Shown here: positions 1 to 64,000 of the stretch, in pieces
How the letters are laid out: the number at the start of each line of letters is the position of its first letter
How positions within the stretch are numbered: position 1 is the stretch's first letter
From: Ruditapes philippinarum
Lineage: Eukaryota
Length of the DNA: 64,000 nt
Assembly (NCBI RefSeq): GCF_026571515.1
Contig: NW_026863843.1
Span: 372,001-436,000 of the forward strand
Direction: 5' to 3'
Notes under the pieces: model-generated
Seen by the model: the letters and a program-made list of their open reading frames with translations, nothing else
Database searches by the model: none
Told to the model about the DNA's origin: nothing
Program-made: the position numbers and the translations under genes

Positions 1-787
1 AGGATGTCGTCTGCCACAGGCTCCTGCAGGTTTCGTTAACCTCTTCAGAATCTTACGCATGGTTTTCCGGGATACTGGGTCACGTGGTGATTCGATGTCT
101 TGCAGACCTTGTTCATACTCAGTGAAAACTCGTCGGTAATGACCACATCCTCGAGGATTGGATTTTGACCCAGGTGTCTGAGTTAATCTAGCGACCACCT
201 CGTCTACATAACTTTTGTCAGCTACCCTTAAACATAAAAAACACGAAAACTGTTACACGTTTCATCGTCATCGTAAAAAGTTTAAATATTGTTTTTTAAT
301 TGCAATTATATTCCATATAACCACCAAGTTATTTAATTATATGCATCTATTCGTTGGAATATTGATGATAGTCATACGTCACGTGACTCATGTACCATTT
401 GAAATTGAATTAACAAAAGCTAAACTCGTACATGATGTATAGTATATTGCCTCATTAAAGTTATGATGAATTGTTATCACAATACAATCAACATTATTTA
501 AGGTAAAATTGATGGAATTCTCGCAAAGGTCAAAGACAATCAACTCACCTGAATGCAGGAGCCCGTGGTACGTCGATATCAAATTCTGGCACAAACTCCA
601 TATTAGGGTTTCTTTTCCTTTCCCTACGTTTTTTAAAACGATCGCTTGCCTCAATTTCTAATGCCAGTAGCTCTGGTCTATATAACTTTTGTCTAGGCGT
701 GTTTTTGTGCATGGTTTTCTCGCGAGTCGTGTATAAGTGATTAATGTTTTTATCCTGGAGATAGCCATACGTTATGTTAAAAGACAT
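1..787 (-). CDS. Uncharacterised protein, paralog A (3' end runs off the window); exons 787-549 and 226-<1
   Basis: ATG at 787, 239-nt exon ending AG|GTGAGT, acceptor TTTAAG| at 227. Spliced frame reads MSFNITYGYLQDK...PRAPAFR/VADKSYVDEVVARLTQTPGSKSNPRGCGHYRRVFTEYE...GACGRRHP, colinear with the gene at 4228-4958 and with the same intron position and phase. Confidence 0.85.
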
Positions 788-2228
788 GATTAAATAGTAA
801 ATGTTACAATACACCACCAATTAACTCATTTATTACATATTGATCCTTTTTATCCCACTTTTTCACTTTTCTGAAATAAATTTGTCAAATACACTTTTAA
901 ATTTATTGCATAAAATACTTTCACGATAAATTTGCAAATCAAACAATTATGAAATTTCAAGACGTTTTATGCCCCCACTCAAAGATCTAGAGTGCCCTTA
1001 ATCCTTCTCTATTCACGTAAAGCCGAAGTTCTGTCCTTTCGTGACATCACTTGATAATTTACAATTGAAAGTTTGTAGTTTGAGAGGCATTTAATGATTT
1101 TTCATTTAAAAAATATACAAATAAATCTTAAACACTCTTTATACAACAAAGTTAATAGATATAACTACATGTACATCAAGTTCTTCATTTTATTTTTTAT
1201 TGTATTGTTAATGATAAATGCAGAAAAGAAAATAAATAATTCAAGAATCTTTCATCTTATATCCAAAACATCACAACAGTTAGAGTAGCAAATGTTACTG
1301 AAGAAAAATTAAAGCCACATAATCGTAATCAAACTATAAAATACGTCCTGAAGTCTTTAAAAGATTATCAAAAGTGATAGACCTCTTAGATCAAATCTAT
1401 TTGTTCTGAGTGAAAGTTTTGAACTTTGTAAGGACAGTATGTTTACTTTATCTTTAAAATCATGTCTGGATATCGCAATGCATTCAGAAGTTTGTACATT
1501 CAGCAACTAGCTGTATTTACGGACCAATTCAACCCTGGTTTTTCAATTAAAACGTCTTCACCATTAACTGTATAAACAGTATTGAAATTTCCATATCTAT
1601 ATGAATAGTAATCTTCTATTAGAGTAAGAACGATTAATATTTGAATGTTTACTACTTGATGTACAAATGACCTTACAACTTTTATAATAATTCCTATACA
1701 ATCTGATGCAGAACTCATTCGCTGTATGTTTAATGTTAATACTTTATACAGTCGTGATTAAAATACCGATTTTAGATTTTAAATTGCATATTAATATCAT
1801 TAAATCATAACACTTGGGGTTGGTATAAAACTGTTATATTTCAGTATCAAATGTGGGCGGAGCTAACCGTTTTGCATCAAGGCAACAAGTCATGGTGTAC
1901 CGCTATATATCAACAGATTAATTCTGTAACATAAACTTGTTTTATAAACTGTCTTTTAAACTTCTTTCATGAACTATATAATTAATTAATTATTTTATGA
2001 ACTACATAACTAGTGACCCACCTAAACATTAAATCTTTAATAAATTAAGTTTATTTTATTTCTTTTTTTACTATAAACATTGACACTGTCAATGCTTATA
2101 GGATCAAAACAAACATATACATATAGGTAAGTAAAAACATTCTTATCCTTATAAAAATCAAAAACTATTTACTATATATATACTCAATGTCGTCTTCACA
2201 ATCTACCTCATAAATAACGTTATACAAT

Positions 2229-2467
2229 TGAGGCGCGTCACGACAAAACCAACATAGTGCGTTTGCGACCAGCATGGATCCAGACCAGCCTGCGCATCCG
2301 CGCAGTCTGATCAGGATCCATGCTGTTCGCTTACCAACTCTATTTCAAGTAGAGAAACTGATAGCGAACCGAACAGCATGCCTGATCAGACTGCGCGGAT
2401 GCGCAGGCTGGTCTGGATCCATGTTGGTCGCAAACCCATTATGTTGGTTTTGTCATGACGCGGCTCA
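2229..2467. mobile_element. Palindromic (fold-back) MITE
   Basis: Long terminal inverted repeats TGAGGCGCGTCACGACAAAACCAACATA.../...TATGTTGGTTTTGTCATGACGCGGCTCA. Second copy at 27223-27374. Confidence 0.85.
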
Positions 2468-2504
2468 TATCATTTAAAATTGTTGATCTTAAAGCAAGAG
2501 GTCC

Positions 2505-2753
2505 TTTTGGGGGTTGAGTTTTACGTCGCATCAACACAGAATACGCCATATGGCGACTTTCCAGCTTTACTGGTGCAGTAAGACTTAAATTGCCCTTCTG
2601 TGCATATTACGGGCACGAACGGGCACCTGAGTAAAACCACCGACGTCCCGTAAACTTTCATGAAGGAATTCATAGTCCCTGTTGGAATTCGAACCCACCG
2701 CGGGGAGATGCAAGAGTATTTAAGTCAACGTCCTTAACCACTCGGTCTTGGGC
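2505..2753 (-). mobile_element. tRNA-derived SINE, family 1
   Basis: Minus-strand head with A box (CCGAGTGGTTAAGG) and B box (GGGTTCGAATTCC). Body shared with copies at ~28383 and ~49603. Confidence 0.8.
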
Positions 2754-4227
2754 GATTATGCCCATTCTTCGGACAAAAAAGAGTAACATAATTTGATCTA
2801 ATTTGTTTTCCCCCTTACATACCAGATAATATTGAACAATGAAATTAAATTCAATGAAACATCTTACAAAGCAATATATCAGTAAGTAATTAGAACTTAA
2901 AGATGAGGATCAGATTGTTTAACGGTGTATCAAATACTTTAAAAATCTACGTTAAAGATTGAATACTAATTAAAGCACTCTTTTGTTGAAACACAGAGCA
3001 GCTTTCACTGAAAGTGACTGTCGAAGTTTGAAAATGAAAATAATAAAAAATAAACTTTATTTTTCTTCCGAAATTTAAATTACAAAGCAAATATTTCTGA
3101 CTTCTGTCCCCACACTTTCTTATACTATTACTATTTTATAACCATAAGTATGTAAGATATATTTTGACACGTTCTTTATATCAGTAATGTCGAGGGTGCA
3201 GTCAAAACAATGTGAAGGAAGGGAGACAACTTCGTTTTTTTTTAGCATGAGTTGAATAATCAAGTGAAGCAATCCGAGCAAAATTGCCATCTATAAACAC
3301 TTAATTTCTGTCAGTAAAACAAAGTTTATTTTTTGGTTTCTTTATTTTTGTTTTTAAGCATGCTAAAGAAACTAAGACAGAAAAATAACATGACATAAAT
3401 AAGATATATAAACAATCTGAATCAATACTTTGGAAAGACTAGATTCCATCTACGTTTTCACCATGAAAACAAAATAAAGATTGCACGCACATATCCTTTT
3501 TAAGCACGACAAAGTTAATTTAACGCCAGCATGGTCAACGATACACCGGAAAGCGAACCAGACGCTGGTTACCCATTCGGAACTGCCTCGGCTATTATCT
3601 ATAATAACCTCGGAAACAATCCGGATTGAAAGTAGTTCTACCACGTGGTTTACAGATGTAAACAGAAACAGAGATAATGTAAAACGAATGTATATATTTG
3701 ACATCTTATGTCTGTTCCGGTACTCTTATGCTTGAAAATATGTCTGACAACAATTTGTTATTCAAATATGCCCACTGATGTTCAATTTTAAACAAATCCG
3801 ACTAAATGTCAACAGGTTGGTTTTTTGTACTTTCGGTTTCTACAGCCATATTAGTAAATATATAAATAATGTATTGTTTGCTTATGTACCTATGAATTCA
3901 CTTATTTTAGGTGGACTTTTACTACATATAATGTAAATAAACTTGTCAACAACTCTCAGCATTAAATTACTATTTGTTTACATGTTTAGTTTCTTAGCGT
4001 AGGATAGACCGGAATACCGCATCCGTTCTGTGTATTCATACTATTGTGTTCGAGGTCCTTATCCGAAGACTGACGGAAAGGGCCGAGTAGTTGCGATTGG
4101 CTGGTTACCATGGAAATATAGTCGTCTTTTGTCTTATCACGCGCCCGTGCTATGACATTAAAGTTTAATTATTCTACGAATGGAAACATCGGATGGAATA
4201 TTAAGCAGTAAATACTGTGTCTCTTCA

Positions 4228-4958
4228 TCAAAACTTAAAGTTCGGTAGATAATCTTCTTCTCGTAAATCCGGGGACTGATGTCTGCGTCCACAACCACAT
4301 GGCTGCATCAATCTGTCTAGAATACTGTTCATTTTTCGGCGAGTTACTGGCTCACGTGGTGATTCTAGTTCCTCTTCTTCCCATTCATACTCGTGAAAGC
4401 CGCGCTGATAGTGACCACAACCTCTAGGGTCTGACTTTATCTTTGGTCTTTGTGTCAATCTAGAAACGATTTCATCAACGTACGCTTTGTTCGCTTTTCT
4501 GTAATATATAATATTTCAACAGTATTGAAACAATCAAACAAATAAACAAACAGACATGATATCAAATAGTTGAAAATGTTTTACTTACTGAATCTAAAAT
4601 TCGGACTGATTATTTCGTGCTATGTATTTTCTATATTAACTCACAGTAAAGCTTATAAGATCAATATTCTCGATAATTTAGAACTACTTGCTGTTGTTAT
4701 AGTGATGAAATATAGATACCTAAATGCTGGTGCACGAGGAACTTCTATATCGAATTCGGGCACAAACTCCATATTAACTTTCGGTTTTTTGTCTTTCCTT
4801 TGTCTATGTCTTTCTCTAGCTTGTATTTCTAATTCTAAGAACTCCGGTCTATAGAACTTCTGTCGTGGGACATTTTTGTGCATAGTTTTCTCGCGCGTCG
4901 TGTACAAATGTTTTATATTTTTGCCTTGTAGACTACCGTATGTCACATTGAACGCCAT
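4228..4958 (-). CDS. Uncharacterised 169-aa protein, paralog B; exons 4958-4720 and 4498-4228
   Basis: ATG 4958, 239-nt exon ending AG|GTATCT, acceptor TTACAG| at 4499, total 510 nt. Reads MAFNVTYGSLQGK...PRAPAFR/KANKAYVDEIVSRLTQRPKIKSDPRGCGHYQRGF...YLPNFKF*. Confidence 0.88.
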
Positions 4959-7044
4959 GATTACAAATAATTATACTATATCCTTTGTTTACACACGTAT
5001 CTTAAAATACATCAATATTGAGAGCTGTTAAATTAAATTCACATTTTCTCTATAAAAATGATCAATTATTTTAAATCCCTAATATCGGGAATCATAATTC
5101 CAATTATTTCTATCAGTCTATATATTTAGATTTAAACAAGCACTTAACATTATAGATTTCACTTTAAATTAGACAAACTAATGCTTCTTTCAAACCTTCG
5201 TGTTCGTTGTTTGGCACATACACTTTTGTTATATACACTTCTTTATAGAATATTTACCTATTCTATTGAAAAATCTACATCAACATTTAAAGATCTCGGC
5301 GTATTATCGATACTTTATCTCAAACGAAAACTATTCTATTCAAAATTGTTCCAAAAACGGAAAAGCGACACATAATTTAGTATGAAAATACTCGTATCAA
5401 ATTTCCGATAACAATTTTTCCTATTTATCAGTAAGTAACTACGCCACCTTTCAAAACGTGGAAATTAATTTTGATAATTTACTTTAAATCACATGTAATA
5501 GTCACCGCAATAATCCACAATACATTTATACATGTCGTAGGGTTAATTTTTTGTTAGATCATATTTTATGACCAGTTTTGTTCGCACTAATCAAATGCCA
5601 ATACTTGCTTATAAAAAATTCAAAACCTGTGATGATTTTACCGGTACAAATTGATATCTATAGACGGGTTTACAATGATCTTGTATATGTCACACTTATT
5701 CCTCTGTATGTTAACTTCACAACGAATGTTTTTTATTAAACAATTCTTTTAGAAAACGAAAGTAAAGCGCGTTCTCGAACTCTTATATCCATAGTAATTT
5801 TAAATTATTAATCACACATTTTTGAATCAACTCAAATCTTTTTTTCTGACTGCGTATCCATTTTGTTGGAATTCGATTATTTTACACAGTTACAAATTCA
5901 ATAAATCAGGAACAATGCCAGTAACAGTGGTGAAATGATATAATCCTAATCCATATTACAATATTGTCCGCTTTGAAGATTAACTTTATCACGATATACA
6001 ATGCATTGACCTTTTTATATGAATTGCTATATTACATTTTCTAATAGTTTCAATTTATTACCCCTATTGTAAACAACCAATTGTAGAGATAACAGCAAAT
6101 ATCAAACCGGGTAGACGGCAAATATAATGAGAGTGTATATTGCCTTTTTTGCTATAATATATCGTTTAATCTTGATCAAGTGAATCATACATACGAGGGT
6201 AAATGAGAACACTGAATGTTTGATAGTTCTATATAAATATTTATAAGGATTATCTTAAAACTTTGCCGCCTATTTTATTCTACTTAGATTATTGGCAGAA
6301 AGTTAATGTTCACCACAGCTCATGTAAAGCGTCTACAAAAAAAAATTTCATAAAAAATAAGTTATGTACAGTATTTGAGCTCAGCAATTAGTTTAAAATG
6401 TAACATTATAAGACCTGGAACGATTAGAATTAAAACTATACAAAATAAGTATTCATAAATTGTGAAATTATTCTAGAAAATAATTCTTTTAGGAAAACAA
6501 CAACAATAAATACAACAAATCATTGAAGTTTGTGTGCGCGTGTGTGTTTTTGCCGTTTTGTTTTGTGCATGCGTCCGTATTCAATGTGAATTTGAAGTCA
6601 CTTGTCAATTTTTGAACTAACGGGAGACTATCTATACATATTAAACAATTGGCTGCTAGAGTCACATTTATCTGCCCTGTTTCGAATGTGACTTCTAGTA
6701 CTCATGTTAAATATTATCATTAAGTGTTTCCATAATCGTATGTTTGATTCTCGAATTCTGTTGTAACATTTCTAATAGACATGGTCTTTCAAAATAGTTC
6801 TATTTGAAAGACCCTGTCTGTTATTTAACACGCATGTACAAAATGTATATTGTACGTAAACAGTATATAAAAATGTTCCAGAAGAAAATATTATGTTGAT
6901 ATTCTAAGCAAGTTTTTAACCGTTTTAGCATTGATTTCATGCATGTGCTATTTAGAAAAAAAACGTATTTCTTTTATGCAGATATTTATGGCATTATTCT
7001 AAGTAAAAAAAACAACTAAAAATGTGTATACTACACACGGCAGG

Positions 7045-7310
7045 TATAGCTACGCCACTCGTGAGAATACTGTTTTTAAAGCCCACTCGATGAAATAAAA
7101 TTTCATCTTACACACAAACAAACAAATATCCTCTATATAATTAAAAGAAGTTTTTTTAGGTTAGTGTAAGCTCGAAATATATTTCACCTTGTGAACACCA
7201 AAAGTTCATATTTCACTCGTGGCTGCGCCACTCGTGAAATATACCTTTTGGTGCTCACTCGGTGAAATATATTCCGATCTTACACTGAACTAAACAAAAT
7301 ATCCTCTATT
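7045..7310. repeat. Palindromic non-autonomous element (one half copy plus one fuller copy)
   Basis: Hairpin AGTGTAAG...ATATTTCACTCGTGGC TGC GCCACTCGTGAAATAT...CTTACACT. Both copies end AATATCCTCTAT, as does the element ending near 34708. Confidence 0.65.
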
Positions 7311-10059
7311 TCTTAATGGATCGTCATCTTAACTGATTTGGATGCAATCATATTTGCATATGCGTGATGTACACGATAAAATTTAAAGGCTTTCACAAAG
7401 TCATATAAAAGTCTTTTGGAATTTGAGATTTTACTTAATTAAATGTTTAAAAAAATCTTACAAGAAAAATAAAAGCCTTGGTCTTACATAAAAAATATTT
7501 AACACATACACATATATTAAAGCTCTCATGAATAATTTCGTCAAACCCGGGTCGAAAAACTGTTATGTAAAATTTGAGTTTCGTACACTCATTCGTACTT
7601 GTCAACTGGTTCTACGCTTAAAGCCAGGTAAAATATGCAGGATAGTATACAACTGATAATGTGCGGGGAACCAGTATAGGAGACATGTAAACAAGGAAAT
7701 AACACAGGTAAACTTATGTGATATTTTTTCTTCTTAATTTCATTTATATTCTCAATAATTTAATTGTGAAAAATCATTTACATTTCATTTCATATAAAAT
7801 TAGTCCATATGATACTTCAGTTTTAATTACCATTGTAATTTCTGTTTAAATTTAATGAGATCAAATGCAGTTTTTAGCAATATTACCAGATAACGTGAAA
7901 CGTGTTTCTAGACATGTTTTACGATTATTGTAATATATTGGTGGAATGTCGTCAATAATGGTCAGATAACATCTCCCTTTTATATATACTTGTATATACG
8001 ATGTATATGGTCTACAATGTATGTTCGACAGGCTTGCATAATTATGTTATGTTATGTCTTAAACGTTTTGAATGAGACATGTATATGTCAAATTAGACAA
8101 TAATTGATCGTTGTAGATAAATAAAACGAAACGTGGCTGAAATCAAAAGAAAAAAACCTTTAAATTATCTGAAAATCTCTGATCGTTAAGGTGGAATAAT
8201 ATGTCATTGTTAATTTGAATGCATCTAACTTATTTTTTTGTTTGCTTTTGCTGAAAATTCATTTACTCGTGGATAATACTCATACATTTATTCATACACT
8301 CAGAATAACAGTTTTTAGAAAAACTCATTATTTTTGATAATATAATTTCACTGCTAAATGTATTGCTGTACTTTAATATCAACACTGTTGAAAAACGGCA
8401 TTATATTGTTCAGTTACTTGATGTATTGCATTATATTGTTCTTTGATTTGATTAAACAGTCACGTTCGTTGTGTCCCCATTAATATGATAAATGTGTTCC
8501 TCACCAGTTTTCATATTTGAAATATTTGTATTATATTTCACTGTATGCTAGCTTTATTTGAGATGAGAAGATCGACTAGGATCGTTTAACATCTATTAAA
8601 ACTGACCAGTCCGTGACCGCAATTATCATACAAATATAAAAGAACTTGGCTTCGTTTACAACCCGATGTTAAATTAGGCATTTTAAATTATACAGGCTGA
8701 TCAATTTTATTGAAAGAGAATTTTACCAATTTTATTTGCAGGGTAGTGTAAAACAAATGTATTAAGTTATGTCAGCCGATACAATAACCGATTTTTAAAG
8801 GTTCTATAAGCCTCAAACATGTTATTATTATTTTTTTTCAAAGTTTTTAAGGCGTTCTGTTTAAGTTTCCGAAGTGATACTCGCTGGCCATATAGTTTAA
8901 CCATCATTTGCGTAAATCTGTAGTGATCAATGTATGGGAGACAAATCAACGTTGCTTTCTTGCGTGATAAGCATCCAAATTAATATACATGTTTTAGTAA
9001 AACAATTCAAAACGTAGGTTTTCAGAAGAAAATAAGAGTGTAATTCGTTGAACATATATAATTCTGTTTCTCTGAAGTAGGACAGACAAATCAATAAGTT
9101 TTTATGAAGTTTATCCTATTTACATATCGGTTGTGTTTCTAAGGCTCCATATAAAGAATAATTAATTATTGAAAGAAAGAATAATTTGTTAGTTTGTTGT
9201 TGACAAACAATTCATTTAAACCCTCTCCTACAATGAAAATCTCACATTGAAAAAGCTTCATTTTCTTCCTTCAATACCGGAAGCAGTCATTTTTTGCAAA
9301 GTTCGCTTTCTCCGGAAAACACATATACAATATTACATCGTAAGCATCCTCAATGCATTTCTAAGCTGAAATACTTGACGGTTAATGCCAAGGTGACATT
9401 TGTTTCTTTGAAATAATGAAGCATGTGGTCGTTTATGATTGATCAATATGATGTTATAGACGATGTTTGCTTTACACTTTAATCAATATCAAACAAATCT
9501 TGCATGTTTCATATCTTTATGAAACATCTAGCAAACACAAGTCGATGCTATAACAAAACGTATCGCCCAAATATTATTGTATTATACTATAGTATTGCTA
9601 ATATGTTTAATTAATGGATATAGTTCCGAGGTAAACATTTAATATTTTTGCTTTTATTCTAGTTCATAGAAAAACTATCTTAGAGGCTGCGCTGCAAATA
9701 TATAGGTTTCTAATATGACATTTAGATGTTTTTTTTTTATAAGTTTTGAATTCAGAGTTTTATTTTACCACATTTGCAGTCGTAGTTTAAAAACATGATG
9801 TAAATAGATTCTTTTGTTTTGAAAATACATTGTATTAGAGCAAAATATAGACTATACTATTATATAATGTTTTATCAAACTATTGTAGAATATTGTCATC
9901 ATACTACACTTTGTAACAAATTCTGACGAAATCAATAACATTGAAACAAACAAAAAATTTTAAAATTTAAATAAACTTTGTGAATTTCTTAATTTGTTTA
10001 TATTTCCAGATTTTAGATCCAGCAAGTCACCCTGATCAGTACAACCAACATGTGCAGAA

Positions 10060-11579
10060 ATGTATTGTCATCCTCAATATTTATTCTCGAAGCACGGATT
10101 TCTCGTGCAAGTATATCTGTCACTTGCAGTCATTTTCGGAACCATTTTCTGGATAGGTAAGATTTACTATTGTTTAGAATTCTAGGTAATATTTAATGCG
10201 AAATAAATCAATGAGGATCAATTTTAACAGACAGCTTATAAGCCTATGATAGGCTTAGTTAAAAACTAGTTTTTCTTTGTTTATGAAACTACTTGATTTC
10301 TTTTACCGACGTGTTCGTGTTTTCATGTCTGAGGGATATACATGTATACATTTTTCTCGCACTTACACTGCAGTAATTTGATCTTTTTAACAATAAATAA
10401 CCATATACAATAAACTTGTATTTGGCGGATTATTATCAAAGGTGTTATTTCACGAAAAATATGCTACAGAATAACTATGAAAGTTGCTATGGTGATATTT
10501 TTGTATTTTCTTTTACAGAAGCAACAACAGTATTGTGTGACAGATGTTTAAACAATAGCACGTGCCGCGTTATAACACATATTGAATCAAATGTTTCGAC
10601 CTTCTATTGCGCATGCTTGCAAGGATGGATCGGTGAGCGTTGTCATATACGTGTTCGTCTGATTCTCGTTTCTGTAACTATGACGTCAGCAACATTAAAG
10701 TGGGAATATTTAACAACCGGTTTAGAAAATCTCCCGAAAATTACAAACGTTAGAAATTTAAAAGATAATCTAGAACCTTCTCAGATTGATCTCACATCTG
10801 GTGATTATGATAAAACAGTCACTAAAGGAACTTACTATCGATATACGCAAGCGCAATTAAACGTTAATTATTGGTCCGATAGTCAAAGAAGTGAGTGCAA
10901 TATTGTCCCTAATCTTACCAAATCAGTTTTTACAATCTCAGGTCTGGACAGCAGAACAGAATACACGTTTTGTGCCAAAACTGATCACACATACATGTGT
11001 GACTTTGATCTAGTCAGTTATTCAAATGACATTGTCCCTGCATGTGTGTATGTGACTACAAAAGCAGACGACTGTTCTGTTCCACGTGTTTATATAATCT
11101 TAATTTCTTGTGTAGCTATAGTTGGATTAATCATCCTTTTAATTGTAGGAATTGTCTCAAAGAGAAACAATTATTTTTCGTTCCTTATTTGTTTAAATCA
11201 AAATAAAGATCATCAGGCACGTCGTACTGTTGCCATGCGCTCACCAAAACCACCAGCGGACGGATATCGTACGGACATATATCTACTCAAATCACCTACA
11301 GCTAACCATACGATCTCGATTACTGCACCAAACTGTCCCGGAAAACCAAAATACCCGTTGATTAAGAAAAGACTACGAGGTTATGCCTCGTTTTCAGCTC
11401 AGAATGAGCAGACGATTCCCCTTTCAACTGTTCTAGAATATAACGAGGGTGACTTTGATGGGGAATATATTCACTCGGACGCTGAATCTAATGCAGCAGA
11501 CGAATCTGACATGATCGTTGAAACCAATATACATGTAGTAAAAAGTGATGAAGTAAACGTAAACAACTCTGATGATTAA
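10060..11579 (+). CDS. Single-pass membrane protein, ~385 aa: signal peptide-EGF-FN3-TM-cytoplasmic tail; exons 10060-10156 and 10519-11579
   Basis: First coding exon MYCHPQYLFSKHGFLVQVYLSLAVIFGTIFWI (hydrophobic) ends G|GTAAG and joins TTACAG|AA in phase 1. Six-Cys EGF (CDRCLNNSTC...CACLQGWIGERC), FN3 hallmarks (SATLKW...ISGLDSRTEYTFC), TM segment YIILISCVAIVGLIILLIVGIV followed by KR. Confidence 0.85.
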
Positions 11580-14204
11580 TGTGATGTGCCTTAATAATTC
11601 AGAAACGCAGTATTAACGTTATTGTGACAAGTCATAGATTAAATGCTCACTAGTGTTATATGTGTCATATAAGATTGAAAAGGTGTGCGCATATTGTATT
11701 ATTCAGTTGCATTTCATTGTTGATAGTAACTAGCGTTTTATTTTTTACGTTTTTACGATTAAAGGAAATAATTAAATTGGCTTTGTGGACTCACTAGCTT
11801 TAAGTGTATATTGTTTCATTAAGTTGCCAAAGGTACTTGGAGTTTATAAATTATTATGAAATATTTCATCACATGTTTAACACATTATGTTTTTGCACAA
11901 ATTATATTTTAAATTATATATCTTGCACAACTATTTATTCTTTTTACCAGACCACCTTTTAAATCGTCTGCCGTTTGAAACGTCGCTTTAAGATTTTTCT
12001 TTTTAAAAAGTACATGTTATGTTGGTTTTTTTTATGGAAGATGTTCAGTTAATGATAAAAATATTATTTTTTTAATTCACATACAGCTTTAATTAGTTGA
12101 AGACCTCACAATGTAATCATTTGTATGTTAGTGTTTGTATTTGTTTCTTATTTGATATAATATTATATTTTATAAATGATCTCAGATGATACTAATTAGA
12201 ACAGTTTTAGCAAAATGCCACCTGACTTATATACGTGTACGTACATTTATAGAGAGTGCCTTAAAGACTATTGAAAACATTGATGTTTACATGTTTAATA
12301 TTCTAATTAATTCTTTATTTTCAGTTTTACAGGAATATACTACAAAATCATATATTCAATATGGCCTCATTTTGAACGCTAAGTACTGATATTTGAATCA
12401 TTTACAATATTTGCACAAATACATTCAATAAACATGTATACAAATTTCCTAGCTAAATAAAAGGCCGTTAAAGGGATCGTGTAAAAAATAACACAAGAGG
12501 TCATCTCTGAGATAAAATATTTCTATCTCCTTGTTAACATGTTTTTTATGTTCTTTTTGACATTGTTTAATTGTTTAGAGCAATTATTTTACCATAAGAT
12601 GAAGGTACAGGTGCTTTTTGCTGTGATTTATGTTTTGTATTTATTTTCATGTATTGAGCTTGATTCGTATTTGTGTTTATATCTGAAAATATGTGTTTTA
12701 ACTCATTTTACACTTTGTGTTAAAGAAATTTTTCATGTAAAAACAGCTTTTTGTACGTATAATGTGCATACTGGAAACTAAGGGAAACAGCTTCATATAT
12801 TGTTGACATGTTTGATTTAACAGAAATAGTTTCAAATAATTCATGATAACAGTTTATAACTAACTTTATTGTATTTTCCTTGGCATGCTGTTTGAAAGTT
12901 ATCAAACTGGCATAGAATTTTATGTTATACATGTCTTGTCCTTGAACTTTTGTAATGTTTATTCTTTCACACAGAAAAACGACAATGTTTTGTCAGACGA
13001 AAACAATATAACTTTGTATATTGAAGTAGAAAACAAAACCATAAAATTCTCTTTCTGTAAATTTCTTCATGAATTTATGAACTTTGAATTGACATAATAA
13101 TTGTGATGTGGTTTTTATTATTAAAACCGGGTATCTATTTATTGTAGAAATTTATTATTTATTGCACAATATATATGCAGTATTTGCAACTTGATATAAA
13201 TCATTTGCTTGTTTTTGTTGTAAAAGCTGGGGTAAAATAAAGTCTCAGAATCATAGACAAAGACCACTGTGTTGTCATATTTTATCACCATGTCTATTCA
13301 ATTACTATCTTTGTACTTTGCCATTTGAAAGGTTTAGCTGGTAGCACTGTCGATTCTAGATTACTAGTATAAATGTCACAGTTGGTGTCATTAAAACTAC
13401 AATCTACATTGGTTGATTCTGCCTCAAGTCCTAGCATTTTCTTAATTCATTTGTACTGATTACATGCAATTGATATATAATATTGAAGATGGTCTTACGG
13501 TTAATACCGATCAATTATTATTAAACTATTTGCAAATAATCTGAAATGGATTTTGCACATATGAATTTGTCACCATTGGTATTTGGACTAGGTCATGTCT
13601 GGTCAGAGGGCCTCCGATATATATATATAGTATTTCCGCTGATTCAGATGTTGTATGTTATATTTATAAAGTGCTGTTTATACACTCACATGTTTCTCTA
13701 GATTATAGTTGATAGGGCATGTAGATGCTTCGTAGATAAATGTTATTTAAATTATGGTAATAAGTTAGTTACTTTGCATTTAGAACAGTCCATTCTTAGT
13801 TCTTGGGATTTCAGTGTGGAAAAAAGAACCTACTGGTTACACTGTACGGTTGTGCTGACTAGCCTTGCACTATATTGGATTTTAATGCCGAATTTAGGGT
13901 ATTTTATTATAACAGATGGTGGCGTCAGGTATCCAGCAATCATATAAACGTACTAATGTTACAAATACAAGTAGTTGAGTTAAAACTGAGTTTTTAAATG
14001 TGACTTGTCAATTAAGTAGGAAAACAATGTATCAGTGTCCCCCTTTTTAACAGACAATATGTCTCACGGTTTCCATATCAGCGGTGGAAATATGTAATCA
14101 GGTAAGGATCAAGAACCAACGAATTGTTCAATGTTGATGTATTTTATATGCTATCGAATCACAAGTAAAAGTTGATACAACATCCTGCTTTTACACATGG
14201 TGAC

Positions 14205-15028
14205 CACAGGCACGAGTATCGGACCTGGGAAGAAAAAATATGACCAGATTGATAAAAAAAACCTGTGTTCATCTTAAAAGTGTCAAAAAAACAAAAAAAA
14301 ATGTAATATTTCTAAATACATTAAATACACACGAGATTCGAGTTTCAAACATTTACACGGTCTTTCAATCGCTTTCTACGCCATGGGGCATCCTTGTGTG
14401 AAACGTTGCGGTTTTCGTTGCTATTGGCCAATCAGAAGACTATTTACAAAATATCGAACAGCTGATTGACAATGGCGTAGAAAGGAATGTAAAGACCGTG
14501 GAAAGGTTTGAAATTCGAATTTTGCGTGTATCAGATGCTACTGACGGTTGTGAGTGGTCCAACTTAATGTATTTAGTAATATTATTTAGTAAATTCAAGT
14601 GATTTTGACCCGTACTCAGCTGACATACATGTATTAGTCTATGTTTACGTACCGAATTGTTGTGCCGCAATTCTGTCTACCAAGGATTTTTAGCACGAAT
14701 TCGCTCGTTTCCTGATAGATATTTCATGAACGGGAAGGGCTAGAGACTTGGGGTTGGTCTCATTTTGAAGCTTAATATAAACGTGAAATAGTGATAAAAG
14801 TTTTTTTTAATTGTCTGGCCAATTGTTTTCACAACGGCCCGGGAAATGAATCCCTTGCTCGTAGGCTCGAATCTGGAGTTTCCGACCTTCTCTTAACTTA
14901 TAGTATAATTTTCAAAGGTGGTCGTTATTTACATTTTTTTTTCTTTTTGACACTTTTAAGATGAACACAGGTTTTTTTTATCAATCTGGTCATATTTTTT
15001 CTTCTCAGGTCCGATACTTGTGCCTGCG
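14205..15028. mobile_element. Non-autonomous TIR transposon (P- or hAT-like)
   Basis: ~105-bp TIRs (CACAGGCACGAGTATCGGACCTG.../...CAGGTCCGATACTTGTGCCTGCG) flanked by near-identical 8-mers ATGGTGAC and ACGGTGAC. Internal second inverted repeat at 14325-14531. Confidence 0.8.
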
Positions 15029-15869
15029 ACGGTGACCAGTGCAGACGGTATCGTCTGATCATGGTCTGCGCTGTTTGCTATTCACTCAGCACAAATTTTG
15101 TGTTTTTGTTACCTTTTTTCCAGGTAGAAAGATGGATAAGTTCATTTAAGATATGTTAATACTAAATTCCAATCTGGAATAACCCGCCAGACACAACTTG
15201 AATCAAACTCATACGCAGTGGTCCCCCTTTGCTTCGCTACGCAAACTTTTACGAAGTCAAATCACTGTGAGGAGTTTGACTTTATATATTAGCGAGGGTT
15301 TTGTCCCTTTTCAGTTGCCAATAACTAAAAACTTTTGTTTTGCTTGCGGATGTTAGTGTGGCGCACTAGTAACAATTATTGTCCCACTACAAATTCAGAG
15401 GTTGCTAGTTCGATCCTAAAAATATAAACATTTAATTCTTTTTGGAATGAAACTTAAAAAACTAGTTTCCGTTACAATACTGCACGTTAATTAACCGTCT
15501 TTTTCTCCTACAATTAAAAGTTTCTGTACCCGTTGCTTTATTCTCCGAAAAATAAAAATACTAACAGCTCTCTGGATTGAGTGGCACAAACGAGCTTCCG
15601 ATGGCGGCTATAAATGAACAAATATAACACACTATGTAGATGTTTGTTGTGTTTGAGGATGTTTTCATAATCTATGAATCTAAAAGTTCAGTTATTTATG
15701 AGAACGGTAAAAAAATCCAATCAAAACTATTTTAAATATAAAACCGGAAACTATAATGCAGTGTACTTCGTTCGTATCAAATACAAATTATATCAATATT
15801 TTTCTCAAAACTGCTAGTTACATCAGTCTGGATATAAGCTATGCGACGATCTGACAAGATTATCACCGA

Positions 15870-16630
15870 AAGTTAAATCTATCAAAGACAACGTGTAGCA
15901 CGGGCTAAATCTATCTATCACGTGTTTTGCCTATCAAGTGTTAATTTATAGGTTAATATTATCATGCGCAAAATCTATCGAGGTTATTTAAGTCTTTGAT
16001 CTAATTCACCAAGGTCTAAATATCTTGGGCTAAATCTATCAACGGTGAACCACGGATTGTCTTTTAAAGACTTAGTCATTAACCGGCTAAGTGTATCATG
16101 TTCTAAGTCTATGACAAACGAAAGCTATCAAGGGCTAACTAAATCTATCAGGGTATAAATCTATCATGGGCTAAGTCTATCACGGCCCAAATCTATCATG
16201 CTAAATTCTATCATAGGCTAAGTCTGTCATGGGGTTAGTCTATCACTAGCTAAGTAGGTCACAGGTGGAACCTATCACAGACCAAGTACCACTGACTCAA
16301 TCTATCATAGAATAAGTATATCGTATGCTTAATAAATCATCAGTCATGGGTTAAATCTGTCATGCACAGGCTAAGTCTATCAAAGGCTAAGTCTATCATT
16401 ACAATGTATAAATATATAATGAGTTAAATTTATCTGTCTAAAGATAAATCTACCATGTGCTTAGTATATCAAGGTCTAAATATATCATGGGTTTAATCTA
16501 TCAAAGTTAAAGTATATCATAGGCTAAATCTGTCATGGGCTTAGTCTGTCAAGATATTAATCTATCACAAACGAAGTCTGTCATTGGTTAAGTCTATCAA
16601 AGGCTAAGTCTTTAACAACTAGCTAAGTAT
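15870..16630. repeat. Degenerate minisatellite, ~17-19-bp unit (GGCTAA[G/A]TCTATCA...)
   Basis: Dozens of recurrences of CTAAGTCTATCA / CTAAATCTATCA. Confidence 0.85.
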
Positions 16631-17768
16631 ACGAAGTTTTTTTCATAGACATGGTGATCAAGTTTTTGACCCCAGATGCCTAGTGATCCAAGTTCAAACC
16701 CTTTCAAAATAATTATTACAAAACATTTTTACAAAGTTTGATGAAAATTCAATTAAATCCAAGAGCTCTAGTGTTAAGAATCAATTTTGGTGATAGCTCG
16801 TTACTGACAGGCAAGTCACCTTTCATGTGGGTCATTCTTAATTAACAGCACTGTGTGTGCTCAAAGTTACAAGTCCATGCTAAAGATGTGAATCATGGCC
16901 ATAAATGAATACAAGAAAGTATAAGCTAATAACTTCAGTGATTGTGGAGACAAAAACTTACATGAGAAACCTTATTCATGAATTTTGTAAATTCACAAAT
17001 TGTTTTATCAAATCAAACATCAATGTGATTATGTCCTTTAATGGCATGCATATTTTCATGCATAACCTGGGGCAACTTAATTACACCTTAAAATGTATGA
17101 TAGGGCTCAGGGTTCAAAGCCGGATCAGACTGCACATTTTTCAATTTACATACAACTACAAAATTTAAAAAAATTATGAAACTTTATTCAAAAACACATC
17201 TATTGCATTAACAATATAAAGTGTATATAAGGTAACCAAGAAATAAAAGTATCTAAAAATGAGATAAACTATGAAAACTCAAATAGCGATATATAAAAGT
17301 TACATTGGTAAAGTGTAAAAATAAATTTATATAAAACTTAATATATGTTTCATGTATGTACAATATAATTTCAAAGAAAAGAAAAAGCACAACAGTATTA
17401 TTTTTCCTGTATATATAACATGATTCAAAAACAAATATTGAAATTAGAATTTATGTTATGTTGATACTTGATATTTTAGACGATTTCTTCTTTTTGTATA
17501 TAAAAACAGAACAACATTGCATTAATAAATTAATATTAAGTGTGTGTATAAACAAGAAATTATAGGTGTATTGTAATACAAAAATTCAAAGTCATGTTAA
17601 ATTACTTCCTATTCAAAGCATGTACCTGCATGTTCATTCACACAATTCATATAATAACCCAATGTTTACAATTTATCATTAACATCTACAGTTTATTAAA
17701 ATAAATCCAGATTTTCATAAAATTGGTTCAGGAATTGTTCTCAAAATAGATTGCTACTAATTTGAAAA

Positions 17769-18536
17769 TTATTTAAGGGCTCCAGCAACCACTAGTTTTT
17801 TGCCTAGGTCTCCATTTGCATGCATTCTGGTAATTTCTTTTTCTCCTCCGACATATTTCCCATCCATAAAAAGTTGAGGAACCTGAAAATATCATTAAAG
17901 TTAAACATAAGATTAAGACATTAAACCACGGATTTATATTACATGTAATATAAATCCGTGATTAAACCTATTATTTATTCAACAAAACTACAATGTAGGT
18001 GCATAAATGTACATTGTATGCCCCCACCCACAAACAATGTGGACTATAAGTAAGAAAATAATAAGTAGCATAATCTTTAAAGTGTTTACAATTTTATTAT
18101 TTCATGTATTCACATGTACAGTAAGATTAAAGACAGTGTCATATAAAACATTATGATAGATCCTTTATTAGCTAGCATACATCGTTATTATCATTATGCA
18201 CTGTTGAATTTGAACCAATATCTTGACGAGTATTGAAAATTTCATCACGTTTAACAAAACTGCTTTTATGCCATGTTCTAATTACATTAAGTTCAATTAT
18301 GCAAAACCTACCTCTCGCCTGTCCGTTAAACACAAAATCTGGAAATAGTTTTCAATTTGATTGCAATCCTGTCTGGCTTCAATTTCTACGACTTCATAGT
18401 TTGGAAATTTCAGTCCATAACTGCCTAAGATTTCCTTTGCAGTTGTACATGCCGGGGAATATGTTTTTGAAAACAGAATAACTTTCCTTTGTAAAAGTTT
18501 CTTGTCAATAAACGGTTTTGCTCCAGCACCCGCCAT
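17769..18536 (-). CDS. Glutaredoxin-family protein, 112 aa, atypical SPAC active site; exons 18536-18312 and 17882-17769
   Basis: KVILFSKTYSPAC...EVVEIE...RRE|VPQLFMDGKYVGGEKEI...LVVAGALK*. Canonical GT-AG phase-0 intron. Grx fold motifs FSK, cis-Pro VP and GG are present. Confidence 0.88.
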
Positions 18537-19019
18537 TTTGGCGTCCTTAGAAATTCAATGTTTCTAAAAGCTTGATTTAAGCTTTCTGTATCGTTGTGTT
18601 AAATAACCAATCTTCTGTGTCACATAGATTTACATAGAAACTGGAATTATGTACTAATGAAGATTATAGCGTTGTCGTCTCGTAAATAAAAAAGCGTGTT
18701 GTGTGGCCATTACATGTCAAGCCAAGTAATATTTGTTTTATAAATTCGGGAATACAAACATATAGTAACACTTTCAAAGCCGACCTTTAAAATATAATAC
18801 ATGAAACCAAAATAAATATATCACATACAAAATAACATAACGACTGTTTACGTCCTAGCGAGGGGGTTGACAGTAAAGGAAGGAAGATAACTAGTATGTT
18901 TTGCAAATATAGATAATTATTAAGTTTATAGAAATACTTGTAGTTGTGCATAAAAGAGAACTACAAATCCTTGTTACAAGTACTTTTTAAAGACTAGAAT
19001 ATTATGTTTATTTACCTAT

Positions 19020-19170
19020 ACATGTATGTAGGTATGTGTGTGCGCGCGGGCGCGTGTGCGCGTGCGTGCGTGTATGCACATGTACATGTATATATGTATA
19101 CATGTGTGTGCGCGTATGCGTGTATGTGTGCATGTTTGCGTGCGCGCATGTGTGTATGTAGTGCGTGGGT
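19020..19170. repeat. Alternating purine-pyrimidine (TG/CG/TA) microsatellite
   Basis: GTGTGTGCGCGCGGGCGCGTGTGCGCGTGCGTGCGTGTATGCAC... Confidence 0.9.
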
Positions 19171-19282
19171 GGATGGATGCGTTTAAGTGCAATTCCAACA
19201 TGGTTAAGCCTAATATTAAGAGATGAATTTTGAGTGGAAAGTAGGTGACTGTAGGGTTGTCAATGAGCACCTAAACGTACAG

Positions 19283-19519
19283 TAGGCGCGGTTCTAGGAT
19301 ATAAAATATTTTAAGGGGGGGGGGGGGGTAATGGTTTGCCAGAGAGGAGAGGGGGCTAATGTGTCACTTTTGTTATTTTTTTGCATGATTGTCGGTGAAA
19401 CAACGTAAGTTGATAACCATTTCTTAGCAGTGTCCCAATACTAACCAAATCCCAGGAGGGTGAGGGTGGTGGGGGTCATGACCCCCTAACCACCAGTCCA
19501 TTTCCTGGATCCGCGCATG
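19283..19519. mobile_element. Short MITE with G-rich interior
   Basis: Imperfect TIRs AGGCGCGGTTCTAGGA / TCCTGGATCCGCGCAT and an internal G14 run. Confidence 0.55.
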
Positions 19520-21134
19520 CAGTAACCTGAATAACAATAATAAAGGAGGATGCACTGCTTAGGCTGTTGTTGTCAAGCAAAAAGGTACATACTGTGATGT
19601 ATTAGGATAATTCAAATAGTTTTTTAGATGAGTCTGGGCCACCTTGCCTATTTGCTTTATATATTTGATTTATACGTTTTATCACCTTTGAATATTATGA
19701 GCCTGTCTTTTCTCATCTCTTTACGAAGCGTCATAAAATTCCATTTAAACAATTACCATTTAGTTAAATGAAATCATTCAAATATATAAATCTTTGAACA
19801 GATTAAATATTTATATACAGTATATATAATTGTTCACCAATGCAAATCAATAACGGCTCTAAGGTACTAGTACTGGTTGGTTTTATTTGGGAATTATAAA
19901 AGAACAACAATTGTTGCTTAACTAGAAGCCTTTATTTAATGATGCCATCATTTATGTAATATAACACTAGTGAGACGCAAATGACAGAAAACAACAACAA
20001 TTTAAACAGCTCTTAAAGAGCGACGTAATAGCTTATATGGTTATCCGATTGCCCACTGTTTAACGAACTTAGACGCTCATTTCTGGGAAAAGTTCTCCAA
20101 AACATTGGACCATCAGTATCCCGACACAGGTGCTGTAATAGCTCGGGGCATTTTCTTAGGTGCCAGACATATGAATACTCTTGGATTAGATGATGGCATG
20201 TCCCCGTGCGATATAAACCTAACATTATAACTTTATCTGTATTGTACATCAGACATAAAAAATGGCCTTCTTTTTAGTTACATATGACAATATATGAGTT
20301 TCTATCTTCCTTATAGATATCTTTTATTTTGTTTCGATAAGACATCATAAAATTAAAAATAGAACAATTGATTAGCGTTTAATGTCAATCTAGTCAAAAG
20401 AATGAAAAATTAAATTCTATCAGAATATATTTATACCACACATTTATACATTGGCTATGCCATTTTGTTTTATGTAAGTACTCTTAAAATTTCTCCCTAA
20501 ATTTCGTTATTTAGATTAAGAACCATAAAGTCCTTGAAAATAGTAATGTATGGATCCTGCACTTCCTGTCAACCACTGCTACTAATTGAAACTATTGTTA
20601 ACCTGGTCATTCTGTTACAGGATGAATGCCTTAACCACATGTTTGATGTATATTGTAGTTACACCGGACGTTATTATAATATGTAAATATCTTAAAATAT
20701 GGTATTGAATGCATTTTTGTACATATGTCAACTATGTTAATTTAGAAATCATTGATAGTACTTATATCGTTTATAATAACATATCAAATACAAATGTACT
20801 GTATGTTATAAATATAAAGAGTATATCTAACTAACTTAATCGTTGACCTCTTTAGGCAGACGCGCGATGGACGCGACGTTTAAAAGCATGCCGGTTAAAT
20901 AAACCTATGGAAGGCAGTTTATGCAAAATAGACCGTCAGAAAATTTCAATATTTGGCATTTATGGAAGGAAAAGCAGGGCAATAACTTACTAGTTTTAAA
21001 ACAGATTATGAATGAAACGTGGCATGATGAGTGAATGACAAATTAATTTTAGATCGAAGTAAGGCGGAGTAGGCTTTAGGCATAAATACGTATTTTTGTT
21101 TTGTTTTTATGTTTGTTTGTTTTTTATTTTCAAC

Positions 21135-21310
21135 NNNNNNNNNNNNNNNNNNNNNNNNNNNNNNNNNNNNNNNNNNNNNNNNNNNNNNNNNNNNNNNNNN
21201 NNNNNNNNNNNNNNNNNNNNNNNNNNNNNNNNNNNNNNNNNNNNNNNNNNNNNNNNNNNNNNNNNNNNNNNNNNNNNNNNNNNNNNNNNNNNNNNNNNNN
21301 NNNNNNNNNA
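21135..21310. other. Assembly gap (176 N)
   Basis: Run of n characters. Confidence 1.
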
Positions 21311-21968
21311 AATATTTAAAATAAGAAACTTTACATGTAATCGTCGCATAAGTCATCTACTCATTTTCCTGTTCCCTACGTAAACAAGACCATTCGCAAG
21401 GACAAACAAAAAAATTATGTGGTTTCGTATGCGATGAAATTGTTGTTACTCCTAGCTAGCCGTTTATAAGAATGTGAAAATGCTTTTGAAGATATCTTAA
21501 AACTATGTCACATATGTTGAGGCCGCGCCGTTATCTCTAATACTCTTAAATTCTCCTAATATTTTCAGAACCTTCGTAAATTAAAATAAACACCGCGGTT
21601 CAATGTAGCCAAGCCGCTTTTGTGACATTAATTAGAACAATGTAATCAATGTTAATTGTGTTTATTAAATGACATGATAAATTTGTATTATATCATAATG
21701 TATGAGAAAAAACCCAAATAAATTAACAAACAAAAACAAAAAACCGAAACGTTTACGTCAATGAAAATTCTGTCTTCGCATGTCTGCCCGATCAGAATGG
21801 TAGCGTGAATTAGCCACCATACCCGATTTTTTAGCAATCAGTGATTTATTTTTCAGAGTTGTTTGTTAAACAAACAATGACTGGTACAAATAGCGCGCAA
21901 CGATAGTAACTAGGCACACAACTTCTGCTATCCGAGACCATAACGTTTCACAGAAAACAGTTGACAAA

Positions 21969-25752
<3,784 letters not shown>

Positions 25753-26199
25753 GTAAACAATAAGACATTAAAATTATTCAAACACTTAGAATAACTGTGT
25801 TTCTCTATTTAGCAATATTCATTTTTAGACCAATCACAAAATGTTTTTTGTTACACGCGTACAATTTAATCAGGAATAATGAACATTTATGAACACAATT
25901 TTAAATGTATTGTAAGATCAGCTTTAACAGAAACGATTTATATTATTTGAATAAATAAAAAACTGATGTTGTTATTCATCATTGTTCTTCCGTTATGAAG
26001 TCGATATTTTCTATGTTGTTATCTAAACTTATGTTATATCAGATCTGGTTATTCTAAAACTCGCCGACTCGTTAAGTCGGCAAATTTTAGAATTGCAAAT
26101 AAAATACTTAAAAAAAGGCTCTATAGAGAATGAGAGATGAATTCAATCAAATAAACTTTATATTAGACGCAGTAAGACAAAACTATGGAAAAATCAACT

Positions 26200-27120
26200 A
26201 TGATATAATTACATGTATATTGCCCTTTGTTCATTTTTTCACATTGATTTTTTCCCGGACATAGATCTGAAACAATAAGAGGTATCAACAAGAAACTTTG
26301 TAGGCACATAGATCTCATTAAATAGAAGTGCACTGCAGAAAAACCGTTACTCTGTCTTCCTTGATTTATTACCTTATTTCATTTTTATTCTTTGGACATT
26401 TTCCAGAACAATAGCTCTGAAAGTAAAAGAGATATGAACAAGACACTCAGTAGGTAGATAGATCTCATTGGGTTGATGTGCATTGCAAAAGAACCGTAAC
26501 TCTGCCTTGTATAATTTTGAAGTTACTGCCCTTTGTCCATGTTTACACTTTGTACAGGACATAACTCTGACACTATAAGAGATATTAACATAAAACTTTG
26601 TAGGTAAATAGTTCTATTGCGTAGATATGCAGTGCAAAATAACCGTAACTCTGCCTTGCCTATTTTCTGGAGTTATTGCCCTTTTCCAGTTTTACACTGT
26701 GCGCTGTGTCCGAAAGTACAAGAGGTATAACAGGCAGATAGATCTCATTGAGTAGAAGAGCAGGACAAATAACAGTAACTCTGCCTTGTCTAATTTTGGA
26801 ATTATCTCACTTTGAACTTTGTCCGGGACATAACTCTGAAACTACAAGAGGTGTACTTTTTGTGTCCAAAAGCTTAGATAGGTGAGCTTAGATAATTCTT
26901 ATAAAGAAGCTAGATTATGAGTCTTGTCAAACATTTTGTGGAAGATGATAACGAACAAATTTTTGAAGTCTGAAGTAAATCCCTTAAGAAGGTTTATAAA
27001 TGTAGTAAACTTCTAAGTCCAAAGGTATAAAATACTTCAAATCTGGAAACTGTAGATGTGAGTCTTGTGAACAAGATGTGATCGATATTAAAGAATATTA
27101 GAATTTGAAGTTAAAGGCCC
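26200..27120. repeat. Degenerate HINE-type tandem repeat remnant
   Basis: Recurring units GGACATAACTCTGA...AACTTTGTAGG...GATCTCATT...CCGTAACTCTGCCTTG. Confidence 0.6.
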
Positions 27121-27222
27121 ATTATACCTCAGAATGTGTTTTATTTACTTATTTCTCTTTTGTTGTCCTGCTAGTTTCAAAAAAATACTCATTCCCCAAT
27201 TACTTGAACCACCATCTGCATA

Positions 27223-27374
27223 TGAGCCGCGTCATGACAAAACCAACATAATGGGAAGTAGAGAAACTGATAGCGAACAGCATGGATACTTATCAAACTG
27301 CGCGGGTGCGCAGGCTGGTCTGGATCCATGCTGGTCGCAAACCCATTATGTTGGTTTTGTCATGACGCGGCTCA
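27223..27374. mobile_element. Internally deleted copy of the 2229-2467 MITE
   Basis: TGAGCCGCGTCATGACAAAACCAACATAATGGG...CCCATTATGTTGGTTTTGTCATGACGCGGCTCA flanked by TA on both sides. Confidence 0.85.
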
Positions 27375-28382
27375 TATGTTGCTTATTGTCAATGGGTACA
27401 GTTATAGAAATTTAGTATTTGGTATGGAAGTTAAAACACTACGTTGTTTACATTTTTCTACTTTTATTACAAATAGTTTTACATTCAGCGCTACTTAATT
27501 ATTTCAGGTTATAAGCATCATAACACTTTATGATTTCAACTTCTTTCACTAAAACTTTCAACATAACGAATTGAAGTAGAAATAATTCATGAACTTGAAT
27601 TGCTGATTATTTGAAAACTGAAATTCTTGGAGATTAAATCGTTATTTCGTTATAGTGCAATCATGAATTCATGAAGTTAATATGTGCCCACCGGTATTCC
27701 GTACTAACAGAATACTAGATATTATATATATTTCATCAAACCTAAACTGCGTGTATACCAAAATAGTACATGTATATGCAAATGGCAACTATCACTTATT
27801 TACACATACATTAATTTATTATCTTTATTTAGATTTGAAGGACATACTTGCGACAATTCAAACAATACCTGAACGTTTACGATTCGACAGATTTACAATC
27901 AATGTACATGTGAAATTACTTTCTTATGTTTTGTTATTTGTTTCTTATAGTTACCTACAAGGATTAGCCTACTAAAACTCATCTATATTCAAGGAACATC
28001 GTTAACCATCAGCAGGTTATTAAACTTGAAATCACATGCATAAAAGAGAAAACTCCATTTCGTTTTAGAAATATGTCTTTGATATCATGGCCATTTAAAA
28101 CCTTTATGGTTATATAAGTAGCCTAAATTATATATTTATAGACGCTGCTATAAAGCTCTTTGCTTTTTACATTATAGCTCGTGGCTACATTATGGCACAC
28201 AAGGAAAGACGTAAAAATATATAAAAACACTATTTAATCTCTTCTGATAGCTAAAAATGAATGACTATATAAGTAGATTTAACCTTTCATTTTATAAAAC
28301 CAATGATAGGCGTGATATTCAATAAATATAAAGAGTTCTACATCAACCTACACGTAATTATAATAAAACCAAACAAATACAA

Positions 28383-28614
28383 CGTTGGGTTTACGTCGCA
28401 CCAATACTGTAAAGGTCATATATCGACACTTCCTAGCTTTCATTAGTGGACCTGAGGTGCCCTTTCGTGATCTATTTCTATCATGTACGCACACCTGTGT
28501 AGAACCACCGACATTCCGTACGTTAGCTGGAAACCCCGCCGGGATACGAACTCACAGCGGTGAGGTGCAAGTGGTTTGAAGACAACGGCCTTAGCCACTC
28601 GATCACGGACGCCC
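28383..28614 (-). mobile_element. tRNA-derived SINE, family 1
   Basis: Homologous to 2505-2753 (TTTACGTCGCACCAA...AACCACCGAC...CGAACTCAC...CCTTAGCCACTCG). Confidence 0.75.
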
Positions 28615-30091
28615 ACTAAAACCTTATCACGACCAGGTAATACTTTTTTCTATAGCAAGTGGCAAAAAATAATGATGTTAGAATTTATGTTTTCAGATCT
28701 TGAACATAGGTACGCCATCACTTATTAATAATCTTTCAATGAAAGTTTCGCTAAAGCTATGGAGGTTTTCACGAAATCATAGCAATGTTTCATGAAAGTA
28801 AGATACATACGTATCTGGAAAACGTTGATACAAAGGTTGTTGAATACGAAAGGTTGCGCGTTGGTGCTTTAAACTAACGCGACACGTCCAAATGTTTTTC
28901 ACTAATCATTAACTATTCGAGAAAAATATCCATTTACGGGGAAATGCCCTGTCTGGATGATCTGTTATTTTCTGGAATCTTCCCTTTATAAAAAGTGGCA
29001 GTTTTAGGCATTAAATAGAAATACATTGTATTTCTTTTATGATCATTAACTACATGAACGTATTTACTTATTTTCTGATAAATTAATGTTAATTTCTCAA
29101 GGAAACACCAATATCTTTAAAGAAAGTTTTTGCGAAAAGTTGTCATTATGTACATGATGGCATTTTTGTGCTTCAGTCTGAATTTAATGGGTTTTTTTTC
29201 TTCGGCAACTCTTGCTAGAACGAGAAAAATGTCCAACTTGACAAATGTCGTATATTATAGGTGACATTACCTCGTATGTGTTCGTACATTTTTAATTATT
29301 CTAGTAGTTTTTTAAATGCTATGAATTGACATTGCGTCTTTGCACAACACATGGTTACATTTATATCCAGATATAATTTAGAGCTTGTATGTATGGTTCA
29401 ATTTCTATAGATTAACACCAATATAGACTGACCAGTCGAGTTGTTGTTGGTACAGTTGCTCCGAGAGAATACATGTACAAAGCAACAAGACCATTGTGTC
29501 ACTGTATAACACTGAGGGACAGACAGATAAGTCGATAGAGCTAAGGAACTGAATACAGATTGTCTCTGGCTCGAGTCCCGACCAGGTTGAAAACTTCTTC
29601 TACTCTACTACGACATATTTTTGACAGGTTATATGACCCACATTTAACTATAAACCAAACAGCTTGGCGAGCCTTATATAAGAGGCCGCTACCTTTAATG
29701 TGCATATCAGCTATGTCTGATGTTTGAGATTTAGCTGAACACATAAAATATGTGCAGGATGAAAATGTGCACTTGACAGAGTTACAGGATTATTTCGATA
29801 CTGTATCATGACCGTCCACCTTATATACATGTACCTCATTGTGCCTCAAAACTTAATGCTAAATTATTTCGTGTATATATAAAAAAAAATAATAAAAATT
29901 TCCCTTATTTTTATTTTATAGGTTTACTTAACAACATTTGAATAACAAAGTTTCAGAACATTCAAAATATAAATAAAGGAATAACAATTAATCAAAAGAT
30001 AAACAAATAAACGTTTAGAGATTTATCTAAAAGTGGATTTTACCGGTCATATTAACATAGTTTTGAACAATTTAAATGTCTTATTGTTTAC

Positions 30092-31958
<1,867 letters not shown>

Positions 31959-32047
31959 TTTGATAGTGTTGGTACAATTTCCCTTCTGATACAAAGACAA
32001 GAATAAGGAAAGAGCAGGTGTGAAGCGTTGCTAGCGACAAACGTTAA

Positions 32048-32053
32048 TTTATA
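32048..32053 (-). promoter_or_regulatory. Probable TATA box of alpha-tubulin copy 2
   Basis: Minus-strand CTATAAATTA ~90 bp upstream of the ATG exon. Confidence 0.55.
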
Positions 32054-34329
32054 GTGGTACCGTACAGGGTATACTTCTCGTCATTATTAACGCGCTGTTA
32101 GTACATGTATTTTACAATTTCGATGTGAAACTATAGGTGAATCAAATAACTAGACTTAAAAACTTAAGTTTCAATTAAGTCATTTAATGACATAAAATAA
32201 TCTTAAAGTATATATACCGTGTCTATTTAGTAAGAGAGTAATGTGAAAATGACGAAAACTAAGCTGTGTTCAAGTAAAAGGACCATTTTTTAATAGCAAA
32301 TCAAATTAATACACACATACGGCTGCTGTGGCATTATACTGTAATCAATATAACAATATTATATTTCTAGGAATCGAATATGTTTACTTGTAATATAATT
32401 TGTGAGAACCTGGGCATTTATATCTTTTATAATAATGACGACCTGACTACCGTTTAGAACGCGCCATTTGTGAAGGTATAATAACGCATTCAAAACGATA
32501 ATCCGCATACTTAAGACATTAACCAAACTGCTAGTGTCATATATTATATACATTGTAATTAAAGGAAGCAGATAAATAAGATTTACTTTTTATGAGGTAA
32601 AAATTTAAAATATAATATCTCAGGAACCATATATGCGCCAGTTCATTTCAGTTTGATTTATAATACAAAAAACGGTTCATACAGTGGTGCCCAAATCTAC
32701 GTACGTTACTGATGCACAATTCCTTTGTTATTTTTGATAGCCCTACATAACTGGATATACAAGGTGATAACCAGACCTACGATTCTGCGGAAGTCATCCT
32801 GAGGAAAAGCTGGGACAAAGTATGAAGTTATTGTATGCCCCAGGGAGAAAAAAAGAGAACCGAATTCGTTCGGGATCACTGACCCCTTCATCTATATTCT
32901 TCTATAAGTCTGAAATCTTTAGCACGCATTCGTCATACATCGTTGTTACATGTTATTTATGATATGACATTATAAGAGAACATTATATTTATTATTGTTT
33001 CTTGTGTATTTCGTCTCTCACATAGAACGAGTCTAAAGAGGATATTTCCACTCTTAGAAATTACGTCCATTATTAAGTACTTTAATAATACTTATAAATC
33101 TAATGTCGCTCTGAAAGGACGTTTAGTAGGCTATAATTCGAGTTTGAATCGGTTGGCATATATACCAGATTACAAAATCACATTAAAAAAACAACATGTT
33201 TTAGTAGCGAAGTATAGTTATATGTGTTAACTCATCTCTTTTCTGTTGTGGCAACTGGTAGATATTTACTCACTCAATGAATTCGTTCACGTCTAATGGT
33301 TATACTATTGATAAAAATTATTATTGATTAAGATTCAGTAATACTGAATGCTTCATATAAAGTTCAATTACGGCCCCATAACGCGTCATTCTTATGTTCA
33401 TTTATTAACTTTTTAAAAATATCCATCTGTACTAAAAGGCATTACTTGAAATAACGGCATCAATGCATCTTATTTACTACTTTCATACCGATTGCCTCCG
33501 TGCTACGTTTTTAAATGAGTTGTATTCAATCAGTTGATTTCAGATAGATAATCCGTTTCATTTCAATATGCAACACTTTCAATTTAAGATTTAGTATCAT
33601 TTTCATTTAAACTGTATCAATACTTATCTGTCTAGTTAGGATCTTGACGCCTTTTAAATATGTGAGAACCTATACATTTTTATTTTAAAATTTAATTGAA
33701 CAATATTAACTTTGTGATATCAGCGAATACATGAACGTTCATGGTTTTAGTCTTGCTTGCCTAGTTCATATCATCATTATTAACATCATCATCATTTAGC
33801 AAGTTGTACATCAGTCCATATTATTGTTAGGTCATTGTGCACTTTCATTTAATTGCAGCGCTTTAAATAAGGTTGCACAGGAAACCTTTACGCACGTAGG
33901 TTCATTGTATAGAATAACCTTATTCATTGACGAGACACGAGATACGCATTAGAGCATTTGATGCAGGGTATACCAACATGCTAAAAATATCACTTTAAAC
34001 TTTCACCCAGATTTTATATATTCCACCACCTGCTTTTTGAATATCGATTGAATGTCAACTGAAACAGATAATATACGAAGTAAATAATAAACAGAAACCC
34101 CAGTGTGACGATGACTACTATTCAAAGGGACAGACAATCACATTCATTATTGATGACCTATGAATAAGATTGATGTCATTCAATATGATAGAGTTGATGA
34201 TTGTAAATAAAATATTAACTTTAAAAAGCGAAATCATTTGGCATGGGAATCATATGAAATGAATACATTGACTGAAACTGGACTAAATATTGAACACTTA
34301 TTATAGTTATTTTAATTAAACATGCAGAT

Positions 34330-34708
34330 GGAGATAAATATATTGATGTTTATCACACACCCGTGCCGATTTTGCGACTCCGTAAATATGGTATTGCACG
34401 GCCGTGCATATATTTTGACGTGACGTCATTAGCGTTATACAAACATAGTGTAATGACGCGCTAAATGTTAGCGTTATACTATAGGCGCGTCAATGAAAAA
34501 TAACTCTTATTTCACTTTAAACGGTCTATATTTTAGTAATTGTGATAAATAGAATATTAAATTCGTGTAAGTTCATTACTGACTTTATTGTACTCGATGA
34601 ATAAAATAATATTATGCACGCCAGAGGCTCGCATAATATAATAATTTTATTCAACTCGTGCAATAATTTCAGTATTGAACTTACACTCATTCAATATCCT
34701 CTATATAT
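34330..34708. repeat. Non-autonomous element related to the 7045-7310 family
   Basis: Ends AATATCCTCTATA and has an internal hairpin TTATTC...TTATGC-ACGCCAGAGGCTC-GCATAA... Confidence 0.5.
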
Positions 34709-35849
34709 TGCGCTATTTGACGAGGCTACAATTGCAAGGTTGGCATTTGTGAAATGCAATGCTGCCGCCGCATTATGTCGCACTAAAAATAGTAGGAGTA
34801 AAATTAGTTTGTCATTTGATTTATCCTATGTGTAGATCACAATGATCAATACCATATCAGAGACATATAATGTGATGGTATGTATATACAGTATCTAGCC
34901 AAATAAAACTCAACATATAATAAACAATTCAGTATGTTACATAAAACACAATAACCCTATCTATACGATGTTAAAATATATGATTGATAAATATAAAGTT
35001 TAGAAAAAAATAACCGACTAATAATGAATATGGGTCAAGGTCATAATAATGAAGCATGCCACAAACATGAAAAAGGTCACAGCTTAATCAATAGTAAAGT
35101 TATGAAGGTAAAATTTGACCTTTGACCTAAATGGTCAAGGTCAAGGTTAAATAATGTCAAATATTTGCATGTCAAATGACAAAATTCAGATTTATTTTAT
35201 GTCTGAACTTATTTAATTTTATAGCTTACAAATCAATGAAGTTATTTTTTATCTACTGACCGCCGAGGATGGATCAGTTGACCCCCAGGGGGTCATGCTT
35301 TTTACAAACTTGGTAGAGGTTCACGATTCATGCAAAATATCAAAGTTGCAGGCCATGTGGCTCTTGAGATATTATGTTTTCACTATCAAACCTCTATATA
35401 GACTTTGGCACCTGGGCAGGTAAGATTTATGAAAAATATCTCAGTTGCTGTTCTGAAGATCTTTTAAATTTTAGGACTTAGGATAGACACAGTTAAGACT
35501 TTCTATGAAACACAGTCCTGCTTTATGCCACTTTCATCTTTTAATGGCACATCATTCCTAAGAAAAGAATAAAATTTCCATTCTGTAGAAAGAGGTTATC
35601 TGTTTTTTTTTAACACTGTTTTAATTGATTAAGAACATGTGAGATGCTTATCACTTGAAGAAAACACCGCTGAATGTGAAATAATTAGTCAGAAAGGTAC
35701 AAAATGTAAAATAAGTGATATTTGATTTCCATACAAAATCACTGTATAAATGTTTTAATTGCCAAAACGCAAAAGAAGCACAATATTGATTAGCTATGAG
35801 GCCAATAACTTTTTGAAAACTCTAAACAGGAAACCAAAAGTTACAGGAT

Positions 35850-36720
35850 TTTGAGATAAAAAAAATAGCATTTTGGAGATTACAGGGCCATATAAAAAAC
35901 ATTCAAGCAAAAAACCCTTGTAACATTTGCATGTTATTTACCTACTATCAATCCTGTAAAGTTTCATTGAAATTGCATCAGTGGTATAGAGAGGAGTAGT
36001 TCAGACAAGCTAATGACAGGGCCATAAATCCGACAAAATTCATTGAACCATAAAAAGCATGATATGCACAACTAGACTTGGAACTCATATTTACTGTCAA
36101 GTTTGGATGAAATTGCACAAGTAGTTTATGAAGGGTAATTCTGGACAACCTTTTGTGTATCTGGCAACACACAAAAAAGAAACACCTTTTTTTATTTAAG
36201 GGCCATAACTCAGCCAAAATCATTCAACCGGAAAACTCGTGCAAGGGCTTGAACTACAGATCAATCCTGTAAAGTTTCATTGAAATTGCATTTGTGGTAT
36301 AAGAGGGGTAGTCCAGACAAACTTTAAAAATAAGAATTATTAAAGGGGCATAACTCTGACAAAAATCCTTGAACCGAAAATGCTGATGATATGCACAACT
36401 AAACTTGGTACTGATCATTCCTGTAAAGTTAGGAAGAAATTGCACCAGTAGTTTATGAGGAGTAGTCCCGACAAGTTTTGTGAAGGATGGACAGAGGACG
36501 GACGGACGGACGGACAGACGGATGTTGATCTTTTTTAGCCATTTTAGTGACACAAGGCTTAAAAAAAGACACAAGTAAAAATGGAATGAATAGGGTCAAA
36601 AAGAATTTACTGTTACCCATTGTTCTCCAAGTCACACAAGTACCTCTGGGTTTGTACGGACAGACAGACGACAAAGAAGTGATCCCTATATGTCACCACT
36701 ACTCCGTACAGGCGACAAAA
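35850..36720 (-). mobile_element. Degenerate or composite Helentron-derived (HINE) remnants
   Basis: Repeated units (ATCAATCCTGTAAAGTTTCATTGAAATTGCA, GGGCCATAACTC) and GACG/GACA microsatellites near 36495 and 36655. Confidence 0.6.
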
Positions 36721-36881
36721 AAAGACAACCCCATTATCAACATTTATAGATGAGGTAAGAGTTCAGATGGCAAATAAACATTCAATATTTGATTAAGAAC
36801 ACATTAACAAAACTTTCATTTTTTCTAAAAAAAGTTTTATTTATTCAAAATTTTATTGAAAAAATTCTTATCCAGATATTT

Positions 36882-39800
36882 TCACAAGATATTTATATTT
36901 TCTATTTCTTTCACCAAATCAATGTCTGCTTTTACACTTCCTCTCCTGGCTAGTTTATCTAAAATCTGACAATTCTTCTCCCATGCTGACTTTAGTTTAC
37001 TACTTTCCACACTACTATTCTCAACACTTAATGCATATATGACCTCATTGACCTCGTCTTCTATTTGATGACAAAAAACTACACCAAAAACTTTCTCTAT
37101 TCTCTGTTTAACTTGTGTCTTTAACATATCATCTCTACATACAAGGTTCAGTATAAACACACCTTAAACAAACAAAAATTCAAAGTCAACAGTGTAATAC
37201 AAACAGTCTGATGTGATAATTTATATAATGGATAATTTCTCAATTGGCATTACATTTTTTTTTTTTTATTTCATATCAGATTCTTTCTCTGTTAAAAATA
37301 ATAAATCACATTAAGATGTAAAATTTATCTTCCGTTGTTTTGTTTTTGTTTTTTATTTTGCCTTTGGTTTTTACATCGCACCAACACAGTCTAACCAAAT
37401 ACGGTACCTTGTAGCTAATACATAACTTGCTGAATTTCCTGACCTGCTCATCTTCCAAAATTGAAACAGTCCATTATCTAATTATATATATATAAACATT
37501 ATGCTAGAACTTTTGAAGATCTATCACTAGAAGTCAGACTGTAATAATAGGCTTGATGGCTTGCAGTCTCAGCATTTCACAAAAGATTTTGGTCATTGGC
37601 ATTTATCTCTAATGTTCACTATAACTAAGTTACTGAGTAACAATTACCTGCACGATTAAAAAAATCCTTTTACTTTTTGATTTCTCCCATTAAAGTAAGA
37701 CATTGAATAAAAAATAATCCCATACATATGCCAAATATTCAGAATACAACAATAAGCAAATTTTATGAGGACAGTTAAGGGAATATTTTTTGAAATAATA
37801 AAACATTAAATAACACTAAACCCCCATTAAAAAAACTGTCTTTTATACAGTGAAGGAAGTTTTCATCTACAAAAGGTTCCGGGGGACAACTCATACCCAC
37901 TGATACATCACTACCATTTACATCCAACATTATAACATATCGTCTCCTTCCTGTAATATGTTAACAGTTCACTGTTTAAAAGTCAGTAAATTGTACAATG
38001 TCTTCCGTGCCTCAAATTTTTATATGAAACATAATAGCTGTATGTGAAGGTTAATGATAGAGATTTTTCAATAAAGAGATATCACAGTATCTTGTAATTT
38101 TTAAGTTCTCACCTGTTTCATCATATATTGAAGCTGCTTTGTAACAAAAACATGTGTCTCCTAAAACTAAGTATGGTACTGATCACTCCTGTGAATTTTA
38201 GTCAAAATCAGTTTAATCTGTGAAAGGTGGAAAGGTTTTTCTATTTTTAGCTCTGGGGGCCATTTCTTGCAGCAAAGCTGAACATGCTGGTAATACGCAC
38301 AACTAGGGATGGTAGTGCTCACTCCTTTGAAGTGTCACTGAAATCATGCCTGCAGTTTGACCTGTGAAAGCCTGACAAGCTGAATGCGGACGGACAGACA
38401 GACGGCAAAAACAATATGCCTCCCAAAATTAAAATTTTTGGGAGACATAACTATACCTATTACTGAAGGTGATTAATACCCCCACTAGCAACTTTAAATT
38501 TTTGAAAAAAAAGTGGTCTGAATAAAAATTTGAACACAACCTATAGTAAATGAACTATCAACTGTATACAAAATTATTTCAATTAATTGCAATCCTACCC
38601 AGGGTTTTCATATAAGCTTGCTATACACCAAGTTTGATTACAAAATCTCATTCCTAAGTCTAGTTATTGTCCGGAAACCATTTTTCTATTTTTAGTAACA
38701 ATGACCTTGACCCCAGAGGGTCCAAATACAATACCAACCGGGGTCTCCACATAAGGTTGCTATATACCAGATTTGATTACAATATCTCATTCCAAACTCT
38801 AGTTATCGTCTGGAAACCATGATGTGGACCAATATAATTATCCAAAACATAAAATTTCTCTATGATCAACAGTTCAAATAAAATCATAAAGAACTGTATG
38901 TTCATACATTTGTCAAGCTTACCTTTCTCTTTTTCAGTCTGTATATAAACTAGCCCATCATCAACATGGGCTTTAAGCTTATCATCTGGGACAAAACCGA
39001 ACCATTCTGTGGCTATAGTAACAATTTCTGGATCTATATCCACAACATCTATTTCTATCTAAAATGAAAACATTCTCTAATATCATACCATGCTGACAGA
39101 ATAAATTTCCTTATGAACTGGTTCATTAGTTGACAATTATTGCCATAATTTGTTCACATAACTTAATTAACTGATTATGACTTGTGAAATGTTACTTTAG
39201 AGTAATTTGAACATTTTAATCTTGCTTTTTGTTATAAATTTTACAATGGCCATTTTTCAGACTTTTTTATCAGGTGAGCAAAACTGGCCAATCTACATAC
39301 AAAATTAGAGCCTTAGTTCTATAACAATACATAAAATGCCCTATTTTAGCATTATCTGTACCAAAGAATTTTTGTCTGGTTCTCTGGTAAATTCTAACAC
39401 AATGTCATTCACCTTTCTAGTTTTCCTGGACAGGAACCTGTCTTATTTTAATTACTTCCTTTAATTTAACTAAAAGAATCATGCACTAAATGAACTAACA
39501 TATTATATACTTACCTCAGGATAATAAGTATGAATATATGTAGGAAGACCACCACCACCAAGGCCTACCAGTAACACTGACAGTCCTGATACTGTAACAA
39601 TAATCATTAATATATAATATACAATAAATGATACTGATTTATTCTCCCTCATGACTGCTAAATATGTTGTAATATTGCAATAGTAAGTACAAGTAAGTAC
39701 ATAACTAATCATACTGTTAACAGACTACAAATGTGAATGCTATTCCACTTGAAATAGTATACAATTCAGTAAATAAACTAAGAACATAGTGACAGTATAT

Positions 39801-42800
39801 AATTCATAAATCCTTAACTATTGAAATTTGCAAAACAACCTTTTTATGTGAACTCAACAGGAAATTTGATATAATAATACAAATTGCACATAATTTTCCT
39901 CATTTAACAAAATAATTCAAATTAAATAACAAAGAAGCAAAAACAAAATATAAAGTAGGTTAACATTGAAGGGGAACAATGTGCCATCTAGTCTGCCAAA
40001 AATATTCAGGGTTAACATGTATATAACTCTTATGTTTTACCTTCCATTTTTTATCAAACATTTGTGTGAACAGGTTATATTTGATATCATAAATTATTTC
40101 AGGTGACATGGTTGCAAGTGCTGGAATTTATAGGCATTTGTTTGTATTTTAAAGTTATTGCATTATATGTCAGTACTGAAACACATTTCCTTTCTGTAAA
40201 CAGGGAAAAGGTTATAAACTTTTGCAATAAAAAAAAACAACAAAAAAAACAAAACAAAACATTTCTGATGCTTCAGGAACCAAATATTAATATTACCTAG
40301 TAATGAGGGAAAATCATCACATTGGACACATGCTAGGCCTGCTACCATAGCAACATGATGTTGACAGGCAAGATAACTCTTATCAACAACATTGCTGAGT
40401 TGTTTCCCTTTATTTTTCTTCTTTTGAGATACTGTAATAAAAATATAAATGTCATGTTTTCTTTAAAAGCTAACATTTACAATAACTAGAAATGTGTCCA
40501 TAGGACACGGGTGCCCCCACCCCGCCACTGTTCTGTCTAGGTCAAATATTTTTTGAAAACTAATTATCTTTTACTAAGTAAAGGGCAAGAACTTAACAAA
40601 TACTGATTAAATTCACAAGCAAACCCCAAGTTGAAAATTGCAAATTTATACTACTGTAAGTCAAGGGCAATAACTCTAACAAAACTGAAAAAAATCCACA
40701 TGTAAAGTCCAAGGTTCATAGCTTCACAGTGATGTGAATCATTATTCCTGTAATTTAGTGATGTTGATCATTATTCCTGTAAAGTTTGTCGATTCTAACT
40801 CAAGCACTCAAGGAACAAATAACAACATAATGAAACAGTTTTTACTAAGTCAAGGGAAATAACTCTACAAATACTGGATAAATCCACAAGTGAAACCCCA
40901 GGTGCAAAACTAAATATGCTGAGCAACCTTCCCATAAGGTTTAATGACTCTATGTCAAATCCTTTTTGAGTTACATGCAACACAAGTTGAAAATTGCAAA
41001 CATTTTCTAAGTCAAGGACAATAACTCTAAAAATACTAAAAATATTCAGACCAAAATACCCAGGTGCACAACTACACATGCTGATCAACATTCCTGTAAA
41101 GTTTCATGACTCTAGGTCAAATACTTTTTGAGTTACATGCAACACAAGTTGAAAATTGCAAAATTTTACTAAGTCAAGGGCAATAACTCTAAAAATACTT
41201 AAAATATTCAGACGAAAATACCCAGGTGCACAACTACACATGCTGATTAACATTCCTGTAAAGTTTCATGACTCTAGGTCAAATACTTTTTGAGTTACAT
41301 GCGACACAAGTTGAAAATTGCAAAATTTTACTAAGTCAAGGGCAATTACTCTAAAAATACTAAAAAATATCCAGACGAAAATACCCAGGTGCACAACTAC
41401 ACATGCTGATCAACATTCCTGTAAAGTTTCATGACTCTAGGTCAAATACTTTTTGAGTTACATGTGACACAAGTTGAAAAATGCAAAATTTTACTAAGTC
41501 AAGGGCAATAACTCTAAAAATAGTAAAAATATCCGGACAAAAATACCCAGGTGCACAACTTCACATGCTTATCAACATTCCTGTAAGGTTTCATGACTCT
41601 AGGTCAAATACTTTTTGAGTTACATGCGACACAAAAGAGAAGGGACAGACGGACAAGGGTAAATCTAAATGCCCGCCACTAAAGTGGGGGCACAAAAATG
41701 TAATGTCATTGAAGGATGTAATAAAAATTCTAGAAATGAGAGGTCCCTCGAAATAATCAACACAACAAATAATTAAAAATCGCAGACATGGTTACGCCGA
41801 GTTGTCCGTGTATGATTGAGAAGAATGCAAATGCAACATTCCTCAACCAACTTAGCCTGACTCGAGCAGTATTCAGATCTCAACAAGTTTAAGTACTGGA
41901 TTTACTGATCTGGAAGATCTAGAAAAATTTTACTCTGAGATGAAGTACCAGGTAATTTGTACCGTCTGCTACACAACACTTAACACAGATAAATGCATAT
42001 AATAAATAATAATACTTGAAGTTTTAGACTTTCAAATATGATGTTCTTGTAAGAATCCATGAAAAATATATCTCTTTCATTATATCAATCAGTCACTTAT
42101 ATTTGTGCAATTCATATCAGATTCAGGGAAAAATAATCATGTATGCTGGGGAATAAATGTGCTCATCACTGAGCTTAGATATCTAATATTGTAAGTACAA
42201 TGAAGCATCTTATGACAGTTATGTTGAAGAAAAAAAAGTCGTAATTTTAGAACTTGGTTATAATCTTTCCATACATCTACCTTAAGCAATATCGACCAGA
42301 ATAATAAAACAACAAATTTAAAAACAAGAGGGCCATGATGGCCCTGAGGTCGCTCACCTGTATATAGCCTCCCCCCCACACCCATAAGAAGATGTTTCAT
42401 GCTAAACATCTAAGCTCTAGCTCATTAGCTCTAGCTCATTGGGCTTTTTAAAAGAAATTTTTTTTAAGTTTTTACTATACACATATAGTTAAAAACAATG
42501 ACATCCCTGGGGCGGGGCCAGTTTTGACCCCAGGGCTTTTATGCTTAAAATCTAAACTCTAGCTATTTGGGTTTTTTCAAAGAAGATTTTAAGTTTTTGC
42601 TATACACATATAAGGAAAATCAATGACTCCCCCGGGGGGGGGCCAATTTTGACCCCAGGGCTTTTATTTGAAACAAACTTTGTAGAACACTCACTTAGAA
42701 GATGTTCATGCTTAAAAATCCTAAACTCTAGCTATTTTTGGTTTTTTCAAAGAAAGATTTTTTTAAAGTTTTTGCTATACACAATATAAGGAAAAGCAAT

Positions 42801-45800
42801 GGACCCCCGGGGTGGGGCCAATTTTTGACCCCAGGGCTTTTTTTTTTGAACAAACTTGGTTAGACACCTATTAGAACATGTTTTGATGCTAAATAATCTT
42901 AGCTTCTAGCTCTTTTGAGTTCTTTTTAAAAGAAGATTTTTTAAGTTTTTTCTATATGCATATTTTGGGAAAATCAATGACCCCTGGGCAGGAGCCAATT
43001 TTTGAACCTCAGGGCTTTTATTTGAACAAACTTGGTAGACACCCATTAAATAAGATGTTTCATGCTAAAAATCTAAGCTCTAGCTGATTGGGCTTTTTAA
43101 AAGAAGATTTTTTTAAGTTTTTACTATACACATATAGTTAAAAACAATGACACCCCTGGGGCGGGGCCAGTTTTGACCCCAGGGCTTTTATTTGAACTAA
43201 CTTTGTAGACACTTACTAGAAGATGTTTCATGCTTAATATCTAAACTCTAGCTATTTGGGTTTTTTCAAAGAAGATTTTAAGTTTTTGCTATACACATAT
43301 AAGGAAAATCAATGACCCCTGGGGCGGGGCCAATTTTGACCCCAGGTCTTTTATTTGAACAAACTTTGTAGACACTCACTAGAAGATGTTTTATGCTTAA
43401 CATCTAAACTCTAGCTATTTGGGTTTTTTCAAAGAAGATTTTTTAAGTTTTTGCTATACACATATAAGGAAAATCAATGACCCCCGGGGCGGGGCCAATT
43501 TTGACCCCAGGGCTTTTATTTGAACAAACTTGGTAGACATCCATAAGAAGATGTTTCATGCTAAACATCTAAGCTCTAGCTCATTGGGCTTTATAAAAGA
43601 AGATTTTTTTAAGTTTTTACTATACACATATAGTTAAAAACAATGACACACCTGGGGCGGGGCCAGTTTTGACCCCAGGGCTTTCATTTGAACAAACTTT
43701 GTAGACACTTACTAGAAGATGTTTCATGCTAAATATCTAAACTCTAGCTATTTGGGTTTTTTCAAAGAAGATTTTTTAAGTTTTTGCTATACACATATAA
43801 GGAAAATCAATGACCCCCGGGGCGGGGCCAATTTTGACCCCAGGGCTTTTATTTGAACAAACTTGGTAGACACCTATTAGAACGTGATTGATGCTAAATA
43901 TCTTAGCTCTAGCTCTTTGAGTTCTTTAAAAGAAGATTTTTTTAAGTTTTTACTATATGCATATAGGGAAAATCAATGACCCCCTGGGGCGGGGCCAATT
44001 TTGACCCCAGGGCTTTTATTTGAACAAACTTGGTAGACACTCTATAGAACATGTTTGATGCTAAATATCTTAGCTCTAGCTCTTTCGGTTCTTTAAAAGA
44101 AGATTTTTTAAGTTTTTACTATATGCATAAAGGGAAAATCAATGACCCCCTGGGGCGGGGCCAATTTTGACCCCAGGGCTTTTATTTGAACAAACTTGGT
44201 AGACACTCACTAGAAGATGTTTCATGCCAAATATATAAGCTATAGCTCTTAGGGTTTTTTAAAAGAAGATTTTTAAAGTTTTTTCTTTCGGTTGCCATGG
44301 CAACCAGAGTTCTGAATGGAATTAAATTCTTTGAACAATTTTTAAAGGTGACCACCAAAGGAACATTCCTGTGAAGTTTGGATGAAATTGGCCTAGTGGT
44401 TTATGAGGAGATGTCATTTAAAGTAAAAGTTTACGGACGGACGCCGGACAAAAAGCGATCACAAAAGCTCACCCTGTCACTTTGTGACAGGTGAGCTAAA
44501 AATTGAGATAAATATGCATACATAAGTAATATTTTACAGTAACTACCTGACTTAAGTTTCGCCTCAGATTGTACAACATTTTGGTTACTAAGGAACACAA
44601 GTCTTCGATATATAACGTTACCATCACCTTGTACTTCCTCTACCACATAGTCACCACTGATTTCACTATGCCCACTCTTACACACCTTTCTCCAACCTAT
44701 ACTGTTACCCACAGAGAGAAACGGCACCTAACAGGTAATAAGAAATCCTTGTTAAACATAAACATGTTGTAATACTAATATGACTCTGATTCAGAATAAT
44801 GAAATACATTCCTATATAAAAACATTGCAGTAGAAAAGAAAATGTGCAGACACTGTGAAATTTAAAATCCTTGACATTTGATAAGTTAATAATAACAGGT
44901 ACAAATAAAACATAAACAACATGTCTGAAAAGGGTAAAGTAACAGAATTTCTACAAGAAAAATACCTTTATAACTCATTCAAATTCAAAGTAGTTTTAAA
45001 TTACCTAAATTCAAATTTACAATGAGAAAGAATTTTTCACTGCATTAACAGATAGTACCTTTGTGCCATGTTTAAAGGAAGGAGGCGCTAGTTCCATCAC
45101 CTTGGTAGACAGTTCAGCCTGTATAGCATCAATATCAGTGTATGTATGATTACGATGTAAGGTCACTACAACAAGTCGCTCAAACCCAGCACTCTCTGAT
45201 AGCTGAATCCTACCAGCATTTGTAGCAAACATCCATTCTGTTTCTCTAAAGTAGAAAATACAAGAAATAAACTTTAGATCTGCTTTTTTGTCTATGCAAA
45301 CAAAAAACTACAAAAATCAAGCTTTACCTAGTATTCTTTACTTGGCACTAAGTTTAATAATAAATGTACTTTATATACATTGTACCTTCAAGGCCCACTA
45401 TGTCCCAGAAGTTTTTCATTTTTGGTGTTAAAGTTTTCAAAAAGTTACTCATTGGCCAATTACCTGAACAATTTTTTTGCACCTGTTGCATTTTGATAAT
45501 TAGCACAGTTACAGTGATTTAGTATTTTGTATGATAGTCAAAATACTTCTTTGCTTACATTTTGCTACTTTCATGATATATAATTTCACATTTAGTGCGT
45601 TAAATATCTAACATGCTTTAAAACCATTATTTAAGCACTTTAATAAAAATTGTGTTTGCCCTTTCTAAATAAAGAAAAAAATTCATTTCTGAGGTATAAT
45701 AAGCTTTTCAACTTTCTAATTTTAAATGATTATTCAGAGATAATTATATCAGGTTTTATCAATGAAAACAAGACAAGATATACACACATCAACATAAAGA

Positions 45801-48800
45801 TCTTATTCGGGGTTCAAATTTAAGCTCGCATGCTCGCAAAATGCCAGTTAAAGTCTAATACAGAAAGCAGAAATTTCTTGAGCTCACATCTAAATCACAT
45901 CTCATCATTTCAGAAGTTTACATAATTGATATCTTCTGCACATGCTTTTGGTAAGTGCCCACTGCAGAAACTTATGACATTTAACATGTAACTTTAAGTA
46001 AAGATGTTAATCATTAAATGTTCATCGTATGATACAAACCAGGGTCAAGGTCATGTAAATGATCTTGTACCTTACTTGCTTTTTATCCTTCCAGTTAAAT
46101 AAAATCCGGAAATTAAATATTTCATTGGTATATGTATCAGTCCTTAATCTTGCCTAATATCATTATAATTCCAGTTTGACATACCTTCCCTGTGGTACAA
46201 TGAAGATAGCAAATTTATTTGTCAGTTTGTTGGTGGAGTCTACAATAGTAAGGGTGTATCTAGGTGTGGTCTCCATGTCCCCATACAAGGTCAATGACAA
46301 CTGCTCCTCTGTTACTTTTCTATAATCATTGTATAATAAATGTATTACAATATTAATGTATATAGCTAATAAAACATAAAATTTGATAAATAGGCAATGT
46401 TCCATATCATATAAGCAATAAATAATAAATAAGAAAGAAAAGTATATGCCTTGTGTTTACTCGCATCTGTTTATATGATATTTTATATGCAAGCAGCAGT
46501 AAACTTCTATTTCATTTCTTTTGTGATTACTATAAACACATCACCACTGCCAGCTTCATTTGTTAAGGGCCATTCAAAGATCTCACCATGAAGTTTTATC
46601 AAATTTACAAAATAGTTTGGGAAGAAATATTGTTTTAAACAGGTAACAACAAACAACATAGATGTACATCAAATTATCATCAAAGCTCAATTCTGAGCAC
46701 TTTGCACACAAGTGAGTTAAACAATCAAACCATACTTGCCTACTTTTAAGAATAAAGAAATTTTAAAACTTAATTTCAAGAGTTTATAATTAAAATGACA
46801 GACCTTTTAGAGATTCTTTGTCGTATTACAGCAAAATACTGCATTTCTTTCACCAGATTTATAACATCTTCAACACTGCCCAATCTTTCATTCTTATCTT
46901 GTTGTGAACACACCTCTAGAATCTGTAATTATATATTACAGTTCCATTGTATGTATTGTAAATATCCCCAATAATATCATTAGTAGAAATTATGAATAAA
47001 AAAATGAAATATGTTACTAGATATTCTTCACTGACTACAAATTATAATGAGAGGTTCAACAATTCGTTCCGATGCATTGAAAACTAGTTTTGTGAGCACC
47101 ACTTCAATTTCTGATATCAAAGTTCAACTATAACAATATTGATTTGATTCACAACTAAAAGTAAACACATAAAATATTAGTTTTAGTCCCTCCCTCACTG
47201 TCTAGTCTACCATTTTATTTTGTTAGATATGATTGGTTATTTTAACTTATATTTGCAAAATTGTTGCAGCCCTAATAAAAATATAAATTTCTTATGCATT
47301 CTTAGGTGGATAGAAAGTATGCATAGCAAAAAATGTTAATTTATATTTCAATAAGAAAGTTTGTAGAGATTTCTCTAAATAAACAAGTGATTTTGTTGAA
47401 TTGACATTCTAAACTGCATAATACAAATCAATGAAGCTTTGTAGTACATGTATTATATACCTCAGAATAGGAGGGAAAATGAATAAATGGTCTTTATAAA
47501 GCCCACAAAATTTAGCAGTATTAAGCAAAACAGCTGTTATAGTTACTGAAACTTGTTTGTGAATATAATAACATCTCATATGGTTATTAACTTAAAGTAC
47601 ATGTACCTGTTATAATACTAAGAATTACAGACAGGATTCAGTGAGGCATGCAAATTGATGCTTAAATTATCAAATTCATTGAATCCAATTAAACCAGGAA
47701 TGAACAAAAAATTTATTTTGCAATGCTAATTGTGAGAAATACATGAACATATAAGTTGAAGAGAACTTGAAAACTTGCAAAAGTATTTAACGGAATCGTA
47801 AATTCTAAAACATAACAGTTAGATACATGTTTGTGGTAAGTTAAGCATACATTTTGAAAGAGATCTACCAGAGTCCTTAACTATGTAATACAAATAGTGG
47901 TAATATAAAATATTTGATCAGTTATTAAAATATGACTGCATAGCATGATTCATTTAATTTTCCTCAATGTTACACATATCTCTTTATTTTCATCATAGAT
48001 ATGAAATTAGTTAATATTTATTATTTTGTTCCCAACAGCATCTACTTGTTATAGTAGATATTTAATAGGCAGCATAAGAATAAAGTCAGAGAATAGTAAA
48101 TGGGTTGGTTTAAATTTTAAAAAAAGCCTGAAGAGTAAAAACTAATAGATTTTTTCTCTCTGGATAAATTTATTTTAACTATTTAACATGAAACATGCTT
48201 AGTTACTAGCCTGAATTCCTTGAAATCGCATTTTTAATTGTCATGACTGATACAATATATTAACATGTAAAATATTGTTGTTCTTGTTAGAATATATTAA
48301 ACTGTATAATAAGACAATATCTACAACTTCTCCACTTGTATTACCTTAGGAAGTTTGGGATTTTTCTTGAACTTGGTAAAGATTAAAGCAAACACTGGCA
48401 TGTGAAAATCTTTGTCCGAGTTCCCTGATTCTTCAGTATGTATCCGGTGTATTCTCACAGCCCAGCCTCTAAACAAGAAATCATTATTGCAATGTCATAC
48501 ATGTATATTTTTAGTTATAAAGATTTTTGACAGCTTATATGGCCCTATATAAACGGTTGTTTGTAAATATAACCCGAGCCACTAGGCGAGGGTTATATTT
48601 ACAAACAACCGTTTATATACGGCCATTTAATCTGTAAGAAATATTTATAACAAATTTATAATACAGCAAGCATCATTTTTAGAGGATTAAAGTACAATTT
48701 CTTCATAAATCGACAGCAGCGATGTATATAAAACTATATATTAACTTTATGATTATCCAAGGCTTTACAAGCTTCTCCTCATTTGAAGTTACTTATTCTT

Positions 48801-51800
48801 ATTATTATTTTTTGAGGACAAACTTCTAAAAAGCTGCTCTCTGTATTCGATATTTGAAAAATTATTTACAAGAAAAGTATAACAAAGCTTGAATGACAGT
48901 CGTCATGTTAAAGTATTATTGAATTTTGCACCAAAAACTCAATTACTTGTCTTTTCAGAGTTAAGCATGTACCAGATAAACATGTATATATGTTACATTA
49001 AAATCAAGACTTCTCAGGAAACATAGTATAATAATATATAATAGTGATTGTTACTTTTCTGAGAAGAATTGTATAACTTTATCAAGGATATGTTGCTGCA
49101 GCAATGATATACATATGTAGCGGCCCATCAGTTTTAGTACTCTTTCTATTTCATTAAACATCTGTTCAACATCATGTACAACTTTCTCACTACTATCTAC
49201 CATCAATGCATCAAGTGTTCCTTTATCTAAGGCTACAGTAAATTCATTGTCTGCAAACTCCATCTAAAATTTGAAACAAAAGATTAGTTAACGCTTGAAA
49301 CAAAAGAAATTTGTTTCACGTGAAGAGCTTTATCCTATGATGTTTCTACGGAAATACCCCATAACTTCAGACATGAAAAATATTTTCATCATTAATATAT
49401 CCTTGTGAGAACACTATATTAGGACATTTATATCATTTATATATCATCAAACAATTTATATTTCAGACATTAATCTCTATTATGCTAATTAACAAAATGC
49501 AAGAAACATCAGTCAAAGACACAAGTATTCAAAAAGCATATCTGTTCTAAACAGTATGAATGTAATCTTAACTAAAAATTGAAGTTTTTTGTTGTTTTCT
49601 TTAGGTTGGGTTTTACGTTACACCAACACAGTCATATGACATCTTTCCAGCTTTAATGATAGGAAGACCTCAGGTGCCCCTCCATGCATGCATTACTGCA
49701 CCTAAGTAGAACCGCCAACATACTATAAGCTAGCTGAATAGTGTCCTCACATGAAAGAATCCAAAGTCCCTGGCTGGGTTCGAACCTACAGTGGCGAGGG
49801 GACAAGTATGCATCCATGGAAATATCATCAATCTTAAGCGATTCATGGAATAAACCCTTTGCCTTTGAACTGTTAGTGATTTTCCTTTGTCTTCTCTTCA
49901 GTCTGACCAGGCTGCCTGACCAAATTTTCATCTCAAAAATCAATCTGATTAAAATCTGAACCTAAATAAAGCTACATGTATTCTTTATGCTACATGTAAA
50001 CAGTTCCAAAAATAAAAGCTGGACGAGTCTATTAAAAACTTGTAAAAAGGTTAAAGGTAAATAAAAAGCATATTATATTTACACTCACTATTAATAAATG
50101 TTTCTTACATTTAAGACATCCATTTTTAAAAACTTCATATCTGGACGTTGTTGCTGATTTTTATCAACCATCTGTCTGATGACGGTATCACTGATATCTA
50201 TGTTAACTATCTTATGGTAGCCGACATCGTATAGGTCGGCACTGAGTTGAGAATTACCACAACCTACCATCAGCAGATTGTCCTGTGGTTTGATATATTT
50301 ATGAAGTACTCCACATAGTTCCGGATATTCTCCATACCTGCACAGAAAGATTCTTGTTTATATAATATATTGTTCAATTGTCTACAAATTTAAAACATAC
50401 ATATATTATTTGTTATTTGTTACTACAAATTTTCAATTAGCAGCAATATCATAAGATAGTCAAAAAACACTTAAACTAGAGTCATTATTTTCTATTTTCA
50501 ATTTCAGGGGTGTGATAGATGGATGGATGTTCTCATTTCAAGTTGGCTTTACACAGGATTTTTCTTTCATAAAAAACTTTTTCTCATTCAATAAGCAACT
50601 TTTTATCCCACAAGTATACTTTGTACTGTACAGTAAAAACATAGACATTCCTCCTTTAATGTCACCAGGTGCATTCTTTGTTCATACAAATGGATGAACA
50701 AGGCTTGGACTATAAATATGCTTGGACTAGGAGGGTTACCAATTTTGTTCCTGAATGACACGAAAATGTAAATAAAATTACACATGTCTAACTCTCCCAA
50801 TTTGAGCTGGTGTTCATGTGTGAAAATTAATTTGATCTTATATACAAAACAAATAAATTTTCTATCTATTTCATGCTTTTTAAGATGCTTATAATTGTAT
50901 AAGGTCCATTAAGCCTATACCTTGTTACAAAGTATCTTTATAAAATATACTTCTACTTTTTCATCATACTGCTTTAAAATCATTTACGATCACTCTAAGC
51001 AGGTATACATTGTATACATTAAAGAGACAGAGCTCTATGGAATTACAGTCAACCCGGCCCCAAGTTAACCCGGCCCCAAGTCAACCCGGCCTCAAAATTG
51101 GTCAACCTGGCCCCAAAATTGGTCAATCCAGCCCCACAGTATTTTTATTTGGTCAATGCGGCCCCAAAATTGGTCAATGCGGCCCAAAAATCGGTCATTC
51201 CGGCCCCAAAATATATATTTTCAAAGAAAATTATTTAAGTCATCTTGTTGTATGATGGAATAAAAATGATTTATTATTAATTGTACCAAATTTAACGATT
51301 ATTTGCATGTTATTTCACTGTAATCCAGACAAAAAAACCCACTTACTTTATAAAATATAAGTCATATAATGATATTTGATATCTTCTGTTCTTCACAGAT
51401 ATGATTTTATATATATATATAAAAACAAGCATTTGATAGTATTGCGGGCAATACAGTAGTCCCCTACCGGTCCCTCAAAAAGTTCTTTAATTGTCATACA
51501 CTCCTGTGTATTGCCATTTATAATGAATTTGAGGATGAAGTCTGTATTTGAAAATATCAACCACAAAACATAATAAAATAAGTTTGTCTATATCACAGTA
51601 ATGTGTTAAGTTTCCATGCTTAGTAAGGAAATTATGTTTATACAACCTTGTCATATTATTACGATGTGGGATTTTAAAGTAAATCCTATAAGGAATGAAG
51701 AAGTTGGAGTGAAAATACCAGTTTCTCGAAAAAATCTAAGTTCAAGGGGGACATAATTCTGGAAATAGTCTTGCTAGAGTATTTAACCTTCTCAAAAATG

Positions 51801-54800
51801 TCGAGTGATAATAAGAAACATATATATGAAGTTTGAAGTAGATACATTAGGAAATAAAGAAGTTATTTAAAAAAGACAACATTTTTCCCCTAAAAAATCT
51901 AAGTTCAAAGGAGGTAATACTGATATTTTTTGTGCTAGAGTTATAAACCTTGTCACATATGATGTGGTTGATGACCAGAAACTTATATTTAAAGTTTGAA
52001 GTAAACACCTTAAGAAATAAAGAACATATAGTGAAAAAGCTGAAAAATTTAAATCAGAAATCTTGAAATTCAGGCTATTTGTTGCCATAGCAACCAGAAT
52101 TTTCAACATAGGAAGAAAAGAAAAAGATGTGCATAATCTCCAGACTGCCATCTACCCATATTTCAAGTTTCATAAAAATATTTTCAGTACTTTTTGAGTT
52201 ATCACTGGATCCAGTTTATGTGTTAAATTTGCCATATTTTCAGACTATTTGTTAATATTTAAAAAAATCTAAGTTAAAGGGGGACATAATTCTGGAAATA
52301 GTCTTGCTAGAGTATTTAACCTTCTCAAAAATGTCGAGTGATAATAAGAAACATATATATGAAGTTTGAAGTAGATACATTAGGAAATAAAGAAGTTATT
52401 TAAACAAGAGCTGTCCGTAAGACAGCGCGCTCGACTTTTTTATTGCTTGCCAATAAAAAAAGTTTTTGCAGTAAAAGGCAATACAAGAATCTCTGTATTT
52501 TTAAAGTGAACAATGGCCATGAGCATTAAGATATTTAGTGAAGAATTATTTTACTGAATTGTGTGATACCCTTGAACACTGCAGCAAAGTTTGAAATGTT
52601 TAAGTCAAAAGAGGGCTGGTAAGAAAGAAAAAAAAACTGAGTTGAGCCTTAAATAAATTTAATAGTATTATACTACTGATTTTAATTTCAAGTACAAAAA
52701 GAGAAAAATAACTAGTTGTTTGATACCCTTGAATATTACAGCAATGTTTATATGACATAATTTATGGTAAAGTGAACAAGTGGATAGGAATGAATTTTTT
52801 TAGATTTTTTAAGTTTTTTTAGTGCTTGCCTATAATACAAAACATTGACAGTTAAGGGCCATAATTCAAATAAAATCTTTGACAGAATTACCTTCTCCTG
52901 GACATGTTTGGGAATCATGATTGTAAACAAGTATTCCAACTTTCAAATTAATATCTCAAACAGTTCAGTCAAAAAGTGGACTGGTACTAAAAACTTAACC
53001 AAGATTCTAAGTCGATAAAAGGCCTTAATTTTTAAAACAAATCCTTGACAGAGTTACCTTCTCTTGCGTACAGATGGGGGTAATGATGTGAAATAGCATT
53101 AAAAGTTTCAAAGCAATATCTCAAAGGGTTAAGGCAATAAGTGGATTTTACCCATATTCAATGTATTTTCTAAGTCAAAAAGGGGCATAATTCTGTCAAA
53201 AACCTTGACAGAGTTATGTCCTCTTGTCTGTTGATGAAGTCGTGATGGTAAACAAGTATGGTCAGTTTCAAAGCAATACCTCCAATGGTTTTGAAATAAA
53301 GTGAGGTGGTACAAAAAACTTAACCAAGCTCAATACACTTTCTAAGTCAAAAAAGGGCCATAATTCTGTCAAAAACCTTGACAGAGTTATGTACTCTTGT
53401 CTGTAGATGGAGGTTATGATGGTGAACAAGTATGGTAAGTTTCAAAGCCATACTTGTAATACTTCTGAAATAAAGTGGGGTGGTACGAAAAACTTAACCA
53501 AGGTGTGACGCCAACGCCGACGCCGACGCCGGGGCGAGTAGGATAGCTCCCCTTTTCATAGAAAAGTCGAGCTAAAAAGACAACATTTTTTCCCCTAAAA
53601 AATCTAAGTTCAAGGGAGGTAATACTGATATTTTTTGTGCTAGAGTTATAAACCTTGTCACATATGATGTGGTTGATGACCAGAAACTTATATTTAAAGT
53701 TTGAAGTAAACACCTTAAGAAATAAAGAACATATAGTGAAAAAGCTGAAAAATTTAAATCAGAAATCTTGAAATTCAGGCTATTTGTTGCCATAGCAACC
53801 AGAATTTTCAACATAGGAAGAAAAGAAAAAGATGTGCATAATCTCCAGACTGCCATCTACCCATATTTCAAGTTTCATAAAAATATTTTCAGTACTTTTT
53901 GAGTTATCACTGGATCCAGTTTATGTGTTAAATTTGCCATATTTTCAGACTATTTGTTGCCATAGCAACCAGAATTTTCAACATAGGAAGAAAAAAAAAA
54001 GACGTGCATAATCTCCATACTGCCATCTATCCATATATCAAGTTTCATAAAAATATTTTCAGTACTTTTTGCGTTATCGCGGGATCCAGTTTTGTGGACG
54101 GACGGACTGACGGACTGACAGACTGACAGACAGACAGACAGACGGACAGACAGACGGACAGACAGACAGACGGACGGAGGGTAAACCTAAAGTCCCCTCC
54201 GGTTAAACCGGTAGGGGACTAAAAACAAATATAACTTATAACTTTTTTATTTAAGCCTGATGAAGAGTATTGTATTACTCGAAACTAGTAGCCAATAAAA
54301 ACTTTTAAAACTTGACCTGGTGTTGTACGTGTGTTCCTCACCTACATTACTTATTTTTTTATTTATAAACCAAATTTAACGATATATTGCATATAAAATC
54401 ATTTTATTATTAATCAAGAAAACTTAATAAAAAAAATTATCAATTTATAAAATATAAGTCATATTCGGTATCTTCTGTTCGCTACGGATATGACTTTTAT
54501 AGAACGTAATTCGAATATAACTTATAACTTTTTTATTTATGGACAAAATTTAACGATATTTTGCATGTAAAATCATTTTATTATTATAAAACATCGTATC
54601 AAGAAAAAATAATAAAAAATAATTACTTTGTAAAATATAAGTGTTTATATTTTAAAGCAAAATAAATAATAAAAAAATGGGGCCAGGTTGACCAGAAATA
54701 ACATTGGTTTGGGGCCGGGTTGACCAATTTGGGGACGGGCTGACTTGGGGCCGGGTTGACTTGGGGCCGGGTTGACTTGTACTGGCTCTATGAGATACAA

Positions 54801-55211
54801 GGGAATCTGGAAACCAGTCCTTAGCTCTTATTGAATAGACCCCTTGGTTCTTTTACATGCCCAGTGTATAGCACTGATACATGTGAGGATTACCTGGATT
54901 TCTTACCAGTACACCTCTGAAAGTGTCTCTGAAAAATCCCAAGGGTGTAACCCAGGATTGAACCCGGGACCTAAGGAGTGATTTATAATCAGTAGTTTAA
55001 CCAAGTGAGCTATCGCGCCACCTATATCTATTACATCAACATGATTGATGGTCTAACTTGTGTTAAATGTGTTGAAATACGGTCTCCCTTATCCCAAGAT
55101 TGACCAAATTTTAACTTACCATTCAAAAGCTTTTGCTCCTCTCTTTTTAAAGAATTCTTCCCAGTATTCTGCTTTCACAAACTCATTGTAGTTTTTTGGC
55201 AACAAATTCAT
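36882..55211 (-). CDS. METTL13: eEF1A lysine and N-terminal methyltransferase (METTL13/EEF1AKNMT), ~677 aa, 13 coding exons
   Basis: Exons 55211-55120, 50337-50109, 49263-49055, 48468-48345, 46922-46804, 46319-46185, 45245-45059, 44727-44547, 40431-40297, 39591-39515, 39058-38923, 37950-37822, 37162-36882. All introns are GT-AG, phases are consistent, total 2034 nt. Motifs: MNLLPK..EF...[67 protein letters not shown]. Confidence 0.95.
38140..38452 (-). mobile_element. Short HINE remnant in a METTL13 intron
   Basis: GGACGGACAGACAGACGG microsatellite next to the hairpin ATGCCTCCCAAAA...TTTTGGGAGACAT. Confidence 0.6.
40484..41697 (-). mobile_element. HINE with ~162-bp central tandem repeats
   Basis: Terminal palindrome GTGTCCATAGGACAC, subterminal repeats TGCCCCCAC / GTGGGGGCAC, GACA/GACG motif, ~5-6 units containing GTTTCATGACTCTAGGTCAAATAC. 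Confidence 0.85.
42324..44498 (-). mobile_element. HINE with ~165-bp central tandem repeats
   Basis: Palindrome GGGCCATGATGGCCC, subterminal repeats GCTCACCTG / CAGGTGAGCT, GGAC microsatellite, ~12 units containing GGGGCGGGGCCAATTTTGACCCC. Same family as 63542-64000. Confidence 0.9.
48528..48640. repeat. Near-perfect palindromic MITE-like element in a METTL13 intron
   Basis: ATGGCC.TATATAAACGGTTGTTTGTAAATATAACCC-loop-GGGTTATATTTACAAACAACCGTTTATATA.GGCCAT. Confidence 0.85.
49603..49807 (-). mobile_element. tRNA-derived SINE, family 1 (5' truncated)
   Basis: Homologous to 2505-2753, with B box GGGTTCGAACC. Confidence 0.75.
51425..54222 (-). mobile_element. HINE-A nested in the 51040-54784 element
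   Basis: Palindrome TATTGCGGGCAATA, subterminal repeats AGTCCCCTACCGG / CCGGTAGGGGACT, (GACA/GACG)n at 54095-54178, internal direct repeats. Confidence 0.85.
52404..53575 (-). mobile_element. HINE-B nested in HINE-A
   Basis: Palindrome GCTGTCCGTAAGACAGC, subterminal repeats GCTCGACTTTT / AAAAGTCGAGCT, (GACGCC)n. It splits the HINE-A unit AAGTTATTTAA|AAAAGACAAC, which is intact at ~51860. Confidence 0.85.
54253..54364 (+). ncRNA. Minimal type I hammerhead ribozyme motif in a probable Penelope-like element fragment
   Basis: CTGATGA (54257-63), extra A, helix II GAGTA/TACTC, GAAA (54281-84), palindromic helix III ACTAGT, GUA cleavage triplet. The ~110-bp insert is flanked by TTTTTTATTT repeats. 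Confidence 0.7.
54793..55022 (-). mobile_element. tRNA-derived SINE, family 2
   Basis: Minus-strand head GGTGGCGCGATAGCTCACTTGGTTAAA...GGGTTCAATCC (A and B boxes). Confidence 0.75.
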
Positions 55212-57356
55212 TATGAATCATAAGCAGATAAGGATGTCCTAAAAATAAAAAATAAACCAATGACATGAAATATAAACATTTTTAAGATCAAATTAACTGA
55301 AACATGTACATTGTACAGTTGTAATAGGGCAACTTGTCATATTCTGATACTTATTTATTTGGAAATAAAAATATCAGTGGCAAAGTTTGTGTCAGTGTTT
55401 TTACCAAAATTCTAAGTCTATGGATTCTCAAAATAACGTCTGCCTTATGATTTAATCGTTTTAATTGAGGTTAAGTACTTCATAATCAAAACACATGATA
55501 GGATTTTCTGCTATGGAATCTTTCTAACTTGCACCGTTTTTAGTTTTTGTTGTTTCTAATAGAGGAGAGTACCAGGAAATGTAAAAAATCACTTTAATTT
55601 TTAACCTGCATTTTGTTTGTAAAAAATCATCTTAATATGGAGTTCTATTTAACTTTGTAGCTAAATTCATGAAATAAAATTGAACTTTGCATTATAAGAA
55701 CGCTTGAGTTCCGGAAGATAAAAAGTGTGTTGTCATGAGAAGTAGAGTAGTATTCGGATGTACAGACACTTAGTCAAAGGAATGGATGGATCGAGCTTAA
55801 GCTTATGACTTCATCCTTATTGAGTGCACCCCTTTAAAAACTAATTCCTTTTCCATAGATCTCAACTCATGCACTATTGTTATCCAACAAACCATTGAAA
55901 TAATAATATGAAATTAGGCAAAGCCTATGAACGGGGAAGTCGTTAAAAAAATCCTTTCATTCTTTCCGTTTTAAAGCTGTCATTCGATATTACATACACC
56001 GCTTCCGTTTTTACTCGGAACACTCGACGATTATTACTAATCCGAAAAGTTGAGATTTGTTCCGTTATCGGAATACCCCGCCTATTATCATTGACATACA
56101 TTGTAAATGGCGGCGCCGGACTAGAACTGACACTGAAAATTTCATTGATAGGTAGGGTCAATCCGTATAAAGTCGGACGACGTATAAAGTCGGACAGATG
56201 TCAGAAAACCACGTTTTATAACACTAATTCAATCATAACCGACTCAAGAGGCTTACATTTAGTGATTCAAAGACCTTTAAATCATTAAATTACACAGTTG
56301 CATAATCTTTACACCAACACCGTTTACGTATACACATTAATGTGTGACGTAACACACATCCTTTTCACGACTACACTTTCTGTCATTTGGCGGGTCATTT
56401 GAATCATTTGGTGCGTTTTCAGTGTTTTTCATATTACTTACATCAGCGCTTAAATTTAAATGAACACTTCGAAACTATTAACATTAAAATTGATATTAAA
56501 ACGAAATTTTGAAATAAATATTTGGAAAATAAATATAAAATTAAAGAAAATTGAATTGTCCGAAGTTTAACTATCTCTTTTTGCATCTAGTTAAAAGTCG
56601 GACAGATGAAAGTGCAAAGTTCTGTCCTTAAGTGTAATATAAGGTTTTAGATTCGATAATGCTATTCAGATTACACTCCTTAATTTAAAAAGACAATCAT
56701 TGTCTGGATGAATATAAGATTATTAATTTGAGTATTAACTTTGATTTATTACATTTATTTTCACACACAATCATATAGATCTAGATCTAATTTTAACCTT
56801 AATGGCTTTATACAGGACAAACTTACAAATCTAGATCTATATGCATTTTATAAGTCTTTAAATTTGCAACATTTGGCCTACATTGAACCACCCATAGACA
56901 CTTGCGATTTTGGAGCTCAAAACGCCTTCAAAATCAAAATAAAATTCACATTTCAACGTCTATGAGATAAGATATAGATCTATATATTGTTATATATATT
57001 ACGTATTATTATAGACATTGAAATATTTTTTTCAAAACGGCTTTTAAGTTTTTAATATAGATCTATATATCATATAAGTATTCGTCCTGGGATTGACAAA
57101 TATATATTTATTTGGATTTAAAAGGCGTTTTGGAACTCCACACCCCAAGTGTCTGTAGAACCACCTTAAAACATTAAAGCCATTCGTACAAATTCATCAA
57201 GTAGATCTAAATGAACTATGAGTTTTAACTTTTAAGTCATGCGAACTTTTGCTAAGACAAGCTCATATAAATTGATATCGGGTTTTCATCAACTCTTATT
57301 AAATATAGATCTTAATTGTAAACTATTTTAAGACAATACAACTATTTTCTTAGGAA

Positions 57357-57743
57357 ATGAAGAAAGTCATTATCGAAAGTCTGTTTGCAGTTGGCATGCA
57401 TCATCATGGCCGTAGATCTCTAGAAGTTGGCGCTCAATACCGTGGAAAGCCTGAACCAGACAATAAATTTGACAAAAATGCTATCGCCATATATTCTCAT
57501 CCTAATGCTCTTTTGAGTGCTTATTTGCGCCGTAAAGACGCTAGACTCATTTCTGACTTTTGCAGAAATGGTTTGGTTGAAGGACCAATTGTAATAAAAC
57601 CAAAATTTGAGCCTGTTTGTCGGGCTCGTGTTGGCCCATCTCAACGTTGTAATGTAGGGTTCTTCACAAAGAATGAACATGTGAAGGACATTGAGAAAAT
57701 TTCAAACGAACATGCTATTTATGTCAGATTCCTGGATTGCTGA
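57357..57743 (+). CDS. Stand-alone HIRAN-domain protein (128 aa) inside the transposon
   Basis: AVGMHHHG...LEVGAQYRGKPEPDNKFDKNAIAIY...LSAYLRRKDARLIS matches the HIRAN pattern VG...EPxNxyDxNAIxV...GYl.r..A..l. ORF is intact and has acceptor TTTTCTTAG 3 nt upstream. Confidence 0.8.
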   Translation: MKKVIIESLFAVGMHHHGRRSLEVGAQYRGKPEPDNKFDKNAIAIYSHPNALLSAYLRRKDARLISDFCRNGLVEGPIVIKPKFEPVCRARVGPSQRCNVGFFTKNEHVKDIEKISNEHAIYVRFLDC

Positions 57744-58029
57744 TATATACAGCTTTATGTTAATGTCACATATTTGTTTCGTCATACTTTCTTGAGCGTC
57801 TGTTGCTTATACGATGTTTTATTGGTTTATGAAATAGATATAGAAATTCAGTGAAAAGTTTTGTTTTATTGTATACCTAAAAGGAAGCAAACTAATGAAC
57901 TTCCAGCTGTTCTTTAATATTTTTTTTGTTCCAATCCTATCCATCAAGCCTTTTTTGTTTATTACTGAAGTAAAAAAATATCCATATCAAACCCATATTG
58001 TACTCTACCAAGCCGTGTTTTGACTTGTA

Positions 58030-58198
58030 CTCGCTGTCGTCGTCGTCATCATCACATAATAATAATAATAATAATGATAAATATAATAATAATGTTGATA
58101 ATAATATGATAATAATCATAATCATCAATACCACCTATATCATCATCACATCATCATTGTCAGAACTACCACCACACTCACCATCATCATCATCATAA
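58030..58198. repeat. (AAT)/(CAT) low-complexity tract between the two transposon ORFs
   Basis: Direct reading of the sequence. Confidence 0.85.
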
Positions 58199-58224
58199 TT
58201 GCTTGTATCATTTGGCTTTCAGCT

Positions 58225-60244
58225 ATGGAAAAAAAACGTGGAAAGATCCTTCAATATAATCAACAAGACCTTGAAAATGCTGTGAATGCTGTAACTTCAG
58301 GGCAATCTATAAGACAGGCTTCAGCAAAATTCAACGTTCCTAGGAGCACCATTGGGGACCGGATATCTGGTCGCTTTGATATGAATAAACCTCTGGTTCA
58401 CGGAAGACCCCCTGCCATTCCAGCAGACATTGAAAACAAAGTTGTAGAGGCAGTAAAGACAGCAGCAAAACTGGGCGTTGGTTTGAGTAGAAAGCAAATT
58501 ATTGCCAGAACTAATGTTTTGTGTAAGCGTATCAAGTTGCAAACAGCATACCCTAACTTTAAGGCCGGTAAAGATTGGTGGGAAGGGGTTAAGCGAAATA
58601 ACAATAAGAAAACCCGAGAAGCTTTCAAATGTGCGCGCTAGAATGTTAAATCATGTTGTCGTAGAAAACTACTTCAATGACTTAGGAAAAATCATTCAAG
58701 ACCTTAATCTGAGTTCCATAAACATATGGAACTGTGATGAAACAGGTCTTAATTTTGAGCATTGTCCTGTAAACGTTATTGCTGAGCGCGGGACCACAGT
58801 TGTTAGTAAGACTAGTCAAAAGTCAAGCAATTTAACTATAATGGCATGTGTTAATGCTGCAGGAGATGCAATGCCCCCTTTAATTATAACTAAAGGTAAA
58901 ACAGTAAAATCTTTACATGGGTTTAAAACAATAGATGCTCCGAAAGATACCGTGTGGAGTTACCAAGAGAAAGGTTGGATCACCGACGAAATTGGTGAAA
59001 GGTGGTTTAACCAAGTCTTTATTAAGCAATGCGGACCCAAACGACCCCAGTTGCTAGTGTTTGATGACCATTCTTCTCACGAAACACTTGCTATTATTGA
59101 ACGAGCAATTGAAGAAAATATAATTCTGTTATCGCTCCCTCCACACACCACACACTACCTCCAGCCTTTGGATAGAAGTGTATTTGGCCCGTTTAAGAAA
59201 GCATATAATGAAAAATGTTCCGAGTTCATATCAGAGCACCCACTTCATGTGGTAAATAAACATTCATTTCCGTCACTTCTCACAAAAGCTTGGGACGATG
59301 CCTTCACGCAGAGCAACGTAAAAAGTGGGTTTGCCTCCTGTGGAATATGGCCTGTGAATAGGTTTGCTATTCCGAATGATGCCTTTATGCCAAGTTCTGT
59401 GACAGATGTCCCTCATGTTACACATACATTGGCAGGCTTTGATGCCACATCTACACCCACTGTTGGTACCTACAATGCTGAAGGTTGGTGTTATAAATAA
59501 GGTTTTCTTTTTCTAATATGTATAACTAAGTTTGACGGGTATTTTGCGGTTACTCGATACAATCGATGAAATATCTAGAAGTAGAACAAGAAATAGTTGT
59601 TAAGTGCTCGTAAAATTTATAGCCGATATAATATGAAATTACAAAATATATATAATGCAATATTATAGTAACACGTATCGCGTTAATGAACAATGCAAAC
59701 AATTTTATTTTGAAACACAGTTAAACATTAACATGATAATTTTCAAGTTTTATGCCGACTGTGTTATTAAGTCCACCATTTGTTTTCACCCAGGTGTTGA
59801 ACAATAATAGTATTTTTTTTTCGTTTTGCTATAGATTCATCGGAAGTTATGACTGCTGTACCGTTATCACCACAACTTGAGAATAGAGATGAAGAACCAT
59901 CACGTGCTGATGATGTACCTCTTCCCGTACTTGACCTATCTGATCCTGCGGTGTTACTGGAATTAATTTCAAGTGAAAATCTAATAATGGATCGTGTAGA
60001 TGATAATGCATTTAATGAGGTTTCAGTTGAAACCGCTCTTGATGTTGACAATAGTATAAGTGAAGTATTTCTGCCCCCAAAACTCGAAAGTAGAAAAGAA
60101 ACTAAAAACAATGTTGCAAAAAAAACGAGCCATACTATTTTGACGAGTGAGGAAATAGTTAAACAGAAGAGAGAAATCCAAAAAAGAAAAAATGAAAAAG
60201 AGACCAAAAAAGCTGCTAAGAGAATAAAAACAGAAAAAAATTAA
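58225..60244 (+). pseudogene. pogo/Fot1-like transposase (HTH_psq, CENP-B HTH, DDE_1), frameshifted near 58594; intron 59484-59834
   Basis: YNQQDLENAVNAV..SIRQASAKFNVPRSTI, then GKDWWEGVK / frameshift / EITIRKPE. Catalytic motifs WNCDETG, LLVFDDHSSH and HYLQPLD (35 aa between the second and third D). GAAG|GTTGGT...CTATAG|AT splices in frame to a basic C-terminus containing ILTSEE. Confidence 0.9.
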
Positions 60245-62460
60245 AATGCAGTGAAAAGAGATGTCCAAAGTTAAGAGTACAACCGGGATAAATGAAGAAC
60301 ATTAGAACTTGTGTTAAATTTTGTTTGTTTTCCTTGCAGTCAACCAATCATGACTCATATCAAATAATCCGTCGATAACTGTTATATCTTAAAGAAGATA
60401 TGAATATGTCCAAATTGTTCTGTTTTTTGTTTTAAGCAATTAAAATGTAACTTCAAAAAGGGTTGAAATATAATTTTACTAAGAGATAAGTTGGTTGTAA
60501 CGTTTAATTAATTCATTTTAAATAGCAAAAACAGAGTACTATAAGAGTAGCTTTTTTTTATAAAAAGTCACAGTCATTTATTAATTGTGCTATTTAGGAG
60601 AGTTGCGAATGTTAACATTTTGAATTACAACCTTGAAAATGAAGATATAGACAATCATATTGATTAGTATTTGTGCCCTGAAATTATTTCTCAATAACTG
60701 TCTGCTTTGTTCCCCACTTTTTTTAAAAATTCTTAATTTGTCCGACTTTTGACTACTCAAAATTGCATGTCCGACTTTCAACTAAAGTATGTCCGAATTT
60801 TCACTATTCTGTCCGAGTCATAGCGTTTTACGCCTATGTACATTTTCCTCCCATTTTCGGAGTACTTTTGACATTACGGTGACAGTGAATGCATGATTCG
60901 AAACTAAATATAGTATAATTAAAGGGAAGTAATACAAAAGATCCTAAACTCCATATTGTTAATCACAGTAATCTGGCAAGTTAGGGTAACTGAATTTTGT
61001 CCGACTTTATACGGATTGACCCTATAGAATTCTATATATTTTTTAATTGTTTTTTATTTGATTTTCTTTTAAATATTCACATGTAGTCTATAGCCGGGCA
61101 AGCCAAAGCCCGGACCCGCTTCGCGGGCCCGGTCTTTGACTTCCCCGTATGAAAAAGGCAAAGCCTCAAAGCGAGCTCAATTATTCTTTTAGTTTTACCA
61201 GGTACGTATATTAACGGTATCCGCAACTAGATTTTAGACCGTGATTGGTGTCGTGCCAGTTACGTGCGCATACGAAAAACATTAATCGATGGCGGAAGGC
61301 AACAATTTCAGTTCGTGAAAAAATATGTTAATTAAGCGCTAATTTATGGGCATCTGCACAAAATACTCAAAAAATAATGACAGGTTTGTTGTTGTTAATA
61401 CTTAATGAGGGTCCATCCGCCCTTTCGGGCACAAAATGCAGCTTTCGCTGTCGAGTACGGACCCAGGACATGTCACCAGTCATGCCCTTAAAGAGTTAAT
61501 TTTGAAACACAAAATGGTGATAATTTACCTCCATGCAATTTCCACGGAGTATAAGCCAAAGAGATAAATTTTGAGCCAAAAGTAGGTCACTGTACAGCGG
61601 TCAATGAGAACCTAAATGTACAGTAACCTGTGACAATAGGAAAGGTGTTTGGCCCTGAAAAGGGCTGTTGGTGCCAGCTATAGGCCTGCCTTACAAGCTG
61701 TCTATCTGTACTAGGGGCTCACATACCCTAGTACACCATCCTCGTCGTCTCAGCCTACTTTGTAGGGCCACTCCCCTTGGCATTAGTCAGGACATCGGCA
61801 GCTGGTCCGCAGAAGTGACGAAGTAGGATTCCGTAGTTAACGCCCACGGTTGAAGGCTACGTTAAAGTTGTCTACCAGCCAAGTTGTAAATCTTCTGCCG
61901 ATGCCCTGTGCCTTCTCAGCGACGTGCACGCTCCGAGGGGAAGTGAAAAGTAATGACAGGTTAGTCTTATTTCTTTGTTATGTATGTAAATTTTTACTAG
62001 ATCACGCTTTCATTGGCGTAAATCGGGTTGGAAATATTCCACTCTGGATGAATGAGATTTACAAAATGGCGGAAAGTTTGTTTGAAACGAGTGAACACGT
62101 ATAAAATCTGCAGAGACATCAGGCTTAAACCGCTCCAAGAAAACTGACTAAACTTGCACAAATCGGTTTAAAATAAATTCAAGTATGTCGTGAAGGTACT
62201 TTTAACACTCCCTTATCATCTGTTCTATTGTTTTTGTGGCATGGAATTTGAAAGAAAATGTTAAATTTTTGTGGTGCAAAATTAAATTCACGACCTATTT
62301 TAGCCGAAGCATCAGAGGTATTTAAAGACCTTTAAAATATAAATGAAAGCTGAAAAGTTAGTCACTACATCATAGTAAATGGTTTATGATATTATTTATA
62401 ATTTTCAGCCGAGTAATTTTGATGCTATGTCTTTTTGAAAATGGATGAATTTTCCCCCAT

Positions 62461-63541
62461 TTTTTATATGCCCGAAAGGGCATATTATGTTATACCCCCT
62501 GGCGTCCGTCTGTCTGTCTGTCTGTCTGTCCGTCCGTCCGTTAGCAATTTTGTTTCCGGAGCATAACTTAAGTTCCATTTGGCCCACAATGTTCAAACTT
62601 CATAGGATGATTGTCCATATTGGGTAGAAGACCCCTATTGATTTTGGGGTCAAAAGGTCAAAGGTCAAGGTCACTATGACCTTAAAACTGAAAACAGTTT
62701 CCGGAGCATAACTTAAGTTCCATTCGACCCACAATGTTGAAACTTCATAGGATGATTGTCCATATTGGGTAGAAGACCCCTATTGATTTTGGGGTCACAA
62801 GGTCAAAGGTCAAGGTCACTATTACCTTGATACTGAAAACAGTTTCCGGAGCATAACTTAAGTTCCAATTGACCCACAATGTTCAAACTTCATAGGATGA
62901 TTGTCCATATTGGGTAGAAGACCCCTATTGATTTGGGGTCAAAAGATCAAAGGTCAAGGTCACTATGACCTTAAAACTGAAAACAGTTTCCGGAGCATAA
63001 CTTAAGTTCCATTCGACCCACAATATTCAAACTTCATAGGATGACTGTCCATATTGGGTAGAAGACCCCTATTGATTTTGGGGTCACAAGGTCAAAGGTC
63101 AAGGTCACTATTACCTTGATACTGAAAACAGTGTCTGGAGCATAACTTAAGTTCCAATTGACCCACAATGTTCAAACTTCATAGGATGATTGTCCATATT
63201 GGGTAGAAGACCCCTATCGATTTTGGGGTCACAAGGTCAAAGGTCAAGGTCACTATTACCTTGATACTGGAAACAGTTTCCGGAGCATAACTTAAGTTCC
63301 ATCTGGCCCACAGTGTTCAAACTTCTTAGGATGATTGTCCATATAAGGTAGGAGACCCCTATAGATTTTGGGGTCACAAGGTCAAAGGTTAAGGTCATTA
63401 TTAATAACTTAAGTATTAATCAACCTACAGCTGTAAAATTTTATAGGATGAAAAACGAATTCCCATGTCTTTCAAATGCTTCATCCTTACTAAAAAAAAA
63501 AACACTTTCGGGCATAATGCTCCGCCTAGCGGTGCTCTTGT
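62461..63541 (+). mobile_element. HINE with ~145-bp tandem repeats (~6 units)
   Basis: 5' TTTTATATGCCCGAAAGGGCATAT, (GTCT/GTCC)n, units starting TTTCCGGAGCATAACTTAAG at ~145-bp spacing, 3' TTCGGGCATAA followed by a hairpin and CTCTTGTTT. Confidence 0.9.
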
Positions 63542-64000
63542 TTTTAGCTCACCTGTCACAAAGTGACAGGTTGAGCTTTTGTGATCGCTTTTCGTCCGGC
63601 GTCCGTCCGGCGTCCGTCCGTCGTCCGTCCGTCCGTAAACTTTTACTTTAAATGACATCTCCTCATAAACCACTAAGCCAATTTCATCCAAACTTCACAG
63701 AAAGGTTCCTTTGGTGGTCACCTTTAAAAATTGTTCAAAGAATTTAATTCCATGCAGTGGCAACCGAAAGAAAAAACTTTAAATATCTTCTTTTAAAAAA
63801 CCATAAGAGCTAGAGCTTAGATATTTGGCATGAAACATCTTCTAGTGAGTGTCTACCAAGTTTGTTCAAATAAAAGCCCTGGGGTCAAAATTGGCCCCGC
63901 CCCAGGAGGTCATTGATTTTCCCTATATGCATATAGTAAAAACTTAAAAAATCTTCTTTTAAAGAACCAAAAGAGTTAGAACTAAGATATTTAGCATGAA
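63542..64000 (+). mobile_element. HINE of the 42324-44498 family, truncated by the window edge
   Basis: TTTTAGCTCACCTGTCACAAAGTGACAGG...(GTCC)n..., the reverse complement of 44498 leftwards. Confidence 0.9.

Follow-up and report, generated by a model that had tools for sequence, protein, structure and literature searches.

What looks like an undescribed accessory gene, encoding a HIRAN-domain protein, in pogo elements of Ruditapes philippinarum and other bivalves

The window analysed here, a 64,000-nucleotide stretch of a Ruditapes philippinarum contig, harbours a TA-flanked pogo-type element at positions 56155-61022, which is a member of a low-copy family of pogo-superfamily DNA transposons of this host. 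The original prediction of a pogo element with two co-oriented genes inside TA-flanked terminal inverted repeats (TIRs) was borne out by the TIRs, domains and open reading frames (ORFs). Besides the transposase the element carries a gene for a small HIRAN-domain protein, which looks like an apparently undescribed accessory gene of bivalve pogo elements. As judged from its sequence conservation, this gene is a long-standing selected part of an entire set of bivalve pogo elements and not a passenger. The reading of HIRAN as a selected second gene of a pogo family, whose protein caps or marks 3' ends in transposition, is given a probability of about 60%. The features of the window copy are as follows (strand given where assigned).

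56153-56154: left TA target-site duplication, TA lying directly outside the TIR on both sides
56155-56178, plus strand: left TIR, 24 bp, 100% complementary to 60999-61022
56170-56604, plus strand: three subterminal copies of the motif AAGTCGGACA (at 56170, 56187 and 56595; motif search of the window)
56896-57154: high-copy MITE-like repeat nested in the element, with imperfect inverted arms of 48 nt (inverted-repeat search)
57341-57353, plus strand: splice-acceptor-like motif, a pyrimidine tract followed by TAG, located 3 nt upstream of the HIRAN ATG (sequence)
57357-57743, plus strand: stand-alone HIRAN-domain ORF, 128 aa, intact (ORF list, Pfam, AlphaFold2 model, Foldseek, VIA-align)
58023-58206: low-complexity trinucleotide-rich spacer between the HIRAN ORF and the transposase, treated as a repeat in the contig alignment (sequence)
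58210-58222, plus strand: putative splice-acceptor-like motif (…tttggctttcag), located 2 nt upstream of the transposase ATG (sequence)
58225-58594, plus strand: transposase exon 1, N-terminal part with HTH_psq and a CENP-B/Tc5-type HTH (Pfam)
58594-58595, plus strand: break in the transposase, 11 bases missing and frame shifted (comparison with contigs from two further R. philippinarum runs)
58595-59483, plus strand: transposase exon 1, catalytic DDE_1 part, DD35D (Pfam and invariant Asp columns)
59484-59834, plus strand: transposase intron, 351 nt, GT..AG, phase 1 (RefSeq model LOC132723495, P0192)
59835-60244, plus strand: transposase exon 2, an acidic and then Lys/Glu-rich C-terminal tail plus stop (ORF 59849-60244; contained in P0192)
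60739-61007, minus strand: four subterminal copies of AAGTCGGACA (at 60739, 60768, 60790 and 60998; motif search of the window)
60999-61022, minus strand: right TIR, 24 bp (inverted-repeat match to the left TIR)
61023-61024: right TA target-site duplication (sequence)

An inverted-repeat search of the window showed that 56153-56178 and 60999-61024 are complementary at 26 of 26 positions, that is, TA plus a 24-bp TIR at each end, in agreement with the perfect TIRs and TA duplication claimed beforehand. The TIR 24-mer was also found at the ends of other genome copies (nine matches with at most three mismatches; none for the reversed control), and the same search located a second copy of the family with both TIRs at C13970:67125-72768. 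Seven of the ten matches to AAGTCGGACA in the window lie inside the two element ends in inverted orientation, against 2.5 expected in the whole window, and these subterminal copies are likely transposase binding sites. The nested MITE-like repeat has dozens of genome matches in both orientations (74-82% identity, query positions 738-1005), and a depth spike was observed over it among the contigs aligned to the window.

The transposase was analysed with its exons and two frames searched separately, and with the RefSeq model P0192 used unaltered. Profile matches were obtained to HTH_psq (E 1e-7) and to a Tc5/CENP-B HTH within 58225-58641, the HTH_Tnp_Tc5 match being borderline (E 2e-4; 21.7 bits, where the cut-off is 22.2), and to DDE_1 at 58502-59500 (E 6e-33). 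The catalytic residues D32, D141 and D177 (P0192 numbering) are invariant or nearly so among 34 homologues, and the D141-D177 gap of 35 residues gives DD35D. The copy thus has the marks of the pogo superfamily: DDE_1 with a D,D,D triad, paired N-terminal HTHs, and TIRs with a TA duplication. P0192 reads ...NAE|DSSEV..., joining 59483 to 59835, so that the gene is spliced, a point that corrects the original prediction; the FLP and HxxLTS motifs of the exon 2 tail are conserved in the homologues.

Although the domains and spacing of the claimed DD35D transposase were confirmed, its frame is broken in the window copy, where the two halves are overlapping ORFs in different frames. Contigs of two other R. 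philippinarum runs have 11 extra letters behind 58594, and the 76% identical homologue P0193 is continuous across this point. The window copy therefore lacks the intact frame that marks autonomy and is no longer self-mobile, while the family is still pogo. The "Fot1-like" label found no support: the nearest named relatives are of the metazoan jerky, Tigger or pogo-KRAB type and not fungal Fot1, the close homologues being named 'jerky homolog', 'pogo transposable element with KRAB domain' and 'CENP-B homolog', all from molluscs.

The window HIRAN protein matched Pfam PF08797 with E 2e-4 (21.6 bits, just below the gathering score of 24.7), nine of ten paralogues from the same genome matched Pfam HIRAN (best E 8e-9), and many of its database homologues carry a precomputed PF08797 match. 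Its AlphaFold2 model (pLDDT 89.7, pTM 0.83) has the HIRAN fold, an OB-like beta-barrel with two flanking helices as in HLTF. The ten top Foldseek rows shown were all HLTF HIRAN (E 5e-7, TM 0.68-0.74), and VIA-align against human HLTF HIRAN bound to DNA gave Z 14.6 with an rmsd of 2.4 A over 117 residues, the next unrelated folds scoring about Z 8. Both structural comparisons put HLTF HIRAN first, and the claim of an intact, co-oriented 128-aa HIRAN ORF stands, as 57357-57743 is uninterrupted. The fold, the existence of paralogues and the evidence of selection described below rule out a chance ORF, and the identity of only ~20% to HLTF HIRAN speaks against a recent capture of host HLTF.

In HLTF, D94 binds the 3'-OH and Y72 and Y93 pinch the terminal bases (PMC5773155), while R71 is a further residue of the 3'-end pocket, needed together with Y72 for 3'-end binding (PMC5773155, PMC6511057). 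The clam loop EPDNKFDKNAI aligns with HLTF DPNNPYDKNAI, so that N36 is the counterpart of N91, F38 of Y93 and D39 of D94. N36 and D39 are invariant in ten aligned paralogues, and the Y93 position, F in the window protein, is Y/F/H/W in most homologues and K in 25 of 178. In contrast, R71 and Y72 are replaced by His-His, which is invariant in the ten aligned paralogues and the prevailing state across the wider family (GMHH[YWH]G). The proposed HLTF-like contact loop is thus present, with its Asn, aromatic and Asp residues aligned and the Asp kept, but R71 and Y72 of the HLTF pocket are exchanged. From these substitutions, the His-His replacement together with the minority Lys, the ligand could differ from that of HLTF. 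One conceivable consequence of having His-His next to the 3'-OH pocket is that the protein accepts another ligand, or even carries out chemistry on the 3' end.

The association of HIRAN with pogo recurs within the clam genome, where 35 HIRAN-ORF matches fall into at least six divergent families (28-46% identity). The other families were viewed within 1.5 kb on either side of each locus. A pogo DDE or HTH was found in that range at 13 distinct loci and is co-oriented with HIRAN at all 13, the HIRAN gene being either upstream or downstream of the transposase. Enclosure of the ORF from TIR to TIR was observed for one family and on one side for two more, in which an element end (...ACGT followed by TA, with flanks that differ per copy) lies 615-680 bp past the HIRAN stop, placing the ORF inside the element. 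In family 1, the ORF is retained by each of the four copies spanning the region.

In comparisons from one family to another, synonymous changes have reached saturation (pS 0.70-0.85) and pN is 0.2-0.49, a combination that indicates purifying selection on the HIRAN ORF at the sequence level; for example, the L040/L044 pair has pN 0.205 against pS 0.848, and dN/dS is ~0.2 for L037/L039. A one-off capture is excluded by the pairing, under purifying selection, in several divergent clam families and in other bivalves.

Beyond this genome, at least 194 clusters at the 50% identity level match (E<=1e-10), most of those listed being 110-135 aa long. The pairing extends to gene models of other bivalves: Tegillarca granosa KAJ8320112 and KAJ8305242 fuse HIRAN to HTH_psq, and Mytilus galloprovincialis VDI43002 joins the DDE_1 C-terminus to HIRAN; one ENA protein has HIRAN and DDE_1 in a single chain. 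Stand-alone homologues occur in Mactra and Dreissena. In the HIRAN tree, all proteins of the type encoded downstream of the transposase group in a single clade (99/99), which spans four bivalve genera. No HIRAN relative was found on GTDB genome contigs, and a transposase was detectable on none of ten short metagenome contigs with HIRAN ORFs. A contig of a 'Sedimenticola' MAG encodes a 61%-identical transposase with no HIRAN downstream of it and only 536 nt upstream.

It might be argued that the gene is a captured host or foreign HIRAN fragment without a role for the element, since DNA transposons are known to capture host fragments. The family to which the window copy belongs is small, and a contig from an RNA library ('mollusc metagenome') represents a variant without 57362-57707, a gap taken as a deletion and not an intron because its ends are non-canonical. 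However, HIRAN is present in six divergent families, in two arrangements and in several bivalve orders, and the protein, with its start codon, acceptor motif and pocket Asp, has been conserved while synonymous sites became saturated. A mere passenger is therefore very improbable, and appears largely refuted by the between-family signal of selection. Whether the protein stands alone is a separate matter. The ORF could be an alternative exon, N-terminal in the upstream type and C-terminal in the downstream type, the active form being a transposase-HIRAN fusion. Consistent with this, an acceptor motif lies 0-19 nt upstream of the HIRAN ATG in all six families, the transposase-tail reading frame continues into HIRAN in the decayed copy L055, and the Tegillarca and Mytilus gene models given above join HIRAN to parts of the transposase. 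However, the window ORF closes with a stop that no GT donor precedes, the transposase ATG following 480 bp later, and the predicted fold spans the whole ORF to residue 127. The Tegillarca model clips the end of the fold, as forced gene predictions tend to. The ATG/MKK start is conserved in every family and in both arrangements, and at L040 an in-frame stop separates the acceptor motif from the ATG. A fusion is thus considered unlikely. As the acceptor motif directly precedes the ATG, the HIRAN protein (~125 aa) would instead be translated from its own conserved ATG on a predicted spliced transcript. A window search located no GTRAG donor or leader exon upstream of the HIRAN or transposase ORF, and no splice joints were seen in the contigs of four runs aligned to the window, which may derive from DNA.

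When pogo/Tc1-mariner elements excise, both the element that is cut out and the donor break are left with short 3' overhangs. We infer that the HIRAN pocket would bind free 3'-OH single-stranded DNA ends, and capping is the favoured mechanism because these are the very ends left by excision: the protein would cap or mark 3' ends during transposition, and this would protect them and/or sway donor-break repair to the benefit of the element. End protection, fork targeting and repair bias, all raised in the original prediction, are conjectured roles of the protein. For fork targeting, HIRAN would bring the transposition machinery to 3' primer ends at forks or gaps, or time transposition to S phase, and would then be a eukaryotic analogue of Tn7 TnsE. 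At stalled forks, HLTF HIRAN binds the nascent-strand 3' end (PMC5773155, PMC6511057). TnsE recognises recessed 3' ends and steers Tn7 towards replicating DNA, and a PIP box that binds PCNA is present in the transposases of Drosophila pogo, Tigger and Lemi1 (PMC5371812). A canonical PIP box was found in none of the 34 mollusc transposases of the clade, and HIRAN might offer these elements a different way of reaching the primer terminus, although this absence comes from a pattern search only, with some of the proteins partial. Fork or primer-end targeting seems rather doubtful, and we only tentatively suggest that HIRAN was recruited as a dedicated cofactor in place of the PCNA-binding motif, coupling excision or insertion to primer 3' termini at forks or gaps. 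A counter-defence decoy, which by analogy would occupy the 3' ends of intermediates and exclude host sensors or remodellers such as HLTF/Rad5-type HIRAN, is quite improbable: the transposon HIRAN is structurally nearest to the HLTF type (Z 14.6 against 10.9 for bacterial stand-alone HIRAN), but its pocket differs from that of HLTF, with His-His for Arg-Tyr, and HLTF is not known to restrict DNA transposons.

In animals, Tc1/mariner/pogo elements are the classic example of transposons with a single gene, and they are used as gene-transfer tools. The clam element shares with the pogo superfamily (pogo, Tigger, Passer and Lemi, within IS630-Tc1-mariner) the TA duplication, the short TIRs with subterminal repeats, and the HTH_psq, CENP-B-type HTH and DDE_1 domains, but adds the conserved HIRAN gene and the transposase intron, and no canonical PIP box was found in its clade. 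Accessory proteins are known from other elements, such as the RPA-like single-stranded DNA binders of Helitrons and the Myb-like ORF of PIF/Harbinger. Like these, the ciliate TBE and Tec elements have a second protein beside the transposase; to our knowledge, no such accessory ORF is a HIRAN, and none has been reported for animal pogo elements. TBE and Tec, which are related to Tc1/mariner, have three ORFs (PMC7325037). Tn7 TnsE, a transposon-encoded accessory protein for recessed 3' ends (PMC5371812), is an analogue and not a relative, since its fold is unrelated and it is bacterial; its role in target choice is proven, whereas that of clam HIRAN is hypothesised. If true, the cofactor reading would give TnsE its first counterpart in eukaryotes, and HIRAN would represent a class of accessory protein that is new for cut-and-paste transposons.

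Among HIRAN proteins, the clam protein has in common with HLTF/Rad5 (PF08797) the fold and the NxxD..A loop with the 3'-OH-recognising Asp, but it is small (~125 aa), stand-alone and transposon-encoded, has neither SNF2 nor RING, and is only ~20% identical. The stand-alone HIRANs of bacteria and phages (for example Lactobacillus plantarum lp_0118, PDB 3k2y; Z 10.9) are likewise small, single-domain and part of the mobile or accessory genome, yet in sequence the clam protein is nearer to HLTF (E 4e-5 against 7e-3), and the clam proteins differ in an extra C-terminal helix and strand, in the splice-acceptor motifs that precede them and in being eukaryotic. A literature search found no paper linking HIRAN to eukaryotic transposons, and HIRAN is not mentioned in the pogo surveys covered, in keeping with the earlier remark that no described family with this architecture was known.

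A second gene that is conserved and selected, and that codes for a presumed reader of free DNA 3' ends, suggests that some lineages take charge of their DNA-end intermediates, or of how they reach replication forks. It also suggests that eukaryotic mobile elements are a third setting for the HIRAN module, which is known from the HLTF/Rad5 fork-reversal enzymes and from phages. With a small protein, a defined transposon, and mutable D39 and H15/H16, the clam system is directly testable for 3'-end handling in excision, reintegration and donor-site repair. The association may also explain why the annotations of some invertebrate genomes list small hypothetical proteins as 'HIRAN domain-containing'.

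The pogo-type element at positions 56155-61022 of the window is 4868 bp long, with both terminal inverted repeats (TIRs) present. A perfect 26-nt inverted repeat, composed of TA and a 24-bp TIR at either side, bounds 56153-61024, in agreement with the original prediction that perfect 24-bp TIRs and a TA duplication enclose both genes. Subterminal copies of the motif AAGTCGGACA lie inverted at the two ends. The 64-kb window contains 10 matches to this motif (chance expectation 2.5), and 7 of them are these subterminal copies. The features of this copy are as follows.

Left end, + strand: three subterminal matches to AAGTCGGACA (motif search of the window)
Right end, - strand: four subterminal matches to AAGTCGGACA (same search)
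56896-57154: nested MITE-like repeat of ~260 bp between the left TIR and the HIRAN ORF, with 48-nt imperfect inverted arms
57352-57353: AG of an acceptor-like motif of the HIRAN ORF (from sequence)
57357-57743: HIRAN ORF, 128 aa, intact
58221-58222: AG of an acceptor-like motif of the transposase ORF (from sequence)
58225-58641: transposase N-terminal ORF, HTH_psq and Tc5/CENP-B-type HTH (Pfam)
58502-59500: transposase catalytic ORF, DDE_1, E 6e-33 (Pfam)
59484-59834: transposase intron, phase 1, GT..AG, matching RefSeq model LOC132723495 (P0192)
To 60244: transposase C-terminal exon (P0192)

The MITE-like repeat has dozens of copies in the genome (74-82% identity, both orientations), and contig depth spikes there. 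Other family-1 copies carry it too, indicating that it predates the spread of this family. From the HIRAN stop to the transposase ATG, the spacer consists mostly of a trinucleotide-rich low-complexity tract (58023-58206, with TCG/TCA/ATA runs).

The small ORF was confirmed as intact and co-oriented with the transposase, and was identified as HIRAN by Pfam, paralogues and fold. The window protein matched the Pfam HIRAN family with an E of 2e-4, just short of the curated cut-off, and 9 of 10 paralogues matched it as well (best E 8e-9). An AlphaFold2 model derived from the paralogue alignment had a pLDDT of 89.7 and a pTM of 0.83. The HIRAN fold anticipated from the sequence was recovered, since the best Foldseek matches listed for this model were all HLTF HIRAN domains (E 5e-7), and VIA-align superimposed it on HLTF HIRAN with Z 14.6 (rmsd 2.4 A, 117 residues). 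The runner-up was the bacterial stand-alone HIRAN 3k2y (Z 10.9); unrelated folds scored about Z 8, and Rad5 (6l8n, Z 7.4) ranked lower, amid them. The domain identity can be regarded as solid.

In sequence alignments with HLTF, residues N36/F38/D39 correspond to N91/Y93/D94, and H15/H16/H17 to R71/Y72/Y73. HLTF D94 reads the 3'-OH while Y72 and Y93 pinch the last two bases (PMC5773155), and mutants of the R71E/Y72A/Y93A type lose 3'-end binding (PMC6511057). The Asp equivalent to D39 is invariant across the ten aligned paralogues, and the Y93-equivalent position is mostly aromatic in the transposon HIRAN family, with Lys in 25 of 178 sequences. In contrast to the Arg-Tyr of HLTF (R71/Y72), the transposon proteins have His-His, invariant in the same ten paralogues; of 226 homologues, ~160 contain the motif GMHH[YWH]G, and the second His persists in more distant members. 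A ligand shared with HLTF is likely but not certain.

A six-frame protein search of the 1.4-Gb clam genome revealed 35 places with HIRAN ORFs, many of them intact, in six families with 28-46% identity. Within a view of 1.5 kb, all 13 distinct loci having both a pogo HTH or DDE_1 and a HIRAN ORF showed them co-oriented. The HIRAN ORF lies upstream of the transposase in families 1-3; in families 5, 6 and the L040 locus it lies ~1 kb downstream of the catalytic core, right behind a Lys/Glu-rich transposase tail. Comparison of copies of families 5 and 6 showed that the common sequence stops 615-680 bp past the HIRAN stop, at ...ACGT then TA, with flanks that differ per copy, indicating that the ORF is inside those elements too. 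The pairing recurs in divergent families here and in other bivalves, and the concern that it was a one-off capture did not hold.

Family 1 is a low-copy family (88-93% identity) with two copies having both TIRs, namely the window copy and one on contig C13970 (5644 bp). The HIRAN ORF is kept in all four copies covering its region: it is intact in the window, interrupted by one stop in C13970 and missing its start in contig C5465. The genome holds 22 matches to the family-5 end sequence, compared with 0 for the reversed control, and one inverted pair only 2.76 kb apart (G000:C14481:10434-13194) fits a short derivative. Several family-5 copies (L052, L056, L057, L059, L060) have only the HIRAN-proximal part in common with transposase-bearing copies, and appear to be non-autonomous derivatives that have HIRAN but no transposase. 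A contig from an RNA-seq library ("mollusc metagenome"), with 90-95% identity to the element, skips 57362-57707, nearly all of the HIRAN ORF. The ends of this gap are non-canonical (GA..AC), and the contig represents a deletion derivative in a related copy or species.

Between families, HIRAN pS was saturated at 0.70-0.85 and pN was 0.2-0.49 (0.205 against a pS of 0.848 for the L040/L044 pair). Where dS could be estimated, between-family dN/dS was 0.2-0.36, away from the value near 1 that would have spoken against the original prediction. Pairs within families mostly gave 0.06-0.4, with one near 1, as expected if active-lineage and post-insertion changes are both present.

The transposase pieces of the window were each searched separately. 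The DDE_1 domain and the DD35D spacing (columns invariant among 34 aligned homologues) were found inside the TIRs as predicted, although the gene contains an intron and its frame is broken. The two ORFs overlap in different frames, same-species contigs from two other runs have 11 additional letters behind 58594, and the homologue P0193 (76% identical) reads uninterrupted across this point, indicating an 11-base deletion and loss of autonomy in the window copy. Its absence from those contigs suggests that the break may be polymorphic, or copy- or assembly-specific. The R. philippinarum model P0192 is 100% identical to the window, a match that also shows the host to be the Manila clam. Transposase C-terminal tails (window 59835-60244, homologues P0196 and P0200, and loci L044 and L040) share the short motifs ...FLP... 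and ...H(R/T)(L/I)LTS.E...; those of downstream-HIRAN families also have HPLVKAGLIP.DLV, and a Lys/Glu-rich stretch follows the conserved motifs. Such motifs may function in interaction or in nuclear localisation.

The analysis shows a conserved HIRAN fold that retains the 3'-OH Asp, is encoded within pogo elements and is maintained by selection. HIRAN binds free 3' ssDNA ends, and excision of the Tc1/mariner type produces short 3' overhangs, with a free 3'-OH both on the excised element and at the donor break. The protein would bind the 3' ends left by excision and, once bound, would protect them or steer their repair. An attractive alternative by analogy with Tn7 TnsE is that HIRAN targets primer 3' ends at replication forks, since the classical transposases of pogo, Tigger and Lemi1 have a PIP box with which they bind PCNA (PMC5371812), while a pattern search found no canonical PIP box in the 34 mollusc transposases of this clade. 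The HIRAN-dependent restriction of HIV-1 by HLTF (PMC6511057) suggests, by analogy, a further alternative in which the protein would act as a decoy against the HIRAN proteins of the host. That it is a passenger without a role is very unlikely.

Another rival to binding of excision ends by a separate protein is that HIRAN is a fusion exon of the transposase. In all families a pyrimidine tract and CAG or TAG precede the conserved ATG (MKK/MKN/MMK start) by 0-19 nt, and L040 has an in-frame stop between the acceptor motif and the HIRAN ATG. This arrangement suggests putative spliced mRNAs that share a leader located upstream, on which HIRAN would have a translation start of its own. No matching donor was found upstream of either ORF in the window search, nor were splice joints seen in the available read data, all of which were contigs. 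A few longer homologues join the two genes: HIRAN with HTH_psq in Tegillarca granosa (KAJ8320112 and KAJ8305242), with DDE_1 in one ENA protein, and following a DDE_1 C-terminus in Mytilus VDI43002. Whether or not they are real transcripts, as gene models they show that the same two co-oriented arrangements recur in other bivalve orders.

No relevant report linking HIRAN to transposons, pogo/Tigger/mariner or bivalves was found in a search of 8.4 million papers and preprints, and HIRAN was unmentioned in the recent pogo and Tc1/mariner surveys consulted. We rate this as a pogo-superfamily lineage carrying a new, conserved accessory gene.

Word-indexed searches detected small HIRAN homologues of 117-155 aa, some on megabase-sized contigs, including those of Mytilus galloprovincialis, Mactra antiquata and Dreissena polymorpha. 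A profile search of 50%-identity clusters gave 419 matches at E<=1e-3 and at least 194 at E<=1e-10; among the 150 listed, the majority had 110-135 aa. In a maximum-likelihood tree, HIRANs downstream of the transposase formed a single clade (99/99) of Ruditapes, Mytilus, Dreissena and Mactra, and families 2-4 clustered with a Tegillarca sequence (97/92). Since these clades span bivalve genera, either the pairing is old or the elements moved between bivalves. A look-alike search with a language model additionally suggested a cluster of HIRAN proteins in cnidarians.

Transposase matches included two "Sedimenticola" proteins and one "Thiodiazotropha" protein. The 6.1-kb contig JBEVXV010001169.1 ("MAG: Sedimenticola sp.") encodes an intronless 572-aa pogo transposase, 61% identical to that of the clam. 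This contig, filed under a bacterial symbiont MAG, probably derives from the bivalve host through misbinning.
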